Shown here piece by piece: positions 1 through 64,000 of a DNA stretch of 64,000 nt (its first letter is position 1; every line of letters starts with the position of its first letter). Origin of the DNA: a virus (lineage: Duplodnaviria; Caudoviricetes); the IMG/VR virus record IMGVR_UViG_3300025018_000138, positions 10,816 through 74,815 of that record. One strand, 5' to 3'. The notes under the pieces were generated by a model, which was not told where the DNA came from, did no database searches, and saw only the letters and a program-made list of their open reading frames with translations. The position numbers and the translations under genes are program-made.

Positions 1-54
1 ACTCCTATAAATGTAGATTGGATTGAAATACGTAACAAATTATTTGAATATAAA

Positions 55-471
55 TTAATCCATTGAAATTAACATAGCATTAACACCGTGTATAGGATAA
101 TCTTTAACAGTCACTCCTTTACGTTGCAATAATAATTTATACATTTTATTTTTTCTATCATTATAAGAACCTATAATAATTTTCCCATATTCTTTAACCC
201 ATTCAACAGCTTTAATTAATATCTGATGACCATCTTCTAATGATACTGCATCAGGAATGATATGTTCCATCTGTTGATTAGAATCGGTAAAATCTAATCC
301 TTTACGTTGAACACCTATTGAATATGGTGTGACAGGATATATATGACTTTTGATTAATACCAATTGGTATTCGCCAACTTGAAAATCTTCAATGATTTCT
401 ATACCCATATTTTCTAATTTATCTTTTTGGTCAGGTGATATTTCCTCAAGTAATAATTTTAATAATCCCAT
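55..471 (-). CDS. hypothetical protein
   Basis: 138-aa ORF, co-oriented and tightly packed with the upstream gene. Confidence 0.6.
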   Translation of the reverse strand: MGLLKLLLEEISPDQKDKLENMGIEIIEDFQVGEYQLVLIKSHIYPVTPYSIGVQRKGLDFTDSNQQMEHIIPDAVSLEDGHQILIKAVEWVKEYGKIIIGSYNDRKNKMYKLLLQRKGVTVKDYPIHGVNAMLISMD

Positions 472-476
472 TTTAT

Positions 477-1133
477 TTATCGATTATATTTTTTAATAAT
501 TTTTCCAATAGCATCCGCTTCTTTTTTTATCAATTCGGATTCATATTTTGTTAATTCTGATGTATCTTCATTTGTTGAACAAGACATATACCACACCTTT
601 TTACGTTTAGAATCGGTTAAATATAAAACAATTGACAATTTTACACCTTCTTGGTCATAGATAGCTTTTAATAATCCATTTTGTATTTTATTTGTATGTA
701 CAATAATTTCACCTTTAGTCATTATTTCTACAAGCATATTTACATAATCGGCATCTAATGGTACATCTTGATATTCTTGTTTTACACTTTTAAAAGGTGA
801 ATTTAATTTTTCATAAAAAACTGATGTATAAAGTTTAACTCCTGCTTTTATTTCTTGTCCACTATTATGTGATGCAAAAATTAAAATACGTTTCATTTGA
901 GTTTTATCTAGTATGTTTTGCATAGAATCATATATTTTAGATATATCTTCGAATGCAGTTCTACTTTTACTAGTATTTATTTTATCAATAAGTTCTAGTA
1001 TTATTTTTGTCAACCCCCCACCACTTAATAATCCTATTAATGCTACAAGAATTGATGTCCAATTTAATGGTGGTGACTGTTGTAATGCTGTAGATACAAC
1101 TGATAATGTATCAGAAATTAAATACAATATCAT
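477..1133 (-). CDS. single-TM membrane protein, possible T4-T-like holin with GAF-like soluble domain
   Basis: N-terminal hydrophobic helix (WTSILVALIGLLSGGGL), then soluble alpha/beta domain with HNSG motif; 218 aa; function inferred. Confidence 0.4.
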   Translation of the reverse strand: MILYLISDTLSVVSTALQQSPPLNWTSILVALIGLLSGGGLTKIILELIDKINTSKSRTAFEDISKIYDSMQNILDKTQMKRILIFASHNSGQEIKAGVKLYTSVFYEKLNSPFKSVKQEYQDVPLDADYVNMLVEIMTKGEIIVHTNKIQNGLLKAIYDQEGVKLSIVLYLTDSKRKKVWYMSCSTNEDTSELTKYESELIKKEADAIGKIIKKYNR

Positions 1134-1287
1134 GTATATATCCTTTCAACTTTGATACAAATATATTTGTTTAAAATATTTTTACACATTTAATTTATTT
1201 TTTAGTGATAATATGTATAATTATAATGTTTTTCGAATAATATGTTTATAATTATATACATATTATCACTAAACTTAGGCTATACCA

Positions 1288-2919
1288 ATGATTTTAACAT
1301 ATTTAGAGTCACAAAAATTATTTTTATTTAAATGTACTTATGCACAAAGGGGTATACCAAGTAATGCAGGATTGCGATATGACCCTGTATTAAAATTATA
1401 TACGACAAAAGACCCAGATAAAGCATATATATTAAGACAATATGCATCCAAATCTTTGGAAGAACGATTTGTTAAGTACGAAAGATATTTAGCTAAGAAG
1501 ATAAATGAATCTAGTGCTACATCAAGTACGTTAGTTATACCTAAAAATGATAATGGTAAAGACTTTTTTGAATATCAAACAGCAGGCATTGAATTTGCAT
1601 CAACAAAGAATACATTGATAGCAGATGAGATGGGTTTGGGAAAATCGATTCAGGGTATAGGGTTAATTAATTTATTACCACCCAATTTTAAACGTGTATT
1701 AATAATCTGTCCTAATACGGTTAAATTAAATTGGAAACGTGAACTTGAAAGTTGGTCTATTCATAAGGATAAATCTATCACTATATCATCGGGTTCTACA
1801 ATTGAAGTTGGGGATATTATGATTATGAATTTTGAAATATTTAAAAATAAGATTACTGATATAAAAAAATATAATCCATCATTAAGCTTTATTAATTTAG
1901 TTAAGAAATGGAAACATATAGATTTAATTATTATAGATGAATCACACCGATTGAAAAACTTCTCTGCTAATACTACTAAAAATATTTTTAAATTAAAAAA
2001 GTTTGCTAAACATATTGTATCATTAACAGGTACACCAATTTTAAATAAACCCGAAGAATTATGGACAACAATTAAATTATTAGGATATCAAAATGAATTT
2101 GGTAGAACAAAGGATAACTTTGTTAAAAGATATTGTGGAGCAACATTTGACCCAAGGTGGAATAAAATGGTATATAATTTAGATAATGTACCTAAACATA
2201 TCTTACGGGAATTACAGATAAAATTACGTAAGACATTTATGATTAGAAGATTAAAGTCTCAGGTATTAAATCTTCCACCTAAAATTAGGTCATTAGTTCC
2301 TGTTGAAGTTAAATTAGATTTCTTAAAAAAATATTCTAATTTAGATAATTTTGTAAATGAGATATCAGGGATAGTACAATCTGATGATATTAATTCTAAT
2401 TTTCTATCGGGAGTTAAACCATCATTAATAGATGAATTATCTAAATTTAGAAAGGACACGGGTATTGCAAAAATTCCTGCGGTCATAGAATTCGTTGGAG
2501 ATATATTAGACCAAGATGAAAAAGTTGTTATATTTTGTCATCATAAAGATATTATAAATGAATATAAGAAACGATTCCCTGATGCAGTTATTATATATGG
2601 TGATACTCCGATGAAGGATAGACAACGTGCGATAGATGAATTTCAAACCAATCCTGATGTTAAAGTATTTATCGGGAACTTTGATTCAGCAGGTGTGGGA
2701 ATCACTTTAACGGCATCAACTAAAGTTGTAATGGCAGAGTTGTATTGGCATCCATTCATGATGTTACAAGCAGAAGATAGATGTTACCGAATTGGTACAA
2801 CTAATATGGTTAATGTATATTATATTGTTGCAGAAAATACATTAGATTCGTATATTGGACAAACAGTAGTTAGAAAATTAAACATGTTTAAAAGCATAAT
2901 AGAAACAGAAACACTATGA
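1288..2919 (+). CDS. SNF2/SWI2-family (HARP-like) helicase/ATPase
   Basis: ADEMGLGKS Walker A, DESH motif II, LTGTP motif III, C-terminal QAEDRCYRIG motif VI. Confidence 0.92.
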   Translation: MILTYLESQKLFLFKCTYAQRGIPSNAGLRYDPVLKLYTTKDPDKAYILRQYASKSLEERFVKYERYLAKKINESSATSSTLVIPKNDNGKDFFEYQTAGIEFASTKNTLIADEMGLGKSIQGIGLINLLPPNFKRVLIICPNTVKLNWKRELESWSIHKDKSITISSGSTIEVGDIMIMNFEIFKNKITDIKKYNPSLSFINLVKKWKHIDLIIIDESHRLKNFSANTTKNIFKLKKFAKHIVSLTGTPILNKPEELWTTIKLLGYQNEFGRTKDNFVKRYCGATFDPRWNKMVYNLDNVPKHILRELQIKLRKTFMIRRLKSQVLNLPPKIRSLVPVEVKLDFLKKYSNLDNFVNEISGIVQSDDINSNFLSGVKPSLIDELSKFRKDTGIAKIPAVIEFVGDILDQDEKVVIFCHHKDIINEYKKRFPDAVIIYGDTPMKDRQRAIDEFQTNPDVKVFIGNFDSAGVGITLTASTKVVMAELYWHPFMMLQAEDRCYRIGTTNMVNVYYIVAENTLDSYIGQTVVRKLNMFKSIIETETL

Positions 2920-3215
2920 TAGAAATAACACCTGAAGAAGAAAAGAAATATATAAATGAAATTCGACATGGATATTCATTAGGATTGTCAGCATTAGCAT
3001 ATTTGGATGATTTGTCTGAAACTGCATATAATAGAGTAAACAAAGCTATATTGACACTTAGTTTTTTTAAACACAGTGTATCAATAAGTAATTCTAAATA
3101 TGTTAAAATGGGATTCAACGATTTTATAAATACAAATAGTGAAATATTAAATAAACTTTATGCATTATTTAGAGATGTAGAAGAAGAAAAAAATAAAGTG
3201 AAAGCTTCTGCTTAA
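2916..3215 (+). CDS. hypothetical protein
   Basis: ATGA overlap with SNF2 stop. Confidence 0.6.
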   Translation: MIEITPEEEKKYINEIRHGYSLGLSALAYLDDLSETAYNRVNKAILTLSFFKHSVSISNSKYVKMGFNDFINTNSEILNKLYALFRDVEEEKNKVKASA

Positions 3216-3805
3216 AAATCTATTATTATATAATCACCAGTTGGTGATTTTCTAATGTTTGCATAATGAATATCTCTTGGATAAATTTGATATTTAACCA
3301 ATGATTTTATTCCTTTATATATATCCGAAATGAATTTTTCTCCATCGGGAATTTTAGTTAATACTTCTTTTGCTTCATCATCCATTGTGTTTTTAATATA
3401 ATACAATGGGTCATTAACAAATGTCTTTTTAGCTATATGAGTCGTTATAGAAAATAAAACATTTTTAAATCTAATCAATTCTTGCTCAATTTTATCGGGC
3501 ATATATTCTTGAACAATAACTGTAAATGAATAATCTCGTATCTTAATTGGCAATTTTTCTATAAAGATAATGTTTGCAACATTTTTTATTTTTTTATTTT
3601 GTATTAATTTAAATTTTTCTATTTCAACATCAAATGTCGAGGATATAATTTTTAATACATATTTATTATTTATTTTATAAACTTCGCTGTATAAACCCGA
3701 ATCTAAATAACTAATATCTTCAATGGGTTCTAAATCTATATAAAATATATTAAAAATTTCAATAATTTTTTTTAACTCCGATTTTTTTAAACTGTATCTT
3801 TTCAT
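3212..3805 (-). CDS. minimal protein-kinase-like (APH/RIO-type) protein
   Basis: DSGLYSEVY loop, VLK, RDIHYANI catalytic loop, ends at IIDF. Confidence 0.75.
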   Translation of the reverse strand: MKRYSLKKSELKKIIEIFNIFYIDLEPIEDISYLDSGLYSEVYKINNKYVLKIISSTFDVEIEKFKLIQNKKIKNVANIIFIEKLPIKIRDYSFTVIVQEYMPDKIEQELIRFKNVLFSITTHIAKKTFVNDPLYYIKNTMDDEAKEVLTKIPDGEKFISDIYKGIKSLVKYQIYPRDIHYANIRKSPTGDYIIIDF

Positions 3806-3807
3806 AT

Positions 3808-5223
3808 TTATGTTAATTTAAAATATTCTTTATTTAAAAATAATATTGCCCACATATTAGAACGATTATGGTGTTGTGATACTATTTTAATGTATGCTAT
3901 TAATTTTGAATTTGGTGTATAAATGTTAATCGTATCTTTCGGATGTACTAATACCATTAACATAGCGTCTTCTTCCGAAACTTTTCTTTCAATCCAAAGT
4001 TTAATTTTAATTTCTGGTCTAATAAAATCTTCGTCAAATGGAGTCTTATCTATTTTATATCCATAACCAATAAATTCACTATCATTTATTATAGTAGTAG
4101 TATCATCATCATTACCTTTCATTTTATATGATTTTAAAAAGTTTTTAACTTGTTCCATAAATTTTTTATAACTTTTGGATTTATATTTTTCTATATCCAT
4201 TTGTATATTATCTAAATATGGTGGTGGCAAACTATATAACAATGTTAAATCATTCTTATCTTCTTCATAACTTACTTCATATTTATCATCTATATAATCC
4301 CATACTGTTAATTTATCATCAGTTAATAAATCCGCAATCTTATTTGTTATAGACCCGATTATAATATCAGTAAAACCATATAACTTTTCTATAACGATTG
4401 TATCTTTGATTTGACGAACGATAAGTCTTACGATAGGTGTGAAGTCATGTGTCTTACCACAAACGTCTCTGAAGGGTTTCTTGTAGCCAATAAGTATGAT
4501 TTTAGAATTGTTATCAAAGACATTCGATAACAGTTTAGTTGCATGAGTGAATTTATAATTTGGTGCATTTAAATTATATACATTTTGACATGAATCAAAA
4601 AATGGAGATACAGACATATACATAATGTCATCTGGCTTTGATGTAACTCTAAATGTCACTTTCTCTTTATTTATGTTGACCAATGACATCACTTGATTGA
4701 AAAAATGCTGATGTAAATTTTGTATCGTGTTATAGTTATCCAATAATTCTTTAGCTACTTGTTTAAGCGAAGCGTATTTATAGAAATCGGCAACTGATTT
4801 TAAGAATTTATACAATGATGTTTTGGTCTGATTTAAATAGGAATCCCTCGTAATCAATGGGTATTGTTTATCAAACATATTTAATAATGTTATTTTTTTG
4901 TCACTGCTATATTCGACAAGAGTTTCTAACTGTGGAAATGATATCGTCATTTCAGCTACTAATCTATGTAATTTTCTATATTCTTCCCATAATGTTTTAA
5001 ACGTATGATTATCATTAGTTTCAATATTCTTTAGTATTAGCCCTAAAATATCATTAGTTGATAATTCCCTAAGTGTGATAGGATAATCTCCATCGGGTAA
5101 AGCAGGTATTTTATTCTGAGCTACATTTTGATTTAATATTTCTTCACCCCATACCTTTTTAACTAATGGATGTAACTCAGAATTTAATTCGTCTTTTAAA
5201 GATTCTAATAATAATTGTATCAT
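3808..5223 (-). CDS. hypothetical protein
   Basis: 471-aa ORF, no recognised motif. Confidence 0.65.
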   Translation of the reverse strand: MIQLLLESLKDELNSELHPLVKKVWGEEILNQNVAQNKIPALPDGDYPITLRELSTNDILGLILKNIETNDNHTFKTLWEEYRKLHRLVAEMTISFPQLETLVEYSSDKKITLLNMFDKQYPLITRDSYLNQTKTSLYKFLKSVADFYKYASLKQVAKELLDNYNTIQNLHQHFFNQVMSLVNINKEKVTFRVTSKPDDIMYMSVSPFFDSCQNVYNLNAPNYKFTHATKLLSNVFDNNSKIILIGYKKPFRDVCGKTHDFTPIVRLIVRQIKDTIVIEKLYGFTDIIIGSITNKIADLLTDDKLTVWDYIDDKYEVSYEEDKNDLTLLYSLPPPYLDNIQMDIEKYKSKSYKKFMEQVKNFLKSYKMKGNDDDTTTIINDSEFIGYGYKIDKTPFDEDFIRPEIKIKLWIERKVSEEDAMLMVLVHPKDTINIYTPNSKLIAYIKIVSQHHNRSNMWAILFLNKEYFKLT

Positions 5224-5238
5224 ATTAATATAATTATA

Positions 5239-5454
5239 TTATTTATTGAATAACCGTTTAAAAAACCCTCTATTTTCTAATAAATGTATTTTTGTAGATA
5301 ATTCATCAATACGATTGTTTAGCCATACAATTTCTTTTTTCAATTCATCATTTCTTTTAACATGATTTTCATATAATTTAGCAAGAGATGATATTGTATC
5401 ATCTTGTCTACTGATTGATGATAAATCCACCCGTTTGTTATCCGATTTTTCCAT
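5239..5454 (-). CDS. hypothetical coiled-coil protein
   Basis: 71-aa ORF with heptad pattern. Confidence 0.55.
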   Translation of the reverse strand: MEKSDNKRVDLSSISRQDDTISSLAKLYENHVKRNDELKKEIVWLNNRIDELSTKIHLLENRGFFKRLFNK

Positions 5455-5474
5455 AATATAATCCTTTCATAAAT

Positions 5475-5502
5475 AAAAAATGAGATATTACCTATCTCAT
5501 TT
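5475..5502 (-). terminator. Rho-independent terminator
   Basis: AAATGAGATA/TATCTCATTT stem followed by T-run on minus strand, just after 5514 stop. Confidence 0.6.
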
Positions 5503-5513
5503 ATGTTTATATA

Positions 5514-5984
5514 TTAATTATATGCTTCTTTTAGAATAACATCATAATGGTTGGATTTAGTAACTCTCCCATCTGAATGGTGTGATATGTATGATAATGG
5601 AAAATCGTGTTTTAACTTATCAACTCTGTCTTTCCAACGATGATTTTGTAACGTATGATATTTGTAATATAATAAAGCAGTCCAATAAGAATCTGGTTCA
5701 TCAGTATGTAAAAATATACAAAATTGTTTTTTAAATAATACCAATGAAAACAAAGGTGCATATTCATATCTATAATCTATATCTGACCATTTTGTTTTCC
5801 ACCCTAATCCCACAAAATCAATTCCAAACCAAACTTTGGCTTTAAATGTATAATGAGTTTTGTCATCTGACAATATCATTTTTCGAGGATAAAAATAAGG
5901 TGTACCCATTTCTATATTTCCAAAATAAAATTTTAATTTGGGTCTTTTAAAAGGAGAAAAAAAAGCATGAAATAAAATATTCAT
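5514..5984 (-). CDS. hypothetical phage protein
   Basis: 156-aa ORF followed by terminator. Confidence 0.6.
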   Translation of the reverse strand: MNILFHAFFSPFKRPKLKFYFGNIEMGTPYFYPRKMILSDDKTHYTFKAKVWFGIDFVGLGWKTKWSDIDYRYEYAPLFSLVLFKKQFCIFLHTDEPDSYWTALLYYKYHTLQNHRWKDRVDKLKHDFPLSYISHHSDGRVTKSNHYDVILKEAYN

Positions 5985-6121
5985 ATTGTTATTCGCAAAA
6001 TTTATTAACTACCATTTTTAGCATACTTTTATAATGACTTTCCGTAATTTTACATAGTAAATAATCTGTTGACATACTTATTAATAGTTCGGCATATTTT
6101 TGTTTTTCTTGTTCATTCATG

Positions 6122-6685
6122 TTATTTTATATATTTAGTTCTAATGTTATTTAAATGTTCTCTCGACATCGTTATACCTGTATCGTTAATTGATAAAAAT
6201 AGTTTAATTTTTTCATCCACATCATCGGTTTTATATTCAGCAACAGATATAGTTGCATTATTAAATCTATATTTTAATTTAACATCTAATTCACTATAAT
6301 AATATCCACGGTATTTCCACCTATCTAAATAAAAATCTATTAATGTAGATAATCGTTGTTTACCATCTAATATTTCATATTCTACCGTGGTTTGTTTAGA
6401 ATATTCATATGAATGGTCAATTATAACTATTTTACCAATATCTGTTCCTTCTAATACTGATGTAATAAAATCTTCTTTGTCTTTATTTGACCACACCAAA
6501 TCTCTTTGATATTCAGGGTCGAGGTTTACATTCCATGTAAAATAATGAGATAATAAACCATCAATAGATTTTTTACTATATTGTAAATTGTAATTATTAT
6601 CTTTAATATTAAAGTATACAGTTTGAACATTAGTTTTATATATTTCATACCACATCCATCTATTTATACTCGTATTTGCATTCAT
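6122..6685 (-). CDS. stand-alone DUF262 (ParB-like/GmrS-type) domain protein
   Basis: PEYQRDLVWS and LDGKQRL motifs. Confidence 0.85.
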   Translation of the reverse strand: MNANTSINRWMWYEIYKTNVQTVYFNIKDNNYNLQYSKKSIDGLLSHYFTWNVNLDPEYQRDLVWSNKDKEDFITSVLEGTDIGKIVIIDHSYEYSKQTTVEYEILDGKQRLSTLIDFYLDRWKYRGYYYSELDVKLKYRFNNATISVAEYKTDDVDEKIKLFLSINDTGITMSREHLNNIRTKYIK

Positions 6686-6699
6686 ACATTTCGCATTAA

Positions 6700-8149
6700 T
6701 ATATGGTCATGTAAAAGATGATAAGAATTTATGTTAAATAATAGAAATTATATGAAACTTTTTCTATTATTTCAAATAATATACTAAATTTATTTTAAAA
6801 AACAAAATTTATTTATAATTAAAGTCTATAAGACCAAAATTAATAAATGCAACTATCGGAACGACATATTATCAAAGAAGACCATCTTTATTTTAAAGAA
6901 TGTGATAACATTACTTTTAAATCAAAGAACCTTTATAATTCCTGTCTATATACCATAAGACAACCATTTATAAATGATAATGTCAATGTTTCATTCGATT
7001 TGCATCATTTAATTAAAAACCATGAAGCATATAAAGAACTTCCTGCTAAAGTATCTTCGAGTGTTATTCTAATGGTTCAAAAGAATTTTAAATCTTATTT
7101 TAAAGCTACTTCTGCGTTTTACAAAACACCAGAAAAATTTAAAGGGAAACCCAAATTACCTTATTATTTAAACAAATTAGATGGTAGATTTGTCGCTTCA
7201 TACACGAATCAAGCTATTTCCAAAATTTCTTTCAATAAATACAAAAAGATTAAACTATCTAATACAAATATCGAATTAAATACAAAAATTAAACAATTTA
7301 CTGATATAGATTGTGTTAGAATTGTACCTAAACTTGGATATTTTGTTATTGAAGTTATTTATACTATCCCCGATACTCCTTTATTGGAAGATAATAACAA
7401 CTATTTAGGAATAGATTTGGGAATAAATAACTTAGCTACATTATCATCAAATGAAAAAAGTTTTAAACCAATAATAATCAATGGCAAACCATTAAAGTCG
7501 ATAAACCAATTTTATAATAAAAAGTTATCAAAGATAAAATCGACATTAGAAGTAAGAAATAAAAAAAGTAAAAGTAAAAAACTTTATAAGTTAACTAATA
7601 AAAGACATTTTAAAGTGGAAACTTATTTACATAAAGCAAGCAAAGAAATTGTTAAATTAGCAAAAAACAATAACATAAATACAATAATCGTTGGAAAAAA
7701 CGAACAATGGAAACAAAATATTAACATCGGTAAAGTTAATAATCAAAAATTTGTTTCCATTCCTCATAGTAGATTTATAGAAATGATACAATATAAATGC
7801 GAAAAAGAGGGTTTAAACTTCAAAATAAATGAAGAAAGTTATACATCAAAAGCATCATTCTTAGATTTAGATGAAATTCCTACTTATAATTCAAAAAATA
7901 AGGAAACTTATAATTTCTCAGGATATAGAAAATATCGTGGATTATATAAATCAAAAATAACAGGAAAACAGATAAATGCTGATGTGAATGGAAGTTATAA
8001 TATAATAAGAAAAGCAATTCCAAATGTCTTTAAAAACGATGGAATAGAGGGTGTAGGAGTACACCCAATAATCAAACAAATAAGTTTTAATTAATTTTTT
8101 TGTTCCATTATAAAAATTTACCATAGATTTCTATGATAAGTTATACTCT
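6700..8149 (+). mobile_element. IS200/IS605-superfamily element carrying tnpB only (IS1341-like); left boundary approximate
   Basis: tnpB on the strand opposite to its neighbours; 38-nt downstream end sequence recurs at 23743-23780; no tnpA nearby. Confidence 0.65.
6847..8094 (+). CDS. tnpB: RNA-guided endonuclease TnpB
   Basis: RuvC-I GIDLG, RuvC-II NEESYTSK, RuvC-III NADVNGSYNI; N-terminal HTH-like region; Zn finger replaced by ASFLD. Confidence 0.93.
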   Translation: MQLSERHIIKEDHLYFKECDNITFKSKNLYNSCLYTIRQPFINDNVNVSFDLHHLIKNHEAYKELPAKVSSSVILMVQKNFKSYFKATSAFYKTPEKFKGKPKLPYYLNKLDGRFVASYTNQAISKISFNKYKKIKLSNTNIELNTKIKQFTDIDCVRIVPKLGYFVIEVIYTIPDTPLLEDNNNYLGIDLGINNLATLSSNEKSFKPIIINGKPLKSINQFYNKKLSKIKSTLEVRNKKSKSKKLYKLTNKRHFKVETYLHKASKEIVKLAKNNNINTIIVGKNEQWKQNINIGKVNNQKFVSIPHSRFIEMIQYKCEKEGLNFKINEESYTSKASFLDLDEIPTYNSKNKETYNFSGYRKYRGLYKSKITGKQINADVNGSYNIIRKAIPNVFKNDGIEGVGVHPIIKQISFN

Positions 8150-8180
8150 TATATATTCCATGTTGGGTAATGACATGTTA

Positions 8181-8828
8181 TTAATCCCACCAATTTCTAC
8201 AATCTGAATCGGATATGGTATCATCGCCAAATAATAAACATTTAAGTTCATTCCATTCATCTTGTTCCAATTTACATGCTTTATCGAATACTTGTCTATT
8301 ATGTTCTTGTACTTCTTCCGAAGCTAATGATTGCATTACTTCAACTTTACGATTTTCCAATATCATTTCTACCCACTCGTAATCCTCTTGAACATGACCA
8401 CTTCGTTCTAAGTAATCTCCATTATAGATATTTTCTATAATTTCTATTACACGTTTGATATTTGGAATAGTTTTTTCAGCTTTGAATGTATTTTTACCCA
8501 TCCACTTTAACGTTTCAGTTAAATGTGCATGAACATAATATGTCCAATCGTCACCATTGAATGTATATGGAATTTTACCACTTTTAATCATGTTTCTCCA
8601 CACCTTGAATGAAGCATAGATATTTTTTAATTTATCTAATTCATCAAAAGGTAAATATATAACTGATATATAAACATTAGAATAAAATTTTGGATATTTT
8701 TTGAATAACCAATCCTCAAATTTTTCCCTCAATCTTTTATAGATTGATTCTTTAAATACAGTAATATTTTTTATATCAACTGTTTCCATTGGTTCATCGG
8801 ATGTAATTACTAATTTTTCTTTTTTCAT
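8181..8828 (-). CDS. hypothetical phage protein
   Basis: 215-aa ORF ending in WWD. Confidence 0.6.
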   Translation of the reverse strand: MKKEKLVITSDEPMETVDIKNITVFKESIYKRLREKFEDWLFKKYPKFYSNVYISVIYLPFDELDKLKNIYASFKVWRNMIKSGKIPYTFNGDDWTYYVHAHLTETLKWMGKNTFKAEKTIPNIKRVIEIIENIYNGDYLERSGHVQEDYEWVEMILENRKVEVMQSLASEEVQEHNRQVFDKACKLEQDEWNELKCLLFGDDTISDSDCRNWWD

Positions 8829-9196
8829 AATATATTCCTATGTTCTAATTCTTGTTCAACTTTTAACCAATCCACTACGTATTCCAAATGTACATTCTGA
8901 ATCATTGGACAAACCGCAGAAGGTAAATCATCTATAAAAAATTCTGTTTCTGTCGGCGGCGTTGGAGTCAATTTATAATCACATATATGAAATACATGAA
9001 TATTATTAGTAGATAAATAATTTACCGCATCAAATAATGAATGTGTACTCAATTGTGAACGCATGGTGTTTAGATATATATCCACTTTTTTATCTTGCAA
9101 CCGTTTTAAAACACGTATTGCATGTTCAACAGGAATTCCAATTACAGGATACCTATGTGATACTACTGTACCATCAAAGTCTAAAAATATTTTCAT
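8825..9196 (-). CDS. HAD-superfamily hydrolase (BT0820-like)
   Basis: FLDFDGTVV motif I and FFIDD motif IV. Confidence 0.8.
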   Translation of the reverse strand: MKIFLDFDGTVVSHRYPVIGIPVEHAIRVLKRLQDKKVDIYLNTMRSQLSTHSLFDAVNYLSTNNIHVFHICDYKLTPTPPTETEFFIDDLPSAVCPMIQNVHLEYVVDWLKVEQELEHRNIL

Positions 9197-9407
9197 TTAT
9201 TTCTTTCAAATCTGTTAAAGTTAAATTTGGAATTTCTATTAGAAATAGATTTTCTAGGAGTTTTATGAATTTTTTAATTTTATTATTTCTAACTACTCCG
9301 TTTATTTTTTATTCCTAATAAATCTCAAATTTGGTCTATGATGATATGGTGCAATATATGTTAAATAATCAATCGGGAGTTTGTGTTTAACTAAGTTTGG
9401 ATATTGA

Positions 9408-9439
9408 ATATTATTCCTATTATATAATAGGAATAATAT
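9408..9439. repeat. perfect 32-bp palindrome
   Basis: ATATTATTCCTATTATATAATAGGAATAATAT equals its own reverse complement. Confidence 0.9.
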
Positions 9440-9480
9440 AAAACAAAAACCGATGCAAAAATATATAAAGTCTATCATGA

Positions 9481-9885
9481 TTAGTTCTCCGAAAATTCTA
9501 AAGGTAAAAGTTCATAACCAAAATTTTTGATAAGGTAGTAACATCCATCAATCTTAACTACATCACCACTTGATATAGATGAATGAGTCGCATTTATCTC
9601 ACCACTTTTAATTTTATCAGAGATAACCGATGGATATGACCCAATGTTATGTGATTTAATTATTTGATTAATAATGTTCTCAATAGTATCGTCAAATTTC
9701 AAATCAGTAGTAACTACTGCATAATGTGATAGTTGAGGACTGATATCCTCTTTAGTATTCAAATCTATAAATTTGTCTGTGATACTAAAAAATCTAGTGC
9801 TACACGTGTTGTTGGTATATAAAACTGATACTGATGTCATAAGAAACTCCAATGGGTTAGTGTTGATTACATTCATAATATACAC
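9481..9885 (-). CDS. YodL-like domain protein
   Basis: C-terminal HSSISSGDVVKIDGCYYLIKNFGY resembles the YodL signature. Confidence 0.55.
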   Translation of the reverse strand: MYIMNVINTNPLEFLMTSVSVLYTNNTCSTRFFSITDKFIDLNTKEDISPQLSHYAVVTTDLKFDDTIENIINQIIKSHNIGSYPSVISDKIKSGEINATHSSISSGDVVKIDGCYYLIKNFGYELLPLEFSEN

Positions 9886-9935
9886 TCTTTAAAGTAATGT
9901 CAATAGTTTAATTTAATTATTTTATCATATCATAA

Positions 9936-10262
9936 TTAGCCTACCATATCATTGTCATCGATATACATAGTTAAAAACGCAATGGGATTTGGATATTTAT
10001 CAAAATCACAACCCCTATTTTCCAAAGCTGATGTAAAAAATTTAACCAAATCTCCATGTTGTTTTTTCCAGTGTTCAAGTAATTTAATTCTATTAAACGA
10101 TTTTAACCTACCCAATTGGCGAGATTTATGTTGTTCCATCGTTATAGATTTAGTTTTATAACCTTTAGGTACATAAATAAAATATAGATTAAATAATTTA
10201 TCTAATGTGAATATTTCTATTTTAGTTTCCATATGTTCTACAGTTTTATTTGATGCAGTCAT
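9936..10262 (-). CDS. hypothetical protein
   Basis: 108-aa ORF in operon. Confidence 0.55.
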   Translation of the reverse strand: MTASNKTVEHMETKIEIFTLDKLFNLYFIYVPKGYKTKSITMEQHKSRQLGRLKSFNRIKLLEHWKKQHGDLVKFFTSALENRGCDFDKYPNPIAFLTMYIDDNDMVG

Positions 10263-10287
10263 ATTTTCTTAATTTAAATTTGGTTTT

Positions 10288-11121
10288 TCATTTATTAGTT
10301 GGGATTAATTTCATACCATAATTATCAATTTCATCTGATAATTCTAAACCATCGATACGAATCAATTTATTATTTTTAAAAGGTTTATAATTTACTTCAT
10401 GATGCCATCTATCATATCTCCAAACCTTTTTAACGACATCGGGGTGTTGAGACACTAAAGAGTCTACGAATTCACTTCTATGCTCATCAGCTTCATATAT
10501 GGGAGTATTACCACCACTTGTAGTCATTGTTGCATCTTTATCACCTGAGAATGCATTAAAGTTTACCGTACAATATCCATCTTTAAGCATACGTAAACAA
10601 ATATCAGTATCATCATTGAAAATACCTCTCCATTTATAAGGGAGTTCATTGTTTACTAAACTCATAGAATATACTCTACTGTTTAAAATATATGGTGGTC
10701 TACCATCAGGTATAGCATAATTCATATAGTTCAACCCTGCCATAGAAACATTAGTATATCTATCAACAAAATCTTCTACGCATCTAAATATCACATGTGT
10801 TAATACTTTATTCCTTTTATTGTTATTTAATCTATAAAAAGCTTTAACATTATCATCAAATTGCCAATGTCTTTTATGACCTTCTGATATTGAATGTTCT
10901 TTAATCCAATTCCTTGTAGTTACTAATTGGCTTGATTCATTCGGTTTTGAATAAGGCAAAACCAATATTTGATTATCACTTAATACGGTTTTATATAACT
11001 CATATTCTTGTGGTTCAATTACTACTCTAAAATCTGCATTCATTTCTAATAATGCATTTACAGTTTTTCTAGAATTAAATCTACCTTTAGTTGGTATATA
11101 AATTGGATATTTATTCTTCAT
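10288..11121 (-). CDS. TET-associated/GREB1-like glycosyltransferase (DNA base hypermodification type)
   Basis: YPIYIPTKGR, RNWIKEH, HWQFDDN, FNDDTDICLR, GGNT motifs. Confidence 0.8.
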   Translation of the reverse strand: MKNKYPIYIPTKGRFNSRKTVNALLEMNADFRVVIEPQEYELYKTVLSDNQILVLPYSKPNESSQLVTTRNWIKEHSISEGHKRHWQFDDNVKAFYRLNNNKRNKVLTHVIFRCVEDFVDRYTNVSMAGLNYMNYAIPDGRPPYILNSRVYSMSLVNNELPYKWRGIFNDDTDICLRMLKDGYCTVNFNAFSGDKDATMTTSGGNTPIYEADEHRSEFVDSLVSQHPDVVKKVWRYDRWHHEVNYKPFKNNKLIRIDGLELSDEIDNYGMKLIPTNK

Positions 11122-11380
11122 CTTCAGATATGTATACGAATTCAGATGGTCGTGGGTCTAATGGATACCAAGTAGTATAATTATTTTTAACTTGTTTTCC
11201 ATCGATAACTCTTTTTCCATTATACAATTGTTCTTTTACAATTGCCATGAACGAATCATAATCATCTTTATTTTTAAATTTAAAAGTTACTGTGACTTCG
11301 GGGTCGTTTGGTTTTTCATTTATATATTCAGGCATATTGAGCCACTCATCTTTCCAATTGTGTGTTTCATGTTTTGACAT
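11111..11380 (-). CDS. small protein coupled to the glycosyltransferase
   Basis: WxxMPEY...TWYP pattern; overlaps the start of the GT. Confidence 0.55.
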   Translation of the reverse strand: MSKHETHNWKDEWLNMPEYINEKPNDPEVTVTFKFKNKDDYDSFMAIVKEQLYNGKRVIDGKQVKNNYTTWYPLDPRPSEFVYISEDEE

Positions 11381-11383
11381 ATT

Positions 11384-11674
11384 TTATGAATATTTTTTTT
11401 GTAATTCTGCTAATAGTTTTAATTCTCGTTCTTTGTCTTTTTCTAGTTTTGTATGTTCTTCTTTAAGACGAAGTGTATATTCGTCATCCGTTTCATATCT
11501 TTCTGAATAAAACTGAACAATTATTCTACCATCCGACCTAGTATACAAAGATGTATGGGTAGCACCCATTAGTTCTGCATCATCTAAATCTTTTCTAATA
11601 TCATGTATTGTTTTATTTGCATACGTGTCCCACTCAGGATATATATTGAGATTAAATCGTTTAAGTTGTTTCAT
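11384..11674 (-). CDS. hypothetical protein
   Basis: 96-aa ORF, coiled-coil C-terminus. Confidence 0.55.
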   Translation of the reverse strand: MKQLKRFNLNIYPEWDTYANKTIHDIRKDLDDAELMGATHTSLYTRSDGRIIVQFYSERYETDDEYTLRLKEEHTKLEKDKERELKLLAELQKKYS

Positions 11675-12135
11675 TTCTGTTCCGTATGCATAACAAACAT
11701 ATCATATAGTTGTCGTATTGAAATTTCGGGGTTCTTTGGATATCTAGATACTTTAGGCATCTCAGGATTCCATTCTTGCGTTGGTATATTTCTAAGATTT
11801 CTTAATACATAGTAAATAAATGCAGTAGGCATATCGTATTCGGGTAATTCCTCAACTTGTTTACCAAATGACCATTTACAATGTTTAGTATAATATCCAT
11901 ATTTCCAACACTCCGTTGGATGAATACCAATCAGTACTTCTTTTAAATCAGTCCATCTATATAATTCGGATTCATATGTTGCATTTAAAATTATTACATA
12001 TACATCAACATAATTATGTGGGTCATAATCATCTAATTTTAAAATTTGTTTTAAATCTTCCCAAACATCATCAGTTTTTTTATACCAACCTTTAGCATAA
12101 AGAATTACATGTGTTAATTTAAATTTATTTTTCAT
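11671..12135 (-). CDS. hypothetical phage protein
   Basis: 154-aa ORF, 4-nt overlap with next gene. Confidence 0.6.
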   Translation of the reverse strand: MKNKFKLTHVILYAKGWYKKTDDVWEDLKQILKLDDYDPHNYVDVYVIILNATYESELYRWTDLKEVLIGIHPTECWKYGYYTKHCKWSFGKQVEELPEYDMPTAFIYYVLRNLRNIPTQEWNPEMPKVSRYPKNPEISIRQLYDMFVMHTEQK

Positions 12136-12260
12136 GATATTAAATATTATTTGGTGACATTAAGATGACTGTACCCACCCATGATGTTATGTTTAATTTT
12201 ACTAATTTTACAGCACTTGACATGTTTTAAATTTTAAAAGTTATTTGTTTAGTTTTAGTT

Positions 12261-12289
12261 AATATACTTAAACAGACAATAAATGTCAA
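12261..12289 (-). promoter_or_regulatory. sigma70-type promoter
   Basis: TTGACA-N17-TATATT. Confidence 0.7.
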
Positions 12290-12308
12290 TACGAAATTTT
12301 AAAAAATG

Positions 12309-12385
12309 TACCCACGACAAGATTCGAATCTTGTATGTATCCATTACACTTTCGACACGTTCGTAGCGTGAGGTGATACGTGGGC
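12309..12385 (-). ncRNA. rearranged tRNA-like RNA, anticodon ACG (Arg), copy 1
   Basis: acceptor GCCCACG/CGTGGGT, anticodon arm CACG-CTACGAA-CGTG, T arm with TTCGAAT; no D arm; D-loop-like AATGGA placed after the anticodon arm. Confidence 0.7.
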
Positions 12386-12443
12386 ATATGTTTTTATCAC
12401 CATTCCTCGTCCAATCGAGTCTAAAACTATGACATTTGATAAA

Positions 12444-12770
12444 TTATCTAAATGTAATAGTTTTAGTTTCAATTGGACTTCCATCGGAATTCTTTTCAAC
12501 AATGTTTAATTCTCTTTCCATTTCCCATAAAAGTTCTTCCATTTTAAGTTGTAACTGCTGTACCTTGTTGTAATCAATTTGTCTTGATGGTGTCATTTTA
12601 TTTTGTGTTTGTTTAACACAATTTGGACTTGCACCTGATAACAATGCAATTGATAGCAGTGTTCTGAAATTTGAATGTTCACTTCCAATACCTCTATCAT
12701 TTGATAATGATATTGATAAGTTTACTTTTTGTTTTTTAACTTCTATTTTGTCAAGAGAAACGGCTTTCAT
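12444..12770 (-). CDS. hypothetical protein
   Basis: 108-aa ORF with its own promoter. Confidence 0.6.
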   Translation of the reverse strand: MKAVSLDKIEVKKQKVNLSISLSNDRGIGSEHSNFRTLLSIALLSGASPNCVKQTQNKMTPSRQIDYNKVQQLQLKMEELLWEMERELNIVEKNSDGSPIETKTITFR

Positions 12771-12811
12771 ATTTTTAATCCTTTGTGTGTTTGGTTACTT
12801 ACTACATCACT

Positions 12812-12840
12812 AATATACAAACAAAAACATCAAAAGTCAA
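12812..12840 (-). promoter_or_regulatory. sigma70-type promoter
   Basis: TTGACT-N17-TATATT. Confidence 0.7.
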
Positions 12841-12867
12841 CCCTTTTTATTAAAATTTTAAAAAATG

Positions 12868-12944
12868 TACCCACGACAAGATTCGAATCTTGTATGTATC
12901 CATTACACTTTCGACACGTTCGTAGCGTGAGGTGATACATGGGC
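12868..12944 (-). ncRNA. rearranged tRNA-like RNA, anticodon ACG (Arg), copy 2
   Basis: identical to copy 1 except a C-to-T change giving a U-G wobble in the acceptor stem. Confidence 0.7.
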
Positions 12945-12951
12945 ATATTAA

Positions 12952-13185
12952 TTATTTTGTATCTGCATCTAATTGTTTTACTAATTTGTAAAAAGTATCT
13001 TTATTAATTCCATGTGTTAACATTATCAATGCAGTATATTCATGTTTGTTGTACATATATTTATTATCAACAGCAAGTGTAGTATTATTATGCTGTGTTT
13101 GTACTGATTGTATTAATGGATTTTCTATGTTAAATATTGTTTTCATATAGTGAATTATTAGTTGATTAAAAAAGAAACATATCAA
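12952..13185 (-). CDS. hypothetical protein (start probably at MKTIF)
   Basis: short ORF. Confidence 0.45.
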   Translation of the reverse strand: MICFFFNQLIIHYMKTIFNIENPLIQSVQTQHNNTTLAVDNKYMYNKHEYTALIMLTHGINKDTFYKLVKQLDADTK

Positions 13186-13377
13186 ATTACTGCTTTACCT
13201 ATCAATGATTAATATCAAGGTTCTGTACTTTCTTCTTATTTCGTTGCGTATTTAACGCCTACGACTTATAGATTTCCTCCGAGTGCACCTTCCTATATTT
13301 GCGCAGTAGGCGATGCTCTTACGGTCAGCACTATTAAAGTCTTGGCAAGCTACTCCAAGTCATAATAAGATATGTTT
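13175..13377 (-). ncRNA. candidate structured ncRNA (~200 nt), family unknown
   Basis: closed by 9-bp AAACATATC/GATATGTTT stem; several GC-rich internal helices; no ORF. Confidence 0.5.
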
Positions 13378-13382
13378 AACTG

Positions 13383-13454
13383 TACTCAGTATTGGAATCG
13401 AACCAATATTAAAGGCTTAGAAGTCCCTTGTACTATCCATTGTACGAACTGAGC
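13383..13454 (-). tRNA. tRNA-Arg(TCT)
   Basis: cloverleaf, loop CTTCTAA, T-loop TTCGATT. Confidence 0.9.
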
Positions 13455-13526
13455 ATAAAAAGCAGTAACATAATATCATCACGACATGATGTTACTTATT
13501 CCTAATGATATAGGAATATAATCGAG

Positions 13527-13612
13527 CGGAAAGCACCATAGTTGAAATGGATGGCTTTGACACCACAATCTGTTTAGCAAACAGTTACAAGCACCTACTT
13601 GTTTTACTTTCC
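13527..13612 (-). tRNA. tRNA-Ser(GCT) with 8/4 acceptor/T-stem structure
   Basis: 8-bp GGAAAGTA/TGCTTTCC, 4-bp T stem CCAT/ATGG, loop TTGCTAA, long V arm, G73. Confidence 0.75.
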
Positions 13613-13683
13613 AATTAAAAACAGAAAGTCATTGGAAACTTTCATACCTATGTTTTTATCACCATTCCTCGTCCAATCGAGTC

Positions 13684-13914
13684 TTATTTTAATAATGATA
13701 AATTATATTCATTTAGATATTGTTCAACATATTTTTTATCAAGTTTGATATTAACACTGACAATATGACCCGATGAATTATGTTTGTATCTATTAAATAA
13801 TTCATCTGATTCTATATCGTGAAAAACATCAATAAATTCAAAATCCACATCATGTTGTTTCTTACTTTTATATGCAAGAAATTCTTTATATTCATCGACT
13901 GTTATATATGGCAT
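13684..13914 (-). CDS. hypothetical protein
   Basis: 76-aa ORF between tRNAs. Confidence 0.55.
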   Translation of the reverse strand: MPYITVDEYKEFLAYKSKKQHDVDFEFIDVFHDIESDELFNRYKHNSSGHIVSVNIKLDKKYVEQYLNEYNLSLLK

Positions 13915-13937
13915 AGTATTCCAAAAGTGATAATTTG

Positions 13938-14012
13938 TACATCATATCAGATTCGAACTGATACTACCAAGTTTCTAAGACTTGTGACTCCTACCGATTG
14001 GTCTAATGATGC
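13938..14012 (-). tRNA. tRNA-Leu(TAG), short variable loop
   Basis: CAAGT-CTTAGAA-ACTTG; T arm TTCGAAT. Confidence 0.8.
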
Positions 14013-14017
14013 AAGTG

Positions 14018-14091
14018 TACTCTTGGACAGATTCGAACTGTCATTCAACAAATTTTAAGTCTGTTGGCGTTACCATTTAGCCTACAAGAGC
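14018..14091 (-). tRNA. tRNA-Leu(TAA), short variable loop
   Basis: ACAGA-CTTAAAA-TTTGT; T arm TTCGAAT. Confidence 0.8.
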
Positions 14092-14206
14092 ATTAAAGCG
14101 CTTATCACGAATCTCACGACATGATGATAAGCTTTCCATAAGATACTGAATATGTTTTAATATACATATGTTTTATTCTAATGTCAATATATCAACGAAC
14201 TTTTTG

Positions 14207-14290
14207 AGGAAGATGTGGGATTTGAACCCACGGGACAAGATGCCCTTTAGTTTTCAGGACTAACGCAATAATCCACTCTGCCAATCTTCC
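14207..14290 (-). tRNA. tRNA-Ser(TGA), atypical C33 and U73
   Basis: TTAGT-CCTGAAA-ACTAA, long V arm, acceptor GGAAGAT/ATCTTCC. Confidence 0.75.
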
Positions 14291-14293
14291 TTA

Positions 14294-14560
14294 TTAAATA
14301 CCATCGCCATCTAACATGTTAAGACGAACAGTTTCATCTTCACCGATTAGATAAATTCTATTTATGAATTCACCATTTTCATCCGTTTTACCATTCCAAC
14401 CTTCTGGGTGTGAATGAATTTCAACACAATATTCCCAACATAATGTTTGGACTTTACTTATAAATTCTTTCATTTTAGGTGATGTGTTATTTTTCATATG
14501 TATTTGTGTTTGTGTTATGTTTTCAATGTTGCCCGAACAAGATTCGAACTTGTACACCAT
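14294..14560 (-). CDS. hypothetical protein (true start probably downstream of tRNA-Gln, at MKNN)
   Basis: ORF in tRNA cluster; its 5' part overlaps tRNA-Gln. Confidence 0.5.
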   Translation of the reverse strand: MVYKFESCSGNIENITQTQIHMKNNTSPKMKEFISKVQTLCWEYCVEIHSHPEGWNGKTDENGEFINRIYLIGEDETVRLNMLDGDGI

Positions 14561-14600
14561 AATTCAAAGTTATGTTTCCTGCCAATTAGAATATCGAGCA
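14529..14600 (-). tRNA. tRNA-Gln(TTG)
   Basis: CATAA-CTTTGAA-TTATG; U1-A72. Confidence 0.9.
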
Positions 14601-14613
14601 ATGTATTTGTATG

Positions 14614-14688
14614 TAGCGTAGGGGGGATTTGAACCCCCAGTCTCCTGTTCCCAAAACAGGCGGAATAACCGAATTATCCTACTACACT
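14614..14688 (-). tRNA. tRNA-Pro(TGG)
   Basis: CCTGT-TTTGGGA-ACAGG. Confidence 0.88.
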
Positions 14689-14730
14689 ATTTATTATAAA
14701 ATCAATTGTTATTTAAATAAATCAAGGAAC

Positions 14731-14766
14731 AAAAAAAGTCATGCACCTTTTCGAGATACATGACTT
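14731..14766 (-). terminator. terminator hairpin ahead of tRNA cluster 1
   Basis: AAGTCATGTATC/GGTGCATGACTT followed by T-run. Confidence 0.75.
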
Positions 14767-14797
14767 AAAATCTATTTAAAGTATACACATATCTCTC

Positions 14798-14866
14798 TCA
14801 GCACAACAACGGTTGTGAATGTCTACGTAGACTTAAAGATGATAATATGTATGTTTTGTTTTCCAT
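14798..14866 (-). CDS. putative 22-aa leader peptide MENKTYILSSLSLRRHSQPLLC
   Basis: short ORF directly upstream of the terminator. Confidence 0.35.
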   Translation of the reverse strand: MENKTYILSSLSLRRHSQPLLC

Positions 14867-14918
14867 GAATAGTAATTATAGTATTTTTTTATTTAAATCA
14901 ATTTTTTCTTAAAAAAAA

Positions 14919-15188
14919 TTAAAAATCTTTTTGGATGTCAATGTAATCGTCTCTATCCACATCAAGCAAGTCTTCTTCAAACTCACGATTTAGAAAGGAT
15001 TTAAACCTTTCTACTAAAGCTTTTTTAGTTGCTTTAACAGCATCTTCTTCCGCATTTACAAAATCAAAGGAATCGGGGATTGATGTTGTAGTTTCGATAT
15101 TGGCAGAGTCAACTGTTTTAATAGTATCTTTTACTTTTAAAAGACCTTTTGCAGTCCATGTAATTTCAAATTTTGCTGATTTAATCAT
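14919..15188 (-). CDS. hypothetical protein
   Basis: 89-aa ORF. Confidence 0.55.
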   Translation of the reverse strand: MIKSAKFEITWTAKGLLKVKDTIKTVDSANIETTTSIPDSFDFVNAEEDAVKATKKALVERFKSFLNREFEEDLLDVDRDDYIDIQKDF

Positions 15189-15217
15189 AGTTTTTTTGTA
15201 ATTTAGGGGATTGTGTT

Positions 15218-15646
15218 TTATTTTTGAATAGCAGGTGCAATTTGTATTGCTTCGATTAATTGTTCTAAGAATTTTTCATCAAATACATCTTTAAGAGTAG
15301 TGATTCCTAATTTTTCTAAAATGTAAAATTCCATATGCGATGCCAATGCAGAATCTACAATTTGATTTAACAAATGTGCATTTTCTTGTGTAGGTTGATA
15401 TCCTAACAGTGATGCTTTACGCATTAACGTTGCAACAACAATCTGTCTGATGTCATTAAACTCTTGCTTCATTTTAGGAATAGGAGCAAGTTTTGAGGAT
15501 GGTTGGGTAATGGAAGATTCTTCAACTGTATCTATATCTGTATCTGTATCTGTATCATCGTCCGAAATGACGAGAGGAATTTGGTTTTCGGATACATCTT
15601 CGTTGATAGAATCTTCGTTGATAGAATCTAGGTCTAGTAATTTCAT
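15218..15646 (-). CDS. hypothetical acidic protein
   Basis: 142 aa; SINED tandem and DT repeats. Confidence 0.55.
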   Translation of the reverse strand: MKLLDLDSINEDSINEDVSENQIPLVISDDDTDTDTDIDTVEESSITQPSSKLAPIPKMKQEFNDIRQIVVATLMRKASLLGYQPTQENAHLLNQIVDSALASHMEFYILEKLGITTLKDVFDEKFLEQLIEAIQIAPAIQK

Positions 15647-15674
15647 GTGTAAGTTTTTAAGTGTTTATAAAAGT

Positions 15675-16475
15675 TTAATATAAATTAAAAATACGTGCGA
15701 TTGCAATAGCAGATAAAACATCTGCACCATATTTTTCTAATTGAAATACAACATTCTTAATATACTGAGCTTTTTCGAAAAAGTCAACAACAATAACAAC
15801 TTTTTTATTTTTTATTTTAGATATTTGTTTTTCATCTATCGTTAATAAACCGTTTAAAAATGATTGTTGTTTAGCAGGTATATTCATATCTGCAAAACTA
15901 TAATCTCGGTCTTCACGATTTAATGTTTGTATTTTTTTATTTAGCATATCTTTAACATCAGATGGTGTATTTTTCATTAATGATAAGTCACTACCATCAA
16001 CAACATTCTCTTTAGTAAAGATATTATCATATCGAGCGGATACACCATTAGTTAGTTTTAAGAAGAATCTGTTGTAAATATCAGTATCATTATTAATACC
16101 AACTGCTACTACATCTTCTTCTAAAACTCCATTTTTAGTTAAGAATTTCTTCATTTCAGTAGCTGATAAATCTACCCAATTCCTAATGTATTCATTATTC
16201 AATGATTGTGCTTTCATATTGTTAGCAAATTCATTTGTTGATTTATATTTAGGTGGTAGTTCATCTTTTTTAATTTTATAAGTATAAAACACAGTAAGCA
16301 TTTCGGATTTAATAACACCAATATGTGGGACAAATTCTTTAGAATTTTGTTTACCGAGATTGGTCATATTCGTTGTATTATTTCCTGCATCAATATAAAT
16401 TGTCCCATCTTGTAATGTATCGATAGGACTGGTTGATTTTGGAGATTCTAATGGTTTTTGTGTTTTATCTGCCAT
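15675..16475 (-). CDS. degenerate type I phosphoribosyltransferase-like protein
   Basis: C-terminal KNKKVVIVVDFF...LEKYGADVLSAIAI resembles the PRTase core but lacks DD/TTG. Confidence 0.45.
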   Translation of the reverse strand: MADKTQKPLESPKSTSPIDTLQDGTIYIDAGNNTTNMTNLGKQNSKEFVPHIGVIKSEMLTVFYTYKIKKDELPPKYKSTNEFANNMKAQSLNNEYIRNWVDLSATEMKKFLTKNGVLEEDVVAVGINNDTDIYNRFFLKLTNGVSARYDNIFTKENVVDGSDLSLMKNTPSDVKDMLNKKIQTLNREDRDYSFADMNIPAKQQSFLNGLLTIDEKQISKIKNKKVVIVVDFFEKAQYIKNVVFQLEKYGADVLSAIAIARIFNLY

Positions 16476-16481
16476 GTTGTT

Positions 16482-16814
16482 TTATCTACTATTTCGTTGG
16501 TGTTTGCGTCTATTACTTTTCAGTTTAAACTTATTCAAAGAGTGTTCATTCCATTCTACACGGATTATTTTATCTTTACTTGATACTTCAGCATGTCTTT
16601 TTAGACCTTCGGAAATATTATAAGTAATGATACCCATCCATTCATCAAAAGTTACTGAATTTTTACTTTTAATATATACTCTATCCAACTTTTTTTTCAT
16701 TTTATCTGATTGCATAATATATTTTTGACGTAGAGCAACTAAATCTACATCTTTAAGTTCTTCTTCTGTTTTTCCGCTTGTAAATAAGCGCATATATTGA
16801 TTAGGTGTTAGCAT
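16482..16814 (-). CDS. hypothetical protein
   Basis: 110-aa ORF. Confidence 0.55.
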   Translation of the reverse strand: MLTPNQYMRLFTSGKTEEELKDVDLVALRQKYIMQSDKMKKKLDRVYIKSKNSVTFDEWMGIITYNISEGLKRHAEVSSKDKIIRVEWNEHSLNKFKLKSNRRKHQRNSR

Positions 16815-16844
16815 GTTAAGCCTTTATTGTTAATTGTTAAGTGT

Positions 16845-17243
16845 TTAAATTAATTCTTCATCTTCATCTTCTTCATCAAATAAATCTTCATCTTCCTCTT
16901 CTTCATCAGACCAATCTGCTAATCTTGTATACTTATATTTAAATTTAATATCTGTATTTCTTAGCGTTTGCCAAAATTGAGAACCATGTGATGGTGCATT
17001 TAATAATGTAATGAATACTCGAATGGGTATTCTAAAATATTGGTATTCAGAACCGAATGTAGCTCTTTCACCCTTGGTTTTATTATCACCTTTGAATCTA
17101 ATTCGTAATAATTTTTCTGTTGGTAAATATAACAACGAGTGGATATTAGAAGATTCAACTTCTACATATTTCCCATATAGTAATTTCACATTTCTATATG
17201 TTACTCTAACATTTACCGCTTCTAATAATAGGTCTTTTAACAT
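16845..17243 (-). CDS. KTSC-domain protein with acidic tail
   Basis: VESSNIHSLLY...LRIRF...YQYFRIP...LLNAPSHG. Confidence 0.8.
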   Translation of the reverse strand: MLKDLLLEAVNVRVTYRNVKLLYGKYVEVESSNIHSLLYLPTEKLLRIRFKGDNKTKGERATFGSEYQYFRIPIRVFITLLNAPSHGSQFWQTLRNTDIKFKYKYTRLADWSDEEEEDEDLFDEEDEDEELI

Positions 17244-17258
17244 ATTATTAATTATTAG

Positions 17259-17903
17259 TTATTTCGAAAAATTGATAAATCGATTTATATTATATGTCGA
17301 TTCTTCTATTTCAGATAGAATTGGAATAACATCATTTGTATGTTCACAAACTAATGCATCCAAATTATATTGTTTTTTTAATAACATGGGTGAATAATTT
17401 TTGTTATGTTCAGCACGTATTAAAATTTTAGTAGTTGAATATACAGATTCGATTAAATTTTTCTGATAATCATCAATAATAATATTTGCCTTATATAATC
17501 CTTTACTATCACTAATCAGATTTAAACGATTTGCAATATCTTCATTAAAATGAAATTTTAACCATTCGTATTTTTGTTTATAAATAGATTTATATTTTTC
17601 TTTTTTTGTTCCCGAACAACTAGATAATATTTGAAAATCAAATATATCATTTGAATTAATTAAATATGTTATCAACTCTGTTGCACCTTTTTTTATTGGA
17701 ACATCATAAAAAAATCCATCATAATCAAAATATTTAAAAATTTTATGACCATAAATTGAATGCTTATGTGCATCCCAAGTTTTAAATTTAATAATTTCAC
17801 CCGTTTCTAAATAATGAAGACGTTTCCAATGCGAACTTAATGAATTTAAAACATCATCTAAATCTACATTAATAGTAATTTTGTCGTTGTTCAATTTATA
17901 CAT
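17259..17903 (-). CDS. 5'(3')-deoxyribonucleotidase (NT5C, HAD)
   Basis: VDLDDVL, KYEWLKFHF, IIIDD motifs. Confidence 0.85.
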   Translation of the reverse strand: MYKLNNDKITINVDLDDVLNSLSSHWKRLHYLETGEIIKFKTWDAHKHSIYGHKIFKYFDYDGFFYDVPIKKGATELITYLINSNDIFDFQILSSCSGTKKEKYKSIYKQKYEWLKFHFNEDIANRLNLISDSKGLYKANIIIDDYQKNLIESVYSTTKILIRAEHNKNYSPMLLKKQYNLDALVCEHTNDVIPILSEIEESTYNINRFINFSK

Positions 17904-17905
17904 AG

Positions 17906-18346
17906 TTATATTCTATCAATTTTAAATATATTAATATAATATTTATGAATAAAATAATCAAGATACGATTTAAAATTAAACAATAAAGTTAATGTGTATG
18001 TAGTATTAGTTTTTTTTACCAATAAATGTGTAATTAAGACATCATTGGTTTCTTCTTGAATCACTAAAAAATCATTTGTATTTATATGTGTAATAATTTT
18101 TAAATCATCTACTACGTATGGGCGTATTAATATCGAACCTTTGGTTAATACTGTAGGACAAATATTCATTATCGTTTTAGTTTTATAAAAAGTATTCCAA
18201 AAACTATTTGCATTGAATAGATATTTTTCCTTTTGAATCTCCGTTAATGTCATACTAATGCTTGTCAAATGTTTAAAAGCATTAGTATTTTTAATCGGTA
18301 GTAAAGGAATAATATTTTTTTTTAAAAAATCAGATGAATATTTCAT
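17906..18346 (-). CDS. hypothetical protein
   Basis: 146-aa ORF in operon. Confidence 0.5.
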   Translation of the reverse strand: MKYSSDFLKKNIIPLLPIKNTNAFKHLTSISMTLTEIQKEKYLFNANSFWNTFYKTKTIMNICPTVLTKGSILIRPYVVDDLKIITHINTNDFLVIQEETNDVLITHLLVKKTNTTYTLTLLFNFKSYLDYFIHKYYINIFKIDRI

Positions 18347-18348
18347 TA

Positions 18349-18927
18349 TTACTTAGTTAGTGTTACAGAATTCAATTTATCAATTGGTACTTTAAATTTT
18401 TTAAATTTAGAAATTGGTAAAAGGTCTTCTATCTTATTTTTTATGATAGTCTTATCTTTTGAATTAACAGGTTTATATTTTGCTTCTACAATAGTTTTAT
18501 TTTCTAATTCGATACCCGAGAAGTATAAAAACTCATCTTTTTCTTCAAGACCATGTGTTAACACTTTGAAAGGGGATTCTTCTCTTGCTTTCTCATGTTT
18601 GACACTATCGAATGATACTAATTTTGATTCATAATTAGTAATCAAATCTTTAATGATAGTAAATATTTCATCAGATGTGGTACCTTCTTTTAAAACTTTA
18701 GATTCGTTTAATCTTTTTGCAGTTGCTAAACGTAAATCTCGATTGATTCCTTTTAACTTAGCTAAACTTTCTTTAATCAGTTCTTCATAGTCCCAATCCA
18801 ATGATAATTCTATATTGTATGTTCCACTTGACAATATCTTTTTACCATCGGCTTCTTTTTTATAATTTAAAATTGATACATGTTTGTATCCATCTTTTAT
18901 TTGTTGTACTAATTCTGCTTTTGTCAT
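18349..18927 (-). CDS. hypothetical phage protein
   Basis: 192-aa ORF. Confidence 0.6.
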   Translation of the reverse strand: MTKAELVQQIKDGYKHVSILNYKKEADGKKILSSGTYNIELSLDWDYEELIKESLAKLKGINRDLRLATAKRLNESKVLKEGTTSDEIFTIIKDLITNYESKLVSFDSVKHEKAREESPFKVLTHGLEEKDEFLYFSGIELENKTIVEAKYKPVNSKDKTIIKNKIEDLLPISKFKKFKVPIDKLNSVTLTK

Positions 18928-19769
18928 AATATTATTGATTTTAAATTGTTAAATAAATCTTCTCGAAGTCCATTATTTGTTATATCAAATAGTGAATGAT
19001 TCAGTGCATCAGGTGATGTATAATAATCCAATGCGGTTTCACTTTCGTGTGTAATTACTGAAATTATTTCTGGTTGTTGTTGTGATAAATATCTCATTAT
19101 TTCAGGTTCAGGAACATCAATAATAGATTTTACACCAAAAATTTCTGGTTGTAAATTTAATCGTAAACCCAAATGTCTGTGTAAAAAAATAAATGTGAAA
19201 TTATTAGTTGCACATCGTTCATATTCATTGATGAAACGTAAGTCAGTAATTATGTTATTTTCATCTAATTTTAATTTATTAAATGCTATATTTACCCAAA
19301 TATCGGGGTGTAAAATATTTCTCCCAGCTTCTGTTCCTAGTAATTGCAATAGTAACCTAGGAGTTAATTTAACTAACGCCCTTTCATCAAATAAATCTTT
19401 GTGTTTCATGTATGAAAAAATTTGTCTTTTATTTGCATTATCGAAAGTTTCAAAAATCCACCATTCTTTACCCAAATGCGTATTCTTAAATTCTCTATCT
19501 TCTAATTTGGCTCTAGTACATCCTAACCAAGAACATATCGTATCTTTAATAGCATCTGCAAATTTAATATTGTTAGTCCCATAACGAATGCTATCTTTTA
19601 AATTTAAATAATGTCCATATGTACTTATATTCAAATACCCTGATGATGAAATTAAAAAATTTAACATATCATATGTTGTATCTTTACCCGAACCTAATTT
19701 TCCTCGTATTGCAATATTAAAATTATTCATTAGTAGTCTCCGTGACTTTATCAAATAAACGTACTCCAA
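18924..19769 (-). CDS. deoxynucleoside monophosphate kinase (T4 gp1-like)
   Basis: GKLGSGKDT, FADAIK, TPRLLLQLLGTE, ITDLRF, HESE. Confidence 0.9.
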   Translation of the reverse strand: MEYVYLIKSRRLLMNNFNIAIRGKLGSGKDTTYDMLNFLISSSGYLNISTYGHYLNLKDSIRYGTNNIKFADAIKDTICSWLGCTRAKLEDREFKNTHLGKEWWIFETFDNANKRQIFSYMKHKDLFDERALVKLTPRLLLQLLGTEAGRNILHPDIWVNIAFNKLKLDENNIITDLRFINEYERCATNNFTFIFLHRHLGLRLNLQPEIFGVKSIIDVPEPEIMRYLSQQQPEIISVITHESETALDYYTSPDALNHSLFDITNNGLREDLFNNLKSIIL

Positions 19770-19983
19770 TTAATTCTAATTCGAACTCGATTTTGGTATT
19801 AGTAAATTTGGGTACTGTTTTGATAATACATAGTTTTACTTGTTCGAGTCTACTATCTTTAATACCATTATTAGTTGCCGATATGATATCATATTCAACT
19901 GTATTAAAATCGAACAACAATGCACCATATCGTATCGATTTATTTGTTGTTATAATTTTGTAAGTGTAAACACATTTATACAT
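19723..19983 (-). CDS. hypothetical protein
   Basis: 86-aa ORF. Confidence 0.45.
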   Translation of the reverse strand: MYKCVYTYKIITTNKSIRYGALLFDFNTVEYDIISATNNGIKDSRLEQVKLCIIKTVPKFTNTKIEFELELIGVRLFDKVTETTNE

Positions 19984-20044
19984 TTTTTTGTTTCCTTTTG
20001 TTATTTAAAATGGCATATCTATATGTTCATATATAGTAATCCAT

Positions 20045-20284
20045 TCATTTACTAATATAATGTTTTTTTCTTAAAAAAGTCAATGTGTAAAATTCTCTAT
20101 TAATTCTATATCCAACGCTTCCACCACATTTAATCTTGGTCAGTTTTCTGAATGGGCGAGTGCGTTCATGGCAATGTGCTATTTGATAAAACACACCATC
20201 GTAATCACATACAATATATTCTAAGTGTTTAAACCTACATCTTATGTGTAACTTTAAACCTTTGGGGTGTAATTGGTTAATCAT
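20045..20284 (-). CDS. hypothetical protein
   Basis: 79-aa ORF. Confidence 0.5.
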   Translation of the reverse strand: MINQLHPKGLKLHIRCRFKHLEYIVCDYDGVFYQIAHCHERTRPFRKLTKIKCGGSVGYRINREFYTLTFLRKKHYISK

Positions 20285-20317
20285 AAATATTACACATTAG
20301 CTTCTTATATTAACAAG

Positions 20318-20569
20318 TTATAAGCCATTTATCTGCTCACCTAATTCAGCAATTTGAAAGCACCATTTTAATTGGTCTTTATTCATTTGCAAGATATTGT
20401 CGTTAAGTGGTGCGCCTATGGCAAAACACATACCATTTATTTCTCTTTTAATGATTGTGTTTTCTTTTAAACATGCTTTTAAATCTTCAATCTCAATTTG
20501 TTGTTTAGTAATCAATTCTTCTTGTGTCATAATTTTAAAATAAAACGGCTTATAACAGCACCTATGCAA
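20318..20569 (-). CDS. hypothetical protein in integron-like cassette (start probably MTQEE)
   Basis: stop TAA lies inside the inverse core site GGCTTATAAC. Confidence 0.6.
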   Translation of the reverse strand: MHRCCYKPFYFKIMTQEELITKQQIEIEDLKACLKENTIIKREINGMCFAIGAPLNDNILQMNKDQLKWCFQIAELGEQINGL

Positions 20570-20683
20570 AAGCAGGGGTTATGTGGTAGCCGAAAGTTTG
20601 AAGCACTTAATTAATTTTGTGCGAGCCGACAGGTAAGTGCTTTTTAAACCCTGCCTTCGCATAGCTGCAAAACGTTATCACCA
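20547..20683 (-). mobile_element. attC-like cassette recombination site (Bacteroidota type)
   Basis: minus strand TGGTGATAAC ... imperfect inverted repeat with bulges ... GTTATAAGCC; matching inverse core at 20317-20326. Confidence 0.7.
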
Positions 20684-20686
20684 ATA

Positions 20687-20935
20687 CTATCTAACAAGGT
20701 CATCAAGTGCTAATTCAAACAATGTGAAGGCAAGCTCTTTGTTTTTTAATTGGCTCACGTGGTATCCTACTATTATCTCTAAATCAAGTTCTTCACTTTT
20801 TAAGATTACTGGATACGAAGGCATTCCACATTGTTGTCCTCCTGTTACTTTGGGTCGCTTACTATCCCATTCCACATTGTTTTTTATCTGTTGTTTAATT
20901 TCGTTCAATTCCTTTTTGATGTAATGGTTGCACAA
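20687..20935 (-). CDS. hypothetical cassette-type protein
   Basis: ends immediately before the attC inverse core. Confidence 0.55.
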   Translation of the reverse strand: MCNHYIKKELNEIKQQIKNNVEWDSKRPKVTGGQQCGMPSYPVILKSEELDLEIIVGYHVSQLKNKELAFTLFELALDDLVR

Positions 20936-21237
20936 ATATCAATCACATGAACTAAGTCTAATAGTTCAACATTTTTAATTACAAGGAGTTTAGACCCTGT
21001 TTTTTTTCTAAGGTCTATTTGATATAAATCTCCTTTTTTATGAATTATAGCTAATCCACTAAATGTTTCAGTATTAATATCAAATGTAAAACCGACATTA
21101 TCTATATTTGAAACTGTAGTAGTTTTCCAATGTTTAACAATATGCTTAGATTCTCTAAACATAAATCGTATTGCATCCACGTTAGTATCTTTACTAAATT
21201 TTGTTACAGCATTGAAATTGTTTTGAGAAGTAAGCAT
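20905..21237 (-). CDS. hypothetical protein
   Basis: 110-aa ORF behind a Bacteroidota-type promoter. Confidence 0.55.
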   Translation of the reverse strand: MLTSQNNFNAVTKFSKDTNVDAIRFMFRESKHIVKHWKTTTVSNIDNVGFTFDINTETFSGLAIIHKKGDLYQIDLRKKTGSKLLVIKNVELLDLVHVIDICATITSKRN

Positions 21238-21267
21238 ATCGTTATTTATTAAGTTTCCGATTCTGAT

Positions 21268-21298
21268 TAAAGATACACAAAAAAATAATTAAACCAAA
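21268..21298 (-). promoter_or_regulatory. Bacteroidota-type promoter
   Basis: TTTG-N19-TATCTTTA. Confidence 0.5.
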
Positions 21299-21303
21299 CT
21301 TTT

Positions 21304-21891
21304 TTAGTATAATAAATAAAAAAACATTCCAATTCCAGTTAGTATATGCCATGCACTATGTAATCTATCATGTGACTTATATCCTTCATCGGTATTTTTA
21401 TAATATTTAGTTTGCCCTATTTGCCGTATATAAAAAGCAATTAGAAAACATATACCACTAATCACCCATGTTACAAATGGTAATATAAAAAATGATAGTA
21501 TTAATGTCGATGAATATAATAAACCTACAATATAATATGTTAATTCTATATCAAATAATTTTTTTTTATCTAATCTATTATGCATAACAGTCAATAATAA
21601 ACCTAATACCAAACTATTAATTAAGATACTCGGATGAAATATTCCGAATTGATATAAAAATGTAAATATAAATGCCGAAAACGTGAAGTACATCGCACTC
21701 CAATCTGCTAATACATATTCATGTCTTTCATAATAATGATATATACCACTACCTATCATTAAATATACTAAGGTGCAAGCAAGTATAAAACCACTCCAAC
21801 CGTGTAAAACGGCACATATGATGCCTATTAATCCATATATTAAATTTGTGTATGTACTAAATTGATTATGTACGTCAATTATTTTTTTCAT
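21304..21891 (-). CDS. CREST-superfamily membrane hydrolase (alkaline ceramidase/hemolysin III-like)
   Basis: multiple TM helices with STYTN, SGIYH, D, and HSAWH metal-binding pattern. Confidence 0.7.
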   Translation of the reverse strand: MKKIIDVHNQFSTYTNLIYGLIGIICAVLHGWSGFILACTLVYLMIGSGIYHYYERHEYVLADWSAMYFTFSAFIFTFLYQFGIFHPSILINSLVLGLLLTVMHNRLDKKKLFDIELTYYIVGLLYSSTLILSFFILPFVTWVISGICFLIAFYIRQIGQTKYYKNTDEGYKSHDRLHSAWHILTGIGMFFYLLY

Positions 21892-21972
21892 AGTTATTTT
21901 ATTTTAAATGGTTAAAATTATAATTATATATAATTACTTATATATTTATTTTATAGAATACAAATTATTATC

Positions 21973-22614
21973 ATGATACTAATCGAACAACAGATTGATT
22001 CACAATCATTAGCTATGTTACTAAAATGTCGAACTCAATTGATTAATTTAATTAATTCATTCAAACCTTATTGTAATAATTATTTTTATATTTATGGTGG
22101 GTTTATACGAGATTTAATATCTGGGTTTAAACCAGTTGATATTGATATTAATATTGCCGACAGTAATGATAAAAATCGTGTTATTAAGTACCTATCCAAA
22201 ACACATGATATTTCATATGAATCAGCTTGGGTAACTCGTTACAAGTCAAAAATGGGTTTACCAAAAACAATGTATGATATTGCATCCAATTTTAAAACAC
22301 CAACGGAATTTATATCAAATTCCGATTTTTCAAATAATGCTATATTATTTGATTCCAATTATGATTTGTTTTGTTTGGACTCGACTATATATGCAAATAC
22401 GAATAGAAAATTAATTTTAAAACCAATTGAATCTAATAGTCCTATGATTTTAGCATATAGAGCAGGTAAACTAATTCAAAAAGGGTTTGTATATAAATCC
22501 GAAAATCCTATAGACTTGATTAAAGATATAGAATATCAATTTGAACTATATACAAACCCAATCGATATTTATAAAGTTAATTTATCCATTAACGATAGAA
22601 ATGTATCACGTTGA
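21973..22614 (+). CDS. class II nucleotidyltransferase (poly(A) polymerase/CCA head domain only)
   Basis: YGGFIRD...DIDI and DFSNNAI motifs; 213 aa. Confidence 0.7.
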   Translation: MILIEQQIDSQSLAMLLKCRTQLINLINSFKPYCNNYFYIYGGFIRDLISGFKPVDIDINIADSNDKNRVIKYLSKTHDISYESAWVTRYKSKMGLPKTMYDIASNFKTPTEFISNSDFSNNAILFDSNYDLFCLDSTIYANTNRKLILKPIESNSPMILAYRAGKLIQKGFVYKSENPIDLIKDIEYQFELYTNPIDIYKVNLSINDRNVSR

Positions 22615-23624
22615 AAATTTCCAATTTCAGCACCTACTAATGTTTTAGGATAATCAACTCCTAATGCTTTGTACAACAATTGTACAATACTTACGAAAGA
22701 TTCATCCAATTTACATAACATGTTAACATTGTTCATAACAACTCGTCTATTTTTCCAAATAAATAATTTTGACTCGTTTATATCATCTACATAACTATCA
22801 ATCATAATATAGTTACCATAAAATTTAGATACTTGAGCAACTTCTTTTTTGATTGGTAATGAATCAATGAATGAATCATCAAACATACTAAATAAAAACG
22901 CAAATGAAGCATCAACATCATGGTCAATACACTCTTGAACTTCATCAATTCCCAACGATACGTCATCGATGAAACCTACATTATATAATAATACTTTTGG
23001 GATGAAATTAAATGTAGTAATACATTTAGCAAATTCATCCAAGATTCTTTCCATTGATAATACTTTATCCAATTTAACAGTATCAAGAATTTTTTCAATT
23101 GCCAATTTAGTACTTGCATCAAATGTCAAACCATATTTAACATAGAATCTAAAGGCTCTAATCACCCGTAAATAATCTTCTTCAAATCTGTGATACGGAT
23201 TACCAACAGTTTTTAAAATATTATTTTCCAAATCTGATTGTCCATCAAACCAATCTAATATTTTTGTTCCATCAAAACCCATCGCATTTATTGTAAAATC
23301 TCTACGTTGAGCATCTTCATAAAATGAATTGGTGAATTCTACTGTTGCACGTCTACCATCAGTACCCACATCTTTTCTAAATGTAGTATGTTCTACATGA
23401 ACCCCGTGAATTATAAATGTGACCGTTCCATGCTCTATACCAGTATCATATGATGAAAAAGGTAATAAATCTTTAATTTCCAATGGTGTATATGCTGATG
23501 CTACATCGATATCATGTGCTTCACGATTGAGTAACATATCCCTTACACAACCACCAACAGCAATTACTTCGGGTGCATATTGATGAATGGCATGTAAAAT
23601 TAATTCGATATTCGGGGTTGTCAT
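22569..23624 (-). CDS. cca: CCA-adding tRNA nucleotidyltransferase
   Basis: VGGCVRD, DIDV, RRDFTINAM, FEEDYLRVIRAFRF. Confidence 0.92.
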   Translation of the reverse strand: MTTPNIELILHAIHQYAPEVIAVGGCVRDMLLNREAHDIDVASAYTPLEIKDLLPFSSYDTGIEHGTVTFIIHGVHVEHTTFRKDVGTDGRRATVEFTNSFYEDAQRRDFTINAMGFDGTKILDWFDGQSDLENNILKTVGNPYHRFEEDYLRVIRAFRFYVKYGLTFDASTKLAIEKILDTVKLDKVLSMERILDEFAKCITTFNFIPKVLLYNVGFIDDVSLGIDEVQECIDHDVDASFAFLFSMFDDSFIDSLPIKKEVAQVSKFYGNYIMIDSYVDDINESKLFIWKNRRVVMNNVNMLCKLDESFVSIVQLLYKALGVDYPKTLVGAEIGNFQRDTFLSLMDKLTL

Positions 23625-23742
23625 AATTATTATTGAAAGATTAAAAATTTAATTAAATAAAATGTACTAAAAATTTTTACTATTGTCAAATATATTTTAC
23701 TTCTCCACCATCGTTCTTTATATCTACCAACAAACCATCGGT

Positions 23743-23780
23743 AGAGTATAACTTATCATAGAAAACTATGTTAAATTGTT
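23743..23780 (-). mobile_element. orphan copy of the tnpB element right end
   Basis: 35/38 identity to 8112-8149 in inverted orientation. Confidence 0.8.
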
Positions 23781-23881
23781 ATTTGTCCTACATGAACCTT
23801 TAATTATATTACTAATTCTATTGAAGATAAGATTAAAATTTTTAATTCGCGAATCACGAATGAATACATATAGTAATACGT

Positions 23882-24427
23882 TTAAAAGAATAGATACGTC
23901 TTCCATTCATCAGGTATCTCCCCCGAATAAGATTTCATTAACATTAACCAATGTGGTCTATAAGGTTGTGGAATAGGTCTACCCCATTCTTCATCAGTCA
24001 AACAATCTTTCTCATTATTGCATTTTTTACATGCAGTAACTAAATTGTCCCATGAATCTTTTCCACCCCTCGCTTTTGGTATAACATGGTCTAATGTTAA
24101 TTCTTTTCTATTTTTATCGAACCCACAATAAACACACGCATGGTTATCACGTTTCAAAATGTTATCACGATTTAATGGAACCGCTTTGTTATGAACATTA
24201 ACCCATTTATCGATTAATATAATTGAGGGTTTTTTGTATTGTAAATTGGGATTGATTGTTTTAAAAAACACATCATGTTCATATACTATACGTGCATTAC
24301 CTTTATACCAAATAGCAAAGGCACGTTCTGTTCGTATGATTTGCATAGGCATATATGCGGAATTAAGAACCAAACATTTATTGACCATTTCGGTTGAAGT
24401 GGTTAAGTTCTTTACATTAGTTACCAT
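23882..24427 (-). CDS. HNH endonuclease (McrA/HNH_5-like)
   Basis: RDNHACVYCG, LTLDHVIPKARGG, NLVTACKKCNNEK. Confidence 0.9.
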   Translation of the reverse strand: MVTNVKNLTTSTEMVNKCLVLNSAYMPMQIIRTERAFAIWYKGNARIVYEHDVFFKTINPNLQYKKPSIILIDKWVNVHNKAVPLNRDNILKRDNHACVYCGFDKNRKELTLDHVIPKARGGKDSWDNLVTACKKCNNEKDCLTDEEWGRPIPQPYRPHWLMLMKSYSGEIPDEWKTYLFF

Positions 24428-24489
24428 CAGTGGATTTTTATGTTATAATTGTAATTATAGTTGAATATACAAATAATATACAAATAAAA

Positions 24490-24520
24490 AAAGATTATTT
24501 CGTCTGTCGAAATAATCTTT
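24490..24520 (-). terminator. terminator hairpin after tRNA group
   Basis: AAAGATTATTT(CG) inverted repeat followed by T-run. Confidence 0.65.
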
Positions 24521-24524
24521 AGTG

Positions 24525-24597
24525 TGTTCCTAACAGGACTTGAACCTGTAACCTACTGATTATGAGTCAGTTGCTCTCACCATTGAGCTATAGGAAC
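24525..24597 (-). tRNA. tRNA-CAT (Ile2-like or Met)
   Basis: ACTGA-CTCATAA-TCAGT. Confidence 0.88.
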
Positions 24598-24603
24598 ATA
24601 GTG

Positions 24604-24675
24604 ATGCATGGGGGATTCGAACCCCCGAATTCGAGTTTATGAGACTCGCCACGTAGACCACTGGTGTACCATGCA
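24604..24675 (-). tRNA. tRNA-CAT (Met), atypical: acceptor/T branch 2 nt short
   Basis: CGAGT-CTCATAA-ACTCG; only 5 C available for T-stem plus acceptor. Confidence 0.6.
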
Positions 24676-24684
24676 ATATATTTG

Positions 24685-24767
24685 TGGCGGTGGTGGGAGT
24701 CGAACCCACGCTCTGAAACAGATAAGTTTATGAGACTTATGAGGAAAACCACACCTTCTTCACCGCA
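24685..24767 (-). tRNA. tRNA-CAT with 1:72 mismatch and long variable arm
   Basis: TGCGGTG/CACCGCC, ATAAGT-CTCATAA-ACTTAT, V arm CTGTTTCAG. Confidence 0.7.
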
Positions 24768-24770
24768 AAG

Positions 24771-24841
24771 AGTTGGATAACAGAATTGAACTGTTCTAAG
24801 ATGTTTTGCAGACATCTACCTAACCACTCGGTCAATCCAAC
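24771..24841 (-). tRNA. tRNA-Cys(GCA)
   Basis: GATGT-CTGCAAA-ACATC; U73. Confidence 0.9.
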
Positions 24842-24845
24842 GTTT

Positions 24846-25547
24846 TTACATATTTATTAATGCATTTATTATTTTTTTCCATATTGGTTTAATTTTTATA
24901 TTTAAATCATTATATACTTCGGGTAAATTAGATTTTAACCATTGTGGTGCAGTAAAAAAATGCATAAAATTTTCTGCAAATACTTCACTGGTGTGTTGAA
25001 TACCATAAGAAGAACTTGCGTAAGTTATGGTCGATGCTATACCTTCCTTATAATATTTATAATGATATATATGACCTAATTCATGTATCAATACATTAAT
25101 ATTAACCACGGATGGTACTTCTAATTTATCAAGACTAACTTGAGCATAATTTCCATGACCATTATATTCCCTGACTGATACTTTAAAATCTAATTTACTT
25201 GCTATTAATTCAACTATATTAAACTTTATTTCTTTATCAATGTGTTTAGGCTCATTAGAACCCAAATCTCTTAATCTGTATATTGTTTTTGCATATTCTC
25301 GATAATTTTCAAAATTCAAGAAATCTTTTTTTGACTTTATGTCTTTTAAAGATGCATTATTTATTAAATCAACATCTTGTTTTCCATATTTCTTATCATA
25401 ATCTATTCCGAATTTATCATTTAGTATTTTCTTATATTTCTGATATGAAGGTTTTTCAGGATTCATTGATATTATATCAATATAGTCTTGAATTTCTTCT
25501 TTATTTTCATATAATAATTTACGTTTTGTCACATTTATGCTTTTCAA
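24846..25547 (-). CDS. zincin-like metallopeptidase-domain protein
   Basis: HELGH plus downstream EVFAENF. Confidence 0.55.
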   Translation of the reverse strand: MKSINVTKRKLLYENKEEIQDYIDIISMNPEKPSYQKYKKILNDKFGIDYDKKYGKQDVDLINNASLKDIKSKKDFLNFENYREYAKTIYRLRDLGSNEPKHIDKEIKFNIVELIASKLDFKVSVREYNGHGNYAQVSLDKLEVPSVVNINVLIHELGHIYHYKYYKEGIASTITYASSSYGIQHTSEVFAENFMHFFTAPQWLKSNLPEVYNDLNIKIKPIWKKIINALINM

Positions 25548-25610
25548 TATGTTATGTTCATTTATTTCATTTGTTCACGTAAAATGAACACTGTAATTAT
25601 GTGAACGTTG

Positions 25611-25682
25611 TACCGTAAGCAGGATTCGAACCTGCAACCTAATGTTTATGAGACATTATGCTCACCTCTCGCATTCTACGGC
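25611..25682 (-). tRNA. tRNA-Met(CAT)
   Basis: AATGT-CTCATAA-ACATT. Confidence 0.85.
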
Positions 25683-25741
25683 ATGTATCGGGAATAAAAT
25701 TTTATCCCCGATGTTTTATAATTATACACAAATGTCATTTT

Positions 25742-27415
25742 TTAAATAACAATCGCTTTAATATCGTTGAGTACTGCTTTTGGGTCAAACTCAACTTTTT
25801 TAATCAGTTCATAGATATCTTGTGTATATCCTTCGAGAGAAAACACACGTGGGTGTTTACTATTAAACATTTCTGTTGGATAACCACAAACATTTATACT
25901 ATAAACATAGGTATTACCATTCAGTTTTTCATATTCTTTAAAAGAATTTATTACCGAATCTTTACCTTGCATATCACTAATGATAAATACTCTATCATAT
26001 CGTCCTTTTAATGATGGAAAGATAGTATCAAACGCAGTACCATAACCAACAGACCCTTGTTTTGATGCAATTACTTTTTTAATAGTATTTACAGAATCCA
26101 AAGGATTTATATTAATAGGTTGAGTATAGTTTGCAAAATGATATACATCTGCATTTGTAGCTTTCGCTAAAGTTGATGCAACCAATGATGCTTTTTCGAT
26201 TGCTGATTTACTACCTTGTTTTTTATTTGCTAAAGTAATCAAACTTGTCATAGAACCTGAGCTATCTAATACTACAGCAGTTTTACCTGTGAAGTAATCT
26301 TCTAAATTTGGTATTGATAATTCATATGCTTTATTTAATGCAGTTAATATTGAACCTAAATCACTTGGGCTATGTTCTTGTAACAGAAACTCCAATGCCA
26401 AATCTATTTGGTGTGGAAACACTAATGATTTTTTGATAAATTCTGGTTCAATTAGTAAAGCAGATACTTTTTCTTTTAATGTACTATGTCCAAGTTTAAT
26501 GATATTGTTTAAGTTTCTTAACAATGCCAAGTACCCAATTTTTTTAGTATCAATTAGCTCTACAAAATTTTCACCCTTTAAATCATCCAATTCAACTTTA
26601 GCTTGCTCAACACTTAATTCACCTGATGCCACTTTTGCAGAAACATCTTGACCCGATTTGGTGTTTTTATCTTCAACAGTATTGAACTGTTTTAATAAAC
26701 CTAACGTTAATGCAAACAATGTTGGGATAGTTACTTCTCCATCATCACTAATATTTCTTGTTAGTTTATGTGCTTGTTCTTCATATAATACATGCCCTTT
26801 GACTGCTTTAAGTAATTTAGCTTTAGGTACAGATACTACTCCTTGAATTTCGGTTTCCCGTGGGTGTACTAACTTGACAATATTCAATAAAGAAATACTA
26901 GAAGTTTTCAATTGGTATTTAGCCAATTGGTATTTATCAGCATTTTCAATCACAGATTTGAATCCACGTTTGATAGCATTTGATAATTTCTTACCGTTAT
27001 TTAATGCCATATATGCACCTGCGATTTCCATCATATCATCTAAACGATATACAACTCCACCGCGATTTTCACCACGAACACGTTTAGTGAAGAAATGAGT
27101 TCCTAATTCGGTACCACTAAGATATCTAGCTAATACTGCTGATGCAAAATGTGTTGTTGCACGTTGTCCTACGACTGAACGTACATAAACAATTGCTTTG
27201 GCTACCAATTCTTTATCACCAATTTTATCAATTAATGATAATATTCGTGCTTCTCTTGTTTCACTTGTTTCATAAAATGTATTATCTACACCTGTAGCAA
27301 GAATTCCTACTAATTCTACGATTGGGTCTTTTGCAAAACCGTTTCCGTTTTCATATGTAGTTACATTTGGTTCTGCTTTAGTAGCAGATACTTGGTGTGA
27401 GTTATATTTTCCCAT
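25742..27415 (-). CDS. rsr: Ro60/TROVE-domain RNA-binding protein with vWA domain
   Basis: N-terminal ENGNGF, YLALLRNLNNI, FPHQ, MIDAS VLDSSGSMT, C-terminal vWA. Confidence 0.92.
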   Translation of the reverse strand: MGKYNSHQVSATKAEPNVTTYENGNGFAKDPIVELVGILATGVDNTFYETSETREARILSLIDKIGDKELVAKAIVYVRSVVGQRATTHFASAVLARYLSGTELGTHFFTKRVRGENRGGVVYRLDDMMEIAGAYMALNNGKKLSNAIKRGFKSVIENADKYQLAKYQLKTSSISLLNIVKLVHPRETEIQGVVSVPKAKLLKAVKGHVLYEEQAHKLTRNISDDGEVTIPTLFALTLGLLKQFNTVEDKNTKSGQDVSAKVASGELSVEQAKVELDDLKGENFVELIDTKKIGYLALLRNLNNIIKLGHSTLKEKVSALLIEPEFIKKSLVFPHQIDLALEFLLQEHSPSDLGSILTALNKAYELSIPNLEDYFTGKTAVVLDSSGSMTSLITLANKKQGSKSAIEKASLVASTLAKATNADVYHFANYTQPININPLDSVNTIKKVIASKQGSVGYGTAFDTIFPSLKGRYDRVFIISDMQGKDSVINSFKEYEKLNGNTYVYSINVCGYPTEMFNSKHPRVFSLEGYTQDIYELIKKVEFDPKAVLNDIKAIVI

Positions 27416-27580
27416 TGTTTGCTATCCTTTCGATATTATTAGTTGATTGGAAGAATTATAATGTTATAAAATGATGTTGAATATTATCAACATATTTGAG
27501 TTATTTGTTTAATATATTAAACAATTTCTAAAAAGTCAAATGATTGTCGTATTTTTACTATTTGAAAAAAAAATATTTTT

Positions 27581-27740
27581 GGAGAATTTTGTGTAACAGT
27601 TTTACAGGTTCATCCCTCTGCTTTTTTTTATAATGTATATTTATAATTTGATACCTTTGCGGTGTCTACAATTATAAACAGTTGATTTTTAATCATTGTT
27701 TTGTTTTTTGTTTTACGAAGTACCTGTTATACCGCTACCA
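27581..27740 (-). ncRNA. Y-RNA-like element 1 (no tRNA-like domain)
   Basis: shared 5' TAGC..TAACAG-GTACTTCG and 3' CTGTTA..TTCTCC ends. Confidence 0.6.
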
Positions 27741-27754
27741 AAAAAAAATAAAAT

Positions 27755-27827
27755 TTTCATCAAAAGGATTTGAGCCTTTATTTTATCTCCGTAGAAGGGA
27801 GTTGTTCTACCATTGAACTATGATGAA
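27755..27827 (-). tRNA. degenerate tRNA, anticodon TCT (Arg-like)
   Basis: acceptor TTCATCA/TGATGAA, CTCC-CTTCTAC-GGAG, T-loop CTCAAAT. Confidence 0.5.
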
Positions 27828-27832
27828 AATTG

Positions 27833-27905
27833 TACTCCTACAAGGAATCGAACCTTGATTTTTCTCCGTAGAAGGGAGATATTTTACCATTAAAATATAA
27901 GGAAA
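27833..27905 (-). tRNA. degenerate tRNA, anticodon TCT (Arg-like)
   Basis: TCTCC-CTTCTAC-GGAGA, good T arm, imperfect acceptor. Confidence 0.5.
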
Positions 27906-27910
27906 TATTG

Positions 27911-27983
27911 TACGTCTGATGGGGTTCGAACCCATGACTTATAGTTTAAAAGACTATTACTCTACCAACTGAGTTACAGACGT
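27911..27983 (-). tRNA. tRNA-Lys(TTT)
   Basis: ATAGT-CTTTTAA-ACTAT. Confidence 0.92.
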
Positions 27984-27994
27984 ATATTTTATTG

Positions 27995-28065
27995 TAGGAG
28001 TACAAGTAATCGAAACTTGATATATTGGATGTAAACCAATCGCTTTACCATTAAGCTATACTCCC
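27995..28065 (-). tRNA. tRNA-Val(TAC)
   Basis: ATTGG-TTTACAT-CCAAT. Confidence 0.88.
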
Positions 28066-28070
28066 AAGTC

Positions 28071-28101
28071 GAAAACTCAGAACCACATATTCTGAGTTTT
28101 C
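28071..28101. terminator. hairpin GAAAACTCAGAA/TTCTGAGTTTTC
   Basis: 12-bp perfect inverted repeat. Confidence 0.5.
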
Positions 28102-28513
28102 ATGTAGTATTTATTCGATTTGATTTAATTGTATATTTTTCATCTTAGATTATTTATGTGATAATTGACCAAGAGTCTAAGATTAGTATTGATAAATTTT
28201 TTTTGATATATTTTTTGACATATATTCTTATTTATTTTATCTACTAAGTATAAATCTGAGCCATTCTATTTACTTGGAATAGATTACTTCGTCAGAAAGA
28301 AGTATCACCAAAATGCTTATATACCAATCGCATATGGTTTAAAGATTAACTCATGTGTTTATGCAGAAACCATGTGCATCTTTTGGCACATGTAGAGTTG
28401 TGATTTCAGTCACTCTAAAATCTGAAATTTCATCTGTATGCTTTCTTAAATACTAGTCACTGAAGACCATCGATACTATGTGTTCACGATTTTAATAATA
28501 CAAATTACTTTTG

Positions 28514-28585
28514 CACTACGGGGGAATTTCGAAATCCCATGACAAGTTTTGGAGACCTGCATATTAGCCTTTATATGACCGCAGT
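28514..28585 (-). tRNA. tRNA-Trp(CCA)
   Basis: CAGGT-CTCCAAA-ACTTG; G73. Confidence 0.85.
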
Positions 28586-28801
28586 ATAAATGATACTTTT
28601 AGTATAATCAAAACATATCAGTATCCCACATGAACTGTTTTTCATTTACAAGGAGTAGCAATTTACTACACATCTACCTTTTTAGTACATTAACGTGTAC
28701 TACTTCGGAACAGTCCATAACGTTGATGTACAAAACGCTAACTCTTATCGTAAGTCAGAAACGCCATTTTAGCTATAGTTCAAATGGTAACACATTGGAT
28801 G

Positions 28802-28873
28802 TATCGCATACGAGAATCGAACTCGTGTCTCTACCTTGAAAGGGTAATGACTTAACCATTTGTCCAATGCGAC
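28802..28873 (-). tRNA. tRNA-Glu(TTC)
   Basis: TTACC-CTTTCAA-GGTAG. Confidence 0.9.
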
Positions 28874-28886
28874 ATATAAAAATATA

Positions 28887-29010
28887 AAGAAATATCAAAA
28901 CAGAATTTTTAGCGCTCTACCATTGAGCTACATGTCCCCATAAGGGACATGGTTGGACTCGAACCAACAACCACTCGTTTCAATACGATGAAACTGTTTT
29001 TGTCACTATT
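28887..29010 (-). ncRNA. YrlA-type Y RNA (element 2; circularly permuted tRNA mimic)
   Basis: order T arm, then closed acceptor hairpin CATGTCCC/GGGACATG, then D arm GCTC-AATGGTA-GAGC, inside the outer AAACAG/CTGTTT stem. Confidence 0.85.
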
Positions 29011-29020
29011 ATATTTTTTG

Positions 29021-29092
29021 CTCCCCAAGTAGGACTCGAACCTACAACCTATTGGTTAACAGCCAATTACTCTGCCATTGAGTTATTGAGGA
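29021..29092 (-). tRNA. tRNA-Asn(GTT)
   Basis: ATTGG-CTGTTAA-CCAAT. Confidence 0.92.
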
Positions 29093-29101
29093 ATATATAT
29101 G

Positions 29102-29174
29102 CGATGTTGATGGGATTCAAACCCACATAATCTTCGCTGACAACGAAGTGCATTAGTCATTATGCTACAACATC
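29102..29174 (-). tRNA. tRNA-Asp(GTC)
   Basis: CTTCG-TTGTCAG-CGAAG. Confidence 0.85.
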
Positions 29175-29810
29175 ATTATGTTCATGTTTTTCGTAGAATT
29201 TTATCCATTTTCTTATAGAATTATCTGAAACTCCATATTTTCTACCTGTAGCACTAAATCCTAATGATTTTGTGTCTTGTATTAATATTTCATATGGTGG
29301 TCTGTTTCTTTTTCTATCTTTTTTTAATATTTCAATATTTATTTTTTTTTCTTTGAATGGGTTATTATTTTCATAATCATTTAAATAATTTATTTTAAAT
29401 TTTTCTTCATTTACTCTAATTGCTGTTTTATTTTCAATATCAGATGTAGATAAGAAAAAAATACCACCGCTTTTTACTACAATAATAATATAATCTATTT
29501 TATTTTTATCAAAATATTTTCGTGTATTATTATATTTATTACCACCGCTAGTTGCAAGTGTTACTATCCAATTATTATTTTTATAAACACTTGTTGATTT
29601 GACTTGAACTTTTAGTAAGCAATTATCTTTTTCAATAATAAAATCATACGATTGATTTTCGTTTAATGGTTTAGATACTGTGTATCCTTCTTTTATTAAG
29701 AAAGCTAAAGCGTATGCTTCACCAACATTACCTTTATCTTTTTGGGTTTTACAATTTTCAAATATATTCATGATATTAATTATAATATATTTTATATTTT
29801 TGAACCCCAA
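29160..29810 (-). CDS. free-standing PD-(D/E)XK homing endonuclease (I-Ssp6803I/PDDEXK_5-like) with C-terminal HTH
   Basis: KGNVGE, YDFIIEKD, KVQVKS; C-terminal GRKYGVSDNSIRKW. Confidence 0.85.
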   Translation of the reverse strand: MGFKNIKYIIINIMNIFENCKTQKDKGNVGEAYALAFLIKEGYTVSKPLNENQSYDFIIEKDNCLLKVQVKSTSVYKNNNWIVTLATSGGNKYNNTRKYFDKNKIDYIIIVVKSGGIFFLSTSDIENKTAIRVNEEKFKINYLNDYENNNPFKEKKINIEILKKDRKRNRPPYEILIQDTKSLGFSATGRKYGVSDNSIRKWIKFYEKHEHNDVVA

Positions 29811-29832
29811 AAATAAAATAAAATAATTTTTG

Positions 29833-29919
29833 TGCGGTTCGAAAGATTCGAACTTTACGCCACCAACCCCACTTAGTTTTTGACAACAGTTTTACAGACT
29901 GCCGTGGGGAACGAACCGC
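29833..29919 (-). ncRNA. rearranged tRNA-like RNA, anticodon GTA (Tyr)
   Basis: acceptor GCGGTTC/GAACCGC, CCCCAC/GTGGGG stem enclosing GCAGT-CTGTAAA-ACTGT, TTGG loop, T arm TTCGAAT. Confidence 0.75.
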
Positions 29920-29929
29920 AAATAAAAAC

Positions 29930-30072
29930 AAAGAAATTTATAATCAGTTGACCAACATTTCAACCCCCGTACTAATACTAATTATATTAACATTAGTACG
30001 GGGGGCAGGAATTGAACCTACGTTATAGCAAAGCATGATTTTGTACGAAGTATCTGATTTATTACGCTATTG
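29930..30072 (-). ncRNA. YrlA-type Y RNA (element 3; extended 13-bp acceptor hairpin)
   Basis: AATCAG-ATACTTCG; T arm GTAGG-TTCAATT-CCTGC; CCCCCGTACTAAT hairpin; D-like TTGA/TCAA. Confidence 0.75.
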
Positions 30073-30078
30073 TTTTTG

Positions 30079-30150
30079 TGCAGGATAAGGGATTCGAACC
30101 CTTATAGCAAGTGTGGAAAACTTGAAGATTAACCATTATCGTAATCCTGC
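30079..30150 (-). tRNA. tRNA-Gly(TCC)
   Basis: CAAGT-TTTCCAC-ACTTG. Confidence 0.85.
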
Positions 30151-30162
30151 AAAGAATTAATC

Positions 30163-30238
30163 AAAGAAATTTTAAATGAGCGTGTTTGTAGATGTTATGT
30201 TGTAGATAATTTACGATGAAACTCATTAAGTGCTATTG
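30163..30238 (-). ncRNA. Y-RNA-like element 4 (minimal, 76 nt)
   Basis: TAGC..AATGAG-TTTCATCG ... CTCATT..TTTCTTT. Confidence 0.6.
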
Positions 30239-30246
30239 ATTAAGTG

Positions 30247-30321
30247 TACCCATAGATGGATTTGAACCATCGCATAACTGCGTATCAGACAGTTGCCTTA
30301 ACCAAGCTTGGCTATATGGGC
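30247..30321 (-). tRNA. tRNA-Ile(GAT)
   Basis: ACTGT-CTGATAC-GCAGT. Confidence 0.9.
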
Positions 30322-30334
30322 ATAATAAAATAAA

Positions 30335-30454
30335 AGGAGAAATATAAAAAGTGTGTTCCTCTTACGAGGTCGAGTGGAATTGAACCACTGAAGTTTATTT
30401 TCAAGATAAATGCCCAACCATTGAGCTACGATGTAACACTTTTAAACGCTACCT
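30335..30454 (-). ncRNA. Y-RNA-like element 5 containing a non-permuted tRNA body (anticodon TGA)
   Basis: AAAGTGT-TACATCG, then D arm, anticodon arm, T arm, GNRA hairpin, ACACTTT..TTTCTCC. Confidence 0.75.
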
Positions 30455-30460
30455 TTTTTG

Positions 30461-30533
30461 AGCTTTCATTGGGAATCGAACCCACTTCCTCGCTTTACAA
30501 GAGCGAACATCATCCAATAAATGTTTTGAAAGC
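30461..30533 (-). tRNA. tRNA-Thr(TGT)
   Basis: TCGCT-CTTGTAA-AGCGA. Confidence 0.85.
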
Positions 30534-30937
30534 TATTTTCTAGTTGTTCTAGAAGATTTTCTATTATTTATATTTTTGTACGTTTTGGTTAAAGAGTGAC
30601 AATTCGGACATAATAATCTTAGATTTTCTCGCAAATTATTTTTAGCATCTCCATCTATATGGTCAATCTCTAATGGTATATTACCCGTAAATTCATTTAT
30701 TTGTGACCAACCACATAATGAACATTTATTATCATTTTCTTCTAATAAAAATTTTCTTATCCAATTAGGAATGGTCAATCCATTACCACGTAGATAATTT
30801 TTACCATTTAACCACATATTAATACGTTGATTCATTTGAAATTCTTGTTGACATTTATTATTACAAAAAATGTTATTATTAACAATTTCATTATTACAAA
30901 ATTTACAAGTTTTTTCCTTTTTTTCTCTTTTTCTCAT
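30533..30937 (-). CDS. free-standing HNH homing endonuclease
   Basis: CSLCGW, LEIDHIDG, NLRLLCPNCHS; N-terminal Cys-rich zinc motif. Confidence 0.9.
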   Translation of the reverse strand: MRKREKKEKTCKFCNNEIVNNNIFCNNKCQQEFQMNQRINMWLNGKNYLRGNGLTIPNWIRKFLLEENDNKCSLCGWSQINEFTGNIPLEIDHIDGDAKNNLRENLRLLCPNCHSLTKTYKNINNRKSSRTTRK

Positions 30938-30998
30938 CGGTCAACCATTTTTATATATAATTATATGGTTTTCCAAAAAAATAAAAATTATATTATTG

Positions 30999-31073
30999 GG
31001 TGTCAGGTGGGACTTGAACCCACAAGGTACTAGAGTCACAATCTAGCGCATCTACCAATTCTGCTACAGACAC
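30999..31073 (-). tRNA. tRNA-His(GTG)
   Basis: CTAGA-TTGTGAC-TCTAG. Confidence 0.88.
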
Positions 31074-31193
31074 ATGTAAGTATTTAATAAATATATTAAG
31101 GATTCTGATACATACATAATTCAACACGTTACTACAATCCTTTTCACAGAGTTAGCAATGTATACATTACAGTATTTATTAGTGATACTTTAG

Positions 31194-31265
31194 TGAAGTC
31201 TATAGGAATCGAACCTATACTCATGGGGCTTCAACCCATCGCTCTACCAATTGAGCTAAGACTCC
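31194..31265 (-). tRNA. tRNA-Phe(GAA)
   Basis: ATGGG-TTGAAGC-CCCAT. Confidence 0.9.
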
Positions 31266-31268
31266 AAG

Positions 31269-31363
31269 TGCTTATGGCAAGAATCTCACTAGGAGTCTTG
31301 CACGAACTATTAATCGTTCTCATACCTTGTTAGGTATTTAGTGTCTAATTCCACCACATAAGC
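31269..31363 (-). tRNA. aberrant class II (Leu-like) tRNA with expanded T loop
   Basis: acceptor GCTTATG/CATAAGC, D arm, V arm, T stem GCAAG/CTTGC around a 15-nt loop; irregular anticodon loop. Confidence 0.5.
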
Positions 31364-31366
31364 TTG

Positions 31367-31439
31367 TGGAGACTGAGATAATCGAAATCTCCCAAACGGT
31401 ATGCAAAACCGTTTCGCCAACCTTGGTACATTAGCCCCC
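31367..31439 (-). tRNA. tRNA-Ala(TGC)
   Basis: G3-U70, ACGGT-TTTGCAT-ACCGT. Confidence 0.85.
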
Positions 31440-31538
31440 TTTTTCTCAAGAGTTTACCAACCATTTTGGTTTTACTCTCGATTGCAAATAGTAAAAAAAT
31501 ACGTCAATGAACTGTTAGAAAGGTAAGAAGTTTTTTTA

Positions 31539-31694
31539 TTAAAAGTCAACAGATAATCTGCATTTATTTTTATTTGCTTCTTTTTTCTTGTCTACTACAA
31601 CTTTAGGAGTAAATCTCCCATCGAAATAACCGACAGATTTTAGTTGTTCTCTAAAACCTTTTGTCTTCTTGTATGTAGTAGTATTTGTTTTCAT
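31539..31694 (-). CDS. small basic protein (51 aa)
   Basis: MKTNTTTYKKTKGFREQLKSVGYFDGRFTPKVVVDKKKEANKNKCRLSVDF; below the ORF-track cutoff. Confidence 0.5.
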   Translation of the reverse strand: MKTNTTTYKKTKGFREQLKSVGYFDGRFTPKVVVDKKKEANKNKCRLSVDF

Positions 31695-31740
31695 GATTAT
31701 AAGATATGAAGTTATTTATTAAATATCAAGTGTTATAAAT

Positions 31741-31775
31741 AAAAAAGTCCAAATTTTTTTAGGGTTTGGACTTTT
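31741..31775 (-). terminator. terminator hairpin ahead of tRNA cluster 2
   Basis: AAAGTCCAAA/TTTGGACTTT followed by T-run. Confidence 0.75.
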
Positions 31776-31810
31776 ACAACTAATAATCTGCGATACCTCA
31801 ACCAAACCTA

Positions 31811-31894
31811 TTAGATATTCACCCCCTTCACAAAACCATAATGGTTGGTTGAATCGGTGTTATTATCCCAAATAAATGTTGTAGTTGTTTTCAT
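31811..31894 (-). CDS. putative 27-aa leader peptide MKTTTTFIWDNNTDSTNHYGFVKGVNI
   Basis: short ORF directly upstream of the terminator. Confidence 0.35.
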   Translation of the reverse strand: MKTTTTFIWDNNTDSTNHYGFVKGVNI

Positions 31895-31903
31895 GATTAG
31901 TAA

Positions 31904-32770
31904 TTATAGTATTTTTTTATTAAAATCAAAAAAATCTTCAAAATTTTCAAAAATAATTTCTTTTTTAATATCATCATATACAATAAACTCAGTTGGATAC
32001 ATAAATAATGAAGTATCAGACATTATTAATGAAGGATTTAAATAATATGGTGAATGTAATGGGAGACCATGTATATTACTAGTATGCCCGAATATTTGTA
32101 TAATATTCTTATTTGTCGCAGTAGGAACAGTAATTTCTGATGGTCTCAGCCAAAAAATTCCTCCACACGATTTATATCCACCCGATATATATCCAATGTC
32201 AAATAACGATTTAACTTCCGAATTTCTATTACCACTTGATAATACATATAGATACATATCATTTGTTAATGGTTTTAATGTTTCATTAATATCATCGATA
32301 GTAATTTCTTCAAATGGTATATGTTTAGTATTAGGGAGTTGTTTAAATATATCCCCATCTAATCCTGCATGAGTACATAAAAGATTATCGATTGAATGAT
32401 AAAATTTTAAAATCTTTTTATCCATCATTTTTTCATAATATGGATAAAACGAAAATCCTGCACCTGCACTATACCCAGAACATTGAAATGGATTTTCCAC
32501 ATGTGGTTTAATCATATATTGTAAATCGTGATTACCGATTAGATATGTCATCTTTTCGGGTTCATATTCATACATCATAGTTTTTAATAACTCTTGTTGC
32601 TTTTTTCTACCAAACTCAGGGTTATGATTATTCCCCCAAGTCACTTGTCTATTATCTACATAATCGCCTAAAAATACTACTTTATAGTCATCAGTTGATT
32701 TTATAAATTTATTAACTTTGTTAAATAAATTTATATTACCGTGTAAATCACCAAATATTATATGTTTCAT
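31904..32770 (-). CDS. calcineurin-like metallophosphoesterase
   Basis: GDLHG, GDYVD, GNHD, THAG, FGHT. Confidence 0.9.
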   Translation of the reverse strand: MKHIIFGDLHGNINLFNKVNKFIKSTDDYKVVFLGDYVDNRQVTWGNNHNPEFGRKKQQELLKTMMYEYEPEKMTYLIGNHDLQYMIKPHVENPFQCSGYSAGAGFSFYPYYEKMMDKKILKFYHSIDNLLCTHAGLDGDIFKQLPNTKHIPFEEITIDDINETLKPLTNDMYLYVLSSGNRNSEVKSLFDIGYISGGYKSCGGIFWLRPSEITVPTATNKNIIQIFGHTSNIHGLPLHSPYYLNPSLIMSDTSLFMYPTEFIVYDDIKKEIIFENFEDFFDFNKKIL

Positions 32771-33309
32771 TATTTTTTACTTATATCAGTTTGATAGTAT
32801 ACTTTTCCGTGATGAAAAGTTTCTATATAGTCAATAGCTTTAAATATCAATAGTTTCCTTTCATCTTCGGTTGTTCGGGAAAACAATAATACCATATTAT
32901 CATATATGACAAATTTTTTCATGTAGTTATTAAGTTTACCCAATTTTCTGAGTAAATCTTCTTGTTTACTTACACGCATTCTATCCAATATTGCATACCG
33001 CATGTGTTCTTCAATCATCATCAATACATCACGTTTGATGTTAATTGGTATGAATTTTTTAGCATATTTTAATGATGCTTTTTCATGTCCAAATGCAGTA
33101 GGAGTTCCATCTTCCTTATATTTCAAAGTATCAATTTTACCAAAATCGTGAAATAATGCCGTGTACAATAGTTCATCGGGTTCATTATTTTCTAATGCTT
33201 GACCCAATACTAATAGAGTATGGGTTAATACATCACCTTCGGGATGATAATCCTTACGTTGGGGAGTATTCTGTAATTGTTTGAGTAAGTTTGTTAAGTC
33301 CATAATCAA
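32770..33309 (-). CDS. HD-domain phosphohydrolase (resembles HD domain of long CCA enzymes)
   Basis: HPEGDVLTHT, HDFGK, GHE, EHM. Confidence 0.85.
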   Translation of the reverse strand: MIMDLTNLLKQLQNTPQRKDYHPEGDVLTHTLLVLGQALENNEPDELLYTALFHDFGKIDTLKYKEDGTPTAFGHEKASLKYAKKFIPINIKRDVLMMIEEHMRYAILDRMRVSKQEDLLRKLGKLNNYMKKFVIYDNMVLLFSRTTEDERKLLIFKAIDYIETFHHGKVYYQTDISKK

Positions 33310-33337
33310 ATATATGAAGTATTACAGTATAATCAAA
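33307..33337 (-). promoter_or_regulatory. Bacteroidota-type promoter (consensus match)
   Basis: TTTG-N19-TATATTTG. Confidence 0.6.
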
Positions 33338-33343
33338 ATAAAC

Positions 33344-34048
33344 TTAAATTTTATTTTTATACTTTTTGGAAAACTCAGCATAAGTCATTTCTTCTTCAGT
33401 ATGAACTACCTTTTTAACACCTGATAATTTTTTAATATTGATGCTTTGTCCTTCATCACTTGGTAATAGATATCCATCGACATTAAGACTAAAGCTATGT
33501 CTTATTAAACGCTCTTGACCCATATTAGCGACAGATGATGCATTAGTAATATTCGGATAGGTCACACGAAGATAGTACCCATCGATAGACCAATATTTTG
33601 ATTCATTAAGTATGAATTGCTCTATGTTCTTATCATTATGTTTAACATAATTTGATACTATATCTACGGTATAATTAGCAGTGATTTTAACAGGTAATCG
33701 TGGTAATACATATTGAACGTTTTCATTATCTTCGAATGAAGGAGTATTATATTTCAATAGTTCATAACGCAATAAATCATTGGGGAGCCAATGTGGAAAA
33801 CGATTCTTTTCAATTTCCAATGAGTCTCTGTTTAATAATATTAGAGGAAGAATATATAATTCACCCGATTGGTCTTTCTCCTCATCATTTTTCAATAATT
33901 TAGCCCAACGTTCTTGGTTCTTAAAATCTACTCTAGTTTTAGTACCATCTGTAAATGTTGTAGCAATATGATTTTCTATATAGGTTTTAATTGCTAAATC
34001 TATATCAATTAGTTCAATGTCTACATTTGTATTAATAAAATCGCTCAT
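33344..34048 (-). CDS. putative virion tail-completion/terminator-like protein
   Basis: DIDLAIK..ERW..LPLILLNR pattern reminiscent of jumbo-phage neck/tail proteins; tentative. Confidence 0.4.
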   Translation of the reverse strand: MSDFINTNVDIELIDIDLAIKTYIENHIATTFTDGTKTRVDFKNQERWAKLLKNDEEKDQSGELYILPLILLNRDSLEIEKNRFPHWLPNDLLRYELLKYNTPSFEDNENVQYVLPRLPVKITANYTVDIVSNYVKHNDKNIEQFILNESKYWSIDGYYLRVTYPNITNASSVANMGQERLIRHSFSLNVDGYLLPSDEGQSINIKKLSGVKKVVHTEEEMTYAEFSKKYKNKI

Positions 34049-34067
34049 ACTATTAAGTATAGATTAT

Positions 34068-34757
34068 TTATAATTTAAGTATTGCTATTGTAGTTATCAT
34101 ACCCGTTGATAATCCAACCCAAAACCAATAAAAAGACTTTTTTTGTTTCAAGGTTGTTTTATTCGTTATATTTAATTCTACAAAATCTGTTGATGAAATA
34201 TATGAGATTACAGTAGATTGGTCATCGGATACTGTTGAAGTAATTTGTATATTTATATCTCGCAATTGTACCAAATCTATTTCATTAGTCATAGTATTAT
34301 CTTTTATATCAACTTTAGAATTTACCATTATCAAACTATCACCAAATGTATTCGATGTAGTTATTGTGGTATCTGTAATTTTATTATTAATTATTTCTAA
34401 ATCTCTTTTTACCAATGGTAATGAATCTGCTATTGTAAATCCATCTAAAAATTTTAATGAATCAATTGTTTTTTTTAAATTATCATTGTTTAATCGCAAT
34501 CTACCTGTTAAGTTAGATAAAGAAAATATTTTCATATCACTATCTTTAATCTTTTGGACAAATTCTTTCGATAAGTCTTTATATAAATTTTGTTGAGTTT
34601 CATATTGTGCAACAGATACCCATTTGGTTGAATCAATTTGTTCAGTTTTTACTTCATATGTCATACGAGGGAAATATTTTGTAGTGATGTGCCAACTGAA
34701 TACCGTTATAAAAATAGACCAAGCAAAAAAAATAGTTAAAAGTATACGTTTGTTCAT
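34068..34757 (-). CDS. membrane protein with N- and C-terminal TM helices (possibly spanin-like)
   Basis: hydrophobic termini with a coiled-coil/beta middle. Confidence 0.4.
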   Translation of the reverse strand: MNKRILLTIFFAWSIFITVFSWHITTKYFPRMTYEVKTEQIDSTKWVSVAQYETQQNLYKDLSKEFVQKIKDSDMKIFSLSNLTGRLRLNNDNLKKTIDSLKFLDGFTIADSLPLVKRDLEIINNKITDTTITTSNTFGDSLIMVNSKVDIKDNTMTNEIDLVQLRDINIQITSTVSDDQSTVISYISSTDFVELNITNKTTLKQKKSFYWFWVGLSTGMITTIAILKL

Positions 34758-34832
34758 AATATTATAATTTAAAATAAAAAAGCCACTGCTTATTACAACA
34801 GTAGCTTTAATTATAAATTATATTTTTTATTG

Positions 34833-35060
34833 TTAAAAAAATCTTGATATAAGTAAATTAAATCGAAATATAAGTTTTCCTAAATCTGTTTTGATATTAG
34901 AATCTTTTTCGATTAATTCTTTAATTACGAAATACCACCATGCGATAATTGATACCATAGCGATACCAACGAAATGTTCTTTATTTTTATTACCCCACGT
35001 TTTCACATTCACGTATAAAAAAAATAAAAAAGCACATATTAAGTATAGATTGAGTAACAT
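34833..35060 (-). CDS. small membrane protein
   Basis: two hydrophobic segments. Confidence 0.5.
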   Translation of the reverse strand: MLLNLYLICAFLFFLYVNVKTWGNKNKEHFVGIAMVSIIAWWYFVIKELIEKDSNIKTDLGKLIFRFNLLISRFF

Positions 35061-35097
35061 AGGAGTTAAAATTAGTTGTTAATTGTTTAGTGGATAT

Positions 35098-35128
35098 TAA
35101 ATATACGAAAATTTTATTTTTTATCAAA
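35098..35128 (-). promoter_or_regulatory. Bacteroidota-type promoter
   Basis: TTTG-N19-TATATTTA. Confidence 0.5.
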
Positions 35129-35134
35129 AAAAAA

Positions 35135-36436
35135 TTATAATCGTATAAAAACTTTATTTGACGCTCTTGTTATAGCAACATATAATAACTGATTTCTTTC
35201 TTTAATGACGCTATTTCTTGCGATATTAGGCATATCAATAAACACATTAGCAAATGTACTACCTTGTGACTTATGTACGGTTAGGGAGTGAGAATACGAA
35301 ATATCATTAAAGAATTTTTTTACTTTATAATGAGTTTTCCAATCTTTTTTATCAGCAGTTTTTCTAAGAAAATCTTTTAAATCATCTTCATATGCTTCAT
35401 GAATAACTCGAATAAATTTTTCAGTTATTGTTCCCACTAATCGTATACCTAATTCATAGTAATCTAATTTACAAGGGTTACTAAGAGTTTTAATTTTAAT
35501 TGAAGTAACTATTGCTTCTTCGGAATTTGGTAATACTATATTCATACCAATTTCATCAAGACACGCTTCATTCGCAATAATTTTATCACCAATGACAAAT
35601 TTATCATCTGATTTTACGAACAATCCACGTACTTTAGTGTTCCATGTGGAAACATTGACATTGGTATATGCTAATATCCTACAAAAATCTTCATCACGAC
35701 TATAATCATCAGATAAAAAATATTCATTTAAAGTAGATGTAAATTGTCTCCTATCTAATAGGATTACAGAATCGGATTCATGTTTTTCAACTAAGTCTTC
35801 AAAATCGATTCGCTTATCCAAGTTTTCTCTAATATCGGTAGCAAGTCTACCAATTTCATTCCCATAACGAACTACATTAGTCAATGTTTTTGTAGTTTTT
35901 TCATTACCTTGTAATGCCAATGATTCAATTTCTTTAATAGGTGGTAATTGTGCAGGGTCTCCAACAAACAGAATCTTAATGGTATAACCGCTAACCGCTT
36001 TTGTTATATAATCTTCATACAACACTTTATTAATCATAGATGCTTCATCTATAATAACAAAATTATAATCGTATAACGACTGGTCTACGGTTTTATCAGG
36101 TATATATGTTTCTTCACCCGTTTTATAATCTACAAAAGGCTTGATTGCCAAATGTCCATGTATAGTTTTAGTCTCTACATTTGCCAACCCCGATTCTTCC
36201 AATTTTTTACGAATCACCTTTACTGCTTTATTAGTTGGTGCAGAGATGGTCAAGTCAGCACGATTTACACCATAAACTAATGGTCTGTGATGTTGTACAT
36301 ATTCTGCTAAACTAATGAGAAGCGTAGTTTTTCCCGTTCCTGCAAATCCTTTTAGTACATAAAATTGGTCATTCGGTGAAGTCACCCATTTGATAATATC
36401 ATCAAATGCTTCACGTTGTTCGTCTGTTAATGTCAT
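35135..36436 (-). CDS. SF1B DNA helicase (Dda/RecD-like)
   Basis: GFAGTGKT, IIDEASM, GDPAQLPP, HKSQGST, YVAITRA. Confidence 0.92.
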   Translation of the reverse strand: MTLTDEQREAFDDIIKWVTSPNDQFYVLKGFAGTGKTTLLISLAEYVQHHRPLVYGVNRADLTISAPTNKAVKVIRKKLEESGLANVETKTIHGHLAIKPFVDYKTGEETYIPDKTVDQSLYDYNFVIIDEASMINKVLYEDYITKAVSGYTIKILFVGDPAQLPPIKEIESLALQGNEKTTKTLTNVVRYGNEIGRLATDIRENLDKRIDFEDLVEKHESDSVILLDRRQFTSTLNEYFLSDDYSRDEDFCRILAYTNVNVSTWNTKVRGLFVKSDDKFVIGDKIIANEACLDEIGMNIVLPNSEEAIVTSIKIKTLSNPCKLDYYELGIRLVGTITEKFIRVIHEAYEDDLKDFLRKTADKKDWKTHYKVKKFFNDISYSHSLTVHKSQGSTFANVFIDMPNIARNSVIKERNQLLYVAITRASNKVFIRL

Positions 36437-36483
36437 ATCGAATATTAATAATTAAAATTTAATTAATGCTAAGATACAAAATC

Positions 36484-36987
36484 TCATTTACAAAATAAAA
36501 TCTTTTGTAATAATTTTGCTCTACATCTTTTGACATTTCTATTGATTTCCTTTTCTGTAAAACGAATTAAATTTAATTTATTCATTTTTGCTAATTTGTT
36601 CTTAACAAAATCATTCGTTACATTCTTCTTTTGAACTTCATTCAAATCCTTTTTAGTATTACCATGCCAGTAGTCACCATCAACCTCAATTAATAATTTT
36701 ACCGATGGGATATAAAAATCATAAAACTTGGTAGCAATCCTATATTGTGCTTCATAAGGATAGTTTAATGGTTTCAAAACATAATCTTCAAATGTTGTTT
36801 CAAGACCTGAAGATTTAATAAATTTTTTTGAAACTATATACTTATTGATGGGTAATCTCTTTTTAACAATATCTGTGAACTTAGTAAAATTAATTCGATT
36901 TCTTACTTTCAATTTATTTTTTTTCGCTATCGATTTGGAATTTTGCGTTAAAGATTTCTTTATTCTCTTTATGTCAAATTTTTTCAT
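36484..36987 (-). CDS. DUF559/Vsr-like PD-(D/E)XK endonuclease
   Basis: YDFYIP..LLIEVDGDYWH. Confidence 0.85.
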   Translation of the reverse strand: MKKFDIKRIKKSLTQNSKSIAKKNKLKVRNRINFTKFTDIVKKRLPINKYIVSKKFIKSSGLETTFEDYVLKPLNYPYEAQYRIATKFYDFYIPSVKLLIEVDGDYWHGNTKKDLNEVQKKNVTNDFVKNKLAKMNKLNLIRFTEKEINRNVKRCRAKLLQKILFCK

Positions 36988-37028
36988 ATATTTGTTTAAC
37001 TTGTTACTATAACTATATAATTATCACT

Positions 37029-37358
37029 ATGACTACAAAAAATGTAAAATATAAATACGCTTCTCGATTGATGGAACGATTATCAAAAGATTCTGATGGT
37101 GAACCTATAGACCGCACCACAGAAGTTGATACCGAAGATGTACAATTATCATCAAAAAACATCAGGGGTATAATATCTGATAATAAAAATATGATAAAAG
37201 ATATAATTAATAAAGAATTGGCATTACCCGACAAGGAATTTTCTAATGATGAATTATTACAACGTATATTCTTCTTAGAATACGAAAATTCACAAATCAC
37301 ACAAGAGGTTGAACGCTTACACAGGTTGTTAATCTTAAATAATATTAAATTTAATTAA
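37029..37358 (+). CDS. hypothetical protein
   Basis: 109-aa ORF heading a plus-strand operon. Confidence 0.55.
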   Translation: MTTKNVKYKYASRLMERLSKDSDGEPIDRTTEVDTEDVQLSSKNIRGIISDNKNMIKDIINKELALPDKEFSNDELLQRIFFLEYENSQITQEVERLHRLLILNNIKFN

Positions 37359-37360
37359 TT

Positions 37361-37759
37361 ATGAACATAAAAATATATATAGATTCAGTTAAAAAGGTTA
37401 TCAAAGAAAATTTAGATACGTTATATAATGTACAAGATGGATATCCTACCCCAGAAGATAAGTTCGAAAAATGGATGTCATCAAAACCCGATTTAGCATC
37501 CAATGGTATAATGTTTGATTTATCCGATAATCGCATCGTACATGGACTAATTTTTAGATATTCAGATGATATTATTTTCGGTTCAATCAGTGATGGTGGT
37601 ATCGATGCAGAAGTATTTGATTTACCTAAAGATTCAGGAAAATACTTCGCACGTTTCAAGAGTGAAATCAAAAAGAAATATGATGAATCACTTCTCAATG
37701 AAGATGATTGTAAAAAACAATTTGAAACATATCTTTCTAAAAATTTTATAAAGCTTTAA
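37361..37759 (+). CDS. hypothetical protein
   Basis: 132-aa ORF. Confidence 0.55.
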   Translation: MNIKIYIDSVKKVIKENLDTLYNVQDGYPTPEDKFEKWMSSKPDLASNGIMFDLSDNRIVHGLIFRYSDDIIFGSISDGGIDAEVFDLPKDSGKYFARFKSEIKKKYDESLLNEDDCKKQFETYLSKNFIKL

Positions 37760-37769
37760 ATAAACAATA

Positions 37770-38930
37770 ATGGCAGATTATCCATCAATAGTTATTCCTT
37801 ATTACGAAGGAACTACTCCTTACATCTCAGGTAGTACAACACCGTTCAAATATTTTGATAATGAGTCCACCTTTGTATCGTTTGCACCTACGGTAGCAGA
37901 TTATGTAGCATCTAATCTTGGATTTCCTGTACATCAAATTGAGATTACTCCAAATCAAATATACACGAATTTAGAATCTGCAATGGTTACGTATTCTAAA
38001 ATTATAAATGAGTTTAGAACCAAAGAAGATTTTTTTAATCTTATTGGTCAACCAACAGGTAGTAATTATACAAACCGCTTACCATATCAATCTAATCGTT
38101 ATCTGATTAGATTATCAGAAGCTTATTCCGCAGAAGCTAAAGTTTCTACTCATGTTTCATTATATACATCATCGGTAGAGTTGGATACTAATCAATCGGT
38201 GTATAATATCAAGCAACACCTGATGGATATACACCCCGATGAATATGAATTCCAAATAAATATGGTTTTTCATAATCGTATCCCTGCAAACAGACAATAT
38301 TTAAATTCGAATTTTGCATTCCCAAATGGGGTAAATGCAGGGATGATTGGTGATAATTCTTACTATACAATGTATCCATTGGGGTTTGACCTGTCTCGTA
38401 TGCAAACTGTTAATACACATAGAGATATGAGATTGAGTGACTACTCATTTAAATTAGAAGGTGATAACATTCGTTTTCTACCAATACCCAAATACCCAAT
38501 GAAAATTTGGTTCAATTATTATGTAGGGTCTGAATTATCAGGCAAATTTGCTGATGATAAAAATAATGCATATACACAAGATAATCTAATAGTAAACCCC
38601 AGTGATATCCATTATGATTTTCTTCCTTTCTCCCGACTAAATCAACACGCAAAACAATGGATTATCGATTATACATTGGCACTATCAATGATTACTTTAG
38701 GTATTAACAGACGTAAATTTGGTTCTGTTAATTATCCAACTGGTACAATTAGCTTGGATGGGGATGCATTTGTAGGAGATGGTTCTACCAAAAAAGATGC
38801 TTTAGAGCAAGAATTACGAGAAATGTTGATGAAATTGTCTAAGGAGGAAGGTATGGATATACAAGCAAGAATATTACAAAATCAGAAACAATTATTAGCA
38901 GCAATACCATTAGGTATATATAGATTTTAA
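37770..38930 (+). CDS. head-tail adaptor/neck protein (T4 gp13-like)
   Basis: C-terminal WIIDYTLAL..LG..RRKF....P.G...LDG pattern. Confidence 0.7.
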   Translation: MADYPSIVIPYYEGTTPYISGSTTPFKYFDNESTFVSFAPTVADYVASNLGFPVHQIEITPNQIYTNLESAMVTYSKIINEFRTKEDFFNLIGQPTGSNYTNRLPYQSNRYLIRLSEAYSAEAKVSTHVSLYTSSVELDTNQSVYNIKQHLMDIHPDEYEFQINMVFHNRIPANRQYLNSNFAFPNGVNAGMIGDNSYYTMYPLGFDLSRMQTVNTHRDMRLSDYSFKLEGDNIRFLPIPKYPMKIWFNYYVGSELSGKFADDKNNAYTQDNLIVNPSDIHYDFLPFSRLNQHAKQWIIDYTLALSMITLGINRRKFGSVNYPTGTISLDGDAFVGDGSTKKDALEQELREMLMKLSKEEGMDIQARILQNQKQLLAAIPLGIYRF

Positions 38931-38959
38931 AAAAAGGTCAGATATCTGACCTATAAAAA
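38931..38959. terminator. bidirectional terminator between convergent genes
   Basis: AGGTCAGA/TCTGACCT flanked by A-runs. Confidence 0.6.
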
Positions 38960-39172
38960 TTAATAATCGTTATTATAATCATCGTCATCATAATATGATT
39001 TATTATCGTAATCTTCGTCATCGTCATCCATAGATGTAAATTCATCCAATCCGAAACTTCCTTCCTCGACCTCAAGTTTTGTTTTATCAATTAAGTTGGA
39101 GCATTCATCATACAAACCTTGGTTTAATAATTTTGATAGTTTTGTTAATACTTTAATAAATAATTCATCCAC
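38960..39172 (-). CDS. small acidic hypothetical protein
   Basis: 70 aa, Asp-rich tail. Confidence 0.55.
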   Translation of the reverse strand: MDELFIKVLTKLSKLLNQGLYDECSNLIDKTKLEVEEGSFGLDEFTSMDDDDEDYDNKSYYDDDDYNNDY

Positions 39173-39239
39173 TATAGTTATATTTAAATTGTTAATGTAT
39201 AACGCTTAAATATAGGCTATAGTGGATTTTTAAACTAAA

Positions 39240-41837
39240 TTATTCTGTCTCAATATCTTCACCGATAATTTCTTCAATCGAAATTGAAGCATCGGTAGTA
39301 AGAATCAATCCTGCAATCGAAACTGCATTTAATAAAGCAGATTTTGTAATCTTAAATGGGTCAATAATACCCATCTCAAACATATCTCCATTAGTATTAT
39401 TTCTAACATCTAATCCCATGTTTACATTAGAATCCTCAGTGAATCGCTTTACAAATTCTCTAATATCATTTTTACTATAACCTGCATTTTCTAATATGGT
39501 CTCAAATGGTTTTTTTAATGAATAAAATAATATATCATATGCTAAATTTTTTTCTATTGATTTATTAATATATTTTGATGGAGAATATTCTGTTGATATT
39601 TTCAACAATGGAATCCCACCACCTGCTACAATACCATACTCAGTTGCAGATTTAGTAGCAAATAATGCATCTTCAATTCTATCCTTTTTCTCTTGTAATT
39701 CTACTTCAGAATTTGCACCAACTTTGATGATGGATACACCATTTGTAAAATTAGCATAACGTTCATTAATAGCATTTCTTTCAAACATTGATAATTTTGA
39801 GTCATTGATTAAAGATTCTAATAATTCTTTTCTATCATTGTATTCTTTAACTTTTGGAATACCACCGATGATAACAGAATTCTCTTTTTTACTTATAATT
39901 CGTTCAGCTTGACCTAAGTAGTCCATCGAAATATTTTTAATAGAATGTCCAAGTTCGGGAGTTATGAATGTAGCACCCGTAGATACTGCAATGTCCTTCA
40001 TAATCTCTTTTCTATTATCTCCAAATGATGCAGCTTTAATCAGACAAACTTTAATCACTCCACTTAATTTATTCTGAGCTAATACTCCTGCTACTTCCGC
40101 TTCAAAATCTTCAGCAATAATAACCAATGGTTTTCCTGATGATACTACACCTTCAAGCACAGGTAATAATTCTTTAGCAGTTGATAAAGTACCTGCATAT
40201 ACCATGACAAACGTGTTGTTTAATTCTGCTACCATTTTTTTCATGTCAGTAACAAAATAAGAAGAGAAATAACCTCTATCAATCTGCATACCCTCGACAT
40301 GTGACAAATAAGTTTCATCATTTTCTGAATCTTCAACTGATACATATCCACCGACACCAACCTTGGATATAGCTTTAGCAATGATAGAACCTAGAATGGT
40401 ATCTCCATTTGCAGAAATAGTTGCTACTTGACGTAGATGTTCTTCTGAATCAATATTTTTTTTCATTGATTCTAATTTTTCAACTACATCTACTGTTAGT
40501 AAATCCAATTCTCGTTTCAATTGAATTAAATTCATAGATTGGTTTGATGATTTAATTAACTCAAATGCTTTATGAAGAATTGCTTGTGTTAATACAGTTG
40601 CAGTAGTTGTATTGTGTGTTAAAATGAAATTATCAGTGAAATAAAGTTTATCGTTATTGCTGACTTTTATACAACGCATTGGAGTATATACATCAGTAGG
40701 AGTAATAGATACTATTTTGTTTCCATATTTATACCCTTTCAATTGTATAAATCTATGAATAGGATTATAGGAATAAGAATTGTCATCACTATCTCTTGTA
40801 TGAAATTTGAAATTTAAAGAAATGCCTAAACTATAACATAATACTTCAAAGTTTCTTGCTAACCTTCCACTTACGGTACTAAATACAAATCTACCTCGTT
40901 TATTTTTATAACCACCCATGTCAAGTAAACCTTGTAATAAATTTTCTCTTGTTGTATAATCATTATATAGATATTCATCTGGAATAAATTTAGTAAAACT
41001 ATTTACACCACGTAAATTAAGTTGTTCTAAAATTTCTGATAAGGATTTACCATATAATTTAACTCTAAAACTATTACTTTTTTCTACATGAGTTACATCT
41101 TTTCGTACACCTTCGGGTAGAATCAATTTGTCAATGATATGCTGCTTTTTAAAACCTAAAGATAACTCTATAGTTTCTCCACTTAAACTTCCATCGCCTA
41201 ATAGTACACCTAGTGTGTAAGGGTCTATGGGTACAGATTTCTGTGGAAAATTGACACCTTCTGATTGCACATAGTATCCATGTCTATTATTTTTCATTGT
41301 TATTCTACCAGAGTCTATTAAAGCACGTGTGGACATAGACTTCTTAGCACCATAATTAGTTATTACCGTCCATATATGAGTATCATCACAGTCGACCACT
41401 CTACCATCAGCAAATTTCACTTGATGTATTTGTAAATTACCTTTTTCATACACTTCTTCTACTGTTTGTACAGTATTATTAGTACCATTGATTAAATCAC
41501 CCTTTTTAATTTCAGCCATAGTAGTCCAACCATTTGGTGTGGAAATTTTAGACCAAAGTGGTTGACAACCGTCACCTGCATTATCGGCAGTTTTTTCAGC
41601 TACGGATTTGATTAAATCCGCACCCATATTTTCGATTGGGTCTTTAAGTATAATGTGTTTCGCAACAGTTACCCCATCTTTAGTAATTAGTGGTAGTTGC
41701 ATTTCTCGTTGAATGATAACATTCTTACCCGATGCACCAAGCGTTGATTTAACTGCATTAGCTAATTTGTCAACGCCTGATTTTAATTTATGACGAGTTT
41801 CTACATCGTATGATATATGTTTAATTATCTGTTTCAT
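39240..41837 (-). CDS. groEL: chaperonin GroEL (intein-containing; 546 aa after splicing)
   Basis: TKDGVTVAK, AGDG|TTTATVL, DRGYFS, KDRIEDALFAT, GIVAGGG, GIIDP. Confidence 0.95.
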   Translation of the reverse strand: MKQIIKHISYDVETRHKLKSGVDKLANAVKSTLGASGKNVIIQREMQLPLITKDGVTVAKHIILKDPIENMGADLIKSVAEKTADNAGDGCQPLWSKISTPNGWTTMAEIKKGDLINGTNNTVQTVEEVYEKGNLQIHQVKFADGRVVDCDDTHIWTVITNYGAKKSMSTRALIDSGRITMKNNRHGYYVQSEGVNFPQKSVPIDPYTLGVLLGDGSLSGETIELSLGFKKQHIIDKLILPEGVRKDVTHVEKSNSFRVKLYGKSLSEILEQLNLRGVNSFTKFIPDEYLYNDYTTRENLLQGLLDMGGYKNKRGRFVFSTVSGRLARNFEVLCYSLGISLNFKFHTRDSDDNSYSYNPIHRFIQLKGYKYGNKIVSITPTDVYTPMRCIKVSNNDKLYFTDNFILTHNTTTATVLTQAILHKAFELIKSSNQSMNLIQLKRELDLLTVDVVEKLESMKKNIDSEEHLRQVATISANGDTILGSIIAKAISKVGVGGYVSVEDSENDETYLSHVEGMQIDRGYFSSYFVTDMKKMVAELNNTFVMVYAGTLSTAKELLPVLEGVVSSGKPLVIIAEDFEAEVAGVLAQNKLSGVIKVCLIKAASFGDNRKEIMKDIAVSTGATFITPELGHSIKNISMDYLGQAERIISKKENSVIIGGIPKVKEYNDRKELLESLINDSKLSMFERNAINERYANFTNGVSIIKVGANSEVELQEKKDRIEDALFATKSATEYGIVAGGGIPLLKISTEYSPSKYINKSIEKNLAYDILFYSLKKPFETILENAGYSKNDIREFVKRFTEDSNVNMGLDVRNNTNGDMFEMGIIDPFKITKSALLNAVSIAGLILTTDASISIEEIIGEDIETE
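40611..41567 (-). mobile_element. intein (319 aa) with LAGLIDADG homing-endonuclease domain
   Basis: starts Cys (CQPL), ends THN before Thr; block B DDTHIW; LGVLLGDGS and LLQGLLDMGG. Confidence 0.93.
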
Positions 41838-41846
41838 AGTTAATTT

Positions 41847-42557
41847 TTAAAGTTTAAATTGATAAATTGTATTGTTTGCGATGTTTCTTACTTTATTATA
41901 AAGTCCATCACCTTCTCTAGAACCTGCGTTATTAGTATTACCTTCAATAGTAACAACTTTATCAGGGATATTTTGCATTAAAGATTCGATTGGGTCAACT
42001 ATATATACATGTCCGAACCCGTTATCATTAACCCACCCACCGATTACTATTGTATCTCGTCTGAGTTGATTAATATTAGTCACTTTAATATAATTTGCTC
42101 GAACACTTGCCCAATCTAACATATCTTTTGCGCGTGCAGTTTTTAATAATTTGTTATGAACATCAGGGTAAGAATTGAATAGTACATACGTTACAAAAAT
42201 TGCACACCATGCGTATCCTTTTGTAGTTTTATCTTCGATATTAAACTGAGGAAATACAAATTTAATCATCTTATCAATTTCTTCACCACGATTATCTGAT
42301 TTCCCATCACCATCAACGTCAATTTCTCGTATATTTTTTAATAATAATTTGTGTGACGTTACTATATGTTCAGGTGTAATAAGTTTTAAATAATCATAAA
42401 GTTTTTCTGTAGTAGTTCCACCCACTGATGAATCGAATAATACTGATGATTTAAGATGGGTAAGCGTTTGATTCCCAAATACACCATCGGTAGTAATACC
42501 AAGAGCATATTGTAATAATCGTACATCCCCACCACGAGATTTTAATGTTAAAGTCAT
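41847..42557 (-). CDS. endolysin: PG-binding domain plus CHAP amidase
   Basis: LLQYALGITTDGVFG; AWCAIFV, GHVYIV, TIEGNT. Confidence 0.85.
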   Translation of the reverse strand: MTLTLKSRGGDVRLLQYALGITTDGVFGNQTLTHLKSSVLFDSSVGGTTTEKLYDYLKLITPEHIVTSHKLLLKNIREIDVDGDGKSDNRGEEIDKMIKFVFPQFNIEDKTTKGYAWCAIFVTYVLFNSYPDVHNKLLKTARAKDMLDWASVRANYIKVTNINQLRRDTIVIGGWVNDNGFGHVYIVDPIESLMQNIPDKVVTIEGNTNNAGSREGDGLYNKVRNIANNTIYQFKL

Positions 42558-43147
42558 AATGTTTTTTGTGTTAGTTTTTGTTGATTATAAATATACTTTT
42601 CTTTTCTATCCATTATAGAATAAATTTTTTCGAAACTTATTGGTTCACCATCATAACCATCTACACCAACATCTAAAAGTTTTTCATTTATTAATAATGG
42701 TTGGTTATGAAAAGTTGAACCATGAAGCATCCATGCACCTTCGTTCTTTCTGTTCCAATTTAATTGTGGATGATGATTTAAAGTAATTGATATATCATTA
42801 ATGAATATATCGAGTTTATAGCTGATAGACATCAATTTATCTTTACACGCCAAAATTGTATCGTGTGTATCTGATGTTCCAATAATCAAATTTATATTTC
42901 CATTTAGTTTCTGTAAAATAGATTTAGTAAGTGGTATCGAACCTACACTAAAATTTCCTAAATGAAAAACTATATCGTTACGCTTAACAACAGAGTTCCA
43001 TTTCTGAATCAAATAATCATTCATTTGTTCTACAGTCCATGATTGACGTTCATATAATATATCTTCATCATAAAACAACTGGTCTGATGTAAATAATATA
43101 TCATCTCTAACTGCATTAAGAGCTTTCATGCCTTTAATAACGTACAT
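42554..43147 (-). CDS. degenerate calcineurin-like phosphoesterase
   Basis: FTSDQLF / HLGNF / GTSD / HGSTF in place of DxH, GD, GNHD, HGH. Confidence 0.7.
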   Translation of the reverse strand: MYVIKGMKALNAVRDDILFTSDQLFYDEDILYERQSWTVEQMNDYLIQKWNSVVKRNDIVFHLGNFSVGSIPLTKSILQKLNGNINLIIGTSDTHDTILACKDKLMSISYKLDIFINDISITLNHHPQLNWNRKNEGAWMLHGSTFHNQPLLINEKLLDVGVDGYDGEPISFEKIYSIMDRKEKYIYNQQKLTQKTL

Positions 43148-43148
43148 A

Positions 43149-43577
43149 TTACTTTTGTTTTAACGATTTGATTTTATCTTTGATTTCTAAAATTTTTGAA
43201 TTAAGTGTTTCACGTTCTGATTGCAAACCTTTGAGTTCATCATTCAAGCGAGATATTAATTTTATATGAGAAATTTTTAATTCGGGTATAAAATAAAAAG
43301 GGAATGATTTGTGATTAAATTTTACTACTGAAAATACATCATAAACTTTTGATTTATCAAACTGTTTTTGGTCATCAGTAGAAATTTTATCAATGGCACA
43401 TACTAAATCAGATAAAGAATTTATTTTATTCGCATCATAACCACCAATTTTTTCATTTATCAATGGTTGTGGTGATACTCTATATTTTTTTAATTCTTGT
43501 TCATAATACGTACATTGTTTTTCGGTATCAAATTCAAACCCATCTTCTGATTGGTATTTGACTATCATATTACCCAA
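43149..43577 (-). CDS. hypothetical protein
   Basis: 142 aa, coiled-coil end. Confidence 0.55.
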   Translation of the reverse strand: MGNMIVKYQSEDGFEFDTEKQCTYYEQELKKYRVSPQPLINEKIGGYDANKINSLSDLVCAIDKISTDDQKQFDKSKVYDVFSVVKFNHKSFPFYFIPELKISHIKLISRLNDELKGLQSERETLNSKILEIKDKIKSLKQK

Positions 43578-43776
43578 ACATCAGACGTTTATTTGCAACA
43601 CTTAGATTCACCGTTTTTACTTCACAGATAGTTTTCGGTACTTCTTGTACGATTCCACCATCTTGAATGAAATAATTTTTCTCATCTTGGTACATAACAG
43701 GATAGTGAACATCCAATTTTAGATTTTTTGTAGTAGTAAATCTTGCATCAGTAATTTTAACAAGCATTTTTTCCAT
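43570..43776 (-). CDS. hypothetical protein
   Basis: 68 aa. Confidence 0.5.
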   Translation of the reverse strand: MEKMLVKITDARFTTTKNLKLDVHYPVMYQDEKNYFIQDGGIVQEVPKTICEVKTVNLSVANKRLMFG

Positions 43777-43800
43777 AATAGTTTAATTTATAGGTTAGGG

Positions 43801-44115
43801 TTAATTGTTTAAGTAGGCGAATTTAGTAAAAACATATTTTTTTGTTTTAATAAATTCTTTTTTTAAAAAAGTTATATCGGTTTCGGAAATATTTATGAAC
43901 TCATTTCGAATTTTATACATTATTGTATGATTTTTATTATGTCCATTGTATTCCATTGTAAAAAAATTGTTAGATTTTATATCATCATCAAAAATTTTTT
44001 TGATTTTATGATTATTTATAATCATTTCAAAGTATAATTTTTGGTTTCTGTCAACCGATTTATATAAAATATAACAAAAATTTAAATCGGAGACTAATTT
44101 TTTTAAAAAGTCCAT
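43801..44115 (-). CDS. hypothetical protein
   Basis: 104 aa. Confidence 0.5.
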   Translation of the reverse strand: MDFLKKLVSDLNFCYILYKSVDRNQKLYFEMIINNHKIKKIFDDDIKSNNFFTMEYNGHNKNHTIMYKIRNEFINISETDITFLKKEFIKTKKYVFTKFAYLNN

Positions 44116-44161
44116 AAAATGTAAGAGTAATTATGGACTTTTTATAAAATAAAACTACTTT

Positions 44162-44884
44162 TTAACGATAATTTTTAAAATCTTCTGTTTCTGCATAATA
44201 TTCTAAAATTCTATCTACTACGGGGTGTCTATGATTAGTTAAAAGTTCACTAAATCCTACCCCTTCGATTTTATCTCGAAGATTAATCAATTTATTTATT
44301 CCTGATGTAGGTTTTCTTTTTAAATCAATCTGATTTATATCACCACATAGTACCATCTTCGAATGTAACCCTAAACGTGTCATAACCATTGCAGTTTGTT
44401 CATTGGTTAAATTTTGTACTTCATCAGCTATGATAAATTTATTAAGGAATGTTCTCCCTCTAAAAAATTGTAATGGAACTATCTCCAATTTGTTTAATAA
44501 TATTAGTTTTTTAAACTCCACTTTACCAACAACCGATTCAATATTGTCGTATACGGGATATACCCATGGTTGCATTTTATCGTTCAAATCTCCCTTTAGA
44601 AAGCCAATATCTTCTGTACCCACTGTAGGTCTTGTAATAACTATTTTATCAACTTCATCGGCATATAATAGTTCGATTCCTGTTAATACTGCGGTTAATG
44701 TTTTACCACTTCCTGCTTTACCCGTTAATACTGTTATATCATTTTCAATTATTATTTTTTTTGTTATCTGTTGCTCTTTGTTTAATCTAATTCTCGATTT
44801 CATTAGATTCTCGATTGATAACTCGGTTAAACTATTTTCATGGATAACCATTTTTGTGTTATTAGAATTTTTATTTCTTTTCAT
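44162..44884 (-). CDS. phoH: PhoH-family ATPase
   Basis: GKAGSGKT, IGFLKGD, FRGRTF, DEVQN, GDINQID. Confidence 0.95.
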   Translation of the reverse strand: MKRNKNSNNTKMVIHENSLTELSIENLMKSRIRLNKEQQITKKIIIENDITVLTGKAGSGKTLTAVLTGIELLYADEVDKIVITRPTVGTEDIGFLKGDLNDKMQPWVYPVYDNIESVVGKVEFKKLILLNKLEIVPLQFFRGRTFLNKFIIADEVQNLTNEQTAMVMTRLGLHSKMVLCGDINQIDLKRKPTSGINKLINLRDKIEGVGFSELLTNHRHPVVDRILEYYAETEDFKNYR

Positions 44885-45416
44885 ACGATAGTTGTTTTGT
44901 TTCTAGGTAATTAATCATAAAATGAAAATATATATCCTTTGATAATTTTTTCATTTCAGTAGATATTTCAGAAACCACATTTTTTGTATTTTTTTCGAAC
45001 CATGAACCATCAGTAGATTTTCTTACGATGTCACTATCTGATATATCTACTAAATATAAAAATCTTTGTGATGTGGCTGATTTAGAATGAAACACTGAAT
45101 CTAAAAATTCCCACTTTGATTTATCTTCTTGGACTATCCCACTCTCTTCTGCTAATTCTCTTATTGCAGTATCAAAATGATTTTCGTTTGGTTCGATTGT
45201 ACCCGATATACAAGTTAATTCAGCTTTTTTGTTTCTCCATATATTAATTGGTTCTAAAAGATAGACCACATATATCTTATCATTTGATATAAAATATGGA
45301 AGAACCATCACCTTATCTGATTCTTTAAAAATCGTATATTTATCCCCTGAATCAGAGTTTGTCTTCTCGATTAACGAGACCCATTTGTTTTTAAATAATA
45401 TTTTTTCTTTACTCAT
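44871..45416 (-). CDS. NUDIX hydrolase
   Basis: GTIEPNE..TAIRELAEESG Nudix box. Confidence 0.88.
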   Translation of the reverse strand: MSKEKILFKNKWVSLIEKTNSDSGDKYTIFKESDKVMVLPYFISNDKIYVVYLLEPINIWRNKKAELTCISGTIEPNENHFDTAIRELAEESGIVQEDKSKWEFLDSVFHSKSATSQRFLYLVDISDSDIVRKSTDGSWFEKNTKNVVSEISTEMKKLSKDIYFHFMINYLETKQLSYEKK

Positions 45417-45434
45417 TATAGCTTAAATATAATA

Positions 45435-45710
45435 TTATTTCAATAATAAAATAGAATCTTTTAAGAAAATCCCATCAAATTTTAATAATATTATATAATA
45501 CCCATTTTGTAAATCATTATTTTGTGGTTGTGTACCCGAACCATCACTTATTGTACTCCAAAGAGTTTTATCATTGAAAAAACCATTACCTTGAGAGTAA
45601 TAACTTGTTTGTCCGAATACGTTACCGATAAAGAAAAATAAAGTAAAGAATAGTGAAAACCAAAATGGTTTCCAATGTGTTTCGATGATGTTATATAGCG
45701 TTTTATTCAT
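45435..45710 (-). CDS. small secreted-type protein resembling fused ends of a T9SS substrate
   Basis: signal-like N-terminus, QTSYYS..W motif, C-terminal LQNGYYII....ILLLK. Confidence 0.45.
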   Translation of the reverse strand: MNKTLYNIIETHWKPFWFSLFFTLFFFIGNVFGQTSYYSQGNGFFNDKTLWSTISDGSGTQPQNNDLQNGYYIILLKFDGIFLKDSILLLK

Positions 45711-45744
45711 ACCAATAAGTATATTATTTAAAAATAATTGGTAT

Positions 45745-45766
45745 AAAAAAAGCCCCCGAAGGGGCT
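45745..45766 (-). terminator. Rho-independent terminator
   Basis: AGCCCC-TTCG-GGGGCT followed by T-run. Confidence 0.85.
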
Positions 45767-45771
45767 AAATA

Positions 45772-46710
45772 TTAAAGAAGTACTACTGCTTTTTCAAAAG
45801 CTTTCTCTTTACTCGTAGCACCAGAACCCAACCAAATCGCTTCAAGTTTGTTTGTGCGTTCTTGGTAGTTTTTGTAGTGGTCGTAGTATTCGGTCACTGC
45901 ATTATAAGCACCCCAAAGTGAACCACGTACACCTTTTAAGTCTGTTCCTGCTCCAACTTCAACCAAGCGATTAATCTCCACGATTGTGTTTTCTGCCTGA
46001 GTAGATTCACCTACAACTGCTTTGAAATAAGCATCCATACTTTCAGAGGTCAGTTGTTTTTTGAACATCTCAGCGTACAATTCTTCGATTTTTACTGCTT
46101 GTTTTTTGATGATTCCCATTGATTCGGAAGCAATCATCATATTTGCTCTTGCATTCGTAGTGTGACGAATGTTCACTTTGTTTTTGTTTCCTTTTAATGC
46201 CCAATTCAACGTGTTGTTACATACAACTCGGATTGGAGTTAAAGCCAACTGAATGGATTGTTTACCATTGTGACCGTTTGATAGGAGAACAAAATTCTCA
46301 ACTACATCCCCATGACCAACTTGCATGTATGTAGGCATTTTAGCAAGCATCCATACGATTTCACCTTCTCTTAGTGAACCTGCTGTTTCGAACATTGCTT
46401 CTTTAGCTTCTACGATTGTATCGAAGAATTCAAAAGCATCTCTGTTTTGGATAGGAGTATAACGTCCTGTTCCCATACCTAACACTTTATGGTCAGTGTT
46501 TCTAACCAATGCGAATTGGTTATCGATTTCTAACTGTGTACCATCGGGTAGACCTTGGTATACAATTCTTTTTTCTACAGACCAATGAAGACCTGCTTTT
46601 ACGATAGCATCTTCGGATGTCATCAGACCATCTACTGCTACACCTAGACCGTGCCAAGGTTTTTCGTTATTAGAATTGTTATAAGCCATTGTTTCTACAT
46701 TGTGAGCCAT
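45772..46710 (-). CDS. DUF932/TIGR03299-family phage protein
   Basis: PWHGLG, YTPIQN, ETAGSL, TPIRVVCNNT, GSLWGAYNAVTEY. Confidence 0.9.
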   Translation of the reverse strand: MAHNVETMAYNNSNNEKPWHGLGVAVDGLMTSEDAIVKAGLHWSVEKRIVYQGLPDGTQLEIDNQFALVRNTDHKVLGMGTGRYTPIQNRDAFEFFDTIVEAKEAMFETAGSLREGEIVWMLAKMPTYMQVGHGDVVENFVLLSNGHNGKQSIQLALTPIRVVCNNTLNWALKGNKNKVNIRHTTNARANMMIASESMGIIKKQAVKIEELYAEMFKKQLTSESMDAYFKAVVGESTQAENTIVEINRLVEVGAGTDLKGVRGSLWGAYNAVTEYYDHYKNYQERTNKLEAIWLGSGATSKEKAFEKAVVLL

Positions 46711-46756
46711 GATATTTTTCTTTCGTTATGTTTGGGTGATTGTTGACTTCCTTACT

Positions 46757-46785
46757 AATATAAAAAGAATAATTTAAAAAGTCAA
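46757..46785 (-). promoter_or_regulatory. sigma70-type promoter
   Basis: TTGACT-N17-TATATT. Confidence 0.7.
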
Positions 46786-46811
46786 TAGTTTAATTTAATT
46801 ATTTTCTAAAA

Positions 46812-47297
46812 TTAAGAAATACTTATCGAAAATGGAACAGGTAATCCTGAAGTTGGATTAGTAGTTATTATAACCCCTTTAATTGATTTTATATGATTTT
46901 TGATTTTATCAGTCAATAGTTTACAAAAATCTTGATATGAACGGTCTATATTAGGTATATAGAAAGGAATGCCACCAAAAGCTACAATACTTGATACTTT
47001 GATATTACCATTAATTGGGGATGCTATACCAAAAGTTGTACCCACCCACCCTGAAGAAATTGCACTACCAAAAGCTATACTAAATTGTTGTTTACTTAAT
47101 AATGATGTTAATGTTATTTTCATTAAACTATCATTGAATGTTAATGGTGTATCAATACTATTTGGATAATCATTGGCTACTGCAACTACGTAATCTTTAT
47201 ATATAGTCACGAATTTATCAATATAATCATTCAAATCATTAGATGGTTTAGAATGTAATTCTAAAAGTTTGTTCTCTAAAATAGTAAAATTTACCAT
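46812..47297 (-). CDS. hypothetical protein
   Basis: 161 aa. Confidence 0.5.
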   Translation of the reverse strand: MVNFTILENKLLELHSKPSNDLNDYIDKFVTIYKDYVVAVANDYPNSIDTPLTFNDSLMKITLTSLLSKQQFSIAFGSAISSGWVGTTFGIASPINGNIKVSSIVAFGGIPFYIPNIDRSYQDFCKLLTDKIKNHIKSIKGVIITTNPTSGLPVPFSISIS

Positions 47298-47313
47298 ATT
47301 TTGTATTATTCCT

Positions 47314-48228
47314 TCAACGATTGATTAATTGTTTAAAAGTATTATTTACATGTTCAATAGTATTTAAATAGTACTTTCTTTTTTTTCTATCATTCATAAC
47401 AACTTCATCAAATTTCCATACCATTCTATTATTATATTCTTCATCTGCAATATTATTTATCGTTATCAATTGAATTGGTTGGTCGTTTTTGTCTATTTGG
47501 TTAAATAAAAGCATCAACCAAGTATCCTCAAATCCATAATGATAAAAACTATCTGGTATACCATATACTTTATCCATTGCTATTTTTGAAAAACATGTCA
47601 TACAACCACCACCCCATTTATATTTAATACCATATTTACTATTATCTATAATTCCAATATAAATATTAGTATCAATATTTTCTATTTCGTATTTTACATT
47701 AGTATATTTGTGAAAATTAAAGTCTTTATTTAAAAATTTTTTATTAACCAGACAATCCCATGATGAATCCCATTTTTTAAGTATTTCTGGTGTTATTATA
47801 ATATTTTCTCCATTATAAAAAACCATTATTTGTTCATAATAACTTAAAAAATCATTTTTAAAAATGATATCACTATCTACCCATAAAAAATAATCATATT
47901 GTTTTTTTAAACAATCCCTCCTAGCCGATGTACATCCGTATATATCAATTTTATCTATTATTGGGACAATATTAATATTTTTATTATTGAATTTATGTAA
48001 AATATTATTAAAATATTTTAATATTTCAGCCTTTGAAATTTTAGTTTTAGTCCAATCTACCGAATCATCTATGTCTAAATAAATAAATAAATCCCATTGT
48101 ATTTTACCAATGTTTATTTGTTCATCAAATTGCTTTAGCAACCTTTCGAACATTAAAAATTCACTTGGCATAATATATAAACATATACTACATTTTATTG
48201 TATTATTCAAATTTATAAGTTCTAGCAT
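47314..48228 (-). CDS. GT-A (GT2-like) glycosyltransferase
   Basis: WVDSD DxD, GFED. Confidence 0.7.
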   Translation of the reverse strand: MLELINLNNTIKCSICLYIMPSEFLMFERLLKQFDEQINIGKIQWDLFIYLDIDDSVDWTKTKISKAEILKYFNNILHKFNNKNINIVPIIDKIDIYGCTSARRDCLKKQYDYFLWVDSDIIFKNDFLSYYEQIMVFYNGENIIITPEILKKWDSSWDCLVNKKFLNKDFNFHKYTNVKYEIENIDTNIYIGIIDNSKYGIKYKWGGGCMTCFSKIAMDKVYGIPDSFYHYGFEDTWLMLLFNQIDKNDQPIQLITINNIADEEYNNRMVWKFDEVVMNDRKKRKYYLNTIEHVNNTFKQLINR

Positions 48229-48949
48229 AATTTATGTATTCTTGTAATTTATCTAATTTGCCAATTTTTTTGAAGAATTCATACATATTATAATTAGCTT
48301 TGTCATTATAATTAGAAATTTCTTTACGGTCTGAATATTTTTTAACAGTATAATTTCCTAAGTGTACAATAGGACAATAATCCAAAATACATATTTTCCA
48401 ATTATTTTCTTCACAAATCATACCTGTATATAAATCATTACCCCAACCATATTTCAAAAGGTCATCAAATTGATTTATTTTTTTGATGACATCTATATGT
48501 ATCAAACACGACTGAAAATCTACAAATTTGACATCTCTTGGGGTTTTTGAATTCCAATTGTGCATAGATAACCAATAACATTGTTCATGTTGTACAGGTT
48601 GAATTATCGTTGAAGATACAATTTTATAATCATCATTAAACATAACTCCACGCAAAGTTTTTATAAAATTATAAGGATGGATTATTACATCCGAATTTAA
48701 TAATAGCAATGAGTCGTACAATTCTTGATTATTTAATATAATTTCGAATGCTACATTTACTCCACCACCATAAAAAGTATTACTTGATAAGTCAATCGAT
48801 TCATATTTACATTTTTTATCATCATCAGAGCCATTGTCCAATATAAAAACATCATATAAATCGGATTGGTTTTTTTTTAAATCTTCATATAATGGGTTGG
48901 TTAGTTCAGGAGTATTATAATTTAATATTAAAATTAAAGTTTTTTTCAT
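48203..48949 (-). CDS. GT2 glycosyltransferase
   Basis: ILNYN, DNGSDD, LNSD, WGND. Confidence 0.85.
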   Translation of the reverse strand: MKKTLILILNYNTPELTNPLYEDLKKNQSDLYDVFILDNGSDDDKKCKYESIDLSSNTFYGGGVNVAFEIILNNQELYDSLLLLNSDVIIHPYNFIKTLRGVMFNDDYKIVSSTIIQPVQHEQCYWLSMHNWNSKTPRDVKFVDFQSCLIHIDVIKKINQFDDLLKYGWGNDLYTGMICEENNWKICILDYCPIVHLGNYTVKKYSDRKEISNYNDKANYNMYEFFKKIGKLDKLQEYINYARTYKFE

Positions 48950-49617
48950 AATTTTATATAATCGTTAATTAAAAATTCATTGTTATAAGGTTCAGTCCCA
49001 TTAAATTCGTATAAACATTTTATTTTCGATTCGTGACTACTACCTATCCAAAATTCTGCACCATATCTATCACCGTTATTATCTAAATAACTAGAATTTA
49101 AGGTAAGTATATTTTTTGAATTAGTCCACCAATAGTTTCCTGAATAATGAGGATGAAAACCTAAAAAGGTATTTTCTCTATACAAAACACCGACCGAGTC
49201 GTAACCACTTTCAAGTTGAATTATACAATTTTCCCATCCGTATATTATATAATGTTCCATCAATCGTCTCCATTGATTGGTATTATACGTTGCTCTTGTT
49301 ATTCCTTTTGTGTGAAAATAACAAATATAGCAATCTTTAGTTTTTGCAAATTCGAGTATTAACCTCAAAGTATTTTTTTCTTCAAGTGCATTATCTTTGT
49401 GTAAAATAATTTGGATTTTGGGATACTGACTGATTAGATTTTGTAACCAATGTAAATCTTTTTCTTCGACATAATTCACTCCTATAAAAATATTTGAAAC
49501 ATTATTGTATAATTTAGATTGAAATAGATTTGTAAGTTGTTCTTGTACTAATTGTTTATAATTTTTACTTAAATATACATGATAAAAAATTACTTTTTCC
49601 ATATTCCAATCCCACAT
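48946..49617 (-). CDS. putative glycosyltransferase-like protein
   Basis: YHVY, YFHTKG, HYSGNYWW pattern typical of phage glyco clusters. Confidence 0.5.
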   Translation of the reverse strand: MWDWNMEKVIFYHVYLSKNYKQLVQEQLTNLFQSKLYNNVSNIFIGVNYVEEKDLHWLQNLISQYPKIQIILHKDNALEEKNTLRLILEFAKTKDCYICYFHTKGITRATYNTNQWRRLMEHYIIYGWENCIIQLESGYDSVGVLYRENTFLGFHPHYSGNYWWTNSKNILTLNSSYLDNNGDRYGAEFWIGSSHESKIKCLYEFNGTEPYNNEFLINDYIKL

Positions 49618-50246
49618 TTATCAGACTTAATAAATTCCAAACAATTTTGTTTTTTTATTTCGTTCCATAAATTATTTACACCTGAACATTGGTGACTTGC
49701 TATATCATGAAAAACTAAGTATCCATCTTTTTTTAATAATTTCTCACTATTAATAAAATCGAATTTTACTCCATCATAAGAATGGTCTCCATCTATAAAA
49801 ATAATATCAAATTTTTCATCAGGATGTTCATCAAAAAATTTTCGACTTGTTCCATCAAAAAATACGATTTTAGTATTTGTATTTTTTTGAAGAAATGAAA
49901 TATTTTGTCGAATGGTATTTTTCTGTTCATTTCCCCAATAAGATGAATTATCTATCGCAACACTTAATTTCAGTAACGGTTGAATGTAAGTTTCTATTAA
50001 AAAAGAACCACCTTTACCTACACCGATGTTAAGATATGATTCAAACTTATGGTTTTTTAAAAACCATAAATATTCCACGTATTCTTCGGGGATTTGTTGT
50101 ATTTCTAATCCCCCATATTTTAAATTGTCCCCAAACCAATTTGGGTGATTTACACCTGCTTCATTTTTAAGCCAATTTAATAATTCTTCTTTTGTTAATT
50201 TGTTTATATTTGTCATTGTTATAAAATTTTTAGTTCGGGAAAACAT
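49590..50246 (-). CDS. class I SAM methyltransferase (Methyltransf_24-like)
   Basis: LNIGVGKGG, FIDGDHSY, FHD. Confidence 0.85.
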   Translation of the reverse strand: MFSRTKNFITMTNINKLTKEELLNWLKNEAGVNHPNWFGDNLKYGGLEIQQIPEEYVEYLWFLKNHKFESYLNIGVGKGGSFLIETYIQPLLKLSVAIDNSSYWGNEQKNTIRQNISFLQKNTNTKIVFFDGTSRKFFDEHPDEKFDIIFIDGDHSYDGVKFDFINSEKLLKKDGYLVFHDIASHQCSGVNNLWNEIKKQNCLEFIKSDKCGIGIWKK

Positions 50247-51433
50247 ATTATAAATTTTTCATCGTAAATATCCGATAATGATTCCATTATATATTCTTTA
50301 AAATTATGAGATAGTATCAATATGTAATCAGGCTTATACGTTTGAATTATGTTTCTATCGACTATTTCAATTCCAAGTTTGGGCAAAAATTTTCCTTGTT
50401 TTATATCCGTATCATCTATTATATATGGAATATCAGTATAATCTAACCCTAAACTATTTAAAAAAATACCACCTTTGGCTGATGCTCCAAATCCTACAAT
50501 TTTATATCCATCTTCAATCAACGTATTAATGAAAGTTTTACAATCATTTATATGGTTTTTTATATTTTTCCCCCAATTTATATGAGAATCTAAAGTATAT
50601 TTCTTTTCCATTTCTATATATTTTTCTACCGAACCATCTGATTTAATAACATTAGAAGTATCATGAGATATAATCAAACGTAAAGAACCTGAGTGCATAT
50701 CATGAAAAATTATAACATTTATTTTTAAATTATGTTTCTGCATTAATTTTACTAATGGTGATACGGAGTAATAATAAATATGCTCGTGATAAATTTGGTC
50801 GAACTGATTAGTATTCATATTATGAATCCAATATGGAAATTCCAATACCCAAATACCATCTTCTTTTAATATTTTTTTAATAGTTTTAACAAATTCATCT
50901 ATGTTTTTTAAGTGCTGAAATACATTTGTAGAAATAATTACATCGAATTTGTCACTTACATGTTCGAATACATTTTCATTAAAAAAGTTGTTAATAGTAG
51001 GAATTCCAATCGATTTGGAAATTTTAGATAAATTATCCGAAGGTTCTATATTTAATAACTTTAATTTTTTATCGGAACAATCTTTAAATGTTTTTAATAA
51101 AGTACCATCGTTACCCCCTATATCCATGATGTTGGTATTATCATCTATATTTACCATAGATTGTATATATTCAAACATTTTTTTACAATGTTCGATATAA
51201 GGTTTATTCACTGACGTTTTAAACAAGTAATTATTAAATAATTTTTTAGCTTCGATTTCATTAGTTAACGATGTTAACCCCGATTCATTGAAATATTGAA
51301 GTTCGAGTTTATATGTTTTTATTTTTAAAGAATCCTCTCGTGTCAAACATAAATCGTTGACTAACGGCATATTACCTAAGTTGAAATATTTTGTGGAAGT
51401 TTCCGTTTGTGTTATTGGACATATGTTTATCAT
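50219..51433 (-). CDS. NDP-sugar C-methyltransferase
   Basis: MDIGGNDG, YHEH, H.GS, GFGASAKG, DDT..KQG motifs. Confidence 0.88.
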   Translation of the reverse strand: MINICPITQTETSTKYFNLGNMPLVNDLCLTREDSLKIKTYKLELQYFNESGLTSLTNEIEAKKLFNNYLFKTSVNKPYIEHCKKMFEYIQSMVNIDDNTNIMDIGGNDGTLLKTFKDCSDKKLKLLNIEPSDNLSKISKSIGIPTINNFFNENVFEHVSDKFDVIISTNVFQHLKNIDEFVKTIKKILKEDGIWVLEFPYWIHNMNTNQFDQIYHEHIYYYSVSPLVKLMQKHNLKINVIIFHDMHSGSLRLIISHDTSNVIKSDGSVEKYIEMEKKYTLDSHINWGKNIKNHINDCKTFINTLIEDGYKIVGFGASAKGGIFLNSLGLDYTDIPYIIDDTDIKQGKFLPKLGIEIVDRNIIQTYKPDYILILSHNFKEYIMESLSDIYDEKFIICFPELKIL

Positions 51434-51459
51434 TTTAATACTAATTACTCTCTAATGCT

Positions 51460-52155
51460 TTATAATTTGTTATATAAATCGTTTTGTTGTTCCTGTTTAC
51501 TAATTTCTTTAACATGGAGGATTTCTAATTCATCACCTAAAGTTGCATAATTTTTTATATTAGTCAATTTTTCATGCACTTTACCCGACCATACAATATT
51601 ATTTCGTTTTACATGAATTCTACCTTGAAAATCGGGATAATTTATTCTGTTAAACTGGTCTAATCTCCAACCCCATCGTTGGACATGACTTGGTGTAATA
51701 CCATTGACATAATTAGCCCTTGTACAATAGATTAAATCTAAAGTTGGATTTTCTTTAAATACATGATATGCTACAATAAAAAAGTTATCAGAAACTTGTT
51801 CATCAGCATCTAACCATAATACAATATTTCCATCTTTTATATGTTCAAATACTACATTTCTAAATGCTGAAAAGTCTCCTTCAAATTTAGTAAATACAAA
51901 AATAAAATCATCCACGTTAATAGATGATTTTATTTGATTAAAAAAATCAGATTCTTTAGTCACTTTAGATTCATCCAATAGTATAACAGGTTTATCAAAA
52001 ATATTGATATTGTTAAACATTTGGTCTGAAATGCTAGTTAATAATCTAAATGTTTCTGATTCACCACATGTTACTATAATAGGTGTTAATTTCATATTAG
52101 ACTCCTGTACTCCCAAAACCACCAATACCACGTACTGTTTCTGATAAGTCATCAA
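51460..52155 (-). CDS. GT2-like glycosyltransferase
   Basis: DFSAFRN, LDADE, YPDFQGRI, W.GKVHE. Confidence 0.8.
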   Translation of the reverse strand: MMTYQKQYVVLVVLGVQESNMKLTPIIVTCGESETFRLLTSISDQMFNNINIFDKPVILLDESKVTKESDFFNQIKSSINVDDFIFVFTKFEGDFSAFRNVVFEHIKDGNIVLWLDADEQVSDNFFIVAYHVFKENPTLDLIYCTRANYVNGITPSHVQRWGWRLDQFNRINYPDFQGRIHVKRNNIVWSGKVHEKLTNIKNYATLGDELEILHVKEISKQEQQNDLYNKL

Positions 52156-52525
52156 CTATTTTGAATCCATTTAATGTTAAAACAGGTACAAATACTATTT
52201 GTCCTACTTTATCACCAAAATTATAGCTTTCATCACTATCCGATGTTTGATAATATCTAAAACGTATAGTTCCTCTATAATCAGGGTCTATTACACCAAC
52301 ACTATTTTTTAACATTAAATCCATTTTTGTAACTGAACTTCTTGGAAATAATAAACCGACATATCCTATTGGAATAGTCATCGCAACACCTGTATCATAT
52401 TCTATATATTTTTGAGTATGATTCACATTTATACAAGTCATATCATACCCCACAGCATTTTCAGAACCTTTTGATGGTATCGTTGCATGTTCATCAACTA
52501 ATTTTATTTCTATATAATTTAACAT
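52097..52525 (-). CDS. dut: trimeric dUTPase
   Basis: AVGYD, PRSS, GVIDPDYRG, RGIGGFGSTG. Confidence 0.95.
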   Translation of the reverse strand: MLNYIEIKLVDEHATIPSKGSENAVGYDMTCINVNHTQKYIEYDTGVAMTIPIGYVGLLFPRSSVTKMDLMLKNSVGVIDPDYRGTIRFRYYQTSDSDESYNFGDKVGQIVFVPVLTLNGFKIVDDLSETVRGIGGFGSTGV

Positions 52526-52526
52526 A

Positions 52527-53819
52527 TTATTCTACCTTTTTAATATTTAACGATTTTAAATTTGGTAATTTGATTTGTAATTGTTTAGCATGATAATTTG
52601 CAATAACATTAGTAATCTGTTTTGATACAGATTCATATCCAAATTTTGTTTTAATTTCTTCAATATTAGACAAATTTTTTGTGAAATCAAAATTATTTCC
52701 ACTTCGATTAATATATTTCAAATATCCTTTTAGCGAATCAATATTTATTTCATACCACTTAGAGCCTTGTACTAATATTTTACCCATAACAGCTGATGGT
52801 GGAATATCTTTAAAAGCGCCCTTCATATAACTAACATTTTCACAACCGATAGTAAAATCCCTAAATGCTCCAACTTCGGGTACAATTAATGGTTTATTAG
52901 ATAAAACGGCATCCAAAATCATTCTTCCAAATCCCTCACCTTTAGTGGGATAAATATTAGCAATGTTTTTTTCATGGGATAGTAAGGCAAATAAGAACTG
53001 TGGGGATAGATGACCTGATAAAACAAGTAATGGAGCATTATCTTTAGATTTGATTTCTAAATCGACTACTGAGATTGCTTTTTTAAATAGATAATCAGTC
53101 ATATAACTGCTATTTAAGCCATTCAATTTAGCAACTAATGCTATCTTATCAGTTGATTTAAATTGCTCTTTAAAAGCGATGTATAAGTCTCTGAATCCTT
53201 TTCTATCTCCACCCGATTCTAATTTATCAGGTGATACTTGACCCGATGTGAACATAAATTTTTCAATACCATTATCTTCTAATGATTTATTAAACTGTAC
53301 CATTATCTTTTTATCATCATTAGTCAACGGATTAAATATCCGTTCATCATAAGATTCGGGAATGACTTCCACTTGCTTATGTAATCTGAGTTTCTGCGAT
53401 GGGTCTTGATTATTTATATATTCAGTATTTAAAAATACGTTTTTTACAAATTCGGATGGTACAACTATTAAATCTAAATTTGATTTATTCAATATATCAA
53501 TCCATTCGGGAGATATGTTGTCAACTTCTACACCTGATGTAAATAATATATTCCGTTTACCGATTAATTGTCTCATATCTTCGGGTACACCAATGACAAT
53601 AAATAAATCGGGTTGTTGGTTTAGTTGTGGGTTTGATAATATCGTAGATTCTAATTCTTTAAATTTAGAATTTTTCAATCCTGTATTTACATTGTTACCC
53701 CAATTCGTTGGTAATATTTTAACATCATTACCAAATTCTTTGAAAATAGCATAAGAGATTTCTCTTGCTTTATGTCCATATCCACTTTCGGATAAAATGG
53801 GTGCTTGTATTAATATCAT
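52527..53819 (-). CDS. GT-B (GT4-like) glycosyltransferase
   Basis: SESGYG, RKG, KGEGFG. Confidence 0.8.
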   Translation of the reverse strand: MILIQAPILSESGYGHKAREISYAIFKEFGNDVKILPTNWGNNVNTGLKNSKFKELESTILSNPQLNQQPDLFIVIGVPEDMRQLIGKRNILFTSGVEVDNISPEWIDILNKSNLDLIVVPSEFVKNVFLNTEYINNQDPSQKLRLHKQVEVIPESYDERIFNPLTNDDKKIMVQFNKSLEDNGIEKFMFTSGQVSPDKLESGGDRKGFRDLYIAFKEQFKSTDKIALVAKLNGLNSSYMTDYLFKKAISVVDLEIKSKDNAPLLVLSGHLSPQFLFALLSHEKNIANIYPTKGEGFGRMILDAVLSNKPLIVPEVGAFRDFTIGCENVSYMKGAFKDIPPSAVMGKILVQGSKWYEINIDSLKGYLKYINRSGNNFDFTKNLSNIEEIKTKFGYESVSKQITNVIANYHAKQLQIKLPNLKSLNIKKVE

Positions 53820-53821
53820 GG

Positions 53822-54190
53822 TTATTCTATTAGTTTAATTTGATTCATCATCAGGTTCGTAAATTTTGAGCCTGATATTTCGACTTCTGTAATGTTATGT
53901 GAATTTTTATAGATTGATGCTACTGTCACAGGAGTTTTATCATATGATGAAAAAACTTGCATCCCTACTTTGATATCCTGTTCATCAACGGTAGTATTAA
54001 ATACAGGATATTTGATACCATATTTACCAATCACCTCAGTCACTTCAGATGATTTGTAAGTTGGTTTTTTCTTTGTTTTCTTTGTTTTGATGTGTTTTTT
54101 AACACTACTTCTATCTACAAATTTAATATTTATAGATGTTGAGTTCTGGTCTTGGTTCGAAATTGCTAACTGTTTTTTCAATGACTTCAT
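53822..54190 (-). CDS. hypothetical protein
   Basis: 122 aa. Confidence 0.5.
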   Translation of the reverse strand: MKSLKKQLAISNQDQNSTSINIKFVDRSSVKKHIKTKKTKKKPTYKSSEVTEVIGKYGIKYPVFNTTVDEQDIKVGMQVFSSYDKTPVTVASIYKNSHNITEVEISGSKFTNLMMNQIKLIE

Positions 54191-55520
54191 AAATATCGTT
54201 TGCCATTATTTTATTAGTAAATCTAGTTCTAACGTATGTTGCTCCATATGTTTGAGCATTGTGTTTCAATATATCAATATTTTCATACATTTTCAATAGA
54301 CCATCAGATAAAGTTATAATTGAAATTCTATCTTCATAGATATACGGAGTAATTATAGCACCAATCATAGTTGATGCATCAGCATACATGGGTATTGACC
54401 ATTCTTTACCAACGTATTCGTCTTCGTAATTACATTCAAATTGTTTTACTAACTGTTTTTGTAAATCTAAGTGTCTTGATTTATGTGCAGAATCTTCATC
54501 CCATGTCTTTTTGTATGGGAATTGGTCTTGTATACCACCTGTTACAGTATGTAATACGGGTACACCACTCATAACTGCTTCAAGTACAGGTAAACCGAAT
54601 CCTTCTGCGTTAGAATTGTTAATGAAAGCATCAGAAGTATTATACAATATTGCCAAATCTTCATCAGATAATAATCCATTATCTGTAAATAGAATATTTG
54701 CAGAACCGTATTCAGTTTTCATTTGTAATTGAGCCTGAATCAAATCACTTCCTTCTTCTGCGATAGGATTTGTGTGCATGATAAGAACTGTATTGTTTTT
54801 AAAATTTTCATCTTTGTTACAAGCAGTATAATATGCGTATATCATATCCAACGGATGTTTTCTATGTTGGTTTTTTCCTACCCATAAGAATACTTTTTTG
54901 TGAGGTAATGATTCCACGATGTCTTTATAATGATTATACTTATCTCCCATGCTTTTTTTCATTAAATCCTTGATTTGAGTAAGGTTTAATTTTTTATGTT
55001 TGAATGTGTTATCATCTACACCATGTGGTACAAATGCAATGATTCGATTAGATTTATCTTCAGGGAGAAGTAGATTTTCTATAATGTTTTTAGTCTGTGA
55101 ATTAATACAAATAAGCGCATCACAAGACTTATAAAATGGATAATTATATTTAGGAATTGGATAATTATCCCAAATATTATAGTAAATATATGGTACAAAC
55201 TGACGTATTTCGTATTCTACACTAAATAAGTCATAGAAATGTCTTGGGTCAGTTATAAAAAACACAAAATCAGGTTTTTCTTCTTCAAAAACCTTTCGAA
55301 TCATGTCTGCACTTCCATATCCATGTGGAGATGGAATAATTTTACACACATCTTTATAATTTACAATTGTATTAGGTTCTGGATGATTTCTCGCCCCACC
55401 AATCTGTACCCAATCGATGTTTGGTGCAGTATTTATTATTATTTCTTTTAACGCCCTAGCAACACCTGTGAAGAATCTGATATCATCTCCTAGTGCTAAT
55501 CCTTTAAGTTTTTTTTTCAT
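54123..55520 (-). CDS. GT4 glycosyltransferase
   Basis: TGVAR, GKNQHRK, AEGFGLPVLEA. Confidence 0.88.
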   Translation of the reverse strand: MKKKLKGLALGDDIRFFTGVARALKEIIINTAPNIDWVQIGGARNHPEPNTIVNYKDVCKIIPSPHGYGSADMIRKVFEEEKPDFVFFITDPRHFYDLFSVEYEIRQFVPYIYYNIWDNYPIPKYNYPFYKSCDALICINSQTKNIIENLLLPEDKSNRIIAFVPHGVDDNTFKHKKLNLTQIKDLMKKSMGDKYNHYKDIVESLPHKKVFLWVGKNQHRKHPLDMIYAYYTACNKDENFKNNTVLIMHTNPIAEEGSDLIQAQLQMKTEYGSANILFTDNGLLSDEDLAILYNTSDAFINNSNAEGFGLPVLEAVMSGVPVLHTVTGGIQDQFPYKKTWDEDSAHKSRHLDLQKQLVKQFECNYEDEYVGKEWSIPMYADASTMIGAIITPYIYEDRISIITLSDGLLKMYENIDILKHNAQTYGATYVRTRFTNKIMANDIYEVIEKTVSNFEPRPELNIYKY

Positions 55521-56335
55521 ATTATCTTATTATTTAATAAAATTATTTTTTCTAAGAAGTTATCTATAACTAAATCGATAGAATTTAATATCTCTGTTGT
55601 TATTGTAGTATGTTTTTCCATATTTGGAATGGGAATAACTGCTTGTTCGGGCATATCATTCATATCAGGCATATCATTTATAGATGGTAAAAATATATTG
55701 GTGTTATCATCCGATGGATAAATGATATTAATACTTTCCATAAACGTTTTAAAATTTGTTATCTGTTTGGTTAACAGGTCAACTTGTTCGTGGGTTTGGT
55801 CAATTCTTTTCTTGTTGTAAGCCCTCGGTTTTATTAAGACATAATCTAATTCACCCAATTTTGGGTCTGATTCTAGAATGTTCATTTTATTTTCAGGTGT
55901 AAATACATTTTTGAATGTTTCAGATGTATTAATAACATCTTTTATCATTTTTAATGATTCGTACTTATCAATCGATGCTACTGTTTCGACTGCAAATAAA
56001 AAATCATAAATTAAAAATATACCTAAGTCTCTATAATCGCCTACAGTTTTCTCTATAATATCAATCATTTCTTGAATATTATTCAAATCAAAATTTTTCA
56101 CATCAACTGCATAAAACATTATTAATTCATGTTGTTCTTGTTCTTTAACATGATATAAAAACGCATATTTAAAATCTTCAAACTCGTTTATATTTACAAC
56201 ATTAGTAAACATAGATGGAGTTTCAGATTTTTTAATGTAATCTTCATAAGTTTTTAATAAAATCGATTTGAATTTATCTTGTCCTTCAATGCTACTATCA
56301 AAAAAAAGTAGTTTAAAACGTCTATTTTTATTCAT
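55517..56335 (-). CDS. hypothetical protein
   Basis: 272 aa. Confidence 0.55.
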   Translation of the reverse strand: MNKNRRFKLLFFDSSIEGQDKFKSILLKTYEDYIKKSETPSMFTNVVNINEFEDFKYAFLYHVKEQEQHELIMFYAVDVKNFDLNNIQEMIDIIEKTVGDYRDLGIFLIYDFLFAVETVASIDKYESLKMIKDVINTSETFKNVFTPENKMNILESDPKLGELDYVLIKPRAYNKKRIDQTHEQVDLLTKQITNFKTFMESINIIYPSDDNTNIFLPSINDMPDMNDMPEQAVIPIPNMEKHTTITTEILNSIDLVIDNFLEKIILLNNKII

Positions 56336-56726
56336 GCATACCTGCCATTTGAATATATGTTATGTATTCGGAAGATGGTATTATTTTTAAATACATTTCT
56401 GCTTCCTTATCTGTTAATTGATACAGTAATTTTAAAGATTTTTTTATACCCACAAAAGATTCCAATTTAGTAGTTTTTTTACCTAGATATGTAAAATCAT
56501 ATCTACCACGAGGAATAATATTGAATAAAATGATATAAAGTTCTTTATCTGTAAACTTGTTTTCTATGGTATTAAGAGTATTTACTATAGGTAAAAGATT
56601 CTTATCCATACTTAGATATTTTAAAATCATAAAAGAAGACCATTTTTTACGGTCTTCCTCACTAAGATTATCAAAATCTATATATGATTTATTACAAATA
56701 CTATATAGATATTGGAAAAGGTTCAT
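56328..56726 (-). CDS. clamp-loader small subunit (T4 gp62-like)
   Basis: F+I+KYLSM pattern, size and synteny with gp44/gp45-like genes. Confidence 0.65.
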   Translation of the reverse strand: MNLFQYLYSICNKSYIDFDNLSEEDRKKWSSFMILKYLSMDKNLLPIVNTLNTIENKFTDKELYIILFNIIPRGRYDFTYLGKKTTKLESFVGIKKSLKLLYQLTDKEAEMYLKIIPSSEYITYIQMAGMHE

Positions 56727-56728
56727 AA

Positions 56729-57085
56729 TTAACCTGCTTTAATAATTTTCGGTTTTCTTCCACGTTTTGATGGGGTTTTTACTACTGTATCATCCGTCTC
56801 ATCATCATTTTGGTCTTCTCCATTGAGATAATCTACATTTACATTAGTATCTTCTACCTTTTCGGATTTTACAAATTCAGGCTCTTTATAATAATTAGTA
56901 GCTTCAAATTCATATAAGAAGTTTAATCTTACAGGATGTCCACGCTCAACTTCTTCTGTTTTTCTGAATGATTCTGCTTGGTCAGTAGATACAAAATCTT
57001 TTTGAAAATGAAATCCAACAACTTTTTTATCAGTAGATAGAACTTGTACTTCGTATTTATATCGTTTTTCTACATTATTTTTCAT
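56729..57085 (-). CDS. hypothetical protein
   Basis: 118 aa. Confidence 0.5.
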   Translation of the reverse strand: MKNNVEKRYKYEVQVLSTDKKVVGFHFQKDFVSTDQAESFRKTEEVERGHPVRLNFLYEFEATNYYKEPEFVKSEKVEDTNVNVDYLNGEDQNDDETDDTVVKTPSKRGRKPKIIKAG

Positions 57086-57090
57086 ATTGT

Positions 57091-57534
57091 TTATTTTTTA
57101 TTGATTTTTTTTGTTTTAGTTTGTTTTGGTTCTTCGATATCTTTCATAATAGTAGAATCGACTAATTCTGTTGTCATATCAGCTTTTAATTCTTTGATTT
57201 CTATTTCATATTCATAATTTTGAATTATTTGCTTAACATGTGTATCACCACCTTCTTTAGCAGGGTCTACCGAAAAAGTATATTTTTGTGAGATTTGTTC
57301 GTCATCGAAAGGTGACTCATAAACTTGAGGATACAATTCTCCTTTGTTACTGTTAACATTATTATAATATACTAATTGAGGAGTGTAAACGCAACCATGT
57401 TGATTAAATAATTCAGTTTTTTTGGCTTCTAATTGATAACTTAATTCCTCTTCTGATTCAGATTCAAACAAAATTGTTTTGAATTCGTATTTTGTTCCAC
57501 CATTTTTTTGAAACTTGTATTTTGTGTTAATCAT
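57091..57534 (-). CDS. hypothetical protein
   Basis: 147 aa. Confidence 0.5.
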   Translation of the reverse strand: MINTKYKFQKNGGTKYEFKTILFESESEEELSYQLEAKKTELFNQHGCVYTPQLVYYNNVNSNKGELYPQVYESPFDDEQISQKYTFSVDPAKEGGDTHVKQIIQNYEYEIEIKELKADMTTELVDSTIMKDIEEPKQTKTKKINKK

Positions 57535-57544
57535 TATTGTTAAA

Positions 57545-58474
57545 TTAAAGATTTAAAAGTTCTAAAATTAGAGCAGATGTATTCATCTCTTTATCTATTT
57601 GTGTATTAAATTTAAAAGCATATGATGATATAAGAATTTTAGCATATACTAATTTATTTACACTTAGATTATCATCTACCCAATTATTCAATTCTGTATA
57701 GAATGATAAAAGTTGTAATTCTGAAAAGGATAATAACAACGGTCTTATATTTTTATATGTAAGTATAAGGTTTTTCTCATTTTTTGGAGTAGAATAAAAA
57801 TTTTCTAACAACTCGAAAATTGGTGTGTAAATATCAGAAGATGTTTCTTTATGGTCAAATGTATATGTATTATTTGATATACTTGCTTCTAAAGACATTA
57901 TCATACGTCTAATATCAGGAAAGTATCTATTGACTAATGCCATTACATCTTTTTTATCCGCTTCAATATTCTCAGCTAATATTACATTGCTCCATAAATG
58001 TCTTGCAACTTCTTTATTATCATTAGGTTCGATATGTAAAACTTCACATCTGCTGATGATTTCAGGGATGATTTTACCAACATTATTAGTTGTAAATATG
58101 AAACGAGTATCTTCTGAATTTGATTCGATAATATCTTTTAATGCTTTTTGAGCATTAGGTGTCAATTCTTCTGCTTCACGTAAATCTACAATCTTCATAG
58201 CATTCGTCATAGAAACTTTATCAACGAATGGCATAATTTCATCTCGGATAACATCAATACCACGTTGTTCTGATGCGTTATATGACTCGTAGTCAGCTCC
58301 TAATTCTTTTATAATGATATTAACTAACGAAGTCTTACCTGTCCCTGCCTTACCGTATAATATAAGGTTGGGAACAGATTTTTTTTCAATAAAAGATGAT
58401 ATCTTTTCACGTATTGAAGGGTTCAATACAATATTTTCTAAGCTGTTTGGTCTATATTTTTCTACTAATAACAT
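57545..58474 (-). CDS. clamp-loader large subunit (RFC/T4 gp44-like AAA+)
   Basis: VEKYRP, GKAGTGKT, NASEQRG, AQKAL, SRC, FPDIRR. Confidence 0.92.
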   Translation of the reverse strand: MLLVEKYRPNSLENIVLNPSIREKISSFIEKKSVPNLILYGKAGTGKTSLVNIIIKELGADYESYNASEQRGIDVIRDEIMPFVDKVSMTNAMKIVDLREAEELTPNAQKALKDIIESNSEDTRFIFTTNNVGKIIPEIISRCEVLHIEPNDNKEVARHLWSNVILAENIEADKKDVMALVNRYFPDIRRMIMSLEASISNNTYTFDHKETSSDIYTPIFELLENFYSTPKNEKNLILTYKNIRPLLLSFSELQLLSFYTELNNWVDDNLSVNKLVYAKILISSYAFKFNTQIDKEMNTSALILELLNL

Positions 58475-58475
58475 A

Positions 58476-60128
58476 TTATGGTTTTGAATAGATGGTTGAA
58501 ATTAATCCTTCTGTTTTAGAAAGTACATACAATGATGCTTTTCTATGAGATGCAATATATCCTTTTTCATGATGCCAATAATCAGGTTTAGCTAATGATG
58601 GTACGATAATATCGTAAACACCATCTGCATCTTCTGTTTTAGCTTTATGTAAATGTCCACTAAAAAAGTAGAAATTATCAAATAACAATGAGTTGATTTG
58701 TAGTTGATATTTAGCTTCATGAATTAAAAATTTTTGTAATGTATAGTTTCTATTTAATCCTGATGCCATTGGAAGTTCATCCCCATGCGTAAATGTAAGG
58801 AGATTTGTACCAAACGTAACATAATGACGTAGTTCCTTATTTGTAACAGTTTCCACGTGTGCTACATTTCTATAACGCTGATTGACTGATAATAAGAAAT
58901 TTAATGATAAAAGTCTATCATGATTTCCAGCTACATTGAAAAATTTGACAGGAATACCTAAATCTACAATCATATCAGTTAATTCGAAACCACATAGATA
59001 ACCATCGATAATCATATCGTAAACGTGCATCGACATATTATTATTTTGTGGTGTTCCTCTAGTTGTAGTTGATTGAAAGGTGTCAACATGGAACATATCA
59101 GAACCTAATGGAACATATATCACCGATGGTAGTCCATTTTTTAATCCTCTTTCAATTAATTTTGCATAAGAAGTTAAGATTTCATTTCTATAGACTGAAA
59201 ATGGGATATTAGTGTCAGGATATGACATTTTTCCAATATGTAAATCAAATGGTGGTAACACCCATGCACACTCACTATTTTCAAAATCAAATTCAAAATC
59301 TATGTCAAATGGAATTTGTTCATAAGGTGTAGCAATAGAATCGAGTTTTTCAATGATTGGTTTTACAACATATGTTTCTAATTCTCTATACTTTTGTGCT
59401 TCTTTTTTAATTTCATTCCATTTATCAACCTCAAACTTCTGATATAGGTTTGCTCGCCTATTCATTAATGCTTCTTCGATTAAGACATCATCTTCTTTAT
59501 TCAAAATTTCATCATCTAAAAATGGGTCTGAGTCATGTGTCCATCCCATGATAGTTTTTAATTCAATGAACCAAGGTCTAGGAATTTTAAAATCCCTACA
59601 AATTTCATTAATCGTTGAATCAACCCCATCCCAATTTGAATAACGTTCTTTTAATCTTTTTAAATCTTCATTGGTAACTACCAAAGGTTTTGGTGCAGAC
59701 TTTAAAAAGAATATGTGGTTTCCGTTTTCATTATCTTTGAATACCTTTTTTTTGTATTCACTAATAATACTATTAGTTTGTATTTCTTCTAATGTTTCTT
59801 CAATTTTATTTTCTTCATCTAAATGACTATTATCATTATCTTCATCTTCATCTTCATTATTATCAACATATTCGGATAAATAATTAGTTATAAATTGTAA
59901 CGTGTAATCCAAACCTTTTTTTAGATAAATAACATACCAACGATAAAATCGTTTTTGTAACGCATTATTAGTATCTCTTTTATCAGTTATTTCTTCCCAC
60001 ACAACAGATACAGTATTAAAAAATTTTTGTGGTGTCGGATTATTATTTTCTTTATTTTCTACAAAAAATTCAAATAAGTCAGTTAATTTATTTATTGCCA
60101 TGTTTTTTATGTTAGTTGTTCTATTCAC
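58476..60128 (-). CDS. metallophosphoesterase/nuclease with N-terminal extension
   Basis: DLHIG, GSD, GNHD, HGD, GHLH. Confidence 0.8.
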   Translation of the reverse strand: MNRTTNIKNMAINKLTDLFEFFVENKENNNPTPQKFFNTVSVVWEEITDKRDTNNALQKRFYRWYVIYLKKGLDYTLQFITNYLSEYVDNNEDEDEDNDNSHLDEENKIEETLEEIQTNSIISEYKKKVFKDNENGNHIFFLKSAPKPLVVTNEDLKRLKERYSNWDGVDSTINEICRDFKIPRPWFIELKTIMGWTHDSDPFLDDEILNKEDDVLIEEALMNRRANLYQKFEVDKWNEIKKEAQKYRELETYVVKPIIEKLDSIATPYEQIPFDIDFEFDFENSECAWVLPPFDLHIGKMSYPDTNIPFSVYRNEILTSYAKLIERGLKNGLPSVIYVPLGSDMFHVDTFQSTTTRGTPQNNNMSMHVYDMIIDGYLCGFELTDMIVDLGIPVKFFNVAGNHDRLLSLNFLLSVNQRYRNVAHVETVTNKELRHYVTFGTNLLTFTHGDELPMASGLNRNYTLQKFLIHEAKYQLQINSLLFDNFYFFSGHLHKAKTEDADGVYDIIVPSLAKPDYWHHEKGYIASHRKASLYVLSKTEGLISTIYSKP

Positions 60129-60161
60129 TCCTATGAATATTGATTAGTAAATATATATTAT

Positions 60162-60953
60162 CTATTTTTTTGGTGCTATAATAAATTGTTTATTATAAGA
60201 TACATCATTTTTATATAAATATAAAATGTTATTTACTGTAAGTATTGAAATGTTAAATTCATCATCAAACAAAGTTAATAAATTTAATAATTCTTTTGAT
60301 GAAAATTTAATTACCATTTCTTCTAATGTTTCAACATCACCAACTTCTACTGCAATAGAATTGTTTAATTTTTTATAATCCTTAGAAAAGATAAAGTAAA
60401 GTTTTTTCTTTTCAATCACCATATAAACGAATTCTGATTTTATGGACGACCCTTTCTTAATAACCTTCTTTATGACATCTGAAGTCATAACCATATCAAG
60501 TTTGGTATTAAAATTTTCAGGAAATGTAACATTTTTAACAATAGATTCCTTTGCTAAAACGAATTTAGCTAATGTATTCTCTAATTCATCCTCTATTTTT
60601 AAGTACAATGGAATATGCATTCTATTTTCAACTTCCAATGATATGATTGGATTCTTAATCGTTTTCATGAATGAAATAAGATTGGGTAAATCTTGTATAA
60701 TGAAAGATGAATCTGGTAAATCAATTGTGTTATCTTTCAATTCTATCTTACCCCTAATAGTATCGGAGTTATCAGACATAATGGATACGATTGATTTATT
60801 CTTTATAGAGAATTTTATCTTAGGTACTTGACCTGTTATAGTATTGAATATACCTTTAGCATAGGCAGATTCGAAAAAATCTTTTAAATTTGTATTTTGT
60901 TTCATAATCCTAGTAATTGTTCTAATGTTTCTCCATTGAATGGAACTCGCCAA
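60162..60953 (-). CDS. sliding clamp (T4 gp45/PCNA-like)
   Basis: 263 aa, two-repeat beta pattern, between PolB and clamp loader. Confidence 0.6.
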   Translation of the reverse strand: MASSIQWRNIRTITRIMKQNTNLKDFFESAYAKGIFNTITGQVPKIKFSIKNKSIVSIMSDNSDTIRGKIELKDNTIDLPDSSFIIQDLPNLISFMKTIKNPIISLEVENRMHIPLYLKIEDELENTLAKFVLAKESIVKNVTFPENFNTKLDMVMTSDVIKKVIKKGSSIKSEFVYMVIEKKKLYFIFSKDYKKLNNSIAVEVGDVETLEEMVIKFSSKELLNLLTLFDDEFNISILTVNNILYLYKNDVSYNKQFIIAPKK

Positions 60954-63616
60954 TCCAATGCATTATAATATAATTCTATCTTATTGTCAAGTAAACTTGA
61001 GATAGTTTTTTTATAATCAATATTTTCAATAACAAAATCATGGATTTTATCATCTATATATTCATTTAATGGTATAGCCATATTATCAAAACCATATAAA
61101 TTTTTTTCTAAGTATACCCACCCGATTTTATCACCACCTTGTATAGGTTTATATTTGGATAAAATATCTTCATATTTAAGATATTTGTTATAATTTGCAG
61201 ATGCTTTCACGGATGCAGGAGTTCCACTTATAAAGTCAAAGTTTGCACCTACATATTTATCATAGGTTTTAACACTAGATATCCTTGCGATTTTAGTATA
61301 ATCAGATACTGCATACGATTCCATCGTTGCATAAAAATCAGTTACTTTTTTATCAATTCCTTCATCATTGTAATCCAAGATATCAGATAGTAAATCTTTC
61401 ATAAAATCTTGACACACTTTAGGAAAATCAGAACGTACAATATCCAAACCTTTAATATCCATCTTAGGTTCTTGTAGAATTACACCCTCTTTAAGAGCAA
61501 TTTTATTTGCATAACGCTTTTTAACACCTGTATAAAATCCTGCCAATGCCACCCATTCTTCCTTGAAGAATAATTTATTATTATCTGAATTTAACCAATA
61601 TGTAGCAAATGTATCCATTCGTTCATTGATTTTATTAGATAATTTTTTTGAAATTTTAAGTACAGTATTCAACAATAAATGTTTATCTTGTTTCATCCAA
61701 TCTTTTCCGTACATAACGTATAGGATTGGTTCAGCAGTCATGATAATTGAATCTGTATCACCTGCTAAAATTGGGTCATTGAATAATTCTTTTAGTCTAG
61801 AATCTTCTATAATGTGGTCTAATTTATTATATAAATCTTGATGTAAATGGTACACTGTATCCATTGCTGACAAGTTAGCATATCTACCCGTTAAAGTTAT
61901 TGATTGAGCATTATCTTTATCGTAGAAACGGAAAAATTCGTTACATAAAACACCATAAATACTATTAATAACGATTTTCATCGTCCATTGTTGATTATCA
62001 TAGTATTCTTCAAGTTCGTGATTATTTTGTTCTAAATACACATCACGTAATTTCTTGAATTCTTTACGTTTATTAAAAATTTCCATAATAATCATAGGAA
62101 TTACACCCTGATTATCTTTTTTGTAAAAGACTCCATTACCCGAAAGTGTAAGATTTCTTTCATTCATAAACGTGTATAATGCTCCCATCGTAGGGATTTT
62201 ATAAAATTTATTCTCATTATACACTCTAACTTTGATATTAATCTCAGTATCGAAATCGGGTACTTCTAATGTGTCATTGAATATCTCATGGTTGATTTTA
62301 AAATGTGTTTTATCGTGTTCTGTCCATACTGTGATGTAGTTATCAATAATTGCGTATTTTGTCTCAGGAGATATATTTAGCGTTACATCAATCATTGGGT
62401 ATAGTGATGTTAAATCCTCATCATATGTGTATGAAAATCTACCTTTGCGTGGTGGTTTGACGTATGCACCCACAATTTTATCTGAATCAAACTTCTCTTC
62501 ATCTTCGTTAACTAAATCGTCATTACCGATTGAAAGGCGTTTATCCCATTCTGATATGGTAGTTGGTTTATTTGGAACAACTAAGTTTAACGCATTAGTT
62601 TGAGATAGGAATAAACCTTCGGTAGTAGCTACGGCACTAATCACATCCTCGTATGGTATGTGGGCAATATGAGCTAACATCCTAGCTTTATTAATAAATT
62701 TTAATTTTTCTTCTAAATCTAAAATTAACATAACGTCAATCACGTTATAATGAACATACAAATCGATATCAGAGTTAAATAATGTCTGAAGTGAACCATT
62801 GTATTTCACCTTTTCTTTACCCAATTCAATCTTAGCAATTTCATCCAATTTGTAGGATGGGCGTTGTTGCGGAGTATACTTTTTGTATAATTTTATGTAA
62901 TCTAAAACGGATATTCCTGCAATCTTAACTTTATTATTTTCAAGATTGTAAGTAACTGTGTCATAAGGTGATAGTTTGTTTACTAAACCATTATGAAATA
63001 ACTTTTCCATGCGATTGTATATGTACGGAAAATCATAAAAATCTACATTCCATCCTGTTATTAAATCTATCTGTTGTTCATTCCAATATATAATAAAATT
63101 TCTAAATAATTCCCATTCATCTCTACATAAAACTACATCATAACCATATTGGTACGAATCTTTATATCGTTTACTAGAATCTAATAAAAACGTTTTAATT
63201 TTTTTAGTAGAAAATTCAATCATTGTGATTGCTAATACAGGACTTGTAGATTGTTGAGGTGTAACAAAACCCGAATCAGTCATTTCAACCTCGATATCTA
63301 AACCCCAAATATTAACGTTTTTGCTAACATCATTGTTGTGACCAAACATGTCAATTAAGACTCTATGTTCAGGTTTAACATCAATTTCTAAGAATGTATG
63401 TGGGTCTTCTTTTCTTCCACAATGAACTTTTTTAACATAATCACCAAAAATACTTTTGTATTTTGTAGGGGTATCAGATTTGATATACGCATACCTATCG
63501 TACTCGAATTGTAAATATCCATTATCCGTGTTAAGGTGAACTAAGTTTGTTTTGTAATCGTAAAAGATGTTTTTATACATTGGTTTTAATTTAAAAACAA
63601 TTTTTATAAAAAACAA
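60902..63616 (-). CDS. family B DNA polymerase (start probably MYKNIFY)
   Basis: DIE, GWNVDFYD, YNVID exonuclease motifs; DLTSLYP, KIVINSIYG, GDTDS. Confidence 0.96.
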   Translation of the reverse strand: MFFIKIVFKLKPMYKNIFYDYKTNLVHLNTDNGYLQFEYDRYAYIKSDTPTKYKSIFGDYVKKVHCGRKEDPHTFLEIDVKPEHRVLIDMFGHNNDVSKNVNIWGLDIEVEMTDSGFVTPQQSTSPVLAITMIEFSTKKIKTFLLDSSKRYKDSYQYGYDVVLCRDEWELFRNFIIYWNEQQIDLITGWNVDFYDFPYIYNRMEKLFHNGLVNKLSPYDTVTYNLENNKVKIAGISVLDYIKLYKKYTPQQRPSYKLDEIAKIELGKEKVKYNGSLQTLFNSDIDLYVHYNVIDVMLILDLEEKLKFINKARMLAHIAHIPYEDVISAVATTEGLFLSQTNALNLVVPNKPTTISEWDKRLSIGNDDLVNEDEEKFDSDKIVGAYVKPPRKGRFSYTYDEDLTSLYPMIDVTLNISPETKYAIIDNYITVWTEHDKTHFKINHEIFNDTLEVPDFDTEINIKVRVYNENKFYKIPTMGALYTFMNERNLTLSGNGVFYKKDNQGVIPMIIMEIFNKRKEFKKLRDVYLEQNNHELEEYYDNQQWTMKIVINSIYGVLCNEFFRFYDKDNAQSITLTGRYANLSAMDTVYHLHQDLYNKLDHIIEDSRLKELFNDPILAGDTDSIIMTAEPILYVMYGKDWMKQDKHLLLNTVLKISKKLSNKINERMDTFATYWLNSDNNKLFFKEEWVALAGFYTGVKKRYANKIALKEGVILQEPKMDIKGLDIVRSDFPKVCQDFMKDLLSDILDYNDEGIDKKVTDFYATMESYAVSDYTKIARISSVKTYDKYVGANFDFISGTPASVKASANYNKYLKYEDILSKYKPIQGGDKIGWVYLEKNLYGFDNMAIPLNEYIDDKIHDFVIENIDYKKTISSLLDNKIELYYNALDWRVPFNGETLEQLLGL

Positions 63617-63749
63617 GCGTTAAATTAATTTTCAAACTTAATTTTTTATTTGGAAATTGAATTTTTTATATGTATATTATATTAAGAAAGAAAGTTAATA
63701 GATACAAACTATATAGTGATAGAAAATATCTATTTGACTTTAGTATTTA

Positions 63750-64000
63750 GTTATTATATATTATATAATAATTTATATATATATATATATATAATATATA
63801 TATATATATAATATATATAATAAATATAATATATAAATATTATATATAAATATATATATATATAATAAATATAATAAATAAATATAATATATAATATATA
63901 AATAAATATAATATATAAATATAATATATAAATAAATAAATATATATAATAAATATAATATATAAATAAATATATATAATAAATATAATATATAAATATA
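63750..64000. repeat. pure A/T low-complexity tract (TA, ATAAAT units)
   Basis: about 250 bp without G or C. Confidence 0.9.

What the first reader, a model, noticed from the sequence alone, without database searches (positions are those of the whole stretch)
30335..30454. Y-RNA/tRNA chimera with non-permuted cloverleaf and real anticodon loop
In YrlA the Ro stem replaces the anticodon arm. Here it replaces the acceptor: TCG-TA, D arm GCTC/GGGC, TTTAT-CTTGAAA-ATAAA (UGA anticodon), T arm AGTGG/CCACT, CGA, then a CCTC-GTAA-GAGG hairpin. It cannot be aminoacylated but displays an anticodon, so it is a candidate decoy for anticodon nucleases or a ribosome A-site ligand.
Basis: partly seen in the sequence, partly recalled or inferred. 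Interest (0 to 1): 0.8.

Follow-up and report, generated by a model that had tools for sequence, protein, structure and literature searches.

The report
Phage Y RNA with tRNA body
Between two tRNA genes of a large uncultured phage lies a small RNA gene that joins a conserved two-helix "handle", shared with a Y RNA next to the phage's Ro60 gene, to a complete tRNA look-alike with an anticodon arm; it belongs to a conserved family found almost only in Ro60-encoding phages, and I found no description of this family in the papers I searched.

Summary
On the minus strand at 30457..30332 lies a tRNA-shaped body with D, anticodon and T arms (Rfam tRNA 44.5 bits, model positions 5-66). It has no ordinary acceptor stem and sits inside a long terminal stem.

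It is not a decaying tRNA. The same handle flanks four other RNAs upstream of the phage's Ro60 gene, one of which matches Rfam YrlA. Seventeen relatives in other phages keep the cloverleaf body with compensatory changes: 97.6% of cells are paired and no shuffle of 500 does as well. Of 14 contigs found through the RNA alone, 13 encode Ro60, against 0 of 10 controls.

The acceptor is not replaced. Three base pairs plus a 4-bp GNRA-capped hairpin, which covaries in at least 10 relatives, rebuild a closed 7-bp acceptor mimic. The handle enters between acceptor nucleotides 4 and 5.

The anticodon loop keeps its tRNA shape, but the triplet varies freely among relatives and U33 is sometimes lost. That argues against ribosomal decoding. 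The decoy idea remains untested.

Best reading: a Ro60-bound Y RNA whose effector module is a whole tRNA mimic. It is a new variant of a known kind. This scan has noted comparable handle-tagged tRNA-mimic arrays in other phages.

The parts
30452..30457 (-). Handle helix I, 5' strand (6 nt), pairs with 30337-30332
   Evidence: Sequence. Base-pair probability 0.63-1.0. The equivalent helix covaries in 19 minimal family members.
30447..30451 (-). Conserved 5' handle motif (UAGCG here, UAGUAA-like in relatives), lying opposite the 3' UUUCU
   Evidence: Alignments A1, A3 and A4. A strict 5' module pattern occurs 115 times on the Ro60 strand and 4 times on the other strand of the loci.
30437..30443 (-). 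Handle helix II, 5' strand (7 nt), pairs with 30353-30347
   Evidence: Seven Watson-Crick pairs, pair probability 0.65-0.98. All 7 pairs show double changes in A3. It differs by two compensatory changes from the YrlA-type paralog at 28880-29016.
30429..30436 (-). Conserved 8-nt motif (UUACAUCG; UUACUUCG in most relatives). Its last 3 nt form helix III with CGA at 30372-30370 and correspond to acceptor positions 5-7.
   Evidence: Invariant or nearly invariant columns in A1, A3 and A4. UCG/CGA is paired in 17 of 17 rows.
30412..30426 (-). D arm (4-bp stem, 7-nt loop with GG), preceded by U8 A9 at 30428-30427
   Evidence: Rfam tRNA alignment. The stem is 100% paired in A4 and nearly invariant in sequence, matching the conserved D arm of the YrlA consensus.
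30394..30410 (-). Anticodon arm: 5-bp A-U stem and 7-nt loop CUUGAAA, with the triplet UGA at 30403-30401
   Evidence: Rfam alignment. All 5 stem pairs carry double changes across 17 relatives. Loop signature: Y32 in 17/17, U33 in 13/17, R37 in 16/17, while the triplet varies (and my reading).
30373..30389 (-). T arm (5-bp stem, loop UUCAAUU), preceded by the 4-nt variable loop 30393-30390
   Evidence: Rfam alignment, pair probability 0.87-1.0. Four of 5 pairs have double changes and 98.8% of cells are paired.
30370..30372 (-). CGA, 3' strand of helix III (acceptor positions 66-68)
   Evidence: CGA in 16 of 17 rows of A4 and CGG in one; paired in all 17.
30358..30369 (-). 4-bp hairpin with a GUAA (GNRA) tetraloop. 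It completes a closed 7-bp acceptor mimic (positions 69-72 paired with 1-4).
   Evidence: Pair probability about 1.0. A hairpin of 4-6 bp, mostly with a GNRA loop and with different stem sequences, follows CGA in at least 10 of 17 relatives.
30347..30353 (-). Handle helix II, 3' strand, preceded by the A-rich linker 30357-30354
   Evidence: As for 30437-30443.
30338..30342 (-). Conserved 3' handle motif UUUCU
   Evidence: Invariant UUC core in A3. Pairs with the AG of the 5' motif (19 of 19 G-C at one pair).
30332..30337 (-). Handle helix I, 3' strand. A U-rich tail runs from here to the 5' end of tRNA-Ile at 30321.
25742..27415 (-). Ro60 (TROVE) homologue, 557 aa: the presumed protein partner, 2.9 kb downstream on the same strand
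   Evidence: Pfam TROVE 31.6 bits against a cut-off of 23. PHROG 850 'RNA-binding protein'. Best solved relative is Thermus phage phiLo Ro60, 9KOP/9L5Y, E 1.5e-19.

Best explanation
The element is a functional small RNA of the Y-RNA kind, one of five paralogs transcribed with the tRNA array upstream of the phage's Ro60 gene.

Shown: its 5' and 3' ends form a bipartite handle made of helix I, a conserved UAG.../UUUCU internal region, a 7-bp helix II and an 8-nt motif. This handle is shared by all five paralogs and by more than 100 RNAs in related phages. Between the handle strands sits a conserved tRNA-shaped body with a D arm, a 5-bp/7-nt anticodon arm, a short variable loop and a T arm.

Inferred from sequence: UCG/CGA plus the GNRA-capped hairpin stack on the T stem as a closed 7-bp acceptor mimic. 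The RNA would then fold into a full L-shaped tRNA look-alike, with the handle branching out of the acceptor stem between nucleotides 4 and 5.

Inferred from the family's genomic association and from what is known of Ro60/Y RNPs: the handle binds the outer surface of the phage Ro60 ring. The tRNA mimic is the effector module that brings Ro60, and through it probably a host exoribonuclease such as PNPase, to something that recognises tRNA shape. The nearly invariant D-stem sequence shared with YrlA points to a common, still unknown tRNA-elbow or D-stem reader. The free variation of the anticodon triplet suggests that arm geometry rather than codon reading is selected.
For: tRNA-like body: Rfam tRNA 44.5 bits over model positions 5-66.

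Shared handle: the RNA at 28894-29000 matches Rfam YrlA over the full model (43.3 bits, E 6e-9). It carries the same 5' and 3' modules, with two compensatory changes in helix II.

Handle structure: in 19 minimal members 88% of cells are paired, 14 of 17 pairs show double changes, and 0 of 500 shuffles reach this. The strict 5' module occurs 115 times on the Ro60 strand and 4 times on the opposite strand.

Body structure: 13 acceptor-less members are 95.9% paired with 11 of 15 pairs compensatory. In the element's own 17-member subfamily 97.6% of cells are paired, anticodon-stem pairs covary 5 of 5 and T-stem pairs 4 of 5, and 0 of 500 shuffles do as well. The covariance model scores the window element 85.2 bits, E 2e-12. 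That is by construction, since the element was in the training set. Ordinary tRNAs score 33-45 bits.

Hairpin: it recurs with different stem sequences and GNRA loops.

Link to Ro60: 13 of 14 contigs found by the RNA pattern plus the model encode a Ro60 homologue, against 0 of 10 contigs that matched the pattern by chance. By hand, Fisher's exact test gives about 6e-6.

Not a recent tRNA copy: no close paralog exists among the 25 tRNAs of the window.

Literature: Y RNAs lie upstream of Ro60 on the same strand and carry tRNA-like effector modules (PMC4201824; 10.1101/312249). A phage Ro60 binds phage Y-like RNAs and host PNPase (PMC12135203).
Against: The handle lacks the GNCGAA (CGAA) motif that defines the Ro60-binding strand of YrlA and of the phiLo Yrl RNAs. 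Rfam YrlA does not match this element. Ro60 binding is therefore extrapolated to a divergent protein-RNA pair. In one complete 306-kb phage the element and the Ro60 gene lie 34 kb apart. Seven of 17 subfamily members lack the hairpin, so a closed acceptor is not essential to the class. In relatives the same handle also flanks complete, ARAGORN-callable tRNAs, which would equally fit a processing role for the handle. Nearest-neighbour folding gives the anticodon stem only about 0.2 and helix III about 0.01 probability.
Confidence: 0.6

Rival explanations
1. The handle is a Ro60-independent processing or stability cassette of the phage tRNA operon. A leader-trailer stem would mark or protect embedded RNAs, for example as a nuclease entry or stop site. 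The cloverleaf body would then be an accessory tRNA-like RNA whose partner is not Ro60.
For: All five window copies are interleaved with tRNAs and abut tRNA ends. In relatives the same handle encloses full tRNAs with 7-bp acceptors, often followed by an encoded CCA, which RNase P and 3' trimming would release. The canonical CGAA Ro60-binding motif is absent. In one complete phage the element is 34 kb from the Ro60 gene.
Against: Ro60 co-occurrence is 13 of 14 against 0 of 10. Minimal handle-only RNAs with no cargo sit directly upstream of the Ro60 gene in many loci. One handle RNA matches Rfam YrlA end to end, including the stem. A conserved internal-loop sequence flanked by covarying helices is the usual look of a protein-binding site.
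Confidence: 0.15
2. Within the Ro60-bound reading, the displayed anticodon arm is the business end. It would be a decoy or a sensor for host anticodon nucleases or other anticodon-loop readers, and loop cleavage or binding would sequester the toxin or switch the Ro60 particle.
For: Arm geometry (5 bp plus 7 nt) and the loop signature Y32/R37 are kept across 17 relatives while the triplet diversifies (UGA, UGU, GAA, UUG, GCA, CUU and others), as might be expected if different hosts wield different nucleases. The neighbourhood holds a CCA-adding enzyme, an HD protein and a metallophosphoesterase beside a 25-tRNA array. A Ro60-like phage protein has been reported to counter a defence system (PMC11482910).
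Against: No toxin, cleavage or binding data exist. The triplets seen do not concentrate on the textbook nuclease targets (my own knowledge: Lys-UUU for PrrC, Arg for colicin D, the GUN set for colicin E5). Free drift of an unconstrained triplet explains the same variation. The defence system countered in PMC11482910 is proposed to degrade DNA, not tRNA. No RNA ligase was seen among the 18 window ORFs I scanned against PHROGs.
Confidence: 0.13
3. It is a circularly permuted or split tRNA gene that matures into a working tRNA. RNase P and 3' trimming would open the GNRA loop, CCA would be added by the phage enzyme, and the handle would hold or later release the two pieces, giving a chargeable tRNA that reads UCN.
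For: The composite acceptor is exactly 7 bp in the window and in several relatives. M. smegmatis YrlA, with a 7-bp closed acceptor, is cleaved by RNase P and receives CCA in vivo (PMC4201824). The phage encodes a CCA-adding enzyme. Permuted tRNA genes are discussed as a parallel in 10.1101/312249.
Against: Seven of 17 relatives have no hairpin at all, and others have 5-6 bp stems or a spacer nucleotide. U33 is replaced in 4 of 17. A UGA anticodon on a body with a 4-nt variable loop lacks the long arm of bacterial tRNA-Ser (my knowledge). A canonical tRNA-Ser(UGA) is already present at 14206-14290. The three-way junction inside the acceptor stem would disturb RNase P and synthetase recognition.
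Confidence: 0.06
4. It is a decaying tRNA pseudogene that lost its acceptor stem, and the outer stem and hairpin are chance complementarity.
For: ARAGORN rejects it at default settings. The folding z-score is only -1.35. The array contains homing-endonuclease ORFs (HNH at 30533-30937, PD-(D/E)XK at 29160-29810) that could disrupt genes.
Against: The acceptor-less architecture, handle and hairpin are conserved with compensatory changes in many divergent phages. The 8-nt motif and CGA are invariant. There is no close tRNA paralog. The class shows strand-specific recurrence and association with Ro60.
Confidence: 0.03

Closest known systems
YrlA-type bacterial and phage Y RNAs (Rfam RF02553; Chen et al. 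2014, PMC4201824; Wang et al. 2018, 10.1101/312249)
   Same: Encoded upstream of Ro60 on the same strand. The terminal stem is formed by the 5' and 3' ends. The effector module mimics tRNA with D and T arms and a loop-closed acceptor. The D-arm sequence is nearly identical to the YrlA consensus. A true YrlA-type paralog with the same handle lies 1.4 kb away.
   Different: In YrlA the order is T arm, acceptor, D arm, and the Ro60 stem stands where the anticodon arm would be, so there is no anticodon loop. Here the order is D, anticodon, T, a full anticodon arm is present, and the handle enters the acceptor stem. The GNCGAA motif is absent, and the Rfam model does not match this element.
Deinococcus radiodurans Yrn1 (Chen et al. 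2014, PMC4201824)
   Same: As that paper models it, the stem-loop between the D-like and T arms occupies the anticodon-arm position (5-bp stem), and the Ro60-binding stem lies on the acceptor side. This is the same orientation as here.
   Different: Yrn1 has no full D arm, a 6-nt loop and no variable region, and no dihydrouridine was detected in its D-like loop. Here all arms are canonical, with a 7-nt loop. There is no detectable sequence relationship, and the handles differ.
Mycobacterium smegmatis YrlA (Chen et al. 2014)
   Same: A 7-bp loop-closed acceptor mimic on a Ro60-bound RNA. It shows that such a loop can be opened by RNase P and given CCA while the halves stay bound.
   Different: It has the permuted YrlA order and no anticodon arm. 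Here the 7 bp are split 3+4 by a three-way junction. Processing was not tested here.
Thermus phage phiLo Ro60 with Yrl1 and Yrl2 (PMC12135203; PDB 9KOP, 9L5Y)
   Same: A phage-encoded Ro60, the closest solved relative of the window protein (E 1.5e-19), with phage-encoded Y-like RNAs upstream. These bind it and form a complex with host PNPase.
   Different: The Yrl RNAs are stem-bulge-stem hairpins with a CGAA motif and no tRNA body. The proteins are only about 24% identical.
Ordinary tRNA and circularly permuted tRNA genes
   Same: Cloverleaf arms, U8, A14, GG in the D loop, a UUCRA T loop, and Y32-U33 and R37 in the window copy. With the hairpin counted, the gene is a permutation of a tRNA.
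   Different: There is no free acceptor end. The break is inside the acceptor 5' strand rather than at a splice-type junction. No splicing-type processing signals are known in phages (my knowledge).

Membership tests
YrlA (Rfam RF02553) Y RNA | Encoded close to a Ro60/TROVE gene, same strand | tested here: met
   Element at 30457-30332 and Ro60 gene at 27415-25742, both on the minus strand. Family-wide, 13 of 14 contigs encode Ro60 against 0 of 10 controls.
YrlA (Rfam RF02553) Y RNA | Long stem formed by pairing of the RNA's 5' and 3' ends | tested here: met
   Helices I and II are present, are probable in the ensemble and covary in the family.
YrlA (Rfam RF02553) Y RNA | GNCGAAN0-1G motif on the 5' strand of the Ro60-binding stem (PMC4201824) | tested here: not met
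   The 5' strand reads helix II followed by UUACAUCG. There is no CGAA in this element or in the family consensus.
YrlA (Rfam RF02553) Y RNA | tRNA-like module in the order T arm, closed acceptor, D arm, with the Ro60 stem at the anticodon position | tested here: not met
   The order here is D, anticodon, T, closed acceptor.
YrlA (Rfam RF02553) Y RNA | Match to the Rfam covariance model at gathering score (69 bits) | tested here: not met
   No YrlA match at E up to 10 on 30325-30462. The paralog at 28894-29000 scores 43.3 bits.
YrlA (Rfam RF02553) Y RNA | Bound and stabilised by Ro60 | not testable with these tools
   Needs a pull-down or gel shift.
Y RNA in the broad sense (Ro60-associated modular RNA: terminal protein-binding stem plus effector module) | Modular architecture plus genomic coupling to Ro60 | tested here: met
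   Binding itself is untested.
tRNA (Rfam RF00005) | D, anticodon and T arms with conserved loop nucleotides; score above the gathering threshold | tested here: met
   44.5 bits against a gathering score of 29, as a local match to positions 5-66.
tRNA (Rfam RF00005) | 7-bp acceptor stem formed by the 5' end and the 3' end, with a free 3' end for CCA and an amino acid | tested here: not met
   Only 3 bp are formed with the 5' side. The remaining 4 bp are a loop-closed hairpin. ARAGORN at default makes no call.
tRNA (Rfam RF00005) | Anticodon conserved among orthologs, U33 universal | tested here: not met
   Triplets differ among the 17 relatives, and U33 is present in 13 of 17.
Yrn1-type Y RNA (D. 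radiodurans) | Ro60 stem on the acceptor side, stem-loop at the anticodon position | tested here: met
   Topology, compared with the description in PMC4201824.
Yrn1-type Y RNA (D. radiodurans) | Sequence or profile homology to Yrn1 | not tested
   No Yrn1 sequence was at hand. No Rfam family other than tRNA matched convincingly.

The most novel reading that the evidence does not exclude
Phage Ro60 particles carry interchangeable whole-tRNA mimics on a common handle and use the displayed anticodon arm in the phage-host conflict over tRNAs. The arm would act as bait or sensor for host anticodon-loop nucleases or modifiers, so that attack on the bait sequesters the toxin or releases or activates Ro60 with a host exonuclease. 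This would give Y RNA tRNA-mimicry its first concrete function.
Probability: 0.13. Interest if true: 0.85.

Novelty: new variant of a known kind. Interest (0 to 1): 0.62.

Why it matters
Why bacterial Y RNAs mimic tRNA has been open since 2014, and the known mimics lack the anticodon arm. This family, with dozens of members in the Ro60-encoding phage contigs examined here, attaches the Ro60-type handle to a whole cloverleaf. The same handle also carries permuted mimics, T-arm minihelices, bare loops and complete tRNAs. That gives a natural series of cargo swaps on one handle, with clear covariation. It allows direct tests of what the tRNA module recruits and whether Ro60 particles act in tRNA surveillance or in countering tRNA-directed defence. 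It also warns annotators that some "tRNAs" and "pseudo-tRNAs" in phage arrays next to TROVE genes are Y-type RNAs, a guess voiced for phage Bas63 in PMC11482910.

Tried and rejected
- nhmmer with the 120-nt element against the 67 Ro60 loci gave only marginal hits. Homologs had to be found by motif, cloverleaf parsing and a covariance model.
- DNA similarity search against the public phage collection found only the neighbouring HNH gene.
- My first loose motif-plus-stem scan was unspecific: the motif was equally common on both strands, and shuffled 7-mers passed in 24 of 229 cases. I replaced it with a strict module pattern and alignments.
- The covariance model found nothing within 12-15 kb of the Ro60 genes of Vibrio phage pv27 or the 635-kb uncultured phage LR745206. 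The family was therefore not traced to a cultured phage.
- I compared each element's triplet with the tRNAs called in the same locus. This was uninformative because the loci are partial, the tRNA sets are large, and ARAGORN sometimes calls the element itself.
- I looked for conservation of the 15:48 tertiary pair by eye in A4 and saw no consistent pattern.
- The genome-collection pattern scan returned mostly chance matches. Only five loci (six matches) passed the model, and none had a Ro60 match within the 8 kb fetched.
- Two reviews on bacterial Y RNAs could not be read because they are not held.

Full report
CONTEXT. The window is part of a 74.8-kb IMG/VR phage contig estimated at about 36% complete, with about 28% G+C. 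Between 12 and 33 kb nearly everything is on the minus strand. ARAGORN tRNAs. The same block holds a 557-aa Ro60/TROVE protein at 25742-27415: Pfam TROVE scores 31.6 bits, and the best solved relative is the Ro60 of Thermus phage phiLo, E 1.5e-19. It also holds a CCA-adding enzyme (22569-23624), an HD protein (32770-33309), a metallophosphoesterase (31904-32770) and two endonuclease ORFs.

THE OBSERVATION. The finding lies between tRNA-Thr, which ends at 30460, and tRNA-Ile, which starts at 30321. Rfam's tRNA model matches 30431..30370 at 44.5 bits but only over model positions 5-66. ARAGORN rejects the element at default settings and at a relaxed threshold draws a tRNA-Ser(tga) with a broken acceptor. 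Thermodynamics alone does not single it out: the z-score is -1.35. Helices I and II, the D and T stems and the hairpin have pair probabilities of 0.9 or more over most of their pairs. The all-A-U anticodon stem reaches about 0.2, and the 3-bp UCG/CGA helix reaches 0.01.

PARALOGS IN THE WINDOW. Rfam YrlA matches 28894-29000 end to end (43.3 bits, E 6e-9, below the gathering score of 69). That RNA is a classic permuted mimic with a T arm, a closed acceptor and a D arm. It and the finding share the same ends:
- on the 5' side, UAG-type motif, 7-bp helix, then an 8-nt motif ending in UCG-UA;
- on the 3' side, the complementary 7-mer, about six bases, then UUUCU, then a further helix.

The 7-bp helices of the two RNAs differ by two compensatory changes. 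Three more RNAs carry the same handle: 30159-30241, 29927-30074 and 27576-27746.

THE FAMILY. I fetched 67 loci around homologues of the Ro60 protein, 43-52% identical. A strict 5'-module pattern occurs 115 times on the Ro60 strand and 4 times on the other strand. Nineteen cargo-less members align cleanly. The bipartite handle is 88% paired, all seven helix-II pairs show double changes, and 0 of 500 shuffles do as well. The cargoes fall into several types:
- bare loops, often directly upstream of the Ro60 gene;
- YrlA-type permuted mimics;
- T-arm/acceptor minihelices;
- complete tRNAs with 7-bp acceptors that ARAGORN calls;
- acceptor-less cloverleaves like the finding.

Thirteen acceptor-less members, including the window copy, are 95.9% paired, with 11 of 15 pairs compensatory. 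A covariance model built from them scores its members 80-111 bits (window 85.2), full-acceptor forms 44-54 bits and ordinary tRNAs 33-45 bits.

THE ELEMENT'S OWN SUBFAMILY. Two DNA-pattern scans of the viral collection followed by the model recovered relatives in which the 8-nt motif runs straight into UA plus the D arm and the T arm is followed by CGA. In the 17-sequence alignment:
- 97.6% of cells are paired;
- all five anticodon-stem pairs and four of five T-stem pairs carry double changes;
- 0 of 500 shuffles match this;
- the D stem, UCG and CGA are essentially invariant.

At least ten of the 17 have a 4-6 bp hairpin, mostly capped by GNRA, right after CGA, and its stem sequences differ between phages.

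From sequence, UCG/CGA supplies acceptor pairs 5-7 with 66-68. The hairpin supplies 69-72 with 1-4. Together they give a closed 7-bp acceptor mimic that could stack on the T stem, with the handle leaving between nucleotides 4 and 5. The RNA therefore keeps the native arm order but is, strictly, a tRNA permuted within its acceptor strand. Seven members lack the hairpin, so it is a frequent option and not a requirement.

THE ANTICODON LOOP. All parsed members keep a 5-bp stem and a 7-nt loop, with Y32 in 17 of 17 and R37 in 16 of 17. U33 is present in 13 of 17. The triplets are diverse: UGA twice, UGU, GAA twice, UUG three times, GCA four times, and AUU, GUU, GAU, CAA and CAC once each. The window's UGA is therefore not a conserved identity. 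The two relatives first recovered with the same hairpin architecture show UGU and GAA. The body has a 4-nt variable loop, unlike bacterial tRNA-Ser, and a canonical tRNA-Ser(UGA) exists at 14206-14290. No window tRNA is a close paralog.

LINK TO Ro60. Fourteen contigs were reached purely through the RNA, by pattern plus model. Thirteen of them encode a homologue of the window Ro60, and the exception is an 11%-complete fragment. Ten large contigs matched the 16-nt pattern by chance but had no model hit; none of these encodes one. By hand, Fisher's exact test gives about 6e-6. Distances vary, from immediately adjacent to 34 kb apart in a complete 306-kb phage.

COMPARISON WITH WHAT IS KNOWN. YrlA RNAs mimic the D arm, T arm and closed acceptor, with the Ro60 stem in place of the anticodon arm, and "lack the anticodon loop" (PMC4201824; 10.1101/312249). 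D. radiodurans Yrn1 was modelled in the opposite orientation, with a 5-bp/6-nt "anticodon arm" but no full D arm (PMC4201824). That is the nearest precedent for this topology. M. smegmatis YrlA, with a 7-bp closed acceptor, is cut by RNase P and receives CCA. The phiLo phage Ro60 binds two phage Y-like RNAs through a CGAA-containing bulge and joins host PNPase (PMC12135203). The PhageMaP preprint guesses that some annotated tRNAs next to the Ro60-like gene of phage Bas63 are Y RNAs, and reports that this protein counters the Ppl defence (PMC11482910). I found no paper describing a Y-type RNA with a complete cloverleaf including the anticodon arm. The handle here lacks the CGAA motif, so it is a distinct handle for a divergent Ro60. 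Other agents of this scan have noted comparable handle-tagged tRNA-mimic arrays beside Ro60-like genes in other phages. I did not test those.

MECHANISM. Shown: a conserved, strand-specific, structured RNA with a bipartite handle and a cloverleaf body, genomically coupled to Ro60. Inferred: the handle binds the phage Ro60. The body folds as an L-shaped tRNA mimic with a closed acceptor. It then tethers the Ro60 particle, and possibly host PNPase, to a factor that reads tRNA shape. The D-stem sequence shared with YrlA hints at a common reader. Selection on arm geometry combined with a free triplet and partial loss of U33 argues against ribosomal decoding. It leaves a decoy or sensor role for anticodon-loop enzymes possible but unsupported.

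HOST. The model also hits short contigs binned to Saprospiraceae MAGs and one 3.2-Mb Ferruginibacter contig. This is a weak hint that the hosts are Bacteroidota.

VERDICT. This is a new variant of the Y-RNA/tRNA-mimic kind, with good comparative support and no experimental data.

Noticed in passing
window 28880-29016 (-): YrlA-type permuted tRNA mimic (T arm, closed 7-bp acceptor, D arm) with the same handle. Rfam YrlA scores 43.3 bits over the full model, below the gathering score.
   Followed up: partly
window 30159-30241 (-), 29927-30074 (-), 27576-27746 (-): Three further handle RNAs. One has a bare 33-nt loop between tRNA-Ile and tRNA-Gly. One has a T arm followed by a 19-bp hairpin. One has a long A/U-rich insert just upstream of the Ro60 gene.
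   Followed up: partly
window 29833-29919 (-): Odd tRNA-like gene with an 8-bp acceptor, a T arm and a GUA anticodon loop, but with no normal D arm (a CCCCAC/GUGGGG helix encloses the anticodon hairpin instead). ARAGORN at default and Rfam miss it, and no other tRNA-Tyr is called in the window.
   Followed up: no
L033:7913-7992, L015:3347-3422, L026:7909-7983: In related phages the same handle encloses complete tRNAs that ARAGORN calls, some with stop-reading anticodons: UUA in L033, where the close relative L026 has UUG, and UCA in L015. Several are followed by an encoded CCA, unlike the ordinary tRNAs of the window.
   Followed up: partly
L032:8025-8135, L068:16841-16951, L026:18261-18364, L003:5170-5274, L015:3838-3940: Another cargo type on the same handle: a short acceptor-like helix plus T arm, followed by C-CCA, resembling a tRNA top-half minihelix.
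   Followed up: no
window 30533-30937 (-) and 29160-29810 (-); also 23882-24427 (-): HNH and PD-(D/E)XK endonuclease ORFs are interspersed in the tRNA/Y-RNA array. They are probably homing endonucleases. The HNH ORF is the only part of the region with DNA similarity to cultured phages.
   Followed up: no
window 22569-23624 (-), 32770-33309 (-), 31904-32770 (-): A CCA-adding enzyme head domain, a separate HD-domain protein and a metallophosphoesterase flank the array, suggesting a tRNA-end repair set. No RNA ligase was seen among the ORFs I scanned.
   Followed up: partly
window 39240-41837 (-): An 865-aa ORF whose C-terminal half matches a phage GroEL-type chaperonin family strongly (E 5e-128). 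Its N-terminal 350 residues match P-loop terminase/helicase-type families. This is an unusual fusion if the ORF is real.
   Followed up: no
L222, L184, L219, L209 (Saprospiraceae MAG contigs) and L203 (Ferruginibacter, 3.2-Mb contig): Covariance-model hits to handle-cloverleaf RNAs with a variant 5' motif (GGUGAUAC type). They hint at Bacteroidota hosts and possibly a chromosomal or prophage copy. No Ro60 match was found within the 8 kb fetched.
   Followed up: partly
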